Source: Heterodontus francisci (taxonomy: Eukaryota). From it: a DNA stretch of 64,000 nucleotides. The position numbers and the translations under genes are program-made. The stretch covers positions 61,266,868 through 61,330,867 of the forward strand of contig NC_090401.1 in assembly GCF_036365525.1 (NCBI RefSeq). Direction: 5' to 3'. Position 1 is the first letter of the stretch. The number at the start of each line of letters is the position of its first letter. A model generated the notes under the pieces. It had not been told where the DNA came from. It saw nothing but the letters and a program-made list of their open reading frames with translations, and made no database searches. This document shows, piece by piece, positions 1 to 64,000 of the stretch.

Positions 1-2990
1 AAATCACCCTGAAGCCTCTCTGCAACCTCCTCACAACTCATCCTCCCACCCAGTTTTGAGTCATCTGCAAATTTGGAGATATTACATTTAGTTCCCTCAT
101 CTAAATCATTAATATATCTGGTGAATAGCTGGGGTCCTAGCACCGATCCCTGCGGTACCCCACTCGTCACTGCCTGCCATTTGAAAAAAGACCCATTTAT
201 CCCTACTGTTTGTTTCCTGTCTGCCAACCAATTTTCTATCCATCGCAATACACTACCCCCAATCCCATGCGCTTTAATTTTACATGCTAATCTCTTATGT
301 GGGCCTTTGTCGAAAGCCTTCTGAAGTCCAAATAAACCACATCCACTGACTCTCCCTCATCAACTCTACTAGTTACATCCTCGAAGAATTCTAGTAAATT
401 TGTCAAGCATGATTTCGCTTTCGTAAATCCATGCTGACTCTGTCCGATTCTACCACTGCTCTCCAAGTGCTCTGCTATAAAATCTTTGATAATGGACTCT
501 AGAATTTTCCCCACTACCGATGTCAGATTGACTAGTCTATAATTCCCTGCTTTCTCTCTACCTCCATTTTTAAATAGTGGGGTTACATTAGCTACCTTCC
601 AATCTGTAGGAACTGTTCCAGGGTCTATAGAATCTTGGAAGATGACCACCAATGCATCCACTATTTCTAAGGCCACTTCCTTAAGTACTCTGGGATGCAG
701 ACCATCAGGCCCTGGGAATTTATCGGCCTTCAATCCCATCAATTTCCCCAACACCATTTCTCTACTCATTCTGATTTCCTTCAGTTCCTCTCTCTCACTA
801 AACCCTGTGTTCCCCAACATTTCTGGTATGATATTTGTATCCTCCTTTGTGAAGACAGAACCAAAGTATACATTTAGTTGGTCAGTCATTTCTTTGTTCC
901 CCATAATAAATTCCCCTGTTTCTGACTGTAAGGGACCTACATTTGTCTTCACCAATCTTTTTCTCTTCACATACCTATAGAAACTTTTACGGTCAGTTTT
1001 TATGTTCCCCGCAAGCTTGCTCTCGTACTCTATTTTCCCCTTCTTAATCAATCCCTTGGTCCCCCTTTGCTGAATTCTAAATTGCTCCCAATTCTCAGGT
1101 CTGTTGTTTTTTCTGGCGAATTTATATGCCTCTTCCTTGGATCGAATGCTATCTCTAATTTCCCTTGTAAGCCATGGTTTGGCTAGCTTCCCTGTTTTAC
1201 TTTTGTGCCAGACAGGAATAAACAATTGCTGCAGTTCATCAATGCGCTCTTTGAATGTTTGCCATTGCTTTTCCACCATCATCCTTTAAAGTAACGTTTC
1301 CCAATCTATCATAGCCAACTCGCGCCTTATACATTCGTAGTTTCCTTTACTAAGAATCAGGACCCTAGTCTCAGAATCAGCTACGTCACTCTCTATCTTG
1401 ATGAAGAATTCTATCATATTATGGTCGCTCATCCCCAAGGGGTCTTGCACCACTAGATTGTCAATTATTCCTCTCTCATTACACAATACCCAGTCTAGGA
1501 TGGCCTGTTCTCTGGTTGGTTCCTCAACGTATTGGTCTAGAAAACCATCCTGTATACACTCCATGTATTCCTCCTCTCTGGTATTGTGACTAATTTGATT
1601 TGCCCAATCTATATGCAGATTAAATTCACCCATTATTGCAGATGTTCCTTTATCGCATGCATCTCTAATTTCCTGTTTAATGCCGTTCCCAACATCACCA
1701 CTACAGTTTGGGGGGGGTCTATATACAACCCCCACTAACATTTTTTGCCCCTTAGTGTTTCTCAGCTCTACCCATACAGATTCCACATCGTCAGAGCTAA
1801 TATCTTTCCTCACTATTGCGTTAATTTCCTCTTTAACCAGCAATGCAACTCCACTGCCTTTTGCTTTTTTTCTGTCCTTCCTAAATACTGAATACCCCTG
1901 GATGTTCATTTCCCATCCCTGGTCACCTTGCAGCCAGGTCTCCGTAATCCCAACTATATCATACCCGTTTACATCTATTTGCGCGATTAATTCATCCACT
2001 TTATTGCGAATGCTCCGCGTGTTATCCTGAGATCACTACCTTTGAGGTCCTACTTTTCAACTTACTTCCTAACTCCCTATATTCTGCTTTTAGGACCTCA
2101 TCCTTTTTTTTACCTATGTCGTTTGTACCAATGTGTACCATGAACATTGGCTGTTCACCCTCCCCCTTCAGAATGTCCTGTAACCGCTCTGAGACATTCT
2201 TGACCCTAGCACCAGGGAGGCAAAACACACCATCCTGGAGTAAAAGCAAAATACTGCAGATGCTGGAAATCTGAAATAAAAACAAGAAATGCTGGAAATA
2301 CTCAGCAGGTCTGGCAGCATCTGTGGAGAGGGAAGCAGAGTTAACGTTTCAGGTCAGTGACCCTTCTTTAGTACCCCAAGTTCTAAAAAAGGGTCACTGA
2401 CCTGAAACATTAACTCTGCTTCTCTCTGGACAGATACTGCCAGACCTGCTGAGTATTTCCAGCATTTCTTGTGTTTATACCATCCTGGAGTCTCTTTTGC
2501 GGCCAAAGAAATGCCTATCTTTTCCCCTTACAATTGAATCCCCTATAACTATTGCATTCCTACACTTTTTACTCCTCCCCTGTGCAGCAAAGCCAACCGT
2601 GGTGCAACGAATTGGGCTGTTGCTGCTTTCCCCTGAGAGGCCGTTCCCCCCCAACAGTATCCAAAGCAGTATATCTGTTTTGCAGGGGAATAGCCACAGG
2701 AGATTCCTGCACTGCCTGCCTAGTCCTCTTGCTCTGCTTGGTGGTCACTCATTCCCTTCCTGCCTGTGGGGTCTGAGCCTGCGGTGTGACCACCTCTATA
2801 CGTGCTATCCATGATACTTACCGCCTCGCGGATGCTCCACAGTGTCCCCAGCTGCCGCTGCAGCTCCGAAACCTGGGCTTCCAGGAGCTGCAGTTGGAGA
2901 CGCTTCCTGCGCACATACTGGTCCCGGGCACTGGAATTGTTCCCAGCTTCCCACATAGAGCACGAGGAGCACACCACGAGGAGCATACCA
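1..2990 (-). mobile_element. CR1 LINE, degraded and internally deleted (ORF1 zinc finger/esterase, ORF2 APE endonuclease and RT), running off the left edge
   Basis: ORF 1286-1999 has APE motifs (GITETW, GVVYRPP, SDHNMI). ORF 287-1282 has CR1 RT motifs (PGPDGLHP, NYRLVNLTS, QHGF, YLDF). ORF1 pieces: CLPGARV/HIGTND at 2022-2240 and CSSCSMWE at 2720-2986. Confidence 0.92.
2242..2478. mobile_element. Palindromic (fold-back) Penelope-like non-autonomous element inserted in CR1 ORF1
   Basis: Long inverted arms (gaaatgctggaaatactcagcaggtctggcag...ctgccagacctgctgagtatttccagcatttc). 13-bp TSD ACCATCCTGGAGT at 2229-2241 and 2479-2491. Confidence 0.75.
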
Positions 2991-3125
2991 ATGCTTTTTG
3001 TTAGAAGGTTATATATAGATTTTTTGAAAGTCTTTGAAAAACTGATATTTCAGTTTAAAACAAAAGAAATTACACTATGTGGAATGCAGGATATTATCTA
3101 ATTCGAATCTTATACTCCTAGAAAA

Positions 3126-3337
3126 AGAACTTTGACCTTGAAAGAAAAGTGAGCAATTTAAATGGCATTGAATGTATAATAATGAACGTTAGGTTACCTA
3201 CATCGAGAACAATTTTTTTGTTTGCTCACGACAGGCTCACCTCTGAGTTATTACTTTTCAGTTAATGATTAGACCAGTTATGCAGCCAAATTATTAACAA
3301 ATCTGAATCTACCAATATGTACTCTCTAATATAAATA
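3126..3337 (+). promoter_or_regulatory. Liver-type proximal promoter of fabp10
   Basis: DR1 (HNF4/PPAR-type) AGAACTTTGACCT at 3126-3138, HNF1-like GTTAATGATTAGA at 3261-3273, second HNF1-like CCAAATTATTAAC at 3286-3298, CCAAT at 3312-3316, TATAAATA at 3330-3337 about 90 bp before the ATG. Confidence 0.75.
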
Positions 3338-3419
3338 CTGGTCAAAAAAAGCCAGACACTACTTTAATAAACCTTTTCCCTCATCGCCTGCAGCCAAGTC
3401 GAAAGTTGCAGCTGGAAAA

Positions 3420-3486
3420 ATGGCATTCTCTGGAACATGGCGGGTCTACTCTCAAGAAAACATTGAAGATTTTATGCGAGCTCTCT
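3420..3486 (+). CDS. fabp10: Liver basic fatty acid/bile acid binding protein, exon 1 (MAFSGTWRVYSQENIEDFMRAL)
   Basis: Typical FABP10 N-terminus. 67-bp coding exon followed by GTAAGT, the canonical FABP exon 1 size and phase. Confidence 0.95.
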
Positions 3487-3929
3487 GTAAGTTAGAGTAA
3501 CAACTGTGAGTAATGACGAAACAACAGGGCCACAATTGGTGATCTGGTCCCAAGTTGCGTTCAAAATTGTGCTAGTTTCCTGAAGTGTTTTTTTTTGCAT
3601 ATTGCCAAACATAAAATCAACGTAATTGGGCAAACTATTAGAAAGTAATTTTTTTTTAAAATGCCTTTAAAAATATTCCTTGATGTATTTAAGAGTGGTA
3701 ACCAGGTGCAGTTTTATTAACGTAGCTGAAAATGGGTTTATCAGCAAGAATAAGCATTTTTAATAATAGTTTCCAATCCACCGCCTCGAAGTAACCCAAT
3801 TTTAAACTCTGAAAATGACTTTAAAAAACTATACAGAATTTTTTACCAGTCACATTGGTGTACAGTAGTCAGTTTCTTAGTTAGTTAAACAAATAAAAGC
3901 TTTTAATATTTAAAGGTGCCTATTCATTT

Positions 3930-6824
3930 CCTTCTGGGTCCTGGCTCTGCGCATGTGGCGCAATTTTTAATCAGCAGGAGCTTAATTAACCTGGAATCCC
4001 ATTCACTGCCCAATTAGCAAAGATGGACATGGGAAGGAGGGGGGACTAAGGCTGCAACGGGCCCGATTTAAAGGGGTGGGCCACAGGCATTGCTGAGGCT
4101 GCCGTTCGTCCAAAAAATGGAAACACAATCTGAGCAGAAGGCAGTGGGCAGGGTGGGCTCCCAGGATGGGCAGACCACTCCCCCACCCCTCAACATGATC
4201 CCATTTTGCTGTTGACTCACTGGAGATGCTGCTGGAGGCGGTGACTGTGCACAGAAGCATTCTCTTCCCTGCCAGCAGCAACAGAAGGCTGGCAAGACTC
4301 ACCAAGAGGGTAAGGCTGGACATGGAAGCAGCAGAGGAGTGGTGAGGAAGAACTGGGTGCAGTGCCAGAAACACTTCAATGACCTGCTTACATCTGGCAA
4401 GGTAAGTGCCAAGAGAGTCCCAGATGGTATGCCTCCTGGTCAGCAGTCACCAGAGTGCAAAAGAGAGGGGGATTCTGAGGGTGAATAGAGTTCTCCTCAC
4501 CATGTGAGAGGAGTGTGCTCAGATGCCTGGCTGATCCATAGATATAGGTCAGAACCCTAGTGCCGCTGGTCAGGAGGCTGGAGTGCAGATGGTAATATCG
4601 CCTGCGAATGAGAAGCTGCAATTGGAGATGGATGGAGGGCGGGATTGTCCAAACAGCATCATTCTTCATTTTGCAGGCCAAAAGGGAGTTGAACACTCGG
4701 GAGAACGAGAGGGCATGCCTGGACAGTGGGGTGTCTCCCCTCGCGGTACTGGCACAATTCAAGGAGCAGGCCCTTGATGCGGCCAGAGTGTCTAGCCACA
4801 GGGACACTAGGGAGGGAGAAGCAGGAGTCTGCCGCAGACTGAGTGAAAAGATCTCAACATCTCCATGTTCAGGAGATGCATGGCAATGCTCCCGGTGCCA
4901 CTAGGTGTCAATGCATAAGCTGAAATCTCATTACTTTAAGCAACAGAAGCATCTGTTAACTGTCCTGATCTCTCATTACCATCTTCTCCAATGTCTCTCA
5001 CAGGGCCAGCTTCAGAGCAGCAGGAGTTTACGCCCAGAAAACAAGTTCCTGTGGAGTCAGAGGAGGAAGAGACCTCGGAGTCTGCACCATCACATCTTAC
5101 CATTGCACTTTCCACCAGCGCAGACACTAACACCTCGGTGGGTCCTCAAGTGTTATTAGAGAAGTTGGCACAGGATGAAGCAGATGTCACTTCAGAGCAG
5201 GAGGATTGGGGAGAGGCAGAGTCAGCTATTGACAGTCCCCCATGGACAATCGAAAACAGGCGGAGCCCTGCTCCGTATTGCCTCAGGATTCACAAAGGGG
5301 CCGGCTCTACCTGGAGAACCACTGCGTGATGTGCCCACATGTCTGAGACTCTGCGGAGCTATGGGCTGAGAATGGAGGAGTCCATTCATCTCATGTGCTT
5401 CACAATGTCTCAGTGCTTTGAGCACATGAGCTCCTCCCTTGAATGAGAGACCAACCTCTTGGAGAGCCATATGCAGCATAAGGCAGAATGGATGCAGGAA
5501 CAGTGTACTGACATGCACAGGATGCATGCTGCAGACAGAAGCATTGACCAGTCAGTGGCACTAATGGCACAGAGAAGCATGGAGTGGATGCCAGCTGCAC
5601 CCCCAGCTGGTGGTCACCTCCAGTGATCAATGGTGCCATGGAAGTGTTGAGAAGACAACAGATTGTGATGAGGGGGCACCCCTCATGGGGCTCCGTCATC
5701 ATCCTCTTCCCCCATGGCCGCTCTGACAGATGAAGCATCTATAGAGTCACACCCTGTGACAGAGGCTGCCCCTGCAGTGATGTCGCTGCAGCAGCCTTTG
5801 AAGGTGTCCCCCACCACACCTCCATGATGAAGACATCCACCATGGGCATCTCAGTCCCAGACAGGCACAAGTGAACAGACTACCTCTACCTCATCTTCAA
5901 CCATAGGGGGAGAACATCATAGGAGTGGCCATCATCGGAGGCCACCATGTCAGTAGTGTCACTCTGTGGGTCACTTGGGTGTTTATGATGTAAATAATAG
6001 TTAACTGTTAAGCAATACATTGCTGGGAAATTTGTAAATTGAAGGCTGACTTGTGCATTTCCATTTCATGTTGGTGAAATGCAGGAGAATGGGCAGTGAA
6101 AGTTAGCAGAGTAATGGAATGTGCTTGTGAAGATTATGTTAGGTGCAGACTCTGGAGCCTTCCTGCCCCTCCTTCCTTGCCCCTTTGCCCCTACTGCCCA
6201 GGGGTCTGCCTCTGCTCCAGCAGATGCTGCTCCTCATCACTGGGCAGACCAAGCTCGGAGAAGTTTGATTCCATTTCCTCTATGCCCTTCCTTCATTGGC
6301 ATTGGACTGTGGAATCTTCCTGAAACCCCCCACCCCCACGTCCCCCCCTGCATCCCAATGCCACCACTCCCATCAACCTCCCCAACTGTCTCAAAAAGCC
6401 CTTGTCATGAGTGCAGATATGTTGGAATTTCTCCTCATTGAGCACAGCTGTTTGCCTACCAGTGATGGCTATCTCTCAGCCTTCTCCTTCTATGCTGCCC
6501 CTTGTCTCTGTCCCATCATTCAAGATCACTCCCCACCAGGCCACCACCTCCTCCTCTCTGTCGTGCTTTGGACGGTGCATCAAAACTGCCCCTTCAAATC
6601 AAAATCCAAATTTTTCCCTTAAACAAGCTGCCAACAAGCCCATTGATCTGCTTAATTGGCCAATTACACAAAGTGGGCGGTGCCTCTTCCAGCTCCCATC
6701 GGCATCATTCAAAATCTGAGTGGGCTGGTTTTGCGTTGGGAAAGCTGCACACCGACCTGAGGGGTGGGTTTAAGTGACTGCCCAGCCCCATTCCCAACCT
6801 CATTGATGATTTGAAATCCTGCCC
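3930..6824 (+). mobile_element. PIF/Harbinger transposon remnant with a spliced Myb/SANT-like gene (pseudogenised), in fabp10 intron 1
   Basis: About 4200-4400 reads HFAVDSLEMLLEAVTVHRSILFP...RKNWVQCQKHFNDLLTSGK then GTAAGT. Next exon after ttttgcag (4677) reads AKRELNTRENER; third exon after ctcacag (about 5004). TIR-like gatttgaaatcctgccc ends near 6824. Left boundary is uncertain. Confidence 0.65.
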
Positions 6825-7906
6825 AATTAGTGGAACCATGGTAATTAATTCCATCTGGGGGCGTGTCAATTTTGTGGACTGGGCTAACTTCTAGTGCTGT
6901 GCTTTTAAAAGTAGTGTGAAAGGTTGTGGAAACCTGATTGGAGCTGAATGTAGTTTGCGCTTGAAATTCCTCAATCTTTTGCATTGCTTTTGGCCAAATT
7001 GCAAAGGATCTAGCGGAAACTCCAGGCCTGGATTTCAGAATATTTGTGTCATTGCTTGCAAGTTCCACTTTTGAGTTACTGTTGCCAGAATGAAAATTGT
7101 TGGGCATGTCAGAAGCTCAGAGAATTGTCTCCCTGACTGTTAATATTTAATCATAGACAGTGGGGCAGCTACTGCTCTATGATAAGCCTCAGAGTCACTG
7201 GGAGAGGATAATTGACTGGAGTTCTTGCTCCTCATCATGTGTTTGTGGCCCCTACTGGAAAGTATGCATGAGTAGTTATCAGAAGCATTGGGGCAATTCT
7301 CACTATCCACATTTACTTTCTAAGCTCCCTGATCCTGGCAGCAGAATCATAAACCCAGAAAAAACTGAGTTTCTTTCCTGGATTTTTAACAATCAGTGGG
7401 TTCAGGTATTATAGGCCACATGGGGCAGAATGAAACCAGGCCGATATTAATGGCCGGATCTCCTTGAAATTCCACAAGCTGCTTTCCCGCCAATTCCAGG
7501 CAAGAAACAACAGAAAGTTATGTTACCCCAACAGCATGTAAGTGGAGAGATCGGTTGTCAGGACATCCTGACATCCCCCAGAGGGCGGGATGTGATTCTG
7601 GCGGAGGCACCTAAGCTTTTATTGGGATCCTCCTGGCCCCACAAGGAAAGTAAGAAAATACTTAAAAATGTACATTTTTGGGCTTCTACTGGCCCCGATC
7701 ATCCTCAATGCTGGGTCAGCCTGACAGGAAACTCACTGCCACTTCCCCTGAATGCCGCCCAGTGATAATATCATTGATAACCCATCATGCTTGTTAGAAT
7801 GGACCAGGGAAAATGGGAAACTGGCAGCTTCTGGCAGCATCAAGCTGGGTAAATGGATGATTTTAACTGGCCACCTGCCTGTTTCCACATGAGTCTATTG
7901 TCAGTG

Positions 7907-9668
7907 TACGAACATACGAACGTATGAATTAGGAGCAGGAGTAGGCCACTCGGCCCCTTGAGTCTGCTCCACCATTCAATAAGTTGATGGCTGAACTGAT
8001 TACTCCACATTTCCACCTACCCCCCATAACCTTTCACCCCCTTGCTTATCAAGAATCTATCTACCTCTGCCTTAAACATATTCAAGACTCTGCTTCCACC
8101 GCCTTTTGAGGAAGAGAATTCCAAAGATTCACGACCTTCTGAGAGAAATAAATTCTCCTCATCTCTATCTTAAATGGGCGACCCCTTATTTTTAAACAGT
8201 GACCCCTAGTTCTAGATTCTCCCACAAGGGGAAACATCCTTTCCACATCCACCCTGTCAAGATCCCTCAGGATCTTATATGTTTCAATCAAGTCGCCTCT
8301 TACGCTTCCAAATTCCAGTGGGTACAAGCCTAGCCTGTCCAATTTTTCCTTGTAAGACAGCCCATCCATTCCAGGTATCAGTCTAGTAAACCTTCTCTAT
8401 CCTGCCTCCAACGCATTTACATCCTTCCTTAAATAAGAAGACCAGTATTGTACACAGTACTCCAGATGTAATCTCACTAATGCCCTGTATAGCTGAAGCA
8501 TAACCTCCCTACTTTTGTATTCAATCCCCCTCACGATAAACGATAACATTCTATTAGCTTTCCTAATTGCGTGCTGTACCTGCCTATTAACCTTTTACGA
8601 TTCATGCTCTAGGACACCCAGATCCCTCTGCATCTCAATGCTCTGCAATCTCTCACCATTTAGATAATATGCCTCTTTGTGATTCTTCCTGCCAAAATGG
8701 ACAACTTCACTTTTTTCCCACATGATACTTCATCTGCCAGATTTTTGCCCACTTACTTAACCTATCTACATCCCTTTGTAGCCTCCTTATGTCCTCTTCA
8801 CAACCTACTTTCCTACCTATCTTTGTGTCATCAGCAAATTTAGCTCTCATACCTTTGGTCCGTTCATCTAAGTCATCATTATAAATTGTAAAAAGTTGAG
8901 GCCTCAGCACAGATCCCTGTGGCACACCACTCGTTACATCTTGCCAACCAGAAAATGATCCATTTATGCCTATTCTCTGCTTCCTGTTAGCTAGCCAATC
9001 TTCTATCCATGCCAATATGTTATCCCCTCACCATGAGCTTTTATTTTTTGCAATAACCTTTGATGTGGCACCTTATCAAATTCCTTCTGGAAATCTAAGT
9101 ACAATACATTCCCCTTCATCCACAGCACATGTAATTCCCTCAAAGAACTCCAATAAATTGGTTAAACATGATTTCCCTTTAACAAAACCATGTTGACTCT
9201 GCCTGATTACCTTGAATTTTTCTAAGTGCCCTTCTAGAACGTCTTTAACACTAGCTTCTAACATTTTCCCTAAGACAGATGTTCAGCTAACTGGCCTGTA
9301 GTTTCCTGCTTTCTGTCTCCCTCCCTGTTTGAATAAAGGAGTTACATTTGCTATTTTCCAGTCTAGCGGAACCTTCCCTGAATCTTGAGAATTTTGGAAA
9401 ATAAATCTACGCATCAACTATCTCACCAGCCACTTCTTTTAAGACCCGAGGATGAAGTCCATCAGGACCCGGGGACTTGTCAGCCCACAGCTCCAACACT
9501 TTGTTCAGTAACACTTCCCTGGTGATTGTAATTTTTTTGAGTTCCTCCCTTCCTTCCATTTCCTGACTTACAACAAATTCTGGGAGGTTACTTGTATCGT
9601 CTATAATGAAAACCGATGCAAAATACCTGTTCAATTCATGTGCCATCTCCTTATTATCCATTAATTCC
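7907..9668 (-). mobile_element. CR1 LINE 3' portion (RT to 3' tail)
   Basis: ORF fragments with PGPDGLHP, QHGFVKGKSCLTN, GVPQGSVL, KFADDTK and LWNSLP. Short tandem-repeat tail near 7907-7930. Confidence 0.92.
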
Positions 9669-10227
9669 CCAGCCAGAGAACCAGATTCAGCAGAGTTAAC
9701 AGTAGCAGCTGTCTCAGTGGAAACTGAATGAAAACAAGGCTGGTATAAAAGCTGATTTTTGGCACGAAACTTGTGTTATTGCCGCCAGCTCCCAACTCAT
9801 GTACTTCATACAGCAAGCAACAATCCTCGAGTAAACTAGTCGGATTCACTAAGGCTGATAGCTGGGAAGACTAAAGAGGATCGTCAACCTCAGTCTCCAA
9901 ACCACTGATGCACTTGCCTAAAGCCGTTCTTAAGATTTTAAGCTCACATATTTATAGCACATCAGAGGTGAGCAGTTTGCAATCTGCCTCAGTGTGAATA
10001 AATGGGGCACAAGCTTCCTTTAGTTTAAATTTGAAGTTCATAATCTCTTTCCAATGATAATATGGAAAGACATCTAGGCTTACATTAAGGCACAAAAACA
10101 TTGTCATTGAGCTAGAAGTTGGAAGTTTATTCAGTCCAGCCAGACTTAATTGCAATGGCATCAGATGTGCTTGGTTCAAACTGACTGACACTACGTGCAT
10201 ATATACATGTATATGCATTGCATCTGT

Positions 10228-10920
10228 TTTTTTTATTTGCTCAAGGGGTGTGGCCATCGCTGGAAAGGCCAGCATTTATTGCCCATCCCTAATTTTCCTT
10301 GAGAAGATGGTGGTGAGCTGCTTCCTTGAACCGCTGCAGTTCATGTGGTGAAGGTACACCTACAGTGCTGTTAGCAAGGGAGTTCCAGGACTTTGACCCA
10401 ATGATAATGCCGGAACAATGACATATTTCCAAATCAGGATGCTGTGTGACTTGGAGGGGAACTTGCAAGTGGTGGTGTTTGTTACGTATTCACTGGTTTG
10501 CTGGATATTTTATATATCTGATTTATCTCAAAGTAATGCAGAGATGGCACTCGTTCTAAATCAACAACAGGTTTATTTACAGTACTTTAAAATATCTCAG
10601 CACTTACAAGATTTCTACACATTGTCTCTACTAGAACTCAGGTCTCTTTATACCAGAACTTTCTTGTATAGTTTCAGTTCCTTAACTTTTAAGCTTCACC
10701 CACAGACTTAAGCAATTAAGCACAGTGAACATTGATGAGTAAACAGATGAACACAATCAAGCACAGATCAATTAAACCATTGAACAGTACCGTGTTCCCA
10801 GGCATCTGCTTCCCTTGTTCTTCTAGGTGGTAGCGTCATGGGCTTGGAAGGTGCTGTTGAAGAAGCCTTGGTGAGTTGCTGCAGTGCATCTTGTAGTTGG
10901 TACACACTGCAGTCATGGTA
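10228..10920 (-). mobile_element. CR1/L2-group LINE 3' fragment, interrupted by an about 310-bp insertion (10480-10790)
   Basis: Same family as 17287-17800, 35455-35978 and 63620-64000 (gtgacttggaggggaacttgca...gtgttccca). The halves rejoin across the insertion. Confidence 0.7.
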
Positions 10921-10947
10921 TTGTACGTATTGTGTGTTGTATATTTG

Positions 10948-11225
10948 TGCCAGCGATCGCCAGAGCTGGCGGGCAGCCATAAAGGCGGGGCTAAAGTGTG
11001 GCGAGTCGAAGAGACTTAGCAGTTGGCAGGAAAAAAGACAGAAGCGCAAGGAGAGAGCCAACTGCGAAACAGCCCTGACAACCAATTTTACCTGCAGCAC
11101 CTGTGGAAGAGTCTGTCACTCTAGTATTGGCCTTTATAGCCACTCCAGGCGCTGCTCCACAAATCACTGACCACCTCCAGGCAGTTACCCATTGTCTCCC
11201 AAGACAAGGAGGCCAAAGAAGAAGA
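10948..11225 (+). mobile_element. RTE-clade LINE 3' end
   Basis: Encodes ASDRQSWRAAI...FTCSTCGRVCHSSIGLYSHSRRC (RTE C-terminal zinc finger) with a (GAA)n tail. Close copies at 45911-46160 and 50528-50748. Confidence 0.85.
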
Positions 11226-11882
11226 TTTATGTATGTTGACGATCAATATTACCAACAAACTCAATGATTGACAAGATCCTCGGTTGCACCGGCACAATTC
11301 ATTTCTGACACTATAAGAATATAAATTGGCCCTACTGAAGCTTTATTTTTCCAAAGGATTTTCACAACTCACAAGCTAGAATGAGTATTGAATACTTGAA
11401 CAGTTTAAATATCCGTAGGTAATTTGGCATTCTTGTGTCTGTCCTGATGAGTGCAATATGAAAAGCTTTGATAGCATGTCTCTTTTTTTCAGTAATACCA
11501 TAGGTAATTTTTGGGGAACTGTTCTTTCATATCTGTATACACCCATAAATGTACACATAGATTTTAATTTTTCTTAGAGTTACAATCCATGTCCTTCATT
11601 CTTACTGTACAACTTAACATCCAGCACTGTAGTTGATCCTGGGAGACATTAACTTTCTCCATTTATCAGCCAATGTTCTTAAAATTGATGGTTCCTCTCC
11701 ATTAATTTGTCCTAATAGACTTTTATATATTAAAATTAAGAAAGACAATAGGTGGGTTATTTAATCAATATGGGGGGATGAGTCGGTGTGGGGAATTGGA
11801 GTCCTCATCCACCCCAGTGCATATGCAGCAGGGGTAAATATGCTGAAGTCAACTTTAGCACTCTTAACAGCACCCAAGCAGA

Positions 11883-12385
11883 GATTAGGAACATTGAAAC
11901 AGCAAGAGGTCATTTAGCCCCTCGAGCCTCTCTGCCATTCAATGACATCATGGCTGAACTGTAGCCTAACTCCATATAACCACCATTGCCCTAGATCCCT
12001 TAATATCCCTGGTAACAGAAATCTAACAATCGCAGACTTTACAATTAACAATTAACCCAGCATCAACTACCATTTGTGGAAGAGAGTTCCAAATTTCTAC
12101 CACCCTTTGTGTGTACAAGTGTTTCCTAATTTTACTCCTGGAAGGCCTAGCTATAACTTTTAGACCATGTCCCCTACTCCTAGACTCCTCAACCAGTGGA
12201 AATAGTTTCTATCTACTCTCTCAGTTCCCCTTAACTTCTTGAAAACTTTGATCAGATAACTATTAACCTTCTAAATTCCAGGGAATAAGTTGTGTAATCC
12301 CTCTTTGTCAGTTAAGCCTTGGAGTTCAGTATCATTCGAGTAAATGTGCTTCCTCCAAGGTCAATAAATACTTCCTAACTAACAG
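11883..12385 (-). mobile_element. Old CR1 3' fragment
   Basis: Similar to the other CR1 3' ends (agagagttcca...ccctttg, gcccctcgagcct). Confidence 0.75.
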
Positions 12386-12392
12386 GAAACAG

Positions 12393-13153
12393 GGGCTGGA
12401 TTTTGTGCTGGCGGTGGGGCTCCCGGTGCCGGCCAAAAAGGCGGGGGGATTCCCCCACCCCCGCCCCGTGCGTTTTCTCGGCACTCCCGGAGCAATCCTC
12501 CAGTCTTTTTGTGTCAAGGTTTTGGGAGGCGGGATCCCCGTCCCTCGGGTCCCTGCCTCTAAGAGCTGCCAGCCAATCAGAGGGCTGGCAGCTCAGCAGT
12601 ATTGACAGCGCCACTGGGAGTGGTGGCCACTGCCGATACTGCAGAGGCCTCAGACCCAGGCCCAGCGCTGGAAACCCACAGAAGAGGTAGGCGAGCTGGG
12701 GTTGCCGGGGTGAGTCTGGAAGGTGCCAACGAGGGGGGTTGGTGGATGGTCTTGCAGTCCAGGGAGAAGGGGTTCCCGGTGGGGGGGGCCCTGAATTTGT
12801 TCAGTGGGGGTCCTTTGTTGCCACAAATTGCCTGTGGAGGATGGACCCCTCCACCCCCAGCAAGGCCCACAGGAAGGGCACCTCATTTTACAAGGCATCC
12901 TCCCCACGCAGCGGAGGACCCCTCCCAGCAGGAAGAGGTCCCTTATTGTCCTTTAATAGGCCACCTAAGGGCCTCAATTGGTTTCTGGGTGGGAAGGCCA
13001 TCGTTGGCCTATCCCATTCAAGGAAGATTGCTGGACGACGGGGAGGTGACGGACCCTCCACCTCACCGCCCCCCGCCACCTGTCACAATTCTCTGTTCCC
13101 CGCCACCCGCCCCGCCTCCAATCCCACCTTGGGGAGCCTGTAAACTCCAGCCC
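12393..13153. mobile_element. GC-rich non-autonomous Harbinger-like element (MITE)
   Basis: Termini GGGCTGGATTTT...AAACTCCAGCCC. Internal motif cagcgccactgggag-ggtggccactgc is shared with 39480-40261. Confidence 0.7.
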
Positions 13154-13154
13154 A

Positions 13155-14172
13155 GAGATTCGGGATAAATGGAGTCTTTTCCGGTTGGCAAGCTGTAACT
13201 AGAGGGGTGCCACAGGGATCAATGCTGAGGCCTCAACTATTACAATCTCTATTAATGACTTGGATGAAGGGGCCGAGTGGATTGTAGCCAATTTGCTGAC
13301 GATACAAAGTTAGGTGGGAAAGCAAGTTGCGAGGAGGACACAGCGAGCCTGCAAAGAGATACAGATAGGTTAAGTGAGTGGGCAAAATTTGGCAGATGGA
13401 ATATAATGGGAGAAAATGTGACAAAAGCAGAATATTATTTATTTGCAGAGAGACTGCAGAATGCTGCAGTACAGAGGGATCTGGGTCTCCTTGTACAAGA
13501 ATCCCAAAAAGTTAGCTTGCAGGGACAGAAAGTAATTAAGAAGGCTGATGGAGTGTTGGCCTTTATTGAAAGGGGGATGAAGTATTAAAGTAGGGAAGTC
13601 TTGCTACAGCTGTACAGGGCATTGGTGAGACTGTACCTAGAGTACCGTGTACAGTTTTGGTCTCCTTATTTAAGGAGGGATATACTTGCTTTGGAAGCAG
13701 TTCAGAGAAGGTTCACTAGGCTGATTCCTGAGGTGAAGGGATTGTCTTATGAGGAAAGGTTGAGCAAGTTGGGCCTATATTCATTGAAGTTTAGAAGAAT
13801 GAGAGGTGATCTTATCAAAACATGTAAGATTCTGAGGAGGCTTGACAGGGTAGATGCTGAGAGGATGTTTCTCCTTGTTGGGGAATCTAGAACTAGGAGG
13901 CACAGTTTAAAAATAAGGGATCTCCCATTTAAAACAGAGATGAGGAGGAATTTCTTCTCTCAGAGGGTCATTAATCTTTGGAATTCTCTTACCCAGAGAG
14001 CAGTGAAGGCTGGCTCATTGAATATATTCACGGCTGAGTTAGACAGATTTTTGATCGAAAAAATTTGAGGGTTATAGGGGGGCCTGCAGGAAAGTGGAGT
14101 TAAGGCCACAATCTTATTGAATGGCAGAGCAGGCTCGAGGGGCCGAATGGCCTACTCCTGCTCCTATTTCTT
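13155..14172 (+). mobile_element. CR1 LINE 3' portion
   Basis: ORFs 13277-13588 (FADDTKLGG) and 13601-14068 (LEYRVQFWSP, LWNSL). CR1 3' UTR ggccgaatggcctactcctgctccta. Confidence 0.9.
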
Positions 14173-14586
14173 GTGATCTTAGATCTAAGGTGTAGTGCCC
14201 AGAACTGAACACAATACTCTTGATATGGTCTTAGCAGAGCTTTGTATAGCTGTAGCATGGCTTCTAACTCCTTGTATTCTAGACCTCCAAATATAAAGGC
14301 CAGCATTTCATTAGTTTTCTTGATTGCTTTTTGTACCTGTCCATGACATTTTAATGATCTATGTACCTGGAATGGTTAACTCAGAAAACAATGGCAAGTG
14401 TACCCAGCAGAAAAGGACGTAAGAGTACAGAGGTCAGATACCAGCAGGTAAATGGATTATATGTGGTCTCAGCTGATTTGGAAGGCTCAGCCACCCCTAC
14501 AACCTCCTTAAAAGTGTATTTTGAATGCACCTGTAAAGATTTTCATCCATTTCAGTAACAATAGTTCTATTTGTTCAATGATGCAG

Positions 14587-14759
14587 CTCTCCCAGAGGAC
14601 GTAATAAAGGTTGGAAAAGATGTCAAGCCAACCATTGAAATCAAACAAACTGGAGACAACTTTGTTGTCACAACAAAAAATCCACGTCATTCTGTCACGA
14701 ATCAATTTACCATTGGAAAAGAGGCTGAGATCACTTCCATGGATGGCAAAAAGATAAAG
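14587..14759 (+). CDS. fabp10: fabp10 exon 2 ([58 protein letters not shown])
   Basis: CAG acceptor and GT donor. Canonical 173-bp FABP exon 2, in frame with exon 1. Confidence 0.96.
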
Positions 14760-15152
14760 GTATTTTCAGTCCCTTTTTGTTTATAATCCCTTGTGCTGCC
14801 TATTTCATATTGTCAGACATGAAGCAGTGCTCCTGTACATTCATAAATTATTTCAAATTCTTGAGCATGGTAGAAAATGCATTTTGGAAATGTTTCCTTA
14901 TGGCCCATAAGCTGGAAAGTGTAATGTGCACACATACACAGTTTTACATAGCAGAGGTTTGAGTGCAAGTATTTAGTTGATCTATCCCTCAGTATCACCA
15001 GGACAGCTCCATTAAATCCATCTATGAGCCTAGATTACAGCTCTCTGGTCTCAATGTGAACAAGATATTTAATTCCCCAGCTTCTTTCTGGGAGGTTGGA
15101 AGGCAAAATACCAAGCATTTGTGCACACTTACAATAATTTTGTTTTACACAG

Positions 15153-15242
15153 TGTACTGTTCAGATGGAAGATGAGAAGCTAATATGCAGGTTGCAAAAC
15201 TTTGTCCATGTACAGGAAGTGCAGGGGTCTGAAATGATTGAA
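15153..15242 (+). CDS. fabp10: fabp10 exon 3 (CTVQMEDEKLICRLQNFVHVQEVQGSEMIE)
   Basis: ttttacacag acceptor, GTAAGT donor, 90 bp, FABP10-like sequence. Confidence 0.95.
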
Positions 15243-16722
15243 GTAAGTACAATATTATATAGTTCCTCCAAGTATTCTACATGCAGTGCAGCTTTTGACA
15301 AATGCAAATAATAAGCTGCACATCAGTATGAGTTGTAGCCTAACTTCATAAGACAATAGTTATATAAAATCCATCTATAAATGATTTTGGAGTAAATTAT
15401 AATTGATAAAAGACACTTTACCAACAGCAGCAGAGAGGTTGAGGAGTGTTCTTAAACATAATTGACATTTTCCTATCATTTTTGTCTTTGTGTCAATGTG
15501 AACACTGTGTGGCCTCACTAACTGGACAAATAAGTCTGGGTCTATCAGCCCTATCTCCCACTGGGTGCTATGAACCTCACAAACTAATATGTATATGTAA
15601 TACAAACTCCCTGCTAACAGGAGCAGATGTTTCACATCGAAGTGCTTGGTTCTCATTGAAGATGAGATCAGGCCCAAGGCAGGAAACCTGCGCCTGATGG
15701 TCCTTTTAAAAATAAAACTGTCTTCTTTTTAAATTTGACTGTCAGCCAATTGGCCGGATTCTTGCTTCAATAAGCAAATGGTCCCAGAAAATTGAATTTT
15801 TATTTACAAACAAAAGTTTGTTAAAATTTTCTTCAAATTCCCCCTCCCTGTGAAATGAGTTTGGTAATCTCAATCAGGTACAAGTTTGCACTAAAATCTA
15901 AATTTTCAGAGTTTGGGCCAGGGAGGTATTGGAAAGCCTTGGCATTGCATGCTGCCAGGGAGCAAGCTATGTCACTGCAGCCCAGGGTTGAAAAACCTAT
16001 CCATAAAATGACTATTTCAGTCAAACAACAACAACTTATATTCATGTAGTGTCTTTAATGTAATAAAACATCCCAAGGCACTTCACAGGAGCATTAGAAA
16101 ACAAAATATCAATCAGACAGATGATAAGGATGGCTGACGTTACACCAATCTGGTAGTTGGTTTAAAACCCATTGGCCCTGAAATTCCTGCGTAGACATTG
16201 AATCGGATCTGGGGTGGTGCAGGACATCTGCCAATCCAGTACAGAAATCCAAGACCCTGTCCAAAATCCCAGGCGCAGGGTGGGTGACTACCTTTTCGAA
16301 TACAACTAGGACACCCATCTGACTGTGTTGGGTTTGATGGGAAAACATTTGGGATTGTGCAGAATGGGGAAAAAATTATTGGAAAACTAATTTGTTTTGC
16401 GCTTTGTGGCAATTCTTAAATAGCTGAAACCAGCCTGATAATTTTAAAAGCCCTCTCTTTACTACACAAGCTGAGCAAATCTAGATACCAGAGGCTCAGA
16501 GATGGCCAAGGCATCCGGTTTGCAGAGGGCCCAAATGAGGAAACTGATCATATGGTGCATTTTCCTAATTTATAAAACATTATAATAAGCCAACACCGAT
16601 CTAATGCATTTTCACTGTCACCTATTGGCTTTATTCTATTTGAAGATGCTATAATATTATGTGCACACGTGATGATATTTTTGCCATTGCGTTGACTCAT
16701 TTAATTCCTATTTTTTTAACAG

Positions 16723-16773
16723 AGACTTACTGCAGGCACCACCACCATGATAAGAAAAAGCCAGCGAATTTAA
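16723..16773 (+). CDS. fabp10: fabp10 exon 4 (RLTAGTTTMIRKSQRI*)
   Basis: tttttttaacag acceptor. Exons total 67+173+90+51=381 nt, i.e. 126 aa plus stop, the expected FABP10 length. Confidence 0.94.
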   Translation, partial: RLTAGTTTMIRKSQRI

Positions 16774-16801
16774 CCATAATGGAACTGGTCTCCTGTGACC
16801 T

Positions 16802-16812
16802 ATTAAAATAAA
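16802..16812 (+). terminator. fabp10 polyadenylation signal (overlapping ATTAAA/AATAAA)
   Basis: About 30 nt after the stop, followed by a GT-rich downstream tract (tgttgttctttgtgtgtg). Confidence 0.75.
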
Positions 16813-17286
16813 TGACAGAAATGCTGTTGTTCTTTGTGTGTGCTTGTATTTTGGTTCCCAAAGCATCAATAATAGACTCGGTAAAGTAACCCTAAACTGT
16901 ACAAAAGATCACTGGGTAAGGTCTCAATCAAAGACATTTGAAATCCTTCTAGCAACTAGTAGCTTCTGAAAACTTGCCCTTTGATGTCTATATGATATAA
17001 GTATGTATATATGTATCAGTATCTCTCTTACCGAAATACTTTAGGGGCTAGTTTAACCATAGGATATACCAGAGGGCAGAAGAGACATTATGAAGGCAAT
17101 GTAATGCCCGCATTGTGACAACCTCCAGTGTGGCCATGGAATGGAAATGTGTGGTAATGATCAGCACCCAACTCCACTTCTCCGCCTGCTGTAACAATCT
17201 AGGGCTATTGTTATATTCTTCAACTGCTTGCCTGACATCATAAACTAGATGAGCCAAACGTTTCTCTAGCTTATTGTTGGCAAAGA

Positions 17287-17800
17287 CTTGATTGGCACCC
17301 CATCTACCACCTTCAACTTTCACTCCCGCCACCACCGACGGACATTTGCAGCAGTGTGTACCATCTACAAGATGCACTGCAACAACGCACCAAGGCTCCT
17401 TCGACAGCACCTTCCAAACCTGCAAACTCGACCACCTAGAAGGACAAGGGCAGCAGATGCATGGGAACACCACCACCTGCAAGTTTCCCTCCAAATCACA
17501 CACCATCCTGACTTAGAACTATATCGCCGTTCCTTCAGTGTTGCTGGGTCAAAATCCTGGAACTTCCTTCCTAACAGCACTGTGGGTGTACCTACCCCAC
17601 ATGGACTGCAGCAGTTCAAGAAGGCGGCTTTTTTTTATTCATTCAGGGGATGTGGGCGTCATTGGCTATGCCAGCATTTATTGCTGATCCATAATCGCCC
17701 TTGAGAAGGTGGTGGTGAGCTTACCACTTCCTTCTCAAGGGCAATTAGGCATGGTCAATAAACGCTGGCATAGCTGGTGATGCGCACATCCCATGAAAGA
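17287..17800 (+). mobile_element. CR1/L2-group LINE 3' fragment between fabp10 and connexin A
   Basis: ORF 17288-17704 HSRHHRRTFAAVCTIYKMHC...SWNFLPN, matching the copy at 35554-35967. Confidence 0.8.
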
Positions 17801-18194
17801 ATTTTTTTTAAATGCCCCGGTCCCAACTTGAAAAGCCGCCAAACACCCACCACTGTGAATAACGCTGAACACTCGATGAGAGGTATATGGAGACATTAGT
17901 GGAAGTGTACCCCAGCAAGGAATTCACACATTCAGCAGAGGGAAGAAGGAAGAAAATTAGTGGAGGAAAAAACAGGAAGTGTAATCAAATGGTTTTTGCA
18001 ATCAATAGTTCCCAAATTCCCAGATTACAATTGCAGAGCTAAATGTGAAGGATGAATTGGATATTTCATGTAACTGTTTTACTGAGGATACAGGCCTGAG
18101 TTTACACAAATCACTAAATATTCAGATCTCAGTGGGTCTCCAACAAACTTTGATTGACTGTTGTTTGAAGAAGGAACACCGGCTATTCTTTTTT

Positions 18195-18863
18195 TTATTG
18201 TTTTCCACCGGAGAGAGACTGCTTACACTGAATAACACAGTATCTCACAATCAAATAGCACAGTTCAGCAATATTCAGCAAGATGCATACAGCTGAAGTC
18301 ACTAACATGAAAACAGTAAAGATTGTTTTCTCAGTTGGCCTAGAAACAAAACAATCCACAATATTAGGACAGGGATATTCACTGCATTTGACAAGTCTAA
18401 GCATCTTGTAACCTTCATAAACCCAATAGAATAAGTACATAAAGACAGCTTCAAATAACATTTTGAAGAAAATGCTGACCAAGTAAGTCCGAAGAAGAGG
18501 AGCATCGATTTTTGCTTTCTGCAAATCTGCAGACTGATTAAAGACTTTTATATTCTTCTTGCTTTTTTTCCTTTGATATATATGCATACCAATGAGAAAT
18601 GATGGAATGGACACAAAAAGAAGCTGGAAAACCCACAGCCTAATGTGGGAGATGGGGAAGAAACGGTCGTAGCAAACATTCCTGCAGCCAGGCTGCTGTG
18701 TGTTGCACACAAAGTCACTCTGCTCATCTCCCCATACAGTCTCAGCTGCCACCACCAAGACCAGGATACGGAAAATGAAAATGACCGAGAGCCACACTTT
18801 CCCCAGCGACGTTGAGTACTTGTTGACCCCATTCAGCAAAGAATGAAGGGAATGCCAATCCAT
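18195..18863 (-). CDS. Beta-type connexin (GJB1/GJB2-like), copy A, 222 aa, C-tail apparently truncated by frameshift
   Basis: Single-exon ORF with [42 protein letters not shown] and [16 protein letters not shown] (six extracellular Cys). Splice acceptor tttatttttag 11 nt upstream of the ATG (AG at 18875-18876). Confidence 0.93.
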
Positions 18864-21800
18864 TTTGGATTACCCTAAAAATAAATAGCACCAGTTACCT
18901 TACTGCAACTAGGAATCTGATAGGAACATAGGAATTGATAGACAATAAAAACAAAGGCCTCTCTGGTTTGCCTGCTACCAACCAGTTAGTTGCATGATAC
19001 AAGGATAATGGGGTGTTGACTAATAATAGCAATCAATTTCTATCAATTAGTTTACAATAGCCCCAAACAAGAGGCAAGGAAAACCCCAGTGGCGGAATAT
19101 TGATCCAAAGTCACCTGTTCTTCCTAACCATGCTGAATATGTCAATGTCATGTCTCAATTTACTCCTATACTGTATCCCCAAAATATCTGCTTCCCAAAT
19201 TGCTGTAAATTCTGTTATTTAACTATCAATAATAATATAAAATTAAATAAAGTGAACAAAATGGATGCAAAATGGGTGCAGATTTGACATAACTGATCTC
19301 CACCCAATTTTCTGACTGATGACGCTCAATTATGTGTAAAAACATCTACCCTTCTATGCCTAAATGCTAATCGTCAATCATGGTTTACATGACTGTTTAT
19401 CATCAAAATCTCATGCCTTTCCAAATTAGTTAGCATCAAAACTAGTATAGCAACGGGGCTACGTAGGATATTCCAAAATTCATTTTGGCAATTGGTCCTA
19501 TTGAATAGATGTTGCTGGAGACTTGTAGACACAATGTGGAAGCCTGAAATTCCCCACATTGTGAGTTCCTAGTCACAGCTGGAGCTGGTACTAAATAAAG
19601 ATGAGGTTCTTTGCATAAGAGGTTGGGGGGGCAGTGTTGGTGGGCAGGTGTGGGGGAAGAGAACATCAGTCGAGAGAATGTGATACCATGGCTGTCTATA
19701 CTCCCTGACTGCTGATTAGCAGAGGCTATGGAACCTCAATAGGCTGGCTGCTCCACCAATTTCAAGTCAGAGGTTTAAAATTCTGATCCTCTCAGTTGGA
19801 AGTTTAAATTTAACACGGCCAACAAGAACTCCACCAGGAATTAGATGCATACTGCCTGTGGATCAGCTGGAATAGGCATATATATATCACACCACACTTC
19901 CAGAAACTAGGATAAATACCCATTAGAACATTAACTGCATATCCATTACCTCAAAGGAAATAGCCACTTGCCCATCAAACCAGCACAAAAAGTAAAACAC
20001 AATAAATTTACCTCATTGATACATATTCAATAAACCACCATGTAGGTGAGCCATAATCTCATGCGATATCATTAGCAAAAATAGGAAAATTGCACCTTAG
20101 TTTGCACTCACTCCAACAAACTGAAACCTTTTATGATGAAGAGTGACATTTGTCAAGAGAAATTAAATTATGTTGCAGGTGCACATCAACATTTTTTAAA
20201 CAGGACAGTCACAGCTATATTGGAAAAAAACAACATTGAAGAAATCTGAATAGGGTCGACTTGAATTAATTCTGGTCATTTCTACAAATTTGACACTAAC
20301 TCCTGGGCCATAGCTGGCACTGACTTTTGACTAACTCCCTGAGTATTGGTTGTATCAGCCAAATGCTGACATATATCTTCGTCTCAAGAATTTCCTAAAA
20401 GTTGGTGAATATGAAACCTTTGTGTTATAAACACAATTTATGGGAACCATTGATTATAGAAAATATTCCATTTGTTGCTTAACAATAAAGCCTATTCATA
20501 ATTGTTTGATAGAGATTTAACTCTGTCTATCCCAGCTCATACCTGTGCTCAGTATTGCCCTCGCTCCTTTATTTCCAAATTCAGAGATAATCCAAGGCAC
20601 ACTTTAATTGAAACAAAAGCTATTTATTGTAACATATAATCAGGTTTATAGCTCTAGGCAGATTATTATATTCCAAACAGGCCACTGCACTGCCACTTTC
20701 TAACAAACAGAACAAATGAGTTGTATATTCCAGTTAATATATCTTACATAAGCTTAGGAGTTAAAGTCATTCAGTTTCTTGGTTCAATATCCAGGTAACC
20801 AGACCCCCTTCATGGGCTGCAGAATAATGGAGCAAAGATAGCCTGACTCCACTCCCCAGGCAAAAGAAAAGAAAAAATACTGAATCTGAAAACTTATTCA
20901 CGAATATTCTAAGATTCCTTTAGATTTCCTCAAAAAATGACTTAGGTTGAATATAAACTGTGGTAACCAGGTCACAGTGAGCATTTGACTAATGGGCCTC
21001 AGAATGTGTCAAGCAATGATGCATTTTCTGCATGGTGTTTACATTCCAACTTTATATAACTCAGTAGAATAACAAATCTTGACTGAAAGTAGAATTTGTC
21101 ATTTCATAATCTGCTACACCAAAGACTAATCTTTCTTCTCTTGTTCACTTTTCCACAATCAGTCATCACTGATGGACACAGGGTTAAGGCAACATACCAA
21201 GGAGAAGCTCAGTCTAAATCACATTGCACTTAATGAGCTTTCCACATTCCGCTGTTAAAGGCACTTTCATACTGAAGGACTGCCAACAACAGCTACTGTA
21301 CAGCACTCCCACCATTGACAGCATATTTAAAATAAAAGCCCTGAAGTTCTGGAGATATAAAAGAAATGCAGACCCAAATTTCCAGCAGGTATCTAGTTAA
21401 AAGTGAACCTGGGCAACCAGATTCCCACCTTCAGCTCTGAAAATCACAGGTGTCAGCCTCCAACTGCCTTGAGTGAAGCAGCATCAGGAAATATGATAAA
21501 CAGGAGACAGCCGTGCATTGAAGTTATGGACTTCTGTTTGAATGTGCTCTGAGACTTCTTATGACAAGCTCCACTCCTCTATAACTCAACTTTTGTTCAT
21601 TTACATGAACATCAACCAACACTGAGTTATCAGGCATTTTAGGCTCAATTATCTGGTTTTATATAAAATATTGCATTTCATCTAATTCTCTAAGGTTCTA
21701 ACATCCATCTTCTATTCAAAACATAGCTTATAATGATAAGACTTCTAATCTGCTTTAGGTTCTTTATCTTAAATGTTCTATGTATGAATCAGTTTATTTA

Positions 21801-22106
21801 TAATCCTTTTCTGTTTGGTGAACGTATTTTATAGAGTCCGCATTCCCAGAGATCTACTGAAGGTTACAAAAAGCCAGTGATCACAGGCTCACAAGGAACC
21901 TAGAAGTGAATAGGTTATAATGGCTGTAACATTTAACAATGATAAACAGAATAATCTGAAATGCTAAATAAATAGGATACACGTAAGGAGAAAATTAATC
22001 ATTTTCGCTTGATAATATTTCATTGCAAAGTCACACAATGATTTAGTGAGCCATGAAATACATGTGTGTTGTATAATCATAAATAATTCAGAAATCATTG
22101 TCTTTT

Positions 22107-22883
22107 TTAACATGTGGAATTGAGATCTGAATAGCTCTCTTGATCATTATCGAACTTTGCTGTGCTGTTATTTGAGGAAATAATAGCAGCCATTAATTGT
22201 TTGTTTTTTTCATTGCTCTCTGCTACAGAAATCAACCTTCGCTTCCATTGCATAAAGCAATACCTTACAATCAAATAGCACAGTTCAGCAATATTCAGCA
22301 AGATGCATACAGCTGAAGTCACTAACATGAAAACAGTAAAGATTGTTTTCTCAGTTGGCCTAGAAACAAAACAATCCACAATATTAGGACAGGGATATTC
22401 ACTGCATTTGACAAGTCTAAGCATCTTGTAACCTTCATAAACCCAATAGAATAAGTACATAAAGACAGCTTCAAATAACATTTTGAAGAAAATGCTGACC
22501 AAGTAAGTCCAAAGAAGAGGGGCATCAATTTTTACTTTCTGCAAATCTGCAGACTGATTAAAGATTTTTATATTCTTCTTGCCTTTTTTCCTTTGATATA
22601 CATGCATACCAATGAGAAATGATGGAATGGACACAAAGAGAAGCTGGAAAACCCACAGCCTGATGTGGGAGATGGGGAAGAAACGGTCGTAGCAAACATT
22701 CCTGCAGCCAGGCTGCTGTGTGTTGCACACAAAGTCACTCTGCTCATCTCCCCATACAGTCTCAGCTGCCACCACCAAGACCAGGATACGGAAAATGAAA
22801 ATGACCGAGAGCCACACTTTCCCCAGCGACGTTGAGTACTTGTTGACCCCATTCAGCAGAGAATGAAGGAAATACCATCCCAT
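22107..22883 (-). CDS. Beta-type connexin (GJB1/GJB2-like), copy B, 258 aa
   Basis: Same connexin motifs. Acceptor tttattcctag 11 nt upstream of the ATG (AG at 22895-22896). Candidate AATAAA on the - strand at 21793-21798. Confidence 0.95.
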
Positions 22884-24420
22884 TCTTGATCACTCTAGGA
22901 ATAAACAGCACCAGTTACTTTACTAAAGCAGAAAATCTAGAAATGTATCTGCAGATCACTTTAACAATCTTGTATGTGCATACACTTCCTGTTTAACTTC
23001 TAGCATTGATTTTTGGTCGCACTTTTATGTCAGCATTTAACAGTGAAGCTGCGTAAGTGAAAATTTACAACAGAACTTCTGTATATAAACAGTTCACTGT
23101 AATAATGTTGCTGCAGGCTCTGGCTGGTAGGTGGCACTATGGAGCAAATTTCTTTAATTCATGTCTCTAATTCAGGTGGTCCTATTGACCAGTGGATTAA
23201 TGTGTTGATGGTATGGAGTTATCGAGAATACATCCATGCCCCAAATTTTCTGCATTGTGAGTTTCCAATCACTGCAAGAAAAGATGAAGTTCTTTACATA
23301 GACAGAAGAGGGATGTAGCAGAGAGAAGAGATTCCCACCTTTAGCAGTATTCTGTCCCCATCTCCTTTTACACCATCAGGTCAGCAGACTGGCATGGTAA
23401 GGGTTGTAAGTGAACTGCTCTCTGTTTTCCCAGTGAGAGATTTGAGCACAAAAACTGAGAAAGGAAATAAAAGGTGATGTTTTCTGTAACTCCCTGAAAG
23501 GTGCCTGTGGTATAAAAATTTAAATTATTTGTTAGCTGGACAACAAGCCAGTCCTAATATATTCCTGGTCTCTGTTTAATATCTTTCTACCTCTCTTTAA
23601 TAACTCTCTTTTCAGGAATCTGTGATTATTTTGGTTTCTTATAACATAAATGCAAAATATATTTTTCTTTCCAATTTTCTCTGCTCCTGAAGGCTTTTAC
23701 TCGGTATGCGTCTATAGGAATTGACAGCACTCCAGTTCTGCGCCCAAGTGATCATTTCCCATGTGTGTGTCAGTAAGCTGTTTGATTTATGCAGTCAAGT
23801 GCAGTACAAGATACTTATATTTCTGTAAGATGTTACCATTATCTTTAATTTGAAAGGCAAGTTGAATGTCTTTTATTTAAATGATGCATCTTACAACAAG
23901 TTCATTGTGATGTTTTAAAAAGTGGTGTCAACATGATAAAGCATTTTTCAACAGTGTTTATCACGTGCATGCACAGATGTGATTGATAACTCAATGTTGT
24001 TAACTGCACTAGGGCTGACAAATTCACTACTAAAAAACCATAAAAATTCATTTAAAAAGTCTGTGCTGTTATTCCACCTAATGCTACTTTGATTTTTGAC
24101 ATAGAACTATTGAGACTCGAGTGAAAGCATTATTTGGTTTGCCTCCTGCTTTCGGCACATAAACACAGATGAGCTTGTAGATTGTGTATTGAATATGCAG
24201 GGACTGGCTATAATCACACTACATTTACCTTCTCCATCTACATCTTGTGCGCCAGTAACAAATTTGTTTCGCTCTATGTACCTTTTGGGCTATAACTTAA
24301 AATTTGATGATCTTAATCCTGAACTTTTTTTTAAAATCAGCTTTGCTTTCTGAGAGACTTTTAAGTTCTGCATAAACAGATATTAACATCAAGGTGCCTG
24401 TCAAGTATAATGAAAAGCAG

Positions 24421-24645
24421 TAAAATAAAAATAAAATACTGCAGATGCTGGAAATCTGAAATAAAAACAGAAAGTGCTGGAAATGCTCAGCAGGTCAGGC
24501 AAGCATCTGTGGAGAGAGAAGCAGAGTTAACATTTCAGGTCTGTGACCTTTCATCACAGACCTGAAACGTTAAGTCTGCTTCTCTCTCCACAGATGCTGC
24601 CTGGCCTGCTGAGCATTTCCAGCACTTTCTGTTTTTATTATTTAG
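24421..24645. mobile_element. Palindromic Penelope-like non-autonomous element
   Basis: Inverted arms centred near 24550. 12-bp TSD AATGAAAAGCAG at 24409-24420 and 24646-24657. Confidence 0.75.
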
Positions 24646-25019
24646 AATGAAAAGCAGATCATTTTGGACATGCTACTTAATATTCAGTTGTTGTGCAAAA
24701 TTCCAGGGTTCTGTTTTCAGGAGAGATCATTGGTGGCTGTTCCAGGAACCATATCGCCTGGGCAATTCCTTAATACAGCAGTAGCAATTCCTTAATTATA
24801 ATGCATTCTGAGTTTTCAGTGAAACAAACTAAAAATGAAATTTTGACAGCATGTTCCAGTCTTAAGAATTCTTGGTCTGTTTCTTGCAAAATAGCTCCCA
24901 TCATATTTTGCAAGAATCACTGAAATCTACAATGTTAAAAATCATAAGCCTTGTGAAGACTTCATAGTGTCAAATATTATATTCATCTGTATCACATTTG
25001 GGTATGAAGCAAACTTCAT

Positions 25020-27037
25020 GGCATAAGTAGATTCCAACAAGTGTGAAAGGTAGAGGAACCAAAAAAAGGGATCCTTGGATGACGAGGGAGATAGAGATTA
25101 TGATGAAACAAAAAAAGAGGGTGTATGATACATGTCACGTGAATTCTTCAAGTGAGGAACAGGCCACATATAACAAGTTGAGAGGGGAGTTGAAGAGGAA
25201 AATGAGAATAGAATGGCAGTTAACATAAAAGGGACCCAAAAACCTTCTACTGGCATGTAAATAGTAAGCAAGCAGTAAGAAGTGCAGTGGGGCCTATTAG
25301 GGACAAAGAGGGTAATGTATGCTTAGAGGTGAAAGGAAAAACTAGAATAATTAATGAGTACCTTGTATCGGTGATTACTAAGGAAGTGGAATCTGACAAA
25401 ATATCGTGTGAAGTGCAGAGAGAAGAGGCAATGGAGCAGGTAAAAATTGAGAGGGAGGAGGTACTGGAATGGCTGACTACGCTTAGGTAGATAAGTCACC
25501 TGGTCTGGATGGCTTGCATCCCAAGTTGCTAAAGGAAGGGGTGGAAATATAGGAAGGCTTTCCATAATCTTCCAATCTTCCCTAGATATGGGGGAGATGC
25601 CAGTGGATTGGAGAATGGCAAATGGCAACCTTATTCAAAAAAGGGTATAAGGACAGTCCTAGCAACTACCAGTTAGTTTAACATCAGTGGTGGGTAAAGT
25701 TTTAGAAACAATAATCAGGGGAAAAAATCAACAGGCACTTGGAGAGGTATGAATCAATTAAGGATAGCCAGCATGGATTTGTAAAAGGCAGATCATGCTT
25801 GATTAATCTAATTGAATTGAATTTTGATGAAGCAACAGAAGGTTGATGAAGGGAACACAGTGGATGTTATCTCTTTGGACTTTAAGAAAGCGTTTGATAA
25901 AATACCACATAAAAGGCTGGTTAACAAAATTGAGGCTCGTGGAAAAGGAGAGTCAGTGTCCAATTGGATAAAAACTTGGCTTAAGGACAGAAAACAATGA
26001 GTTGTATTAAATGGTTGTTTTTCAGACTGGAGGATGGCGGACAGTGATGTTCCCAAGGGTCAATGCTAGGACCACTGGTTTTTTTTGCTAACTCTAAATG
26101 GCTTAGATATTGAAGTGCAGAGTAGAATTTCAAAATTTGCCGCTGATACCAAACTTAGAGGAGTGGCAAACAGTGAAGATGATACAAACTGCCTGCAACA
26201 GGACATAGATAGGCTGGCAGAATGGGCAATCAAGTGGCAGATGGAATTTAATACAGACAAGTGTGAGGTGATGCATTTTGACAGAAGGGATAGGGAGAGG
26301 CACTATAGACTTAATGGTACAGTTCTAAAGAGTGTGCAGGAACAGAGGGACCTGGTGTTGCATGTGCATAGATCTTTGAAGGTGGCAGGACAAAATGAGA
26401 GAGTCGTTAGCAAAGAATAGGGATCTTGGGTTTCATAAATAGAGGCATAGAGAACAAAAGCAGGGAAGTTATGCTGAACCTTTATAAAGCTCTGATTAGG
26501 CCCCAACGCCCAGTTCTGTTCAGCACATTTTAGGAAGGATTTGAGGGTCCTTGGGAGGGTGCAGAGGAGATTGAACAGAATGGTGCCAGGGATGGAGGAT
26601 TTTAGTTACAAGATGAGGTTGGAAAAGTTGGGGTTGTTCTCCTGGAGCAAAGGAAATTGATGCGAGATTTGATGGAGGTGTACAAGATTATGACAGACTT
26701 AGATCAACTAGACAAGGAAAAGCTGTTCCCATTAGCTGATGTTACAAGGACTAGGGGACACAGATTGAATGTTTTGGGCAAGAGATGCAGGGGATTGTGA
26801 GGAAGAACTTTTTTATGCAGCGGGTGGTAATGACCTGGAACTCGCTGCCCACAAGGGTGGTGGAAGTGGAGACAATCAATGACTTCAAAAGGAAATTGGA
26901 TGGGCACTGAAGGAAATAAACTTACAGGGCTATGAGGATCAAGCAGAGAATGGAATTGACTGGATTGCTCTGACAGCCAACATGGACTCAATGAGCCGAA
27001 TGGCCTCCTTCTATGTCATAAGTGACTCTTTGATTCT
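25020..27037 (+). mobile_element. CR1 LINE ORF2 3' portion, degraded
   Basis: RT fragments (KFAADTKL, LQQDIDRL, WQMEFN) and a CR1 3' UTR. Confidence 0.9.
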
Positions 27038-27069
27038 AAAGATCCAAAAACCAAAATAAGCAATGAATA

Positions 27070-27575
27070 GGTGTCAGTCTTGGCTTAGTGGTGGAACTCA
27101 TCTCTCTGAGCCCAAAGTTCATAGGTTCAAGCCCCATTGCAGAGACTTGAGCACATAATATAGGCTGACACTTCAGCAAAGTGCTGCACAGTTAGAAATG
27201 CTGTCTTTTGGATGCGATGCTAAGTGCCTTCTCTCTCAGTGGGTGTAAAAGATTTCTTGACACTATTTAAAGAAGAGTAGGGGAGTTGTTCTGCCCTGCA
27301 TTTATCCCTCAATCATAATCATTAAAAAAGAGCATCTGGTCATTTATCAAATTGCTATTTCTGGGATCTTGCTTTGCACAAATGTGCACCCCTCCACTGC
27401 CTTTGTTCGGCGGAGAGTTTCACCCGTTGTGACTTTTTTTTATTAGAATAAAACCACCCAGTTTGTATATTGAAGCGGTGGCTTCATGTGTATCTCTACA
27501 TGACAACAAATGTTCATTGTCAAGTGATTTTGGAGATTCAAAGATTGTGAAAGGCACTAAATAAAGTTAGCTTAA
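27070..27575 (+). mobile_element. Deu-domain SINE (SacSINE1/AmnSINE1-like)
   Basis: tRNA-like head (tggcttagtgg...ggttcaagccc), Deu-type core (aggctgacact...gtgctgcac...gtgtaaaagat) and L2-like tail. Confidence 0.65.
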
Positions 27576-28399
27576 TTTGTAGGATTATTTGGAAGTGAAA
27601 AATAACCTGCTCATTTAAACAATTTCTCAAATTAATTCCTTTTCGTCACACATTACGCAATGTAGCTACATCCACATTTCAACAGATGCAGGTCAGTGCA
27701 ACAATAAATATTAATAACTGCAATTTCCCTTTTTGGGAAGCTGGACCTTATGCTTTCCGTTTCCCAATTTTTTTTTTTGTTTAATTAAAAATAAATGTGG
27801 CCAGATAAAACAAGTTATTGAACTGACTCCTTACACAGTTCAAATAAAACATTATATGATTAATAAAAAAAGCCCTACTGTGCATTTTTTTAAAATTTAG
27901 AATACTGAAAAAGCCTTCTGTGATGCACCACACTGATGCACTAATCTCCTGGGTTGTCAAGGGTTACATCCATATTATAAAATAAACACAGTGTAGTCAG
28001 CCCATACGTGTGAATACCAATCAGATTGCGTCTCAAACGTGGGCTTGTACCAAGATTCCTATACTGAACATTCAGTCAAGAACATGATTCTATGGGCTGT
28101 TTTCACCCACCTAATTGTGGCAGATCACAAAATGGTATCTGGGATTGCCAGTACAGTGTGGAAAATACCGTCATTTGAGAAAATCAGAAAGAGAGAAAAG
28201 TAACAATAATCATGGAAGTAAAGAAAAAACTCTGATTTAAGAAAACCAAAGAAAGACAGATGACTAATATCAATCAGTTAAATGAAGCAAAACTTAGAAT
28301 ATCCTTTAATAATGCATTGTGTCTATTTAAAGCTGTCTTCTAAATAGGTTTCAACTTTTTCTCCCAAACAAGTCACAACTTTTCTCTTATTGATATCAC

Positions 28400-31225
28400 T
28401 ATGTAGTAGTAGTTCCACATTCTCACCACTCTTTGGGTAAAAAGTTTCTCCTGTTGGATTTATGAGCAACTATCTTATATTAATGACCTCTAGTTTTGGC
28501 CTCCTGCAAATGGAAACATCTTTTCTTCATCAACCCGATCAAAGTTGGATCCTGTCCTCAATGCAGCTTGCAGAACTATTACTGGCTGCCTGAAACCTAC
28601 TAAAGTGGACAAAGATAGATTGGAGAAGTTGGGACTGTTTTCCTTGGAGAAGAGAAGGCCAAGAGGAGATTTGTCGAGGTATTCAAAATCATGAGTGGTC
28701 TGGACAGAGTAGATAGAGAGAAACTGTTCCTACTTGTGGAAGGATCAAAAACGAGAGGGAACAGATTTTAGGTAATTGACAAAAGAAGCAATGGCAACAT
28801 GAAGAAAAAAATTTTCACGCAGTGAGTGGTTAGGATCTGGAATGCACTGCCAGAGAATGTGGTGGAGGCAGGTTCAATCGAGGCATTCAAAAGGGAATTG
28901 GATAGTTACTTGAAAAGGAAGAATGTACAGGGCTGTGGGGAGAAGGCGGGGGAATGGCACTAAGTGATCTGCTTGCTAGGAGAGCCGGTGCGTCATGATG
29001 GGCCAAATGGCCTTCTTCTGTGCTGTAACAATTCTGTGAGGATGCCCTCTACTACCAGAGCCATGCAGCCCTGAAGATCTGAAGGCCTTCAACTGTTGAG
29101 CCAAAGCCTGCGTGGAACAGTGACGAGGGAAGGTGTAGTGACACAACAAGACCCTATCAAAGCCCTTCTTAATTTTAAAGACCTCAATTAGATTACCCCT
29201 CAGCCTTCTCTTCTCTAGAGAAAAGAGCTCCAGCCTGTTCAATCTTTCCTGATATTTATACCTTCTCAGTTCTGGTATCAAATTGCAAATCTTTTTAAAA
29301 AGATGATTAAAGGCAAAATTTTGTGGGAAAACATTTCTTTCTATAAACAGATGAATTGTATTTATAATATATAAAATGTACTGGACACAAAATGAATTCA
29401 GCTTATCTTGTTCCAAATTTAGAATTACAATTTCACTGTGAAAAGCATTGGGTGAAACCCAATCTGCGATGTCATAGAGCCTAGGCTGACATTGAGACTG
29501 AAACCAGGGAGCTCTTCTTCCAACATGTTTAGAATCAGTAGCAGAATCAGTTTGAAATAAAAACCCAAACGGGCATCCACAAATGAAGAACGTAGGTGGG
29601 CCTGCTATAAAGGAATATTGTTCCCCTTAATATTCTTCTATTGTTCCTGCAAAGCTACACTCATTTCCTCTTCCCTGCATTCTCACTGTATATACTCAGG
29701 AGTTAGCTCACTCCCACACTAACACATTCTTCCCCAAGAACTTGAAACTGTGGAATTCCTCAACTATTCCTTTCTCCTGCATACAGATTTTCAACACCTA
29801 AACTTGTGATAGCTCTTTGTTAAGATCTCTCAATTACACGGACATTCGATCCAACTGGTCTAGGCCAGTGTTTATGCTCCACACGAGTCTCCTCCCATCC
29901 CTCTTCACCTTCTATTCCTTTCTCCCTCCTGTATTTATCCAGCTTTCCCTCAAATCATTCTATACTATTCGCCTTAACCACTCCATATGGTAGTGCGTGC
30001 CATATTCTCACCACATTCTGAGTAAAGAGTCATAGAGTCATATACAGCACAGAAGCAGACCATTTGGCCCATCGAGTCCATGCCTATGCAGACAGTCCCA
30101 CTCCCCGGCTTGATCTCCGTAGCCCTGCAAGTCTACTTCCCTTAAGTGGCCATCCAACCTCCTCTTGAAGCCATTGATTGTCTCTGCTTCCACCACCCTT
30201 GTGGGCAGTGAGTTCCAGGTCATTACCACCTGCTGCAAAAAAAAGTTCTTCCTCATATTCCCCCTGCATCTTTTGCCTAAAACTTTCAATCTGTGTCTCC
30301 TAGTCCTTGTACCATTTGTTAATGGGAACAATTTTTCTTTGTCTAATTTATCTAAGCCTGTCATAATCATGTACACTTCTCTTAAATATGCCCTCAATCT
30401 CCTTTGTTCTAAGAAGGACAAACCTAGCTTTTCCAACCTAACCTTGTAATTAAAATCCACCATCCTTGAAATTATTTCGGTAAATCTCCTCTGCACCCTC
30501 TCAAGGACCCTCAGATCCTTCCTGAAGCGTGGTAACCAGAACTGGACGCGATACTCCAGCTGGGACCTTACCAGAGCTTTATAAAGGTTCAGCATAACTT
30601 CCTTGCTTTAGTACTCAATGCCTCTATTTATGAAGCCCAAGATCCCACGTGCTTTACTCACCACTCTCTCGCTATGTTCTGTCACTTTCAAACATGCACT
30701 CCCAGGGTTCCTATTGGATTTATTAGTGACTGTCTTATATTTATGGCCTTTCGTTTTGGTCTTTCCCGCAAGTGGAAACATTTTCTCTATGTAAAACTTA
30801 TCAAACTCCTTAATATTAAAGACCTCAATCAGGTCATCCCTTAGGCTTCTCTTTTCTAGAGGTATGAACCCCAGCCTGTTCAATGTTCCCTGATAGTCCT
30901 GGTATCATCCTTGCACATCTTTTAAAAAAGATGATTAAAGACAACATTTCTGGAGAAGTGTTCTTTTCTATATCAGATGAGTTGTATTTTTAATCTATAA
31001 GAATCACAGGGCATAAAATAAATTCAGCTTACCTTGTTTTAAATTTGGAATCACAATTTCCCTGTAGAAAGTATTGGGTGAAAACGCCGTCTGAAATGTC
31101 CTGATCTGATATTGAGACTGAAACCAGGGAGCTCGTCTTCAATCAGCAGCAGAACCAGTTTGAAATAAAAACCCAAAGAGGCATCCACAAGTGAAGAATG
31201 TAGGTGGACCAGCTATAAAGGAACA
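28400..31225. repeat. Old local tandem duplication (units about 28400-29620 and 29840-31225), each an old CR1 piece plus a unique block, later split by different CR1 insertions
   Basis: 29290-29615 aligns by eye with 30920-31222 (aaaagatgattaaag, aattcagctta, attgagactgaaaccagggagctc, cagtttgaaataaaa, gcatccacaa, gctataaaggaa). Confidence 0.8.
30025..30700 (-). mobile_element. CR1 3' fragment
   Basis: ORF 30038-30595 LEYRVQFWLP...WNSLP. Confidence 0.85.
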
Positions 31226-31496
31226 AATATTTTCTTATGACATTACAATACTTTTGCAATATGGTTCAGATGAATTCTGTAAAAGCATTCGGTCACCTTT
31301 GGTATTGCAAACACCTCATTATAATACATTATTACAGGTGTGTAATTGTTAGTGAGTTGTTTGGAAGTACTATATATCCTTTTTAAATGCAGAATAATGA
31401 ATGGCCAGGGTTGCTGATATAACAACATTTTTATCATTTTTATCATTTTTTGGAGTGGCATGGCAATTCCATGCTGTACCAAATAATATTTTTTAA

Positions 31497-31796
31497 AATT
31501 CTTTCATGGGATGTGGGCATCTCTGGAAGGCCAGCATTTGTTACCCATCCCTAATTGCCCTTGAACTGAGTGGCTTGCTAGGCCATTTCAGAGGGCATTT
31601 AAGAGTCAACCACATTGGATCTGGAGTCACATGTCAGCCAGACCAGGTAAGGACAGCAGATTTCCTTCCCTAAAGAACATTAGTGAACCAGATGGGGTTT
31701 TACAACAATTGACAATGGTTTCGTTGTTCCTTTAAACTAGCTTTTTTAAATTCCAGGTTTATTAATTGAACTTAAATTTCACCATCTGCCATGGTG
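31497..31796 (-). mobile_element. 5'-truncated tRNA-derived SINE with a LINE-derived tail
   Basis: Closely matches 48840-49135. Confidence 0.75.
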
Positions 31797-32559
31797 TGAC
31801 TGTTGATGGAAGACTTTCTGTTCTCATCATTAGCATTCCTATTTTTGAATGGATTGGTGTATATTATAAGGAAACTCTGTGCAATTTATATTCAATCACA
31901 ATATTGTTTTTTTCTTCAAGGTGGGGAGTTTTATCACATCAAGTAAGTTCAACTGTTCAATATCATTATTTAACTATCTACACTGAGAGATTACTGCTGT
32001 TGTCCAAACAAAAAAAAAGTAGGTTGGGAGTGACACCTTCCAAAACAAGGGTCAGTAAAGGAATTTGGGCCTGAAATTCCACTTTTTTGGTGCAAAAACA
32101 ATGTAGTTCTGGCATAGGGGCATAGTAATTTGAGACACAATGCCCAGTTACACTTAGCCTAAAATACACACTAAATTCTGCTGGAATTGGCTACTGACAA
32201 ACAATGGGCCCATGTTGCAAGTACATGATGGAATAATGAGATCAAGGGTTGCTATCCAGAAATTCAAGCATGCATGCAGAATTGCACCTGACTTTCATTA
32301 AGCTTGTATAATAGAGCAGTGAATTACCTGCATGACCTGTCAAACAAGGAGGTGACTGAGTCCACAAACAGGCTTAGAATGTCCACAGATTTTGTCTGAA
32401 GCAATTCGAAAAATATTTTCTCAGCTGCATAACTGAAAAGGAATTCTTCACAATACCTTTCAGCAGTTTCAGACAGGGGAATCTTTTTCTCCACCCTCCT
32501 GTTACAGAGGCCTTACCACAGGGCTAACATAAGCATTCTCATATATGTCCTTATAATGG

Positions 32560-34000
32560 GGGCACAGAAGCAGGAAGAAGAGGAAATGAGAGAAACAATA
32601 ACAATGAAAAAGGTAACCAATTAGGAGAAACCCTTCCACCAGAGTCTACAGACCATCTATCCCTTGATGATGTCTCAGAAGAAGTCTTCTAAGGAGACAA
32701 TGATTCAAATAAGGAGGCAGAAACTGACCTCCAAATATCCTGCAAACACAGAAAAAAAAGAACAGACTTACTTCAGAATACAAAATGATTTAGCTGTGCA
32801 CATAGCATGCTTACTACCACTGAGCCTAACACTGGTGCCATGCCGTGCCATTCGTAAACCTCTCCTGGTGTTACACCAAGAGATACCCAAGGGCCAGATT
32901 ACTAAAAGCTTTCCTGGATTTCAAGGCAAGGACTGATAATTTCAAAGGTTTGGCTCACTGACGAGGATGGTCTAAAACATCAGATTAAAAATAATCTAAG
33001 ATAAGACTTTTTTTTTTAAAAAGGAGATTGTACCTATACCAGCCAATCATTCACAGAGGATCAGTAATCACTGTGTTGATGGCTGTAGTCCTTTGTGCTT
33101 GAAGATGATGACCTCATTGGAAATACAAACAGTCTTGATGAATTCTCTGATGACTATGAAAGCAAAATGAGAGGAACAAACTCTTCTGCACATTTCAAAG
33201 ACCAAAAACTTGTCTGGGGTCAAAACCTTTCTGGTGTTCACACTTCTGCTGCTTTCAGTGCTGAGATCAGTGCTGGTACTTAGTGGCTGACACAACAACT
33301 TACAAATATATAGCTGCTTTAACATAGAAAAACATCACACGGCACTCTGCAGAGGCGTAATCACAAAGATTGGCACCAAGTCAAAGGAACCGTGGCCAAA
33401 AGCTTGTCAAAGAGGTGGATTTTGAAGAGAGTCTTGCTTGCCAACTCATGTAATCAGCCACAAGATTTTACCTACTGGCAGCATAACTTCTTTAGCTGTC
33501 CACCTGTTTCAACTCAATGTACATGATCTTTCTTGGCATTCTGGAATCCTCTATCATTATTACATGTTCTGATCAATGCAGTTGTTCTTCCAGCAGCATG
33601 GCCTCGGCAGCAAATGTCTGATTATGCTGGAATGTCTTGCAGTTGGTAATGCCATAAGATGCCTAGAGCAGGGTATTTGCAGATGCATCCACTCAACTGG
33701 GATGCTTTTCACTTGAGTAGACTACAAGCCTCAATAAAGATCACAGGGGAGATCAGAGGTGAGCTTCTGTTCACAGATGCCTGCGTGCTAGGGATACGCA
33801 TTAAAAAGTATCAGCAGCCTAACTGGCTTTCAGCAGCAGCAAGTAACCATAGCATTATCATAAGCCTGAAGAAAGAGATAGTGCTTCAGGTGTCGGGCAA
33901 GTGCTACACCAAACCCACCATCACCACTGGTAATACTGAAACAACTGGTGACAGCTGGTAATCAATGCAATATCACTGTGTTAGAAATCATCAACTTTAG
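32560..34000. mobile_element. Highly decayed Harbinger remnant (HARBI1-like N-terminus on +, Myb-like piece on -)
   Basis: Near 32640-32730 reads RVYRP...LDDVSEE...RR, resembling Harbinger transposase N-termini. Many stops and frameshifts. Confidence 0.35.
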
Positions 34001-34728
34001 TTCATAACAGACCAAAATTACATAGGGTAAATTTGCACTACAACTTTATAAAGCAGTTTCCATCTTGTACTGATGCTAAAGTTGTTGTGTATGTCCAGAG
34101 TTAGGTCCTGACCTGACATTGAGGGAAGTGGAGTGAAACTCCTTGGAGCGGGTAGATTCACACAGCTTTGGTTTGACACTGTTTGGCACATATTACAGCC
34201 AGTTTAATTTGGATTTATGCTTCATGTACTGTCAAATCAGGTGCAAAAAGAGCCAAACCATTTCCCTTGAACCTTCTGGACAGTTTATAAAACTAACAAT
34301 ATGGGCACTACTGCCTGCTCCGTCCAAACATTTAAAATGTAATTATTGGAGGAGGAGCTCTGCCTTTAAGCATGGATGCAGACTTCTGACCTGGGCGTAC
34401 AATGGAAGTTACTGCCAGACAGTGTGAATCAGGAAGCAAAGGAACTGCAGATGTTGAAATTCTGAAATGAAAAATGAAAATACTGGACACACAGAGCAGA
34501 TCAGACAGCCTCCGTGTAGAGAAAAGATAAGGTAATGATTCGGGTGCATACCTTTCTGGTCAGGTATAATAATAGAAGGCGATGGTGGCATAGTGGTAAT
34601 GTAAATAGTAATCCAGAAGCCCAGACTAATGCCCTGGTAACCCGGGTTCAAATCCCACCAGGGCAGCTGGTGGAATTTAAATTCAATTAATTAATACAAA
34701 TCTGGAAATGAAAACTAGTCTCAATAAT

Positions 34729-36010
34729 GGGGCTGGATTTTAAGGAGCCCTTGACATCCGAATGCGTGGCAGGGGGCTGAAAGATGACACCGGATGAGGC
34801 CTGCCATGGACCTTGACGCTGGCAGGGCCTGGTCCAATCCTCCCAGCTGCAGCAAGGCGCTACAGTGGCCTCCCCACTGCTGGGCGAAGGGATTACAATT
34901 TAAATCAGTTAAATTAATTAATTTAAATATACTTACGCCTTCTCTTGATGTCCCACCATGATCTTTGACCTTGCAGCTGGCACTCCCGCACCTTCAGATC
35001 CCCGTCCGGGGAAATGAGGCACAACACTGCTGGGGAGGGGGAAGGAAGTAACTTTATCAATGCGGTGGGGTGGGGGAGAGGGGTGGTGGTGGGTGGACGA
35101 GGTCAAATTAATGTCATGGGTGTAGAGGATGGTGGGAAGGGTTGTAGTTTAAGGTTTGTGCAGTTTTGGGGGGGAAGGTCAGATGGTAAAGGTAAGTGTT
35201 TTGTGAAGGGAAGAGCAAATCATTAATTTTATTGTTATTGGTGGGGTGGGAGAGGGGCAAAAGAAATGTATTTATTTAATTTAATTCAATCTTTCTTTAA
35301 CTATTTAAATAAGCCGGTCAGGCTAATAGGCCTTTAAAGATGGCGTCAGTGCCTGTGCACAGGCAGCTGATGCCATTTTGAGGACTGACAGCCCGCCCCC
35401 TCCATGTGATTGGGTGTTGGGGGAGAGGGGCGGTGACCCGGCTATTTAAAAAAAAATTTTATTCATTCATGTGGACATCGCTGGCTAGGCCAGCATTTAT
35501 TGCCCATCCTTAATTGCCCTTGAGAAGGTGGTGGTGAGCTGCCTTCTTGAACGCTACAGTCTATCTGATGTAGGTACACCCACAGTGCTGTTAGGAAGGG
35601 AGTTCCAGGATTTTGACCCAGCGACAGTGAAGGAACGGTGATATAGTTCCAAGTCAGGATAGTGTGTGACTTGGAGGGGAACTTGCAGGTGGTGATGTTC
35701 CCATGTATTTGCCGTCATTCTCCTTCTAGGTGGTAGAGATCGCGGGTTTGGAAGGTGCTGTCTAAGGAGCCTTGGCGTGTTGCTGCAGTGCATCTTGTAG
35801 ATGGTACACACTGCTGCCACTGTGCGTCGGTGATGGAGGGAGTGAATGTTTGTAGATGTGGTGCCAATCAAACGGGCTGCTTTGTCCTGGATGGTGTCGT
35901 GCTTCTTGAGTGTTGTTGGAGATGCGCCCATCCAGGCAAGTGGAGAGTATTCCATCACAGTCCTCACTTGTGCCTTCTAGATGCCGGCCCTTTTGTAAAA
36001 TTGGGCATGA
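34729..36010. mobile_element. Harbinger-like MITE interrupted by a LINE fragment (35455-35978, -)
   Basis: GGGCTGGATTTTAA left end, internal similarity to 37133-37940, and LINE ORF 35554-35967. Confidence 0.6.
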
Positions 36011-37132
36011 CCCGAATAGAGCAGGTATCTTATAGACCACTGGAGGACACCATCAAAAACTAACCTGAATGTACTATTGTCCTTGGCCCTTCATCAAGAT
36101 TTCTTAATAAAATAACTCTGAAGCACTAGGTAACGCTGGGTATGACATTTATGATGGCACACAATTATCTCTGAGAAAGTGCATTATATTAGTTTCTGTC
36201 TGCCATCCATCCACTGGAACCAGTGCATGATAATAATGGCTGATGTGCTACCACTTAAACGTCATGGCCTGAAAATATCCTGGGGTCTCTCCCATCAGTA
36301 TAAGAGCAGGAATTTCAGGAATGGGGTAATTTGCATAACTGGAACACACCATTTGTGTCTGTAAGGGCACAAGCTGAACCAAGCTAGTCCCCCATTTCAA
36401 GGCACATTGAAGTCCTCTGGAGGCCTAAATGTGCTGAAGAATTTTTTCAGCACTCTGATGAAAGAAGGGAAGAAAGAAAGCCACTGAAAGAAACGCAGCA
36501 ACCAATTTGTGCACAAGTCCAACAACCACTAACAAGATAATGATCAGATAATGTTTTTTTCTTAGTGATGTTGGTTATAAAGTTTGATTTATATAGAATT
36601 GCACACTAGTTTTATGTTGGCGTGCCAAGTATTAACCCGGAATTTGTGGTGAGAATAACAGTTAGGTTAACAGCGATCACCATTATTGTGGAGTAAATCA
36701 GATAGCACCTTCCAGAGTATGGACGTGCACAGTTTATACACAGAAATCTGAAAGTTGCGGTCCGAGTTTCCTTGCTTCTCCACAGGCCAAGCTATAACAG
36801 TATCTTGCCAATAGACTCAGCATTAAAATCAATGTAAGGGCAGGATGTTTCTGTACTTACCAACTAGACATGGCAAAAAAAGGCTATGGCTGGTGTATTC
36901 AAGTGCAAGTGATTTTTTAACGGTGTGATCAGTGATAATCATGACCAAATAATTTTGTTGGCCCTAGTGTTGGAGATCTTAAAAAACAATTGTATTTACT
37001 TTTCTATTTGTCGCTTTTATCCCTTGCTCTCTCTCATAATCATATTTTTTTCCCAATCCTTATATCACTTCCTGTACATGATTTAAATCTAATTTATAAT
37101 GCCAGAATTATACTTCCTGGTTTAGACTTTGT

Positions 37133-37940
37133 GGGCTGGATTTTAAAGGATCCCCGATGCCGGGAACAGTGGCAGTGGGGGCATGAAGATCACAGCGGAT
37201 GAGGCCTGCCACCGACCTCGACGCCGGCAGGGCCTATCCCAATCTCGGCGGTGGCAGTGAGGCCTCATGGTAGCCCCCCACTGCTTGGCGACGGGACCTG
37301 CATTACAATATGCAGATGGGTACTTAGCATTAATTAATATGTAGGCCGCAGCGATTCTGGCGGCAGGTTGAGATCTTCATTCTTGCGGCCAGCAATGCAG
37401 CACCTTCGAATCCCCATTCGGGGAAACGAGGTGCAACACCTGTGGGAGGGGGGCAGGAGGTGATTTTCTCAGTGTTGGGGGGGGAGGGAGTGGGGTCAAA
37501 CGCTTTGGATTGGTTGGGGGAGATAATGGGAAGGGGTTGAGGGTTACAGTTCATGAACTTTGTGGGGGGGGGGAAGTCACGTAGTCAAGGTAAGCATTTT
37601 GGGGGGGAGTGAGTGGGCAAGGCATTAAATGCAAATGTATTTTAAATAATTTTATATATTTTTAAATGGACTGTCACTTTAAAAATTCAACCTGTAGGGC
37701 TCTAAGCCCTTTAAAAATGGAGCCGGCGCCTGCGCAGTGGCCTCGGACAACATCGCGGGGGACAGCTCGTCTGCCCCTTCCACATCATTGAGGGTGGGGG
37801 GCTGGGCAGCCGCCCTGACCATGCTAATGAGCCGCCGTGTTTGGAATTGTGGCAGCTCCGCAATGTGCGCCCCATATGTGCAGGCCGCCATGCTTTTCAC
37901 CCACCGTCTGTTTTGGCGGCGGGTTTTTAAAATGCAGCCC
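37133..37940. mobile_element. Harbinger-like MITE
   Basis: TIRs GGGCTGGATTTTAAA and TTTAAAATGCAGCCC (14/15 match). Flanking trinucleotides TGT/TGC. Confidence 0.75.
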
Positions 37941-39479
37941 TGCAAGTCTCAGTTGAAGAGACTCGTTGTTTCTTGCCCTGCTCACACATGCCATGGAACT
38001 CCTGTAGATGGAGCCATCCATTGACAGTAAGTCTCTGCTCAAAACCCAGTGAAATCTCCGTGGGCAGCTGTCAGCGTAGTGAACAGCAAACGCTTTTCCT
38101 TTGCTACTTACTGTAAAATCCGAGCCTTTATTGTGCCTCAGAACAGTAAAATATAATGCTTTGTCTATAATGCCCATCAGTGTTAATTCTGAGTTGTACC
38201 TGCACTATCAGATGAGGTAGTTGACTGGAAGCTAAATAATTCTTGATTGGAAGAAACGAATATCAGAGAAGAAATCACCTGGACTGCTCTTGTGGTTTGG
38301 GAAAGCCCCAGAATCAGGGCACTGTGCATGCTCACTGGGAAAGGTACATTAAGAAGGAAATGGGAGGGAAATAGGTAAATAAATAATGGTGCAAAAAATG
38401 TAAAAAACTTCAATATCAATCTCGGCAAACTTTTATCAGCTGCATGTAACCATCAAAGAAAAAGCAGAGTATTCAAAAATACCTCATTTATTGGCAGAAT
38501 ATTTGATAATATTAGTAAATTGTCCATGTTATTACTCATAGTCAGTTGATGAATTTTAAGTTTTTTTATATCTTAGATGGAGACTAGGAACAATGGCTTC
38601 AGAAAATATATATGTGAATGTACTTTCTTGAGAATCCATTTAAAAAACTATATAAAAGATCTAGAAAACAAAACACCATTAAATAAAATTATTTTTCTTA
38701 CTCATATACTACCTAGAAAATATTTTTCTCCATCAGGTCAGCTCATCCCTTGGCATCCTCACTCTCAGTTTATCCCCAGTGTCACTCCTTCTCCACTGCC
38801 CTAAGACACTTGACACTCTCAGCTCTCCTGGAAAGTGTTCTGCTCCCTAACAGCTAAATAAGCATATGTGTTGATGCACATGAGGTTTCTTTTTAAAATT
38901 TATGTATCAACTTTCAGTTCTTGTTGTAGCATTTTAGCCCAATTCCAAATCTGCCACCTTGCAAACTCTAATTCCCCATCTGATGCTATGGCCTCCTCGA
39001 ATCCCCAAGCTCCCAATTCAAAATTAATGCAAAAGGAGCACTGTTCGCTTAATCCCTTTGCTCTTCCTAGCAACCTCTACTCCTCTCAAGCACTGTGTAG
39101 TTTTGGCACAGAAAACCCCAGTGATGGCAACTGCAGGTAAAAAGTTACCAAACAGTGCTAAAACACTGTATTGAAACTCCCTGCCAATTCTGAGCTATTT
39201 GTAATGTAAACGAGACTTCCTGCAGGTTACAAAAAAGACTTACATTTATATAGTGCCTTTCACAACCACCAGATGTCTCAAAGCACTCTACAGCGATGAA
39301 GTACTTTTCAAGTGTAGTCACTGTTGTATTGTAGATGTGTTTCACATCAATCTGCTAATGTGCCATTCATACAATTACTGATAATATAACAGTGCAGTGA
39401 GGACTCAGTGAAAATTGTTATTTTTTGTTTACATAGACAAATAGTAACTTAAAAGTAGTCTGTATTTTGCAAAGGCATT

Positions 39480-40261
39480 GGGCTGGATTTTACGTTGGGC
39501 GGACAGGAGCTGGCCACCGACGTAAAGGTCAGTGGTGAACCCACTTCCGCCTGGCCCAGGGATCCGTCCCACATTTTACGGGCCCCCGGGCTTTAATTAT
39601 TCTGAGGCGGGACTTCCCGTTTGAGGGAGGAAGTCCCGCTTGAGGGAGGAAGTCCCACCTCATTGAGCTGCCGGCCTATCAGCGGGCCGGCAGCTCTTAG
39701 TCCCAGCAGCGCCACTGGGAGCGGTGGCCACTGCTGGGACTGCAGCCCAGAGAAGGACATGGAGCCAGGAGTCCAGGTAGGTTAGGGTTGCCTCACCGGG
39801 CTGATCGTGTGCGCCCCAGCGAGGCAAGGATGGTTGTTTGGGGGAAAGGGGGTCGTCTCGGGTCCTGGGGGTGGGTGGGGAAGCGGGGGTGGCCCTCAAT
39901 AAGGCACTCCATGCCCGTTTGTCCGCCCACCCCACCCTGGTGCACTGAGAGGCCGCCAGGTTTCACTGGGCGGCCTTTCACGTCTCCCGGACACCCGCTT
40001 GCCACGGGTAAAATCCCCATGGAGGTGGCAAAGGCCTTTAAGTGGCCGTTAAGTGGCCAGTTAAGGGCCTTGATTGGCCTGGGGCGGGCGGGCCGTTTCT
40101 CATCGCCCCCACCCGGCACACGTAAAATGGGGCAGAGGTGGGAGCGGGTCAGTAAGGCCTCTTGGAGCCTCCCGCTCCATTTACACCACAACCCCACCAC
40201 CACCACTGCACCCCGACCCCCGCCACCATCCGGCTCGCTGGGGTGGCGTAAAGGTCTGGCC
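39480..40261. mobile_element. Harbinger-like MITE
   Basis: Imperfect TIRs GGGCTGGATTTTACG and CGTAAAGGTCTGGCC. 3-bp TSD ATT at 39477-39479 and 40262-40264. Confidence 0.7.
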
Positions 40262-40499
40262 ATTAACTCCTAAAACACTGATATTTAGCCATTGCAATAA
40301 TCGAAAACTGATACATTTTAATTTTAAGTCATACAGTTTTGGTAAAGGAGAGAATCAAACAAAAGGAAATAAACTTGTGACATGAGGGAGCACAGGATTC
40401 CTTGGCACTGATGATTGGACTTGAACTGTTGCATCAGACAACATAAAAAGCTTCTCATTACAGATAATTCAGTTGATTAGTCACTTGTAGAAAATGTGG

Positions 40500-40571
40500 G
40501 GTTCTATGGTGTAATGGTTAGCACTCTGGACTTTGAATCCAGCAATCTGAGTTCAAATCTCAGTAGAACCT
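40500..40571 (+). tRNA. tRNA-Gln (anticodon TTG)
   Basis: GGTTCTATGGTGTAATGGTTAGCACTCTGGACTTTGAATCCAGCAATCTGAGTTCAAATCTCAGTAGAACCT. Perfect acceptor stem (GGTTCTA/TAGAACC), anticodon stem (CTGGA/TCCAG) and T stem (CTGAG/CTCAG). A and B boxes present. Confidence 0.93.
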
Positions 40572-40572
40572 G

Positions 40573-40580
40573 TTTTTTTT
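40573..40580 (+). terminator. Pol III terminator (T8)
   Basis: T run one base after the tRNA 3' end. Confidence 0.85.
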
Positions 40581-40999
40581 GGGGGGGGGGGGGGGGGCGG
40601 GGATAGTGGATATGTTACTGATTAAGTAATCCAGAGGCCTCAACTCATAATTCAGAGAATGTGAGTTCAAATTTCACCATAGAAGTTTGAAAAATATGAA
40701 TTCAGTTTAAAAAATCTGTAAATAAAAAAGTGTTTGCATCAGTAAAAATTATTATGAAACTGTCAGATTGTAAAATCCCACTGTTTCAGTAGCATTCTCT
40801 AGGAAAGGAAACCTGCAAACTCTACCAAGTCTGGGCCAAAATGTTATTCCAGTCCCATCCCAACTTAGCTGACCTTTACCTGCGCTCTGAAGTGGCCTAG
40901 CAAGTTTGCCAGTGATGCCCAAAAATATGAGGTTCTAAATTACACAGCCTGTGGTTTGATCCCTCAGTAAAAGTTGGCCTCAGCATACTTGAGCTTGGG

Positions 41000-43050
41000 A
41001 GAAAATAAGACAACGAAGTTTCCTGCTCTTATTCATTGTCCTGTGACCCTTGCTGGAAAGGACATGCAAGTGGACATGTAGGGCCACTGAGAACTATCTG
41101 CCAATGTCTGACTCTGCTGGTTGCCCAAAACAATGTTGACCAGATATTCCAGTTCCAATGCTCCACAGGACCCATGGAATCCTCCCTGAAAGAGGTGCTT
41201 ACCCTCTGCCAAAAATCTCTTGCGCCTCACACCAGTCTAACTCTCTGGTACAGTGTGGCAAGACTGCAGACATTGCCTGGCTGACATTTTCTCAGTGATG
41301 GATCTTTTGTCAAGCTGCTTTCACATCTGTCCAGTGGCTGAAAGCTATGCAAGGGCACCACCACATGTTCTTAGTTGTATAACTGCTGCCTAGTTGATGC
41401 AGCTGCACCTGCTAGAAGCTCACTGTGCTCACAAGTAGTTTGCTATTGAACCATCCCTACCCCTCCACTCCACATACTTCTTTTCAGCGCGTAAGATACA
41501 AAAGGTGTGGATGTATGGCAGTACAGGCTTGAGAGGCTCAGTGGCCTTTTCCTGATCCTTTGTTGTTCAACTCAATGAGATCATGACTGATCTGAGACCT
41601 AACTCTATACATCCGACTTTTCCTATATCCCTTAGTACCTTTGGGTAACAATAATTCATCAATTTCAGATTTAAAATTAACAATTGACCCAGCATCAACT
41701 ATCATTTGCAGAAGAGAGTTCTAACCCTCTACCACCATCAGTGTGTAGGAGTGTTTCCTAACTTTACCCCTGAAAGGCCTAGCTTTAATTTTTAGACTAT
41801 ATCCCTTATTCCTAGTTGCCCTAACCAGAGCAAATAGTTCCGCTCTATCTACCCTATCAGTTTCCCTTAATATCTTGAAAACTTTGATGAAATCACTTCT
41901 TAATCTTCTAAATTCCAGGAAATTCAGCCCTAGTTTGTGCAAATCTACGTTCGTGATTTAACCCCTGGAAACCAGGTATCATTCTGGTAAATCAACACTG
42001 CACTCCCTTCAAGGCCAAAATATTCTTTCTAAGGTGTTATGCCCAGAACTGAACACAGTACTCCAGGTGTGGTCTGAGCAGGGTTTTGTGTAACTGTACC
42101 ATGACATCTATACCCTAGTATTCTAGCCCTCTAGATATAAAGGCCAGCAATCCTTTAGTTTTTTTGATTTTTTAAATATCTTGATGGTATTGAATCATAT
42201 CGCATTCGCTGTTCCCAATTAACCGATAATGTGTTATCTGAATGAAATAGCATAAGAGTTTGGATTGTCCCATGAGGGCAGTATTCTCTCGTCATCTTCA
42301 CAAAGTCCCTCGTGTACAGTTAGAGTGATGAATAACTCTCAGGCCTACATGGCTCAAACTGTGCTTCTTCCCTGGACTTCCATAAATCTAATATAGTCTA
42401 GTGCTACTCTGCAGTATTAAGAGCTAAAGCAGCAGGTTTACCCCCACCCTGGGCAGTTTGATCACCTGGCCTTATTCAGGTTGGTGAAGTCTCTACCCCA
42501 TATAATGCTGCCATAATTCACTGGAGTTCACTGCATTAAGTTTGCAGAGGGCGGAATCTTTTCTCCAACCCTAGCCTTTTCCCCATTCAATAAGTCGAAA
42601 ACAAATCTTTCACCATCGAAAACATTCTCTAGCTAAACCTCAAATGGCATGGATGCTGAAACTCCTCTCAAACCAATATGTCCATACTACTTATATACTG
42701 GTCAGCTGTGCATCTACCACTACTAAAAAATCACAAGTGCAAGCAATTTCATCCATTCCGTACTAGTCTTTCTGCACTGGATGCGACATCAGTACATATC
42801 CAAAAACCTTGCATTGGCCACATGTTTAGCATCAGACATGAAAATTATGTTAGATTCCCTGCAGTGGGTATCACAGCACATGCAGCAGTCTCATGTCCCA
42901 CAAGGATAATTAGGTTCTGGACAGTCTGCCAGACCGTCTCAGTGGTTCTGCAGTCAATTTTTTTGTACCCCATCTTGTTGCATTTATAATACTTAATTTT
43001 CCATGCATCACCCCTACACTTCCCCTCTAATCCACTGAATTGACACGAGA
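41000..43050 (-). mobile_element. Possible ancient endogenous retrovirus/LTR-element internal remnant (gag knuckle, protease, env-like), split by a CR1 fragment at 41510-42170
   Basis: 42947-42997 IKYYKCNKMGYKKIDCR (degenerate CCHC). About 42480-42528 TPVNYGSIIWGRDF (protease GRD-like). 41230 downward VRRKRFLAEG (furin site-like). Confidence 0.4.
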
Positions 43051-44456
43051 TTTAGGGCGATCTTCTAGATTAGTGAGCTTCCCACCAGTTGGTAGCTGTG
43101 GGTATCTGTCTATCCAATTGCTCATCAGCTTCCCTTCACTCACAGGGCCACAAAATGTTTGGCACATTGAGCTGTCTGATTCAGGGTTGTGCACTCCTGC
43201 TAAAGCAACCGAACATAGGATTACATAGAATATGCAGCACAGAAATAGGACTTTCAGCTCAATCAGTCCTTGGCAACATTTCTACTCCACTCAAGCCTCC
43301 TCACATCCTTACTCATCTAACTCTATCATCATAACCCTCTATTCCCTTCTCCCTCATATGCTTACCCAGCTTCCCCATAAAAGCATCTATTATATTCACC
43401 TCAACTACTCCCTGCGGTAGCAAGTTCCTCATTCTCACTACTCTCTAGATAAAGAAGTTTCTTCTAAATTCCCTATTTGATTTCTTGGTGATGATCTTAT
43501 GTTGATGGCGCTAGTTTTGCTCTTTCCCACAAGTGGAGACACTCCTTCTGCCTTCTCTAGCAAAACCTTTCATAAGTTTAGACTTCTATTAGGTCACCCA
43601 CTCAGCCTTCTCTTTTCAAGAGAAAAGAGACCCAGTCAGTGACACTTATGTCATCTGCAGCTGGTTCTAGAAAATGATCTCTTACTGTAATTGACCTAGT
43701 TCCATAATAAAAACTTGACATGGAAGAATGAATGGAATGGTCTGCAGGAAGGCCGTGGAGGTTGATTTTGTCAGCTATTTCAAACTGATTATTGGCTATA
43801 TGCCTAGTGAAACATTTTATAGCGAGTATGAGAGGTGCCCTGTGATATGATTTTCCTAGATAATGAAACTGCTTAGACTGCAATGGTTTTTTAATGATCC
43901 TGCACGTTCCTATATTCTCACACAGTATGTTAATGAGCAGTGACACCTAGTGACTGTGATGGCCAGGGTATGTCCATGCTAACACATCTGTATCATACAA
44001 CACAGTATTTCCTAATCTGACCAATTACAAGATGAAACTATCTAGCCTGATCTCTTGCATGTTGACTGATGGTGATCTCAAAACAGAGAAAAAGGCTCCC
44101 ACCTTAACACTAGCCAGATCAGGAACAAATATCTGTTCATAAAAAATAACAATAGAAATGTATAATGCAATTTATAATTTGAACCAGGATGTACTTCGTG
44201 TTATGAGAGTGCTTTTTTTGTGAAATATGTTTTAAAGACTTATAGTTGAATTATGGACACTGATACATCTGAAATCTTGAAGAGATGCTGAACTTTGTGT
44301 TTTTTTTAAAGAAGTCACCGGAAGGTTCCTGGACTTGGCTTGTAAACAAGTCTTACTTGAAGGTACCTGTCTGTGGATAATCACCTACCAGGGATTGTTT
44401 TTGACTTGGGGAGGTGTTTAGAAAGAAGTGACAGGTCAAGATTTGTAGTGGTCAGG

Positions 44457-46428
44457 AACATAAGAAATAGGAGGAGGAGTAGGCCATTCAGCCCCTCAAG
44501 CCTTCCCCGCCATCCAATAAAATCATGGCTGATCTGTCCCAGGCCTTAACTCCTCTTTCGGGCCTGCTCCACATAATCCTCAACTCCCCGAGATTTCAAA
44601 AATCTATCTACCTCCTCCTTAAACACATTTAGTGACCTGCCTCCACAACTCTCTGAGGTAGAGAATTCCAGAGATTCACCACCCTCTGAGAGAAGAAATT
44701 CCTTTGCATCTCAGTTTTAAACGTGTGATGCCTTATTCTGTAACTATGTCCCCTAGTTCGAGATTCCCTCACCAGTGGAAACATATTCTCAACATCTACC
44801 CTGTCAAGCCCTCATTAGAATCTTATATGTTTCAATAAGATCACCTCTCATTCTTCTAAACTCCAATGAATAAAGGCCTAACCTGTTTAGTCGTTCTTGA
44901 TAAGACAACCTCTTCATCCCAGGAATTAGCCTAGTGAACCTTTTCTGAACTGCCTCCAATGCTAGTATATCCTTCCTTAAATACAGGGACCAAAACTGTA
45001 CGCAGTACTCCAAGTGTGGCCTCACCAACATCCTGTACAGTTGTAACAAGACTTCCCTATATTTAAATCCTAACCCCCTAGCAATAAAGGCCAAAATTCC
45101 ATTTGCCTTCCTAATTACTAACTTTTTGTGTTTCAGGTACAAGAACACCCAGATCCCTCTGTACTGCAGTATTTTGTAGTCTTTCTCCGTCTAAATAATA
45201 ATCTGTCTTTTTATTTTTCCTACAAAAGTGGATTACCTCACGCTTTCCTGCATTGAACACCATCTGCCAAGTTTTTGCCCACTCACTTAACCTATCTATT
45301 TCCCTCTGCAGATTCTTTGTGTCCTCATCACAACATGCCTTCCCAACTATTTTTGTATTGTCAGCAAATTTGGATACACTACACTCTGTCCCTTCCTCCA
45401 AGTCATTAATATAGATAGTAAATAGTTGAGGCCCTAGGACCGATCCTTGTGGCACCCCACAAGTTACGGCTTTCCAACCTGAAAAAGACCTATTGATCCT
45501 GACTCTCTGCCTTCTGTGTGTTAGCCAAACCTCAATCCACGCCAACACATTACCCTCAATACGCTGAGCTCCTATTTTGTACAATAACCTTTTATGTGGA
45601 ACCTTATCGAACGCCTTCTTAAAATCCAAATACACTGCATCTACCGGTTCCCCTTTATCCATTCTGCTTGTTGTATCCTCAAAGAACTCTAACAAATTTG
45701 TCAAACATGATTTCCCTTCCATAAAACCATGTTGGCTATGTTTTTCTAAATGTTGAGTTGTTTAGTTGAGAGATACAGCACTGAAACAGGCCCTTCGGCC
45801 CACCGAGTCTGTGCTGACCATCAACCACCCATTTATACTAATCCTACACTAATCCCATATTCCTACCACATCCCCACCTGTCCCTATATTTCCCTACCAC
45901 CTACCTACACTCTTCCTCTTCTTCTCTCTTTTGGGCCTCCTTATCTCGAGAGACAATGGATACGCGCCTGGAGGTGGTCAGTGGTTTGTGAAGCAGCGCC
46001 TGGAGTGGCTATAAAGGCCAATTCTGGAGTGACAGGCTCTTCCACAGGTGCTGCAGAGAAATTTGTTTGTCGGGGCTGTTGCACAGTTGGCTCTCCCCTT
46101 GCGCCTCTGTCTTTTTTCCTGCCAACTACTAAGTCTCTTCGACTCGCCACATTTTAGCCTGTACACTAGGGGCAATTTATAATGGCCAATTTACCTATCA
46201 ACCTGCAACTCTTTTGGCTTGTGGGAGGAAACCGGAGCACCCGGAGGAAACCCACGCAGACACAGGGAGAACTTGCAAACTCCACACAGGCAGTACACAG
46301 AATTGAACCCGGGTCGCTGGAGCTGTGAGGCTGCGGTGCTAACCACTGTTCTGCTATTTCTTCCTTAATAATGGACTCCAGCATTTTCCCAATGACAGAT
46401 GTTAAGCTAACTGGTCTATAGTTTCCTG
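44457..46428 (-). mobile_element. CR1 LINE RT and 3' end, itself interrupted by a SINE
   Basis: ORFs 45111-45722 (YLDFKKAFDKV, GVPQGSVLGP, KFADNTK) and 44804-45148. The NYRPVSLTS piece resumes at 46350-46428. Confidence 0.9.
45754..46347 (-). mobile_element. HE1-type V-SINE, interrupted by an RTE 3' end at 45911-46160
   Basis: tRNA head gtggttagcacc...gggttcaatt, V-domain gcgtgggtttcctccgggtgctccggtttcctccca, and CR1-type tail. The RTE piece is flanked by TACACT repeats. Confidence 0.85.
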
Positions 46429-46829
46429 GAGACGACTTCTGGACTGTTTTTAGTTCCAATTTGAATTGTTACAAAAGACAGTTGTTTTTTGCCTACCAGA
46501 AGAAGACCCAGCTCATCTCTCTCTCTTGAAAAGAAATTCTGCATTTCCAGTGTGTCAGTTTCCTAGTTCCGACAGTTTTTCAAAGAAACTCTGTGTATCA
46601 AATGTGTGGGAACTGAAACCTTGTTGCCGCATTTCTGCAGTAAGATCTATTTGATGCCCCTGTAGTTGCATTTCTTGGGAAGCCTACCCAAACTGATCTT
46701 CAACATCGCCTGGAAAGAACTGTTCTAAGAAGATCCCAGTGACAGTTGTCCATAGGTATTTGGGACGCCGAACCAAAACAAAGGACATCTTTCCATACCT
46801 TCTTTTCTTTTCTTCAAGTATGAGCAAGT

Positions 46830-48514
46830 ACTCTGCCTGAGCGATAGTGACAGGAGATTCTGTGGTCGCGAACGAGACTCCCGGATGGTATGTTGCCTCC
46901 CGGGTGCCAGGGTCAGGGATGTCTCGGATCGAGTCTACGGGATTCTTAAGGGGGAGGGGGAGCAGCCAGAAGTCGTGGTACAGATAAGTACCAATGACAT
47001 AGCTAGGAAAAGGGATGAGGACCTGAAAAGCGAATATAGGGAGTTAGGTTGGAAGCTAAAAGGCAGGACGAGCAGAGTAGTAATCTCAGGATTTATACCG
47101 GTGCCACGTGCTAGTGAGGCTAGAAACAGAGAGCGAGTGCAGCTGAAAACGTGGCTACGTTGCTGGTGTAGGAGGGAGGGCTTCAGTTATGTGGATCATT
47201 GGGATACCTTCTGGGGAAGGTGGGACCTGTACAAGAAGGACGGGTTGCATCTGAACTGGGCAGGTCATGCCTCACAAGCCTTATTGAATTCTTTGAGGAT
47301 GTGACAAAACACATTGATGAAGGAAGAGCAGTGGATGTGGTGTATATGGATTTTAGCAAGGCGTTTGATAAGGTTCCCCATGGTAGGCTCATTCAGAAAG
47401 TAAGGAGGGATGGGATACAGGGAAAGTTGGCTGTCTGGATACAGAATTGGCTGGCCCATAGAAGACAGAGGGTGGTAGTAGATGGAAAGTATTCAGCCTG
47501 GAGCTCGGTGACCAGTGGTGTTCCGCAGGGATCTATTCTGGGACCTCTGCTCTTTGTGATTTTTATAAATGACTTGGATGAGGAAGTGGAAGGCTGGGTT
47601 AGCAAGTTTGCCGATGACACGAAGGTTGCTGGAGTTTTAAATAGTGTGGAAGGCTGTTGTAGGTTGCAACGGGACATTGACAGGATGCAGAGCTGGGCTG
47701 AGAAGTGGCAGATGGAATTCAACCTGGAAAAGTGTGAAGTGATTCATTTTGGAAGGTCAAATTTGAATGCAGAATACAGGCTTAAAGACAGGATTCTTGG
47801 TAGTGTGGAGGAACAGAGGGATCTTGGGGTCCATGTCCATAGATCGCTCAAAGTTGCCACCCAAGTTGATAGGGTTGTTAAGAAGGCGTATGGTGTGTTG
47901 GCTTTCATTAACAGGGGGATTGAGTTTAAGAGCTGTGAGGTTATGCTGCAGCTCTATAAAGCCCTGGTTAGACCACACTTGGAATATTGTGTTCAGTTCT
48001 GGTTGCCTCATTATAGGAAGGATGTGGAAGCTTTAGAGAGGGTGCAGAGGAGATTTACCAGGATGCTGCCTGGACTGGAGGGCATGTCTTATGAAGAAAG
48101 GTTGAGGGTGCTAGGGCTTTTCTCATTGGAACAAAGAAGGATGAGAGGTGACTTGATAGAGGGGTACAAGATGATGAGAGGCATAGATAGAGTGGATAGC
48201 CAGAGACGTTTTCCCAGGGCGGAAAGGGCTATCACCAGGGGGCATAATTTTAAGGTGATTGGAGGAAGGTTTCGGGGAGATGTCAGAGGTAGGTTCTTTT
48301 GCACAGAGAGTGGTGGGTGCGTGGAATGCGCTGCCAGCGGTGGTAGTAGAAGCAGATACATTAGGGACATTTAAGCGACTCTTGGATAGGTACATGAATG
48401 ATAGTAGAATGAAGGGTATGTAGGTAGTTTGATCTTAGAGTAGGTTAAAGGTTCGGCACAACATCGTGGGCTGAAGGGCCTGTACTGTGCTGTACTGTTC
48501 TATGTTCTTTGTTC
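46830..48514 (+). mobile_element. Relatively young CR1 with an internal deletion joining ORF1 esterase to the ORF2 RT
   Basis: ORF 46885-47304 CLPGARV...DGLHLNW. Uninterrupted RT ORF 47199-48374 (YMDFSKAFDKV, GVPQGSILGP, KFADDTK). (TTCTATG)-like tail. Confidence 0.92.
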
Positions 48515-48839
48515 TAAGTGTTTTTTTTTCTGTTTTCTTTGTAATAGCGCTATAAACAAAAGTCCCCTTTTATTTTTCCGGTTAACTGGGTATGCATGTG
48601 TGTGTAAGGGGCTAGGGTAAATAAGGGGCTTTAATATTTCAATCTATGTGCGTATGTTTTACTTCATTATTGGTTAAGACTTGTTTTATAATAAACTGAC
48701 AATTTTGTTGTTTACCAAAGAAACCTGGTTGGTGTGTTTTATTTTGGGAAAAATATATGTTGTGACCTGTGGAGAAGTGTGACCAGAATAAACAGTGCAC
48801 ACCTCCTGCCTCAGTCATAACACTTACTTTTTTAAAAAT

Positions 48840-49216
48840 TTCTTCATTCATGGAATGTGGGCGTCGCTGGCCAGCATTTATTGCCCATCCCTAATTGCCC
48901 TAACTGAGTGGCTTGCTAGGCCATTTCAGAGGGCATGTAAGAGTCAACCACATTGCTGTGGGTCTGGAGTCACATGTAGGCCAGACCAGGTAAGGACAGC
49001 AGATTTCCTTCCCTAAAGGACATTAGTGAACCAGATGGGTTTTTACAACAATCGACAATGGTTTCATGGCCATCATTAGACTAGCTTTTTAATTCCAGAT
49101 TTATTAATTGAATTCAAATTCCACTTTCTGCTGTGGTGGGATTTGAACCCATGTCCCCAGAGCAATGCCCTGGGTCTCTGGGTTACTAGTCCAGTGACAA
49201 TACCACTACGCCACCG
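48840..49216 (-). mobile_element. Full-length tRNA-derived SINE with a tail shared with the CR1/L2-group LINE
   Basis: Minus strand begins ggtggcgtagtgg (A box)...gggttcaaatccc (B box). Tail gcatttattgcccatccctaattgccc matches the LINE ends. Confidence 0.8.
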
Positions 49217-49946
49217 TAGTTAGAAAGAGTTAGAAAACTACCATGTGTGAGATAAGTAACTTTGGATGAACAATAGCAACAACAACTTGCATTTATGTAG
49301 CGCCTTAAAGTAGTAAAATGTCCCAAGAAGTTTCACAGCAGCATAATCCGACAAGAATTGACTCTGAACCAAAGAAACAGACATTGGGGTAATGAGCAAA
49401 GCTTGGGAGAGGTAGCTTTTAAGCAGCATCTTAACAGAGAGCGGTTCAGGTAGAGTATTCCAGAGCTTTGGGTTTAGATGGCTTAAGACATGGCCGCCAA
49501 TGATGGGGCGATGTAAGCGGGGGCTGCACAAGAGGCTAGCGTTGGAGGAATGCCGAGTGGTTGGAGGGTTGTAAGGCTAAAAGAGATTACAGAGATAAGA
49601 ACATTTAACAAATATTTAGATGAGCACTTGAAACGTCATAACATACAAGGCTACGGGTCAAGTGCTGGAAAATGGGATTAGAATAGTTAGGTGTTTGATG
49701 GCGGGCATGGACATGATGGGCCGAAGGGCCTGTTTTGGTGCTGTATAACTCTATGACTTTATGACAGGCAAGGGCATGGGGGATTTGAACATGAGGGTGA
49801 AAATGTTAAAATCCAGGTGTCAGTGGACTGGATGCCAATATAGGTCAATATAGCATCATGAATGGGATTAAGTTTATGGAGTTGGATGGAAGATGGGAGG
49901 CCAGCCGGGAAAGCATTGGAGTAGTTGAGTTTGGAAGCAACAAAAT

Positions 49947-52900
49947 CATTGAGAGAAAAACACTTTTCTCACCTCTGTCTTAAATGGGCCACCCCTTATT
50001 TTTAAACAGTCACCCCTAGTTCTAGATTCTCCCACAAGGGGAAACATCCTTTCCACATCCACCCAGTCAAGACCCCTCAGAACCTTATATGTTTCAATCA
50101 AGTCGCCTCTTACTCTTCTAAACTCCAGCGGATACAAGCCTAGCTTGTCCAACTCTTCCTCATAAGACAACCCACCCATTCCAGATATTAGTCTAGGAAA
50201 CCTTCTCTGAACTGCTTCCAACGCATTTACATCCTTCCTTAAATAAGGAGACTGTTAAGACCAGGTGAGGAAGGGGTCTCAGGCTCCCCTCTGGCCACTT
50301 TCCTGGTTTAGCCATAACAGGGTTTAACTTTTAAAAACAGTGTTTTTAGCTTCACCTCAGTGAGTCCTTGCTCACTGCTTTCGAATTGTAATTGTAAATG
50401 AACCAATCAAACAGGCTTTCTTAAGTTTAAACAAGAAAGAATGTACGTTTATTAGCCTTAACATTCTAACTCAGTTAAAATTTCTAGAAATATGCGATGC
50501 AACCCCGCTAGCATGCATACGAGATATGTCTCTTTGGCCTCCTTATCTCGAGAGACAATGGGTAAGCGCCTGGATGTGGTCAGTGGTGTGTGGAGCAGCG
50601 CCTGGAGTGGCTATAAAGGCCAATTCTAGAGTGACAGGCTCTTACACAGGTGCTGCAGAAAAATTTGTTTGTCGGGGCTGTTACACAGTTGGCTCTCCCC
50701 TTGCGCTTCTGTCATTTTTCCTGCCAACTGCTAAGTCTCTTCGACTCGCACACAAATAGATGTAGAGGAGGAGAAAGAATTCAACGGGAAGGGTTTGGAG
50801 TAGTAGATGGAATTCAGTTACTGTTTTTAGTTTTGCTGTAAAGTCTTTGGTTGGAATTGCGGTATTGTAGTTCTCATTGGGGCCCAATGCACACTTTCAA
50901 ACTTACTTCTCTGGTACCAGAAGGATGAAGAGGTCCTCTGACTTAAGGCTTAAGTTGCTTCCGTGGGTCCCTGTGATTTTGCTTGACAGAGAGAGAGACA
51001 GGGAGATAGCTTCCTTCTCTTTTGTCTTCAAATTGCAGTCTGCCCTTTCTAGGTGGCGCAATTCAAAAAGTCCCCAGGTTGGCCAGCAGGGTAGTCATGT
51101 GACCAGCTCTTTGTTTGAAACAGCATCGTCTGCGAGGATCATTGATTTCAAAAGTTCTCCAGTCACACTCAGTGGGGGGTGGAAGTTTGACTCTTACAAA
51201 GTTAGTGGCTCTCAATGTCTTTTGATCACCAAATGATGACAAAACCCATCTCGCGAATTGAATCAGTGAGTACTCCCATTGTCTCTCTATGCAACTGCCT
51301 CTTGGAATGCAAATGTGCAGCCATGTTTTAGGTGTTCAGCTCTGTGGTCCTTTTAAACAAGTTATGTTCAATGTCCAGTAAAAATTTCAAGTAGTGTTCC
51401 ATATGACAAAATTAATATGTTTCTATTTGGCAGGTGTGATTTCCGTCACAAGACCAATACTGTACACAGTACTTCAGATGTGGTCTCACCAATGTCCTGT
51501 ATAACTGAAGCATAAACTCCCTACTTTTGTATTCAATTCCCCTCACAATAAACGATAACATTCTATTAGCATTCCTAATTACGTGTTGTAACTGCATACT
51601 AACCTTTTGCGATTCATGCACCAGGACATCCAGATCCCTCTGCATCTCAGAGCTCTGCAATCACTCAACATTTAGATAATATGCTTCTTTATTATACTTC
51701 CTGTCAAAATGGACAATTTCACATTTTCCCACATTATACTCCATTTGCCAGATCTTTGCCCACTCACTTAACCTATCTATATCTCTTTGTAGCCTCCTTA
51801 TGACCTCTTTACAACTTATTTTCCTACCTATCTTTGTGCCATCAACAAATTTAGCAACCATACCTTTGATCCTTTCATCCAAGTCATTTATATAAATTGT
51901 ACAAAATTGAGGCCCCAGCACAGATCCCTATAGCACATTACTCGTTACATCTTTCCAACTAGAAAATGACCCATTTATGCCTACTCTCTGTTTCCTGTTA
52001 GCTAACCAACTTCTAACCATGCCAATATGTTACCCCCTACACCAAGAGCTTTTATTTTCTGCAATAACCTTTGATGTGGCACCTTATTAAATGCCTTCTG
52101 GAAATCTAAGTACAGTGCGTCCACTGGTTTTCCCTTTACCCACAGTACATGTTACTTCTTCAAAGACCTCCAATTAATTGGTTAAACATGATTTCCCTTT
52201 CACAAAACCATGTTGGCTCTGCCTGATTACCTTAAATGTTTCTAAGTGCCCTGCTATACTGTCTTTAATAATAGCTTCTAACATTTTCCCTATGATAGAT
52301 GTAAAGCTAACTGGCCTATAGTTTCCTGCTTTCTGTCTCCCTCCCTTTTTGAATAAAGGAGTTACATTCACTATTTTCCAATCTACTGGAACCTTTCCCG
52401 AATCTAGGGAATTTTAGAAAATTAAAACTAACGCATCAACGATCTCACTAGCCACTTCTTTTAAGACCCTAGGATGAAGTCCATCAGAACCCAGGGACTT
52501 GTCAGCCCGCAGCTCCAACAATTTGTTCAGTACCACTTCCCTGGTGATTGTTATTTTCTTGAGTTCCTCCCTTCCTTCCATTTCTTGATTTACAGCTATT
52601 CTTGGGATGTTACTTATATACTCTATTGTGAAGACTGATGCAATATACCTGTTCAATTCATGTGCCATCTCCTTATTTTCCATTATTAATTCCCCAGACT
52701 CACTTTCTATAGGACCAATGCTCAATTTGTTAACTCTTTTCTTTTTTAAATATCTATAGAAACTCCCACAATCTTTTTATATTGCTCGCTCGCTTTCTCT
52801 TGTACTCCAATTTTTCCCTCCTTATTAATCTTTTAGTCATTCTTTGCTGCTTTTTATATTCTGTCTGAACTTCTGACCTGCTGCCCATCTTTGCGCAATG

Positions 52901-53445
52901 ATATGCTTTTTCTTTAATTCTGATAACAGCTTTAACTTTTTTGGTTAACCACAGATGGTGGGTCCTCCCCTTGGAATTTTTCTTTCGCATTGGAATGTAT
53001 CTATTCTGTGTATTCTGAAATATCCCCTTAAATGTCTGCCACTGCATCTCTATTGATCTATCCCTTAACGTACTTTGCCAGTTCACTTTTGCTAGCTCTG
53101 CTTTCATGCCCTCATAACTGCCCTTATTTAAATTTAAAATACTAGTCTTAGATCCACTCTTCTTTCGCCCAAACTGAAAGTAAAATCCAATCATATTATA
53201 ATCGCTGCTGCCTTGGGGCACCTTCACTATGAGATAATTAATTACTCCTGTCTCGTCGCACAATACCAGGTCTAGTATAGCCTGCTCTCTGGTTGGCTCC
53301 AGAATCTGGTGTTCTAAGAAACTATCCCGAAAACATTCTATGAACTCCTCATCTAGGCTACGTTTGCCCATTTGATTTTTCCAGTCTATATGTAGATTAA
53401 AATCCCCTGTGATTATCGCCGTACATTTCTGACAAGCTCCCATTA
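49947..53445 (-). mobile_element. CR1 LINE ORF2 (APE to RT), interrupted by a solo LTR
   Basis: ORFs 52754-53467 (GDFNLHIDW), 52414-52725, 52174-52371, 51661-51921 and 49946-50221. Same subfamily as 7907-9668. Confidence 0.92.
50253..51450 (-). mobile_element. Solo LTR (Gypsy-like) containing an RTE 3' end at 50528-50748
   Basis: TGT...ACA termini. Exact 4-bp TSD AGAC at 50249-50252 and 51451-51454. The CR1 rejoins across it. Confidence 0.85.
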
Positions 53446-54715
53446 TGTCATGCAGTGCAAAGTGCAAGAAACAACTTTCTGCACTTTGCTGATGGGCAGT
53501 TGTGAAGGCATGAGTTTGAATAGGTAATAACTATAATCATGTCATCTCCTAAAGTGAATAAAGTTTTCTATGATTTAAAAAAAAATCAAGTGATGCCAGG
53601 ATCATCACATAATAAAAGTGAACTGGATACTAATGAATGAAATTAGAAATTTTAGTTCTGAATGATGTTGAATGATGATAGAAAGCAAAATAGCATGAGT
53701 AATGCAATTGAAGGAGCGAAAACTAGAATTGGGACAATTTTATGAAAACAAGGAGAAACAGTGGAAATTGACAACACAATAATAGCTGCTTTGTTCAGAG
53801 TTAAAAATAGAACATGCTTTAACATATCCTACGTTTGTGGATATCTTATTCTATCATCACAAATTTCATTCATATATTGATGGCTTTGAAAATGATTTTT
53901 CAAAATAATCTATCACTCTCTTAAGAGACATTATAAATAAGCATACAATCCATCCTTTTCAACGGATTTTGACCTTAAAAATGTTTAAAACCAATGTGAA
54001 AACTAAAATAATAAATAGACTGTAGTGTGTTTCCAGTAGACCAGGCAGCATCTGGACCAGAAACGGAGTCAGGTTCCACCCATCTATTTTTTAAAGCCTG
54101 AAAGAAAGGCTTTTCAGCAAGATGCTCAGAAATATGCTAGAATGTAATCCCAAACATTGGAGGTCTGATTTTTAAAAGTCCATTTCTTTCCCACTTTGAT
54201 TTCTTATGATGTGGATTCATTAAATATTATGGGGTGTCGATAAAATATGCACAAATCCATTGACTGAATGTCCCCTTGCTGAGTTTGGAACAGCAGTAGA
54301 GGCTGACACACACTCAGAGGCCTGAACTTGTATTGAAACTTGGTCAGGTCACACTGGCAGTACTGCGTACAATTCTGGTTGCCAAATTATTAAAAAAAGA
54401 GGCACTGGAGAGGCTGCAAAAAAGTTTCACAAGGTTAATACCAGAAATGCAGGGTATACTTATCAGGAGAGAATGAACATGCTGGGTCTTTTTTCTCTTG
54501 AAAAGAGAAGGGGGAAGGCTGACCGAAAAGAGGTTTTAAAATTATGAAATGTTTTGATGGAGTAGAATATTTCCACTTGTGGGGAACAGCAAATCCAGAG
54601 ACTATCAATATAAGATAGTCATCAAGAAATCAAACAGGGAATTCAGAAGAAACTTCTTTACCCAAAGAGTGGTGAGAATGTGGAATTAACTAGTAGTGAC
54701 CGGGTGAGGTGAATA

Positions 54716-55135
54716 GAAAGACTTGCATTTATATAGCCTCTTTCATGACCATTGGAGGTCTCAATGCTTTTTACAAGTAAGTACTTTTTTGGAAAGTAGT
54801 CACTGTTGTAATGTAGGAAACGCAGCAACCAATTCATGCATAGTAACTCCCGCAAACAAGCGTGTGACAATGACCAGATAATCAGTTTTTGTGATGCTGA
54901 TTGAGGGCAAAATATTGGCCAGGACATCAGGGGGAACTCCCCTGCTCTTCTTCAAAATAGTGCCATGGGATTCTTTGCATCCACCGGAGAGGGCAGACAG
55001 CCTCAGTTTAACATCTCCCACAAAAGAAGGCAACTTTGAGAGTGCAGCACTGTCTCAGGGAGAGTGCATGGAGTGTCAGCATGATTTTTGTGAACCCACA
55101 ACCTTTTGACACAAAGGCGAGAGGCTACCCACTGA
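54716..55135 (-). mobile_element. Deu-domain SINE
   Basis: Core aatagtgccatgggat...ccacc-gagagggcaga...gtttaacatctc shared with 62283-62697. Confidence 0.75.
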
Positions 55136-55554
55136 AGCACAATACAAGAGAGCCACCAAGAATTCCAACAGGGAATTCAGAAGAACCCTTTCTTATTTAG
55201 AAAGTGGTGAGAATGTGAAACTTGCTATCACAGGGAATGGTTGAGGTGAATAGTATAGATGCATTTAGGGGGGAACTAGATAAACACATGAGGGAATAGA
55301 ACAATATGCTGAAAGAGTGAAATGAGGAAGGTTGGGAGGAGGCTGGAAAGGAGCATAAATGCAAGCATGGACTGGTTTGAGTCTAATGACTGTCTGTAAT
55401 AAAAACAGAAAATGCCAGGCAGCATCTGTGGAAGGGGAAACAAAGTTTAACAGTTCAGGTCGACAACTTTTCATTGGAACTGGGAAAGTTAGAGATGTGA
55501 GTGGAAAGGCGGCCAGTTGTTGAGCTTTGAATCCTGTGTCATCTCCAGGGCTCC

Positions 55555-56090
55555 GACACTCACCAAATGGCGGCCGCGCCGTCCCGCCGCCTGCACCAAG
55601 ATGGCGGCGCGAAGGTGCGCTGCTATTGGTTAGTGCGCGATTGTGACGCGGTTTCTAGTGGGTTCTATGGGCGGGGCCGAGGACCGCGCATGCGCAGTCG
55701 CTGCTTGGCGCCGTTGCCCGCCTCTTTCTCTCGGTGTCGCCGCCGCCATGTCTCGGTACGCTCGCCCACCGAATAGCTCTCTCTTCGTCAGGAATGTCGG
55801 GGATTGCACCAGGTGAGGAGAATGCGCCAGGCGGCCGGAGAGCAGCCCCCTGGGGAGGGAGTCGGTATTCGTTTTTTATTCGGGTCGCGGTTCGGGCTTT
55901 CCCCAGCTTCCGAGTGTGGGCCGCGTTGCGGGCCCCGGCCTTGCCGGGACGGTACCTCAGACAGTGGCAGCGAGGACCGCAGCCACTTCACCCCGGGCCC
56001 TCGCTTTTTCATTTGTGACCTTTGTAAATGTACTAAAATTCCTGCAGCTCGGGAATCGGGGGAAACTCCCCAGTTGCTGCTGTTCGAGGA
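55555..56090 (+). promoter_or_regulatory. CpG-island housekeeping promoter of SRSF10
   Basis: Dense CpG. YY1 motifs AAATGGCGG (55565-55573) and AAGATGGCGGCG (55598-55609), inverted CCAAT (55625-55629), GC box (55669-55676), NRF1 GCGCATGCGC (55686-55695). No TATA. Confidence 0.85.
55748..55812 (+). CDS. SRSF10: Serine/arginine-rich splicing factor 10, exon 1 (MSRYARPPNSSLFVRNVGDCTR)
   Basis: GCCGCCATG Kozak context, 65-bp exon, AG|GTGAGG donor. Matches the SRSF10/12 N-terminus with RNP2 LFVRNV. SRSF10 preferred over SRSF12 from the V residues (LFVRN, DVYVP) and recalled synteny with FABP10. Confidence 0.88.
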
Positions 56091-57397
56091 TCGTTCCTGC
56101 TTTAAAAAGGAAACTAGGTCAAGGAAGATGAAGATTTTGTTAATTAGACGCTAGGGGATAATAGATTATGACCGCGCTTTTTTGAAAGCTACAGATTTAT
56201 TTTGTTACGGATTGCAAGGAATGGGACGTAGGATTAAAATAAATTGTAGACACTTAAATATATAATAAATACTTGCAAACAACAATATGTGTTGATATAT
56301 TAACTTTAATGTAATAATATGCCCGAAGACGCTTCATAGGAACGTTGTGGTGCGAAATTAGATTCCGAGCCGTATAAAGTGATGTGAGGGCAGATGGCCA
56401 AAAGCTTGGTCAAAGTGGTAGGTTTTAAGGAGCGTTTTGAAGATGTTAAGAGGTGGAGTGGTTTAGGAGGGAATTCAGAAAGGGTCTAGGTAGCTGAAAG
56501 CATGGCCATCAATGGTGGAGCAAAGGACATTGTAGATGGGCAAGAAGCCAGAATTAGAGGAGAGCAGAGATGTGAGGGTTGTGGGACTGGGGGAGATTAC
56601 AGATGGGGAATGACCATGGAGGAATTTGGAAAAAAAAGGATGCGAATTTTAAAATTGAGGTTTTGCTTAACCTGGAGCAAGTGTAGGTCAGCAAGCACAA
56701 GGGTTACGGGTGAACAGGACTTGTTGCGAGTAAGGACACGGCAGCAGAGTTTTGGATGAACTCAAGTTTGTGGAGTGTAGAATGTGGGAGACCAGCCAGG
56801 AGTGCATTGGATTAGTCAAGTTTGGAAGTGGCAAAGGGTAGAATGCAAAATAAATTTTGATGGTGTATTGAAAAGTGTTTGGATGTTAGTTGATAAAGTA
56901 CCTGAGGAGTTTTATATGTAGTATAATGCATTTCAAGTTAGTCTTTGAATTTAATCTTTTGTGAGGTCTACTTAGGATGGATATTTACCTAATGAAATAT
57001 TTGATTTGGTATTGAGTCACATTCTTGGCATATGCATCAAGAATCTATGCAAAAATTCCCAAGCTAGCAGGTTATAGAAAATTAAATTGATATAATTTAA
57101 TTGTGATGCAACATCAGTTTCAAAAATCTTGTGATGTTTTGCAAAATTCATACTTTTGAAAACAAACTTTTAAAGTCACAGTTGCAAGTGGAGTGAGTTT
57201 GAGTCAGATTAAGAGTAATCATTGATTTTTATTAAAAATTTGCTGCAGTGAAGATTGGTAAATTTGAACAAGGTATCATCAGCCTTTGGGAGGAGGGGCC
57301 AAATACATTTTTTAAATTGTTGGAATTCTTTCTAAAACTTACTAAATATCTTGTTGGGATGTATATTAGATACGGATCCAGTGATCAAAAAAGAAAT

Positions 57398-57619
57398 AAA
57401 AACGGATACTGCTGGAAATACTCAACAGGTCTGGCTGCATCTGTGGAGAGAGAAACAGAGTTAAGGTTTCAAGTCGATAGCCTTTCATCAGAACTGGCTA
57501 TCATCGACTTGAAACCTTAACTCTGTTTCTCTCTCCACAGATGCAGCCAGACCTGTTAAGTGTTTCCAGTACTTTCTGTTATTTCAGATTTCTGGCATCT
57601 GCAGTATTTTGCTTTTAAG
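57398..57619. mobile_element. Palindromic Penelope-like element in SRSF10 intron 1, with a hammerhead-like core
   Basis: Inverted arms centred near 57490. TSD TCAAAAAAGAAAT (57385-57397) and TCAAAAAAAAAGAAAT (57620-57635). Confidence 0.75.
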
Positions 57620-59876
57620 TCAAAAAAAAAGAAATTGTTTGGGTTTTAGTAATGTCGATACTTAAGTGAAATACAATGAATTAGCTTCAGTTAATTGTCC
57701 CAAAAGAAAAGCACATCACTACTGAGTTAGAAGTGAGAGCCTGTAAAGTTTTCCATAGAGCAGAACTTAAATTATTAAACTACCTTGCACCTGAGACCAT
57801 GTGGCTCTGAATTATCCATGTAACAGAACATTTTTAAAATGTGAAAGAACATACATTTGGCCTGTTACTGTATCCAAATGCAACAATTTAGTACTGTATA
57901 TTGTAAAAGCTTATAAGTTGGAAAAAACATTCTTGAGATATAATTACCAGGACTCTAAGTTAAATAATTACCAATAACAGATTGTATTGTTTTTACATCA
58001 ATTTGTAGCTATGTTCTATGGATTCTCGCTCATAAATTAAAATTCTCCAATCCAGTACCACTACTTGAACTATTTAACTGCACAAATAAAAATCCAAATT
58101 GGCTAGGCTTTTCCTGTGTGCCTTGTGCTCTAAATAGTTTGGTTTTGTCCAATTAATGCTTTTAATACATCAATTTTTCTGATTGAAGGGTTATATTTGC
58201 TTGATTTTAACTATGGATTAAGCCTGACCTGTTAAGTATAGTTAATTCAGGTGTTGTCTGCCTGCCCTTTCCTGAGGGTGGCTTATTCAGATTGGAGTAC
58301 AGTAACATGGTCAGTAGTGGCCTATTTAATTTTATGGGGACATCACAGTTGAGCTAGCCCTGTATTTAGCTGATATTTGCACGTACATATTCTCTAGGGT
58401 GTCTATGGCTGGTGATTGGAGTGAAACCCTAGTCTGGAGCATGCCATTTGCGTGCCTGCTGTTGCCCAGCTGATGTTTGCTATCTCAATACAGATGAAAA
58501 ATTGAACCTAGCCCTTTTTTTTGTGTGCAGTACTGCACTGTGGTATATTTTCCCACTGAGTCATTCTGGGAGCCCTTTCACATTTGATTTAACTTGGAAA
58601 CAGAGCACATTTAAATACTGAATAATGCTATTAATATTGCAATAAACATTTTCAGCCAGTAGTGACTACATATATAGTATGTTGCACTTAAAAATGTAGA
58701 AATGCTTTGAAAAGATTTGTATTACTGCATTGAGTGAAATCATTTGGTATGTTCAGAGCACAAAATATATATTTAATAATCATTCTCACTTGTTAGTTGG
58801 GGTATTTATAATATGCATTATATCCCATCTCCAAAGAAACTGGATATTGAGCGAGGAGCACTGCGCAGCCTTGCAGATAAATGCTGACTAGAACCCAGTT
58901 GTTGTATAATGATGACATCTTACTGCTGGGCTTTAGTACCACAAATGGGATATAAGTTTTTAAAATGTCAATCTTTTAACAAAACATGTAATTTTTCCAC
59001 CTGGAAAATAGGAATAAGTAGATGGTAAGCTCATTTATTCACGTCGATTATACAGTATCATTGCTTCTAATAAATTGAACTAAATTAGAAAAAAGGCTAC
59101 AACGTAATTGAAATTTCTGTGAAATTATCATTTTAAATGTTTTTTGTAAAAAGATGCAGCAATCAATGATTCAAACACATTTGGGAGCATTTGATTTGAA
59201 TTAGGTTGAGCTGGTGCTAAAAGCTCCTTGAGATAAATCAAAAATGGAAAATTGGTCAAGACAAGGATGGGGACAGGTTGAAGAGGCCAGGACAATGAAT
59301 GGCCAGGGAAATAATATATACACACTTAAAATTAATTCGGGTTATAGCAATTTGATCTAATTTAGTTCAATATTTTAAAAATCAGGTGCAAACATCAATG
59401 ATATAAGATAATAAACTGTGGACAGGCTGGCAATTCAAGGAGAGGCAACAGGAACTGGGTGGCTAGAAAGAGTCAACTGTGCAACCTTGACTATTGATAA
59501 TGTACTGGAGAGAAGATGCAAGAAAATTATGTAGATTAAATTGGATGCATCTTCACATTTGGTTCAAAGAGGCACATGGAGACAAATCTTTTGATGACAA
59601 AATTGTAGTGGTTGATAAATCAATATTGAGATGAAAATCAATTAAAATTTATTTGGAATAACAAAATAATTGGGGAGAATTCGTAAGACTTGAAGAACCC
59701 TAAATCTTTATTAAAATTGAGGCGGTAGTGAGTAATCCCACTTTTTAAAATGGGATGTGTCTAGCCATTTTGCTCATCTGAATACCAGCAACTTGACTGA
59801 TCTTATTCCTGGCATCCTGTAGACAGTTTACAAGTTGATTTGATGTTCCAAAGCGCAATCTTTTAGATGGTAATAG

Positions 59877-60134
<258 letters not shown>

Positions 60135-60607
60135 TAAAGGTCTTTTCACCATATGATGCATTTGAATGTCAAATTCATTCTGGTTCAGTATAGCTTTGTT
60201 TGTTTGGAAATTGGTTGGGGCAGGGTTTATATTTAAGATATAATGCTCAGGGTTTGTACACGTTGCTATATACAGTCCCCACCGCTCATAGCAGTTGTGC
60301 TTGTACAAATGTAGTTTGCCCTCTATATGCGATGGCTGGTATAAAAGGGTAACACTGTACATTGGTTATAAAAATCCTCTATTTTCATTTGCTGAGGGAC
60401 AATCTTAACTAAACTCGTTCATCACAGAATAATAGATTTTAAAAATTCGAGTTTTTTTGCTGGTGATAATCTAGTTGGTCAGTTTCATAGAAACATTAAT
60501 ATTGCGGCGTAGGAACACCTATCGACTCTAATTCGATGTCCCGCTTGTATATAATGGGTGAGTGGTTTAAACCAAGATTGCTCCCAGTCTGATAACCCTT
60601 TTTGCCC

Positions 60608-60866
60608 TACAGGCCTGCTCGGGTATAAAATTAAAACGCAACCCGACCGCAGCCCGAGTACTTTAATTTTTTTTCATGCCCGACCCAAACCGAATATCGC
60701 AATGAATTTAATATTAAACGTTATTGAAACAGGAAAAAATCGCATCAAAACATAGATTAAAAAGAAAACAAATATGCCCGACCCGAGCCCGAATGCTGGA
60801 CACAGAATATAGACCTGACCCCACCGAACACATGTAGTCGGGTTAGGGTCGAGTACCCAGGCTTTA
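60608..60866. mobile_element. hAT-like MITE in the SRSF10 minor intron
   Basis: TA...TA ends with imperfect TIRs (tacaggcctg / caggcttta), repeated ACCCG subterminal motifs, degenerate 8-bp TSD TTTTGCCC/ATCTGCCC. Confidence 0.55.
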
Positions 60867-62282
60867 ATCTGCCCTCATCACATCTGTGTCTTGACCAATG
60901 ATTGCACAGATCAGAAAGAGTCAGATCAGGTTGTTTCCTGAACCTAAATTGCTCTGTCTAGAGAAATTGACTGTTGACTACCATGGCAATTAGGAGACCA
61001 GTTAAATTTCAATTCTGTAAGTGATAGAGCCCATTTAATTTAATTTGATTTGAGTTTTATTAAAATAATGTTCCATGTAGTCTGTTTACCAAAGAATTTA
61101 ATAAGTTATTAGAGACCCATAATACAGCTGTTTCTGCCCAAAAAATGAAACACATGAAATGCTGTAACCGACAACTTTGAAATTGAAGTTAGTGCAAATA
61201 AATATAGTTTTTTGGACAGTATAAGCCACTACCTGTTTTAAATGTGGACATTTTAAGTGGTGGGGACTGTACAGTAGTCTTGCATGTGTGAAAAATTGTA
61301 CTTGAATTAAAAGCACTGAATCTTGCTATTATAGTGACTGTTACTAAATTTCTGGTAAACTTGGAAGTTTTCTGAGAATAACAGATTATACTTCATGCTA
61401 AAATATGAAGTAATTCCAGTATTGAAATAAAGGGCAATGACGCAGTATTAGAGTTAATACTCAGAAGGACTATTAACAAGTGAATACTGGCAAAATAATT
61501 ACTTGGCTGGGTCACACACTTGTAGCAACATATACCAGCTGCTTAGAAATTAGAGATTAGGTGCTGTACCACAGCAACAGGGTTGATTTTTCCATATCCC
61601 ACTTTCCAGAGACTGGTTAGTCTGAAACTTAATTACAAATAGAGTAAGTTTACACGCAATAGTTTGATACTCCAATGTCATTGAATCTAATTATAATGTA
61701 GAAGGGAAACATGTGAGGCTGCAGTATGTACACCAGTATGTTATATCCTACCATTCCAATGTCTTTTTTGCAACTTTAAACTGGCATATTTAAATAGTTT
61801 GGTGCTAATGGTTGTTGAGTGTGCATATGTAAGAACATACAGATGAGTAGTTTCTTTAAAAAAGTAACTTTTTATAAAGATAAGTAAAATATCCTGCTTA
61901 GCTCACACCATCACTTCTGACCTAGTTTTTAAAAGTGCTCTAATGCAGAAACAAGAGGCCATGTGATAAGTGGCGACCATACAAGTTCTAAATGTTTTGG
62001 CTGCTTGGTCAAAATCTCAAAATAAGTTGTGGCTTTGTGCCCTTAACAAAATAAGTCAATTTAATGGTCTGAATCTCAGCATTGTTTAAATTTCATCTGT
62101 TCATATAAAATTCATGGTATTGTAGCAGTGAGATGCATACTAAATGCTTATAATATCATGCATTAAATGTGCAGGAGTGCTGCATTTGATTACCTTGCAG
62201 CTTATAAGCAGCATCAGGACCCTGTAATACCTGGAATTTACACATTTAGTCAGCATGAAAGTTAATCCTGTGCTATTAGCAA

Positions 62283-62697
62283 AGGAAGATTTGCATATAT
62301 AGTGCCTTTCACACCCACTGAATGTCCCAAAGCACTTTACAGTCAGTGAAGTACTTTTGAAGTGTAGTCACTGTTATAATGTAGGAAATGTGGCAGCTAA
62401 TTTGCACACAGCAACTCTTGCAAACAAAAATGTGATAAATGTCTAAATTTGTTTTTGCGGTGTTGATGGGGGATAAATATTGGCCAGGGCACTGGGGATA
62501 CTCCCCTGCTCCTCTTCAAAATAGTGCCATGGGATCTTTTACATCCACCTGAGAGGGCAGATGAAGTCTCAGTTTAACATCTCATTTGAAAGATGGCACC
62601 TCTGACGGTGTAGCAGTTCCACAATACTGCACTGAAGAGTCAGAGTGGGCCTTGACCCACAATCTTCTGACTCAGAGGAAGGTGCTACCACAGCTGA
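62283..62697 (-). mobile_element. Deu-domain SINE
   Basis: Core gggatcttttacatccacctgagagggcaga...gaaagatggcacctctgac...tactgcactg. Confidence 0.8.
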
Positions 62698-63619
62698 CAA
62701 AAGAAAAAGTTATTTGGATTCCCTCACACAAATGTGCTGAGATAGTACGGATCCAAATGCATGAACCTCATGCATCTGACAAATGACACCAATGTAAGCT
62801 TTCCCAATTCCCTCTGGTCAACTCTTGGGAAGACCCAGTGAAAAACATGCTGCTGTGCTTAGCAAATGCAACCAGTATATTCATTTTCTTGCTGGTTCGA
62901 TTTGGATTGTAGGGTATTGGTTCCTTGTATTCATACAACTAAATACCTGTTCCTATTCTCAGTAGCAGATTTGTAGACCCAAGCTTTTGTGGGTTTGATG
63001 AGTCAGTTGCCAGGGAAAGGGAGCTAGATTTTGTAGCGTAAATAATCTGAATTAAAAAGTTTTACTTTTCTGGCTGTGCAAGAAAGCTGGGCTTCAACAA
63101 TATAGTCTGTACATTCTAATGCATTAAGAATGCTGCAGTCTCATGGGTCTGACAGTATTAACCCTGAAGATGGCACTGTTTGAATATTACATCGCTAAAT
63201 TGATTTAGTAGGATTGGATCTAGTGTTCTGTCGCAGCTAGCATGTATACACATCGGAAACATCCATCAGCCTCCTGAGGGAAAATTGCACATCTATTACG
63301 GAACAAGTATATAGGCTGGTTATATTGTAAGTGTTTAATTGATTTGACGTAAATGTGTCAATCAGTACAAAATCTGCAGTATATCAGTGAATTTAACCGA
63401 ACTAGCTTTAATAGATACTTTGAGGAGTTCGTCAGACAGTTGGCCACTGCTTGGCTGATAATGTGCATGCACACATTCTCCTAACATTTAGAAATTAAAA
63501 TTTTTAGAATGGGAAGAATCACTGCTGTCTGGACATTTAAATTGAGGTCAAGGTCCAGTGAATGCCTGAACACTTATGATCCAGGTTTGCAGCTCCGTGA
63601 ATTAACCCAACAACAAAGG

Positions 63620-64000
63620 TCTAAGTCCTGATGGTGTGTGACTTGGAGACAGTGTTCCCATGCACCTGTTGCCCTTGTTCTTCTGGGTGGTGGAGGTTGT
63701 GGGTTTGCGAAGATACTGGCATAGAAGTTATGGCCAGTTTCTGCTGCGCATCCTGTGGATATAAATGATGAATGTTTAGGCTAGTTGATGAACTGCCAAT
63801 CTGCTTTGTCCTGGATGTTGTCAAGCTTCTTGGCTGTTGCAGCTGCACCAATTCAGGCAGGTGAAGAGTATTGCATCATACTGAACTGACTCGTACATTT
63901 TCAGTGGTGGGAAATAGGGAAGCGAGCTACTTGCTACAGAATACCCAGGCTCTGATCTTTAGCAGCTGCAGCGTTTGTGTGGTTGATCCAGTTGAGCTCC
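63620..64000 (-). mobile_element. CR1/L2-group LINE fragment
   Basis: Similar to 35650-35975. Confidence 0.7.

Follow-up and report, generated by a model that had tools for sequence, protein, structure and literature searches.

Copy-specific ends and a shared core in the tandem connexin genes gjb11.1 and gjb11.2 of Heterodontus francisci, most likely through gene conversion

CCR2 and CCR5 are tandem paralogues under concerted evolution, in which the central part has been overwritten and the termini have stayed copy-specific. Within the connexins, a passage of PMC6726660 mentions gene conversion as a possible reason for the tree of amniote Cx26 and Cx30. A functional asymmetry is described for Cx26 and Cx32, where voltage-gating polarity is determined by the charge at residue 2, mixed residue-2 charge within one hemichannel leads to bipolar gating (PMC4276742), and rectification of the heterotypic junction depends also on charges in E1 (PMC2229461). 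The cartilaginous-fish-specific gjb11 group takes a basal position in the beta subfamily according to Mikalsen et al. (2021, PMC7914757), who had already assigned the names gjb11.1 and gjb11.2; the main text of that paper names and places gjb11 without giving it a function, and neither 'conversion' nor 'concerted' occurs in it. No description of gene conversion in gjb11, and no assay of a gjb11 channel, was found in the literature searched, with subscription journals outside that search and the supplement of PMC7914757 checked for 'gjb11' only.

We analysed a window of 64,000 nucleotides, the whole stretch of Heterodontus francisci DNA examined here, in which two similar connexin genes lie in tandem. 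Very probably this is a gjb11.1/gjb11.2 pair that likely arose by duplication before the shark-ray split, whose core has most likely been rewritten by gene conversion while heads and tails stayed copy-specific, and for which opposite gating polarity is predicted.

Identity and layout of the gene pair

The two genes form a same-orientation pair on the minus strand at an offset of 4020 nt. The genes and their upstream features are as follows.

18195..18863, minus strand: gjb11.1, the short copy; single-exon coding sequence, 222 aa, Asp2; matches Rt-gjb11.1 in the supplement of PMC7914757.
22107..22883, minus strand: gjb11.2, the long copy; single-exon coding sequence, 258 aa, Gly2; upstream of gjb11.1.
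18864..18904, minus strand: likely splice acceptor, predicted from sequence, and end of the 5' UTR; 80% identical to 22884-22924.
19459..19617, no strand assigned: upstream duplication relic, 72% identical to 23137-23300.

Both products belong to the connexins. The connexin domain (Pfam PF00029) is precomputed for proteins P0001 and P0010, alignment to solved Cx26-type chains gives an E value of 2e-94, and, of the family hallmark of four TM segments and three cysteines per extracellular loop, the cysteines are invariant. All matches of at least 72% identity among the best 120 of 966 listed in the protein search are chondrichthyan, which places the pair in the gjb11 orthogroup, and its DNA agrees with whale-shark Rt-gjb11.1/.2 when compared by eye. 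These are the same genes as gjb11.1 (the short copy) and gjb11.2 (the long copy) of Mikalsen et al. (2021): in heads, cores and order they agree with the whale-shark entries and with the rows of Table S6. The spacing is 4.0 kb in H. francisci and is given as 5.2 kb in Amblyraja, 5.6 kb in Chiloscyllium and 6.5 kb in Rhincodon (PMC7914757, supplement), with the gene order of the Table S6 rows for Amblyraja and Chiloscyllium being the one seen here. Protein and DNA searches of the H. francisci genome found neither a third copy nor a haplotig.

Upstream of the coding sequences the copies are less alike. In the 41 nt preceding the ATG, 33 positions are identical and 8 differ. Further out, patchy similarity had been predicted and was found between 19459-19617 and 23137-23300, where 105 of 146 aligned positions are identical and the alignment scores 73, the best of 20 shuffles reaching 42. 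The patch is a candidate for a possible shared regulatory element. A dispersed repeat was considered for it and set aside, as a genome search returned the self match only, at a coarseness that missed even the partner patch. There is a dispersed repeat (contig depth >300) upstream of the short copy at 19014-19183, which may explain the 340-nt shift of the conserved patch. The remaining window carries many decayed LINE-type reverse-transcriptase/endonuclease frames (286-2032, 47172-48374, 52414-53530 and others) and short palindromic repeats.

Contigs of runs X8 and X9 (RNA by guess) cover the short copy, with none on the unique parts of the long one; this is no evidence for a silent long copy. 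One 1513-nt contig of X8 covers the short gene without a difference. The X8/X9 contigs (17900-19223) continue past the likely acceptor without splicing, as far as about 19204-19223, which may reflect intron retention, a start that is not spliced or the presence of DNA in the run.

Divergence between the copies within and between species

Counted exactly, 18247-18863 and 22267-22883 differ at 14 of 617 positions and contain unbroken identical runs of 244 nt (18247-18490) and 196 nt (18643-18838), all as originally predicted, and the eight predicted amino-acid differences are present at residues 2, 4, 5, 95, 101, 107, 117 and 125, in the N-terminus and from the end of TM2 through the loop to the start of TM3. 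Codons 1-205 hold five synonymous codon differences beside these eight changes. Silent sites are homogenised as well, with 2 of 75 fourfold sites differing between gjb11.1 and gjb11.2; in ten other connexin pairs of the genome, which include three linked beta genes from this contig, 48-75% of fourfold sites differ and the longest identical runs are 11-20 nt. No signal of GC-biased conversion was seen in GC3, which at 0.49-0.50 for the pair lies inside the range of the other connexin loci (0.36-0.79). In gene order, the short copy divides as follows.

18839..18863, minus strand: copy-specific head, codons 1-9; D2/H4/S5 against G2/Y4/F5 in the partner, 22859-22883.
18643..18838, minus strand: identical tract 2, end of the N-terminus, TM1 and E1 (codons 10-74); partner 22663-22858.
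18491..18642, minus strand: middle zone, TM2, cytoplasmic loop and start of TM3; 9 transitions in 152 nt; partner 22511-22662.
18247..18490, minus strand: identical tract 1, TM3, E2 and TM4 (codons 125-206); partner 22267-22510.
18195..18246, minus strand: copy-specific short tail; its partner is the long tail, 22107-22266.

The middle zone was probably converted less recently than the tracts. The tails had been said to diverge abruptly after the motif CYLIVRYC; they do diverge, with 24 of 49 nt identical in codons 206-222, but silent divergence begins at codon 206, three codons before the motif ends.

Nineteen sharks and rays (H. francisci and 18 others) yielded both copies; Rhincodon contributed the long copy alone, and Pristis and Callorhinchus one protein each. 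The resulting set of 41 gjb11 proteins, including the two of H. francisci, came from the protein search (best 120 of 966 matches) and cluster look-ups, with P0005 (a lynx protein, 62%) and P0145 (another model of Callorhinchus P0016) omitted; the evidence across species is mostly protein and not DNA. A tree of the core (residues 34-181) sorts by species and needs 17 changes of copy label. A long-copy clade appears in none of 200 bootstrap trees and is rejected by an AU test that leaves out Pristis and Rhincodon (p = 5e-21). The tree of the ends (residues 1-13 and 208-222) sorts by copy with a single change and support of 82/94, on just 28 columns and with copy labels partly derived from those ends; AU tests on the same alignment do not reject grouping by species (p = 0.089 for batoids, 0.145 for the H. 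francisci pair). Non-circular support for copy-specific ends comes from classing the proteins by length alone, when Gly2 is found in 20 of 21 long proteins (the exception, with Asn2, being the single Callorhinchus gene) and Asp2 in 19 of 20 short ones (the exception being the single Pristis gene). A homogenised part that sorts by species between flanking parts that sort by paralogue, with moderate support at the ends, is the pattern of concerted evolution by ectopic recombination, and the two trees support the old duplication with recurrent homogenisation that had been proposed.

Mean distances between copies within a species, and between copies of different species, trace the extent of this process along the protein. 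They are 0.45 and 0.45 in the head, 0.06 and 0.09 in residues 14-40, 0.006 and 0.027 in E1, 0.019 and 0.124 in TM2, 0.034 and 0.275 in the cytoplasmic loop, 0.042 and 0.18 in TM3, 0.008 and 0.06 in E2, 0.18 and 0.24 in TM4, and 0.67 and 0.70 in the tail. The N-terminus and tail are kept apart in all species, and in most species TM4 is too. The copies grow gradually more alike from residue 2 to about residue 35 and diverge again from 182 onward; such a gradient could come from distance to the diverged flanks without selection. Judged by core distance, the closest relative of 24 of the 38 copies is their own paralogue; 6 are equidistant from paralogue and nearest orthologue, and the other 8 lie closer to an orthologue. 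These 8 all belong to congeners or to Amblyraja/Leucoraja, and overwriting therefore recurs on roughly the time scale of genus-level divergence. At the DNA level, read by eye, codons 41-80 and 141-180 show no difference between the two whale-shark copies, which there have in common 11 synonymous differences from the H. francisci pair.

The direction of transfer varies. The H. francisci short copy carries long-type residues at 7 and 11 and across TM4, and by eye its DNA is short-type up to codon 9 and long-type from codon 10; the Carcharodon long copy has short-type residues at 19, 28, 33, 182, 184 and 194. These sequences suggest that conversion is patchy and bidirectional, and that in H. francisci long-copy sequence overran the short copy to codon 10 and across TM4.

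The duplication likely predates the shark-ray split, some 250-300 million years ago. It may postdate the split from holocephalans, as one gene was found in the chimaera. For Pristis pectinata one gjb11 gene is listed. Its protein (P0012) combines a long-type head (12-13 of 13) with a tail of the skate short type (9-10 of 19, against 5 of 19); it is either a deletion hybrid between the two cores or a collapsed assembly.

Explanations of the shared core

A collapse during assembly or polishing could make two copies look alike, and no contig from the two DNA runs examined, both of one sample and possibly the assembly's own source, spans the whole stretch. The original prediction had named this risk, and contig depth speaks against it. 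The tract 18247-18490 is covered by one contig at a depth of 23.4, against 11-12 in the unique flanks, and without alternative letters; because depth doubles over these 244 nt, two real copies are present. Both versions of the middle zone occur as separate contigs at single-copy depth (10.4-10.7), a 3269-nt single-copy contig links the upstream region of the short gene to the tail of the long one, and the pattern is repeated in the records of 18 other species. Collapse is an unlikely cause of the likeness, indeed a barely credible one. Cores that sort by species would also be expected from independent recent duplications in each lineage, or from purifying selection alone, the E1 and E2 of connexins being strongly conserved in any case (distance of 0.03-0.06 between species). 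However, heads, tails and gene order are common to sharks and rays, and ends specific to each copy in this conserved order already contradict such a reading; the H. francisci flanks are about 30-50% diverged, and silent sites and the variable loop are shared within species. Either explanation is very improbable. Gene conversion in the strict sense is a non-reciprocal transfer that leaves copy number unchanged, and these data do not separate it from rounds of unequal crossing over, with deletion and re-expansion via hybrids, which might homogenise the cores in its place. The single Pristis gene, with its long-type head and skate short-type tail, is just the deletion hybrid that this would produce. 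Yet 19 species retain one long and one short copy with no third found in H. francisci, the 4-kb spacer is single-copy, and the tract ends are patchy and two-directional, leaving this route quite unlikely.

Another question is why the core should be shared. The original prediction held that ongoing conversion keeps both extracellular docking loops identical; on this reading conversion is favoured for that reason, and the cytoplasmic loop is left free to differ. All nine core differences in H. francisci do fall between the loops, in 152 of the 592 nt (p = 1.5e-4 for uniform placement, a post hoc test), and changes at docking-loop residues 168 and 173 are common to both copies in 19 of 19 species. 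Over the 19 species, however, the cytoplasmic loop is homogenised equally. E1 and E2 show 9 within-species differences against 30 shared lineage changes, and TM2, loop and TM3 show 43 against 150 (Fisher p = 1.0); the docking loops are thus no more homogenised than the remaining core, on few counts from related species in which a small excess could be missed. Differences also fall elsewhere in other species, Heptranchias having three in the docking loops and none in the cytoplasmic loop. Special maintenance of the docking loops is not supported and we consider it unlikely. Because mean distance in the cytoplasmic loop is 0.034 within species against 0.26-0.29 between species, the H. francisci loop differences are recent mutations awaiting overwriting and not a preserved zone, and their clustering is best read as two recent tracts flanking an older one.

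Old duplication with recurrent conversion is supported because the core sorts by species, the ends sort by copy, the flanks are diverged and read depth indicates two copies. A duplication before the shark-ray split would have given short and long tandem copies, whose cores (about residues 34-181), silent sites and fast-evolving cytoplasmic loop included, would then have been overwritten repeatedly by conversion running in patches and in both directions. Selection probably keeps residues 2-5 and the tails apart; for conversion itself the spacing of 4-6.5 kb and the long homology may suffice without selection.

Predicted gating and comparison with known systems

Residues 2, 4 and 5 differ between the copies in all 19 species, and the long heads have no acidic residue in positions 1-13 (20 of 20). 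In skates and rays, the short heads of all seven (P0017, P0143, P0144, P0131, P0134, P0132, P0018) have four acidic residues among the first 13, including Glu12 where other examined beta connexins have Gly. The K-N docking group is described as having Lys and Asn at Cx26 positions 168 and 176 (PMC6163895); K159, N167 and D170 are found in all 41 gjb11 proteins, which places them in this group. Since residue-2 charge differs and the docking residues are compatible, a compatible pair with opposite gating polarity is predicted. Both proteins would dock and co-assemble freely; the short copy, with Asp2, would close on relative positivity like Cx26, and the long copy, with Gly2 and residues 1-13 free of acidic residues, on relative negativity like Cx32, so that asymmetric gating would be expected where two joined cells express different copies.

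It is conceivable, if doubtful, that the pair is purpose-built for rectification, conversion keeping docking and assembly compatible while sensor and tail differ, with a short/long junction acting as a diode. If so, conversion would have kept the pair compatible for the whole of shark-ray history, with skates and rays pushing the head contrast further, and the genes would represent an asymmetry of the Cx26/Cx32 type that was invented independently a second time, as well as a natural chimera experiment on gating polarity.

Two further sets of positions bear on assembly and on CO2. Leu-Arg is the alpha-type assembly motif and the W-type (beta) motif is a di-tryptophan at the loop/TM3 border, as set out in PMC6163895 and PMC5267329. 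The relevant codon in the pair is the following.

22509..22511 in gjb11.2 and 18489-18491 in gjb11.1, minus strand: codon 125, Trp against Arg, at the R-type/W-type oligomerisation motif site (Cx26 W134).

Across the 41 gjb11 proteins the border reads Leu-Arg in 35, Leu-Trp in 5 and Leu-Gln in 1, none being the di-tryptophan present as WW in the six other beta genes of the H. francisci genome. The long copy of H. francisci has changed to Trp125, in agreement with contigs at single-copy depth, and two stingrays have Trp at this position in both copies. As a beta-clade connexin with alpha-type Leu-Arg, gjb11 bears on the origin of the two assembly classes. CO2-sensitive beta connexins have Lys125 and a basic residue 104 with a short or proline-rich tail. 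At the carbamylation positions (Cx26 R104 and K125), both H. francisci copies have Lys, at codons 103 and 116; K116 (equivalent to K125) occurs in 41 of 41 proteins, and K103 aligns to R104 beside a one-residue deletion in a loop 8 residues shorter. The short copy, with its short tail, is a weak candidate for a CO2-opened hemichannel.

Taken as a whole, this is a known gene pair under a known, ordinary process, with a testable functional prediction. It offers a clear-cut example of concerted evolution for a channel gene of vertebrates, under way since before sharks and rays diverged, and cautions that trees of connexins based on conserved domains alone will read gjb11.1 and gjb11.2 as many recent duplications. 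As the copies differ almost only in head and tail, they also lend themselves directly to testing the control of gating by residue 2 and tail length.

The pair resembles amniote GJB2/GJB6 (Cx26/Cx30) in consisting of tandem beta connexins, one short-tailed and one long-tailed. Unlike the shark genes, GJB2/GJB6 stem from a separate duplication from gjb8, which is present elsewhere in sharks (L003), and both amniote proteins examined have Asp2 (P0026, P0046), whereas the shark copies differ at residue 2. With the Cx26/Cx32 heterotypic junction the pair has in common an acidic against a neutral residue 2 and K-N type docking loops on both sides, the functional likeness being predicted. Cx26 and Cx32, however, are unlinked and diverged throughout, whereas in gjb11 the ends alone differ and the E1 charges are identical between copies. 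A parallel in process lies in a different family, that of CCR2/CCR5, where central overwriting is likewise combined with copy-specific termini.

What the first reader, a model, noticed from the sequence alone, without database searches (positions are those of the whole stretch)
18849..22883. The two connexins differ at the voltage-gating polarity residue (D2 vs G2): candidate rectifying heterotypic pair
Seen: N-termini are MDWHS (copy A) and MGWYF (copy B), and 4 of the 14 core nucleotide differences fall in codons 2-5. Established: in beta connexins the charge at residue 2 sets Vj-gating polarity (Cx26 D2 vs Cx32 N2), and Cx26/Cx32 heterotypic channels rectify. Inference: identical extracellular loops should allow docking while the N-terminal charge differs, so this locus may have independently produced a Cx26/Cx32-like pair.
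Basis: partly seen in the sequence, partly recalled or inferred. Interest (0 to 1): 0.72.

Follow-up and report, generated by a model that had tools for sequence, protein, structure and literature searches.

The report
Shark connexin twins with different ends
This shark carries two neighbouring gap-junction genes, also found in other sharks and rays, whose channel bodies are nearly identical within a species, likely through repeated gene conversion, while their first amino acids stay different, which is predicted to give the two channels opposite responses to voltage.

Summary
Observation confirmed: two intact tandem beta connexins (222 and 258 aa) differ at 14 nt in codons 1-205, 4 of them in codons 2-5 (D2 vs G2). 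They are not Cx26/Cx32 orthologs but gjb11.1 and gjb11.2, a cartilaginous-fish group already listed as a tandem pair in one paper's supplement. New here: D2/G2 holds in 19 of 19 species with both proteins, while the body (residues 14-181) groups by species, not by copy (AU p 1.8e-9) and the ends group by copy. So this is an old duplicate pair whose docking loops are kept alike, likely by gene conversion, with distinct pore-entrance and tail. Published Cx32/Cx32N2D data make opposite gating polarity likely (about 0.6) and rectification of A/B junctions plausible in vitro. Against: codons 2-5 sit at the edge of the homogenised tract, G2 is untested, one D2 chimera gates negative, a sawfish record has a single hybrid gene without D2, and no data show the two in touching cells. 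A rectifying role in the animal: about 0.2. A rival parallel to Cx26 (short tail plus conserved K125 equivalent, CO2 sensing) is open.

The parts
18195..18863 (-). gjb11.1, short copy A, 222 aa, D2, tail of about 14 residues
   Evidence: name by match to supplement entries
22107..22883 (-). gjb11.2, long copy B, 258 aa, G2, tail of about 50 residues without proline
18849..18860 (-). Copy A codons 2-5 (D W H S), net charge -1
22869..22880 (-). Copy B codons 2-5 (G W Y F), net charge 0
18247..18838 (-). Homogenised body of copy A (nt +26 to +617); 9 nt differences from copy B, both extracellular loops inside
22267..22858 (-). Homogenised body of copy B (nt +26 to +617)
18195..18239 (-). Copy-specific short C-terminal tail of A
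22107..22259 (-). Copy-specific long C-terminal tail of B
22895..23338 (-). GT-AG intron in the 5' leader of copy B, skipped by a contig of run X5 (organism B)
   Evidence: table 8 record 6; ends read
23339..23454 (-). Non-coding leader exon of copy B; a further 184 contig letters lie on nothing in the stretch laid (likely an earlier exon); single place in the genome
   Evidence: acceptor read
18864..19223 (-). Leader region of copy A, covered without a joint by contigs of X8 and X9; holds a splice-acceptor-like site homologous to that of B (AG at 18875-18876) and 4 upstream ATGs with short frames

Best explanation
The locus holds the two tandem gjb11 connexin genes of sharks and rays, whose membrane and docking parts are nearly identical within each species, likely through repeated gene conversion, while the N-terminus and tail stay copy-specific, which is predicted to give two mutually docking channel types of opposite voltage-gating polarity. 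Shown: two intact genes; D2 on the short and G2 on the long copy in every species with both; body grouping by species, ends by copy; identical or nearly identical loops. Inferred: one duplication before sharks and rays split (the chimaera record has one gene with N2 and a long tail); conversion as the homogenising process; selection holding both N-termini. Predicted from Cx26/Cx32 work: A closes on relative positivity, B on relative negativity; A/B junctions between cells gate asymmetrically and rectify mildly like Cx32/Cx32N2D; mixed hexamers in one cell gate both ways. Most likely use: two separately regulated isoforms with different pore-entrance charge that can still couple; rectification is a probable by-product rather than a shown purpose.
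For: Residue 2 is D in 19 of 19 short and G in 19 of 19 long copies; residues 2 and 5 are the only columns of 1-222 with disjoint residue sets. The whale-shark short copy in the supplement also begins M-D-W (read by eye). Body identity within species 0.956, between orthologs 0.87-0.88. Minority residues shared by both copies of a species: 194 against 83 unshared in 14-181, 0 against 112 in 2-13. Body tree: copy label needs 14 changes (shuffled mean 13.5), copy clades rejected, p-AU 1.8e-9; tree of the ends: 1 change, 98% of 200 bootstraps. Long-copy residues 1-13 diverge 0.05 between species, less than most blocks of the body. Short-copy residues 2-10 carry charge -1 in 12 sharks and -2 or -3 in 7 rays, long copy 0 in 19 of 19. 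E1 identical in 16 of 19, E2 in 16 of 19; equivalents of Cx26 K168, N176, D179 invariant in 41 of 41 rows. Polarity rule and Cx32/Cx32N2D rectification: passages of PMC4276742 and PMC2229461. Contigs of runs guessed to be RNA cover A (X8, 17692-19204, depth 945, none on 20008-21009) and spliced B (X5).
Against: Codons 2-5 lie at the edge of the homogenised tract, next to an equally diverged flank, and the 3' edge (183-208) is also less homogenised (0.15-0.18), so escape from conversion may be geometry. A Cx26 chimera with D2 but Cx32 loop and tail gates negative, and the gjb11 loop is 9 residues shorter than that of Cx26. Only N2Q and N2A are named as neutral tests in what I read; G2 probably loses Met1 (recalled rule), changing length and charge. 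Cx26D2N homotypic junctions carried no current, so neutral residue 2 can impair a channel. The Pristis record has one gene, long-type N-terminus on a short-type tail: 1 of 21 elasmobranch species lacks a D2 copy on record. Seven ray short copies have E and one shark R at the conserved G12 turn. Cx31 and Cx43 are recalled to gate negative despite the acid (not found in my searches). The 19 species are related, not independent. Conversion was tested on proteins only.
Confidence: 0.6

Rival explanations
1. The pair is kept for a rectifying heterotypic junction in the animal: A in one cell type, B in its neighbour, passing current better one way.
For: Conserved charge contrast on identical loops; extra negative charge on ray short copies; both copies have copy-specific contigs in runs X5 and X6, one sample of organism B; precedent of duplicate Cx35/Cx34.7 at a rectifying fish synapse (passage).
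Against: No cell-level data. In X5 the A-specific contig (depth 19) is not far above intergenic contigs (depth 7). Cx26 E42, the second rectification determinant, is absent from both. Cx32/Cx26 rectification is called less steep than that of rectifying synapses (abstract). Beta connexins mostly sit in non-excitable tissue (recalled).
Confidence: 0.2
2. The difference that matters is the tail: the short copy would be a CO2-opened hemichannel, a parallel to amniote Cx26, and residue 2 tunes permeability rather than polarity.
For: K116, aligned with Cx26 K125, is invariant in 41 of 41 rows inside a variable loop; short tail in A, long tail without proline in 18 of 20 B; PMC6726660 gives motif plus short tail as the two criteria and a coelacanth tandem copy as precedent (passages).
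Against: The motif's final Gly is A, T, V or R; the alignment puts N, not R/K, at the place of R104 (K103 lies one off); the loop is 9 residues shorter. Untested. Not exclusive of the best explanation.
Confidence: 0.2
3. The ends differ only because conversion rarely reaches them; D2/G2 is an old accident kept by ordinary purifying selection, and the genes persist for dosage or different promoters.
For: Tract edge at nt +26 and diverged flank; different leader structure in the contigs; Pristis hybrid; D against neutral residue 2 is common among beta paralogs, also in this genome (D, N, D in the gjb3 cluster; N in gjb8 and gjb1).
Against: In this genome copy A carries B-type residues 11 and 13, so tracts do enter the N-terminus yet 2, 4, 5 differ in 19 of 19; D2 fixed while 8 other short-copy positions in 2-13 vary; N-terminal paralog difference 0.45 against 0.15-0.18 at the 3' edge.
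Confidence: 0.25
4. Recent duplication or assembly artefact in this genome.
For: 95.6% DNA identity over 684 nt.
Against: Same pair with the same ends in 18 other species, same order and chromosome neighbours in skate and bamboo shark, copy-specific contigs.
Confidence: 0.01

Closest known systems
gjb11 (gjb11.1 / gjb11.2) of Mikalsen et al. 2021, PMC7914757
   Same: Same genes: N-termini match the whale-shark entries, tandem order and linkage to gja9, gja4 and the gjb3 cluster match Table S6; one clade with the chimaera gene, 97/95.
   Different: In the passages read the paper names the group and lists positions; 'gene conversion' has 0 hits in its main text and the four gjb11 passages do not discuss N-termini or function.
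Cx26 / Cx32 (GJB2 / GJB1) heterotypic pair
   Same: Acid against neutral residue 2; same docking residues at 54, 168, 176, 179; short tail on the D2 partner.
   Different: Not orthologs (this genome has its own gjb8 and gjb1, both N2). Bodies 97% identical rather than distant; both have E41/T42, no E42; G2 instead of N2; shorter loop.
Engineered Cx32 / Cx32N2D and Cx32*Cx26(NT1-11) pairs (PMC2229461, PMC2229612)
   Same: One body, two N-termini: the closest working model; rectifying when heterotypic, bipolar when heteromeric.
   Different: Here natural and old, with different tails and bulkier residues 4-5.
Tandem beta paralogs GJB2/GJB6, GJB3/4/5 and the three coelacanth gjb8 genes
   Same: Tandem duplicates with different tails; GJB2 and GJB6 also tend to split by lineage (section 2.6); one coelacanth copy has a short tail.
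   Different: That paper explains the split by short coexistence; here body and ends give opposite trees, which points to conversion.

Membership tests
Connexin family | Pfam PF00029 above cut-off, four-helix layout, six loop cysteines | tested here: met
   279 bits against 31.3; cysteine patterns in the sequence; E 1e-93 to Cx26 structures
Beta connexins | Falls in the beta clade; Trp at 3, Gly at 12, single coding exon | tested here: met
   Beta clade 100/100 against 4 alpha rows; W3 and G12 in both window copies; uninterrupted ORFs
gjb11 orthogroup | Clade with chondrichthyan gjb11 | tested here: met
   7 rows, 97/95; the chimaera N-terminus matches supplement entry Cm-gjb11
gjb11 orthogroup | Same chromosome as gja9, gja4, gjb3 cluster | tested here: met
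   All on G000:C31 in the order of Table S6; the names gja9 and gja4 are assigned by length, N-terminus and position, not by a tree
GJB2/GJB6/gjb8 or GJB1 orthogroups | Clade with Cx26/Cx30/gjb8 or Cx32 | tested here: not met
   Other genes of this genome (L001, L002) take those places
Cx26/Cx32-type rectifying pair | Acid against neutral residue 2 | tested here: met
Cx26/Cx32-type rectifying pair | Asymmetry at residue 42 (E42 on the Cx26 side) | tested here: not met
   T42 in both
Cx26/Cx32-type rectifying pair | Compatible docking loops | tested here: met
   E1 and E2 identical in protein; sequence only, docking itself not measured
Cx26/Cx32-type rectifying pair | Opposite Vj polarity and rectifying current measured | not testable with these tools
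   needs recordings
Cx26/Cx32-type rectifying pair | Expressed in adjacent cells | tested here: inconclusive
   bulk contigs only
CO2-sensitive beta connexins | Carbamylation motif K125 with R/K104, short or proline-rich tail | tested here: inconclusive
   K125 equivalent invariant, partner and final Gly not matched, short tail in A

The most novel reading that the evidence does not exclude
Sharks and rays have kept, since before they split, a built-in diode kit: gene conversion continually re-matches the docking surfaces of two connexins while selection protects opposite voltage sensors, and the short D2 copy is an independent re-invention of Cx26 (positive polarity, short tail, perhaps CO2 opening) that pairs with its twin to make one-way junctions in a tissue.
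Probability: 0.2. Interest if true: 0.75.

Novelty: new variant of a known kind. Interest (0 to 1): 0.52.

Why it matters
It is a natural version of the N-terminal swap experiments that defined gap-junction gating polarity, repeated over many lineages on a constant body, so the residue-2 rule, the role of Met1 processing and extra charges at 4, 8, 11 and 12 can be tested on evolved proteins. It also suggests how paralogs can stay docking-compatible while diverging in gating, and warns that connexin trees built on the conserved domains can misdate tandem duplicates.

Tried and rejected
Structure prediction of copy B from a 20-row alignment gave pLDDT 49.7: unusable, no fold search made. No complex was folded: a pass would follow from likeness to solved connexins. 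Profile searches found no further gjb11 clusters and none outside cartilaginous fish among 33 hits at E 1e-95; the 50%-cluster search merges gjb11 with other beta connexins and added nothing. R125 in copy A (Cx26 W134) first looked like a damaging change but is the family norm, 35 of 41 rows. No listed holder run is on record as RNA. Run X8 has no depth on B-specific bins: a part without cover, not used as evidence. A closer look at further runs was not obtained, so tissue pattern and a possible shared leader exon stay open. Oh et al. 2004 and a Cx31 paper were not held; PMC10598745 gave nothing on docking rules, so the docking-class reading is recalled. Three look-ups of earlier scan findings returned nothing. 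Not-in-print searches: 'gjb11' 4 papers, 1 relevant; connexin + gene conversion + concerted evolution 0; connexin + elasmobranch + gap junction beta 0; connexin + gene conversion + tandem 15 listed, none on this by title. Subscription journals are not covered. Rows dropped: P0145 (second record of the chimaera gene) from trees; Pristis and Rhincodon from the 19 pairs.

Full report
Observation. The minus strand holds two intact connexin ORFs, A (18195-18863, 222 aa) and B (22107-22883, 258 aa), starts 4020 nt apart. Codons 1-205 differ at 14 nt, 4 of them in codons 2, 4 and 5 (D/G, H/Y, S/F); the tails diverge from about codon 210. The clustering beats an even spread (p 1.2e-4), but 6 of the 20 nt before the ATG differ as well and the long identical runs begin at nt +26, so codons 2-5 belong to the diverged edge. 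The rest of the window's long frames that I scanned are retroelement pieces (5 of 6 with reverse transcriptase or endonuclease hits).

Identity. The genome is a 6.0 Gb assembly; another of its connexins is identical to a database protein labelled Heterodontus francisci. The best hits are 'beta-2-like' proteins of sharks, rays and a chimaera, then a gap down to about 60% identity. In a tree of 28 rows the two genes join those proteins (97/95), apart from gjb8/GJB2/GJB6, GJB1 and the GJB3/GJB7 arm, each of which has its own gene in this genome. Mikalsen et al. 2021 (PMC7914757; passages, section 2.6, supplement passages and Table S6 read) name this group gjb11 and list gjb11.1 and gjb11.2 as neighbours 5-6.5 kb apart on the chromosome of gja9, gja4 and the gjb3 cluster, as here. 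The pair is therefore on record; its N-terminal contrast and mode of evolution are not in the passages read nor in searches of the open library.

Conservation. Opening all clusters gave 19 species with both proteins, plus Rhincodon (long only), Pristis (one) and Callorhinchus (one). Residue 2 is D in 19 of 19 short and G in 19 of 19 long copies; residues 4 and 5 also differ in 19 of 19. The whale-shark short gene in the supplement begins M-D-W (read by eye), making 20 of 21 elasmobranchs; Pristis is the exception, with a long-type N-terminus (13 of 13) on a short-type tail and no second gene in Table S6, a real deletion hybrid or a collapse. The chimaera gene has N2 and a long tail. G2 is rare elsewhere: 1 of 103 other hits. 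These species span eight orders (recalled) and are not independent samples.

Concerted evolution. Over residues 14-205 the two copies of a species are 95.6% alike, orthologs 87-88%. Minority residues in 14-181 are shared by both copies 194 times and unshared 83 times; in 2-13, 0 and 112. A tree of 14-181 mixes the copies (14 label changes, shuffled mean 13.5) and rejects copy clades (p-AU 1.8e-9); carpet-shark short copies partly group together, so homogenising is not equally recent everywhere. A tree of the 27 end columns separates the copies (1 change, 98% of 200 bootstraps); those columns were chosen after seeing the divergence and the tree has few columns. Repeated gene conversion is the simplest reading (inference; protein data only). 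In this genome A has B-type residues 11 and 13, so tracts reach into the N-terminus but have not crossed 2-5. Whether selection or distance from the homology edge stops them is open: the 3' edge also leaks (0.15-0.18) but less than residues 1-13 (0.45), and the long copy's N-terminus is strongly conserved (0.05).

Expression. Only contigs of runs guessed to be RNA were available. X8 has a 1513-nt contig over A and its leader (depth 945, 1 difference; no depth at 20008-21009). X5 (organism B, a close relative) has a contig that skips the GT-AG intron 22895-23338 before B, a B-specific 3' contig (depth 65) and an A-specific one (depth 19) against intergenic contigs at 7; X6 is alike at lower depth. 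Both genes thus look transcribed; contigs cannot rank them, and nothing is known at cell level.

Mechanism. In Cx26 and Cx32 an acid at residue 2 gives closure on relative positivity, neutral or basic residues the opposite (PMC4276742, passages and one section; PMC11117596 passages). Cx32/Cx32N2D junctions rectify like Cx32/Cx26, N2Q and N2A do not (PMC2229461, abstract and passages). One charged subunit makes a mixed hexamer bipolar (PMC2229612 passages). Both gjb11 copies have Cx32-like E41/T42 and the docking residues of Cx26/Cx32, with E1 and E2 identical here and each identical in 16 of 19 species. So A/B is best modelled by Cx32N2D/Cx32: A positive, B negative polarity (about 0.6), mild rectification if they meet across cells. 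Ray short copies add acids at 4, 8, 11 or 12, the direction expected if negative charge is selected, but E12 replaces a glycine whose change harms human beta connexins (PMC7961983 passages). Against: a D2 chimera gates negative and Cx26D2N homotypic pairs gave no current; G2 is untested in what I read and likely loses Met1 (recalled); Cx31 and Cx43 are recalled exceptions.

Rivals. A rectifying junction in the animal (0.2) has a fish precedent (PMC4197764 passages) but no evidence of adjacent expression. A CO2 reading (0.2): K116, aligned with Cx26 K125, is invariant in 41 of 41 rows and the short tail meets the second published criterion (PMC6726660 passages), but the rest of the motif fits poorly. 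An edge effect with promoter or dosage roles (0.25) is not excluded; acid-against-neutral residue 2 is ordinary among beta paralogs, also in this genome.

Verdict. A real, old and previously named gene pair with an apparently undescribed pattern: shared body, protected ends. New variant of a known kind; interest 0.52, rising to about 0.75 if opposite polarity and adjacent expression are shown.

Noticed in passing
window 18516-18518 and 22536-22538 (codon 116, minus strand): Lysine aligned with Cx26 K125 is invariant in 41 of 41 gjb11 rows within a variable, 9-residue-shorter loop; with the short tail of copy A this hints at CO2 sensing.
   Followed up: partly
P0012 (Pristis pectinata): Single gjb11 with long-copy N-terminus and short-copy tail: deletion between the repeats or assembly collapse.
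   Followed up: partly
P0017, P0141, P0142, P0136, P0139, P0018, P0137, P0014: Short copies of 7 rays have Glu and the sawshark Arg at the conserved Gly12 turn, a position where substitutions cause human skin disease.
   Followed up: no
window codons 124-125 of both genes: The two conserved TM3-start tryptophans of beta connexins (Cx26 W133, W134) are L and R in most gjb11; copy B here has W125.
   Followed up: partly
window 18864-19223: Copy A leader is unspliced in X8 and X9 contigs although it keeps an acceptor-like site; an X5 contig ends at 18875, exactly at that site, so two leader forms or a shared upstream exon may exist. Four upstream ATGs and an AT-rich TATA-like stretch near 19240.
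   Followed up: partly
window 2276-2478, 17637-17802, 24460-24639, 57398-57583: Self-complementary elements of 170-200 nt (80-92% palindromic), three of them related to each other; very deep in contigs of the RNA-guess runs where laid.
   Followed up: no
window 287-2032, 45111-45761, 47172-48374, 52754-53530: Broken LINE-type reverse transcriptase and endonuclease frames.
   Followed up: partly
L001 (G000:C6:52982500-52985000): The true Cx26/Cx30 ortholog gjb8 of this shark has N2, not D2, as does its gjb1; D2 occurs in two of three gjb3-cluster genes.
   Followed up: yes
P0013 (Heptranchias short copy): Tail is unlike all other short copies right after TM4; possibly a frameshift or annotation error.
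   Followed up: no
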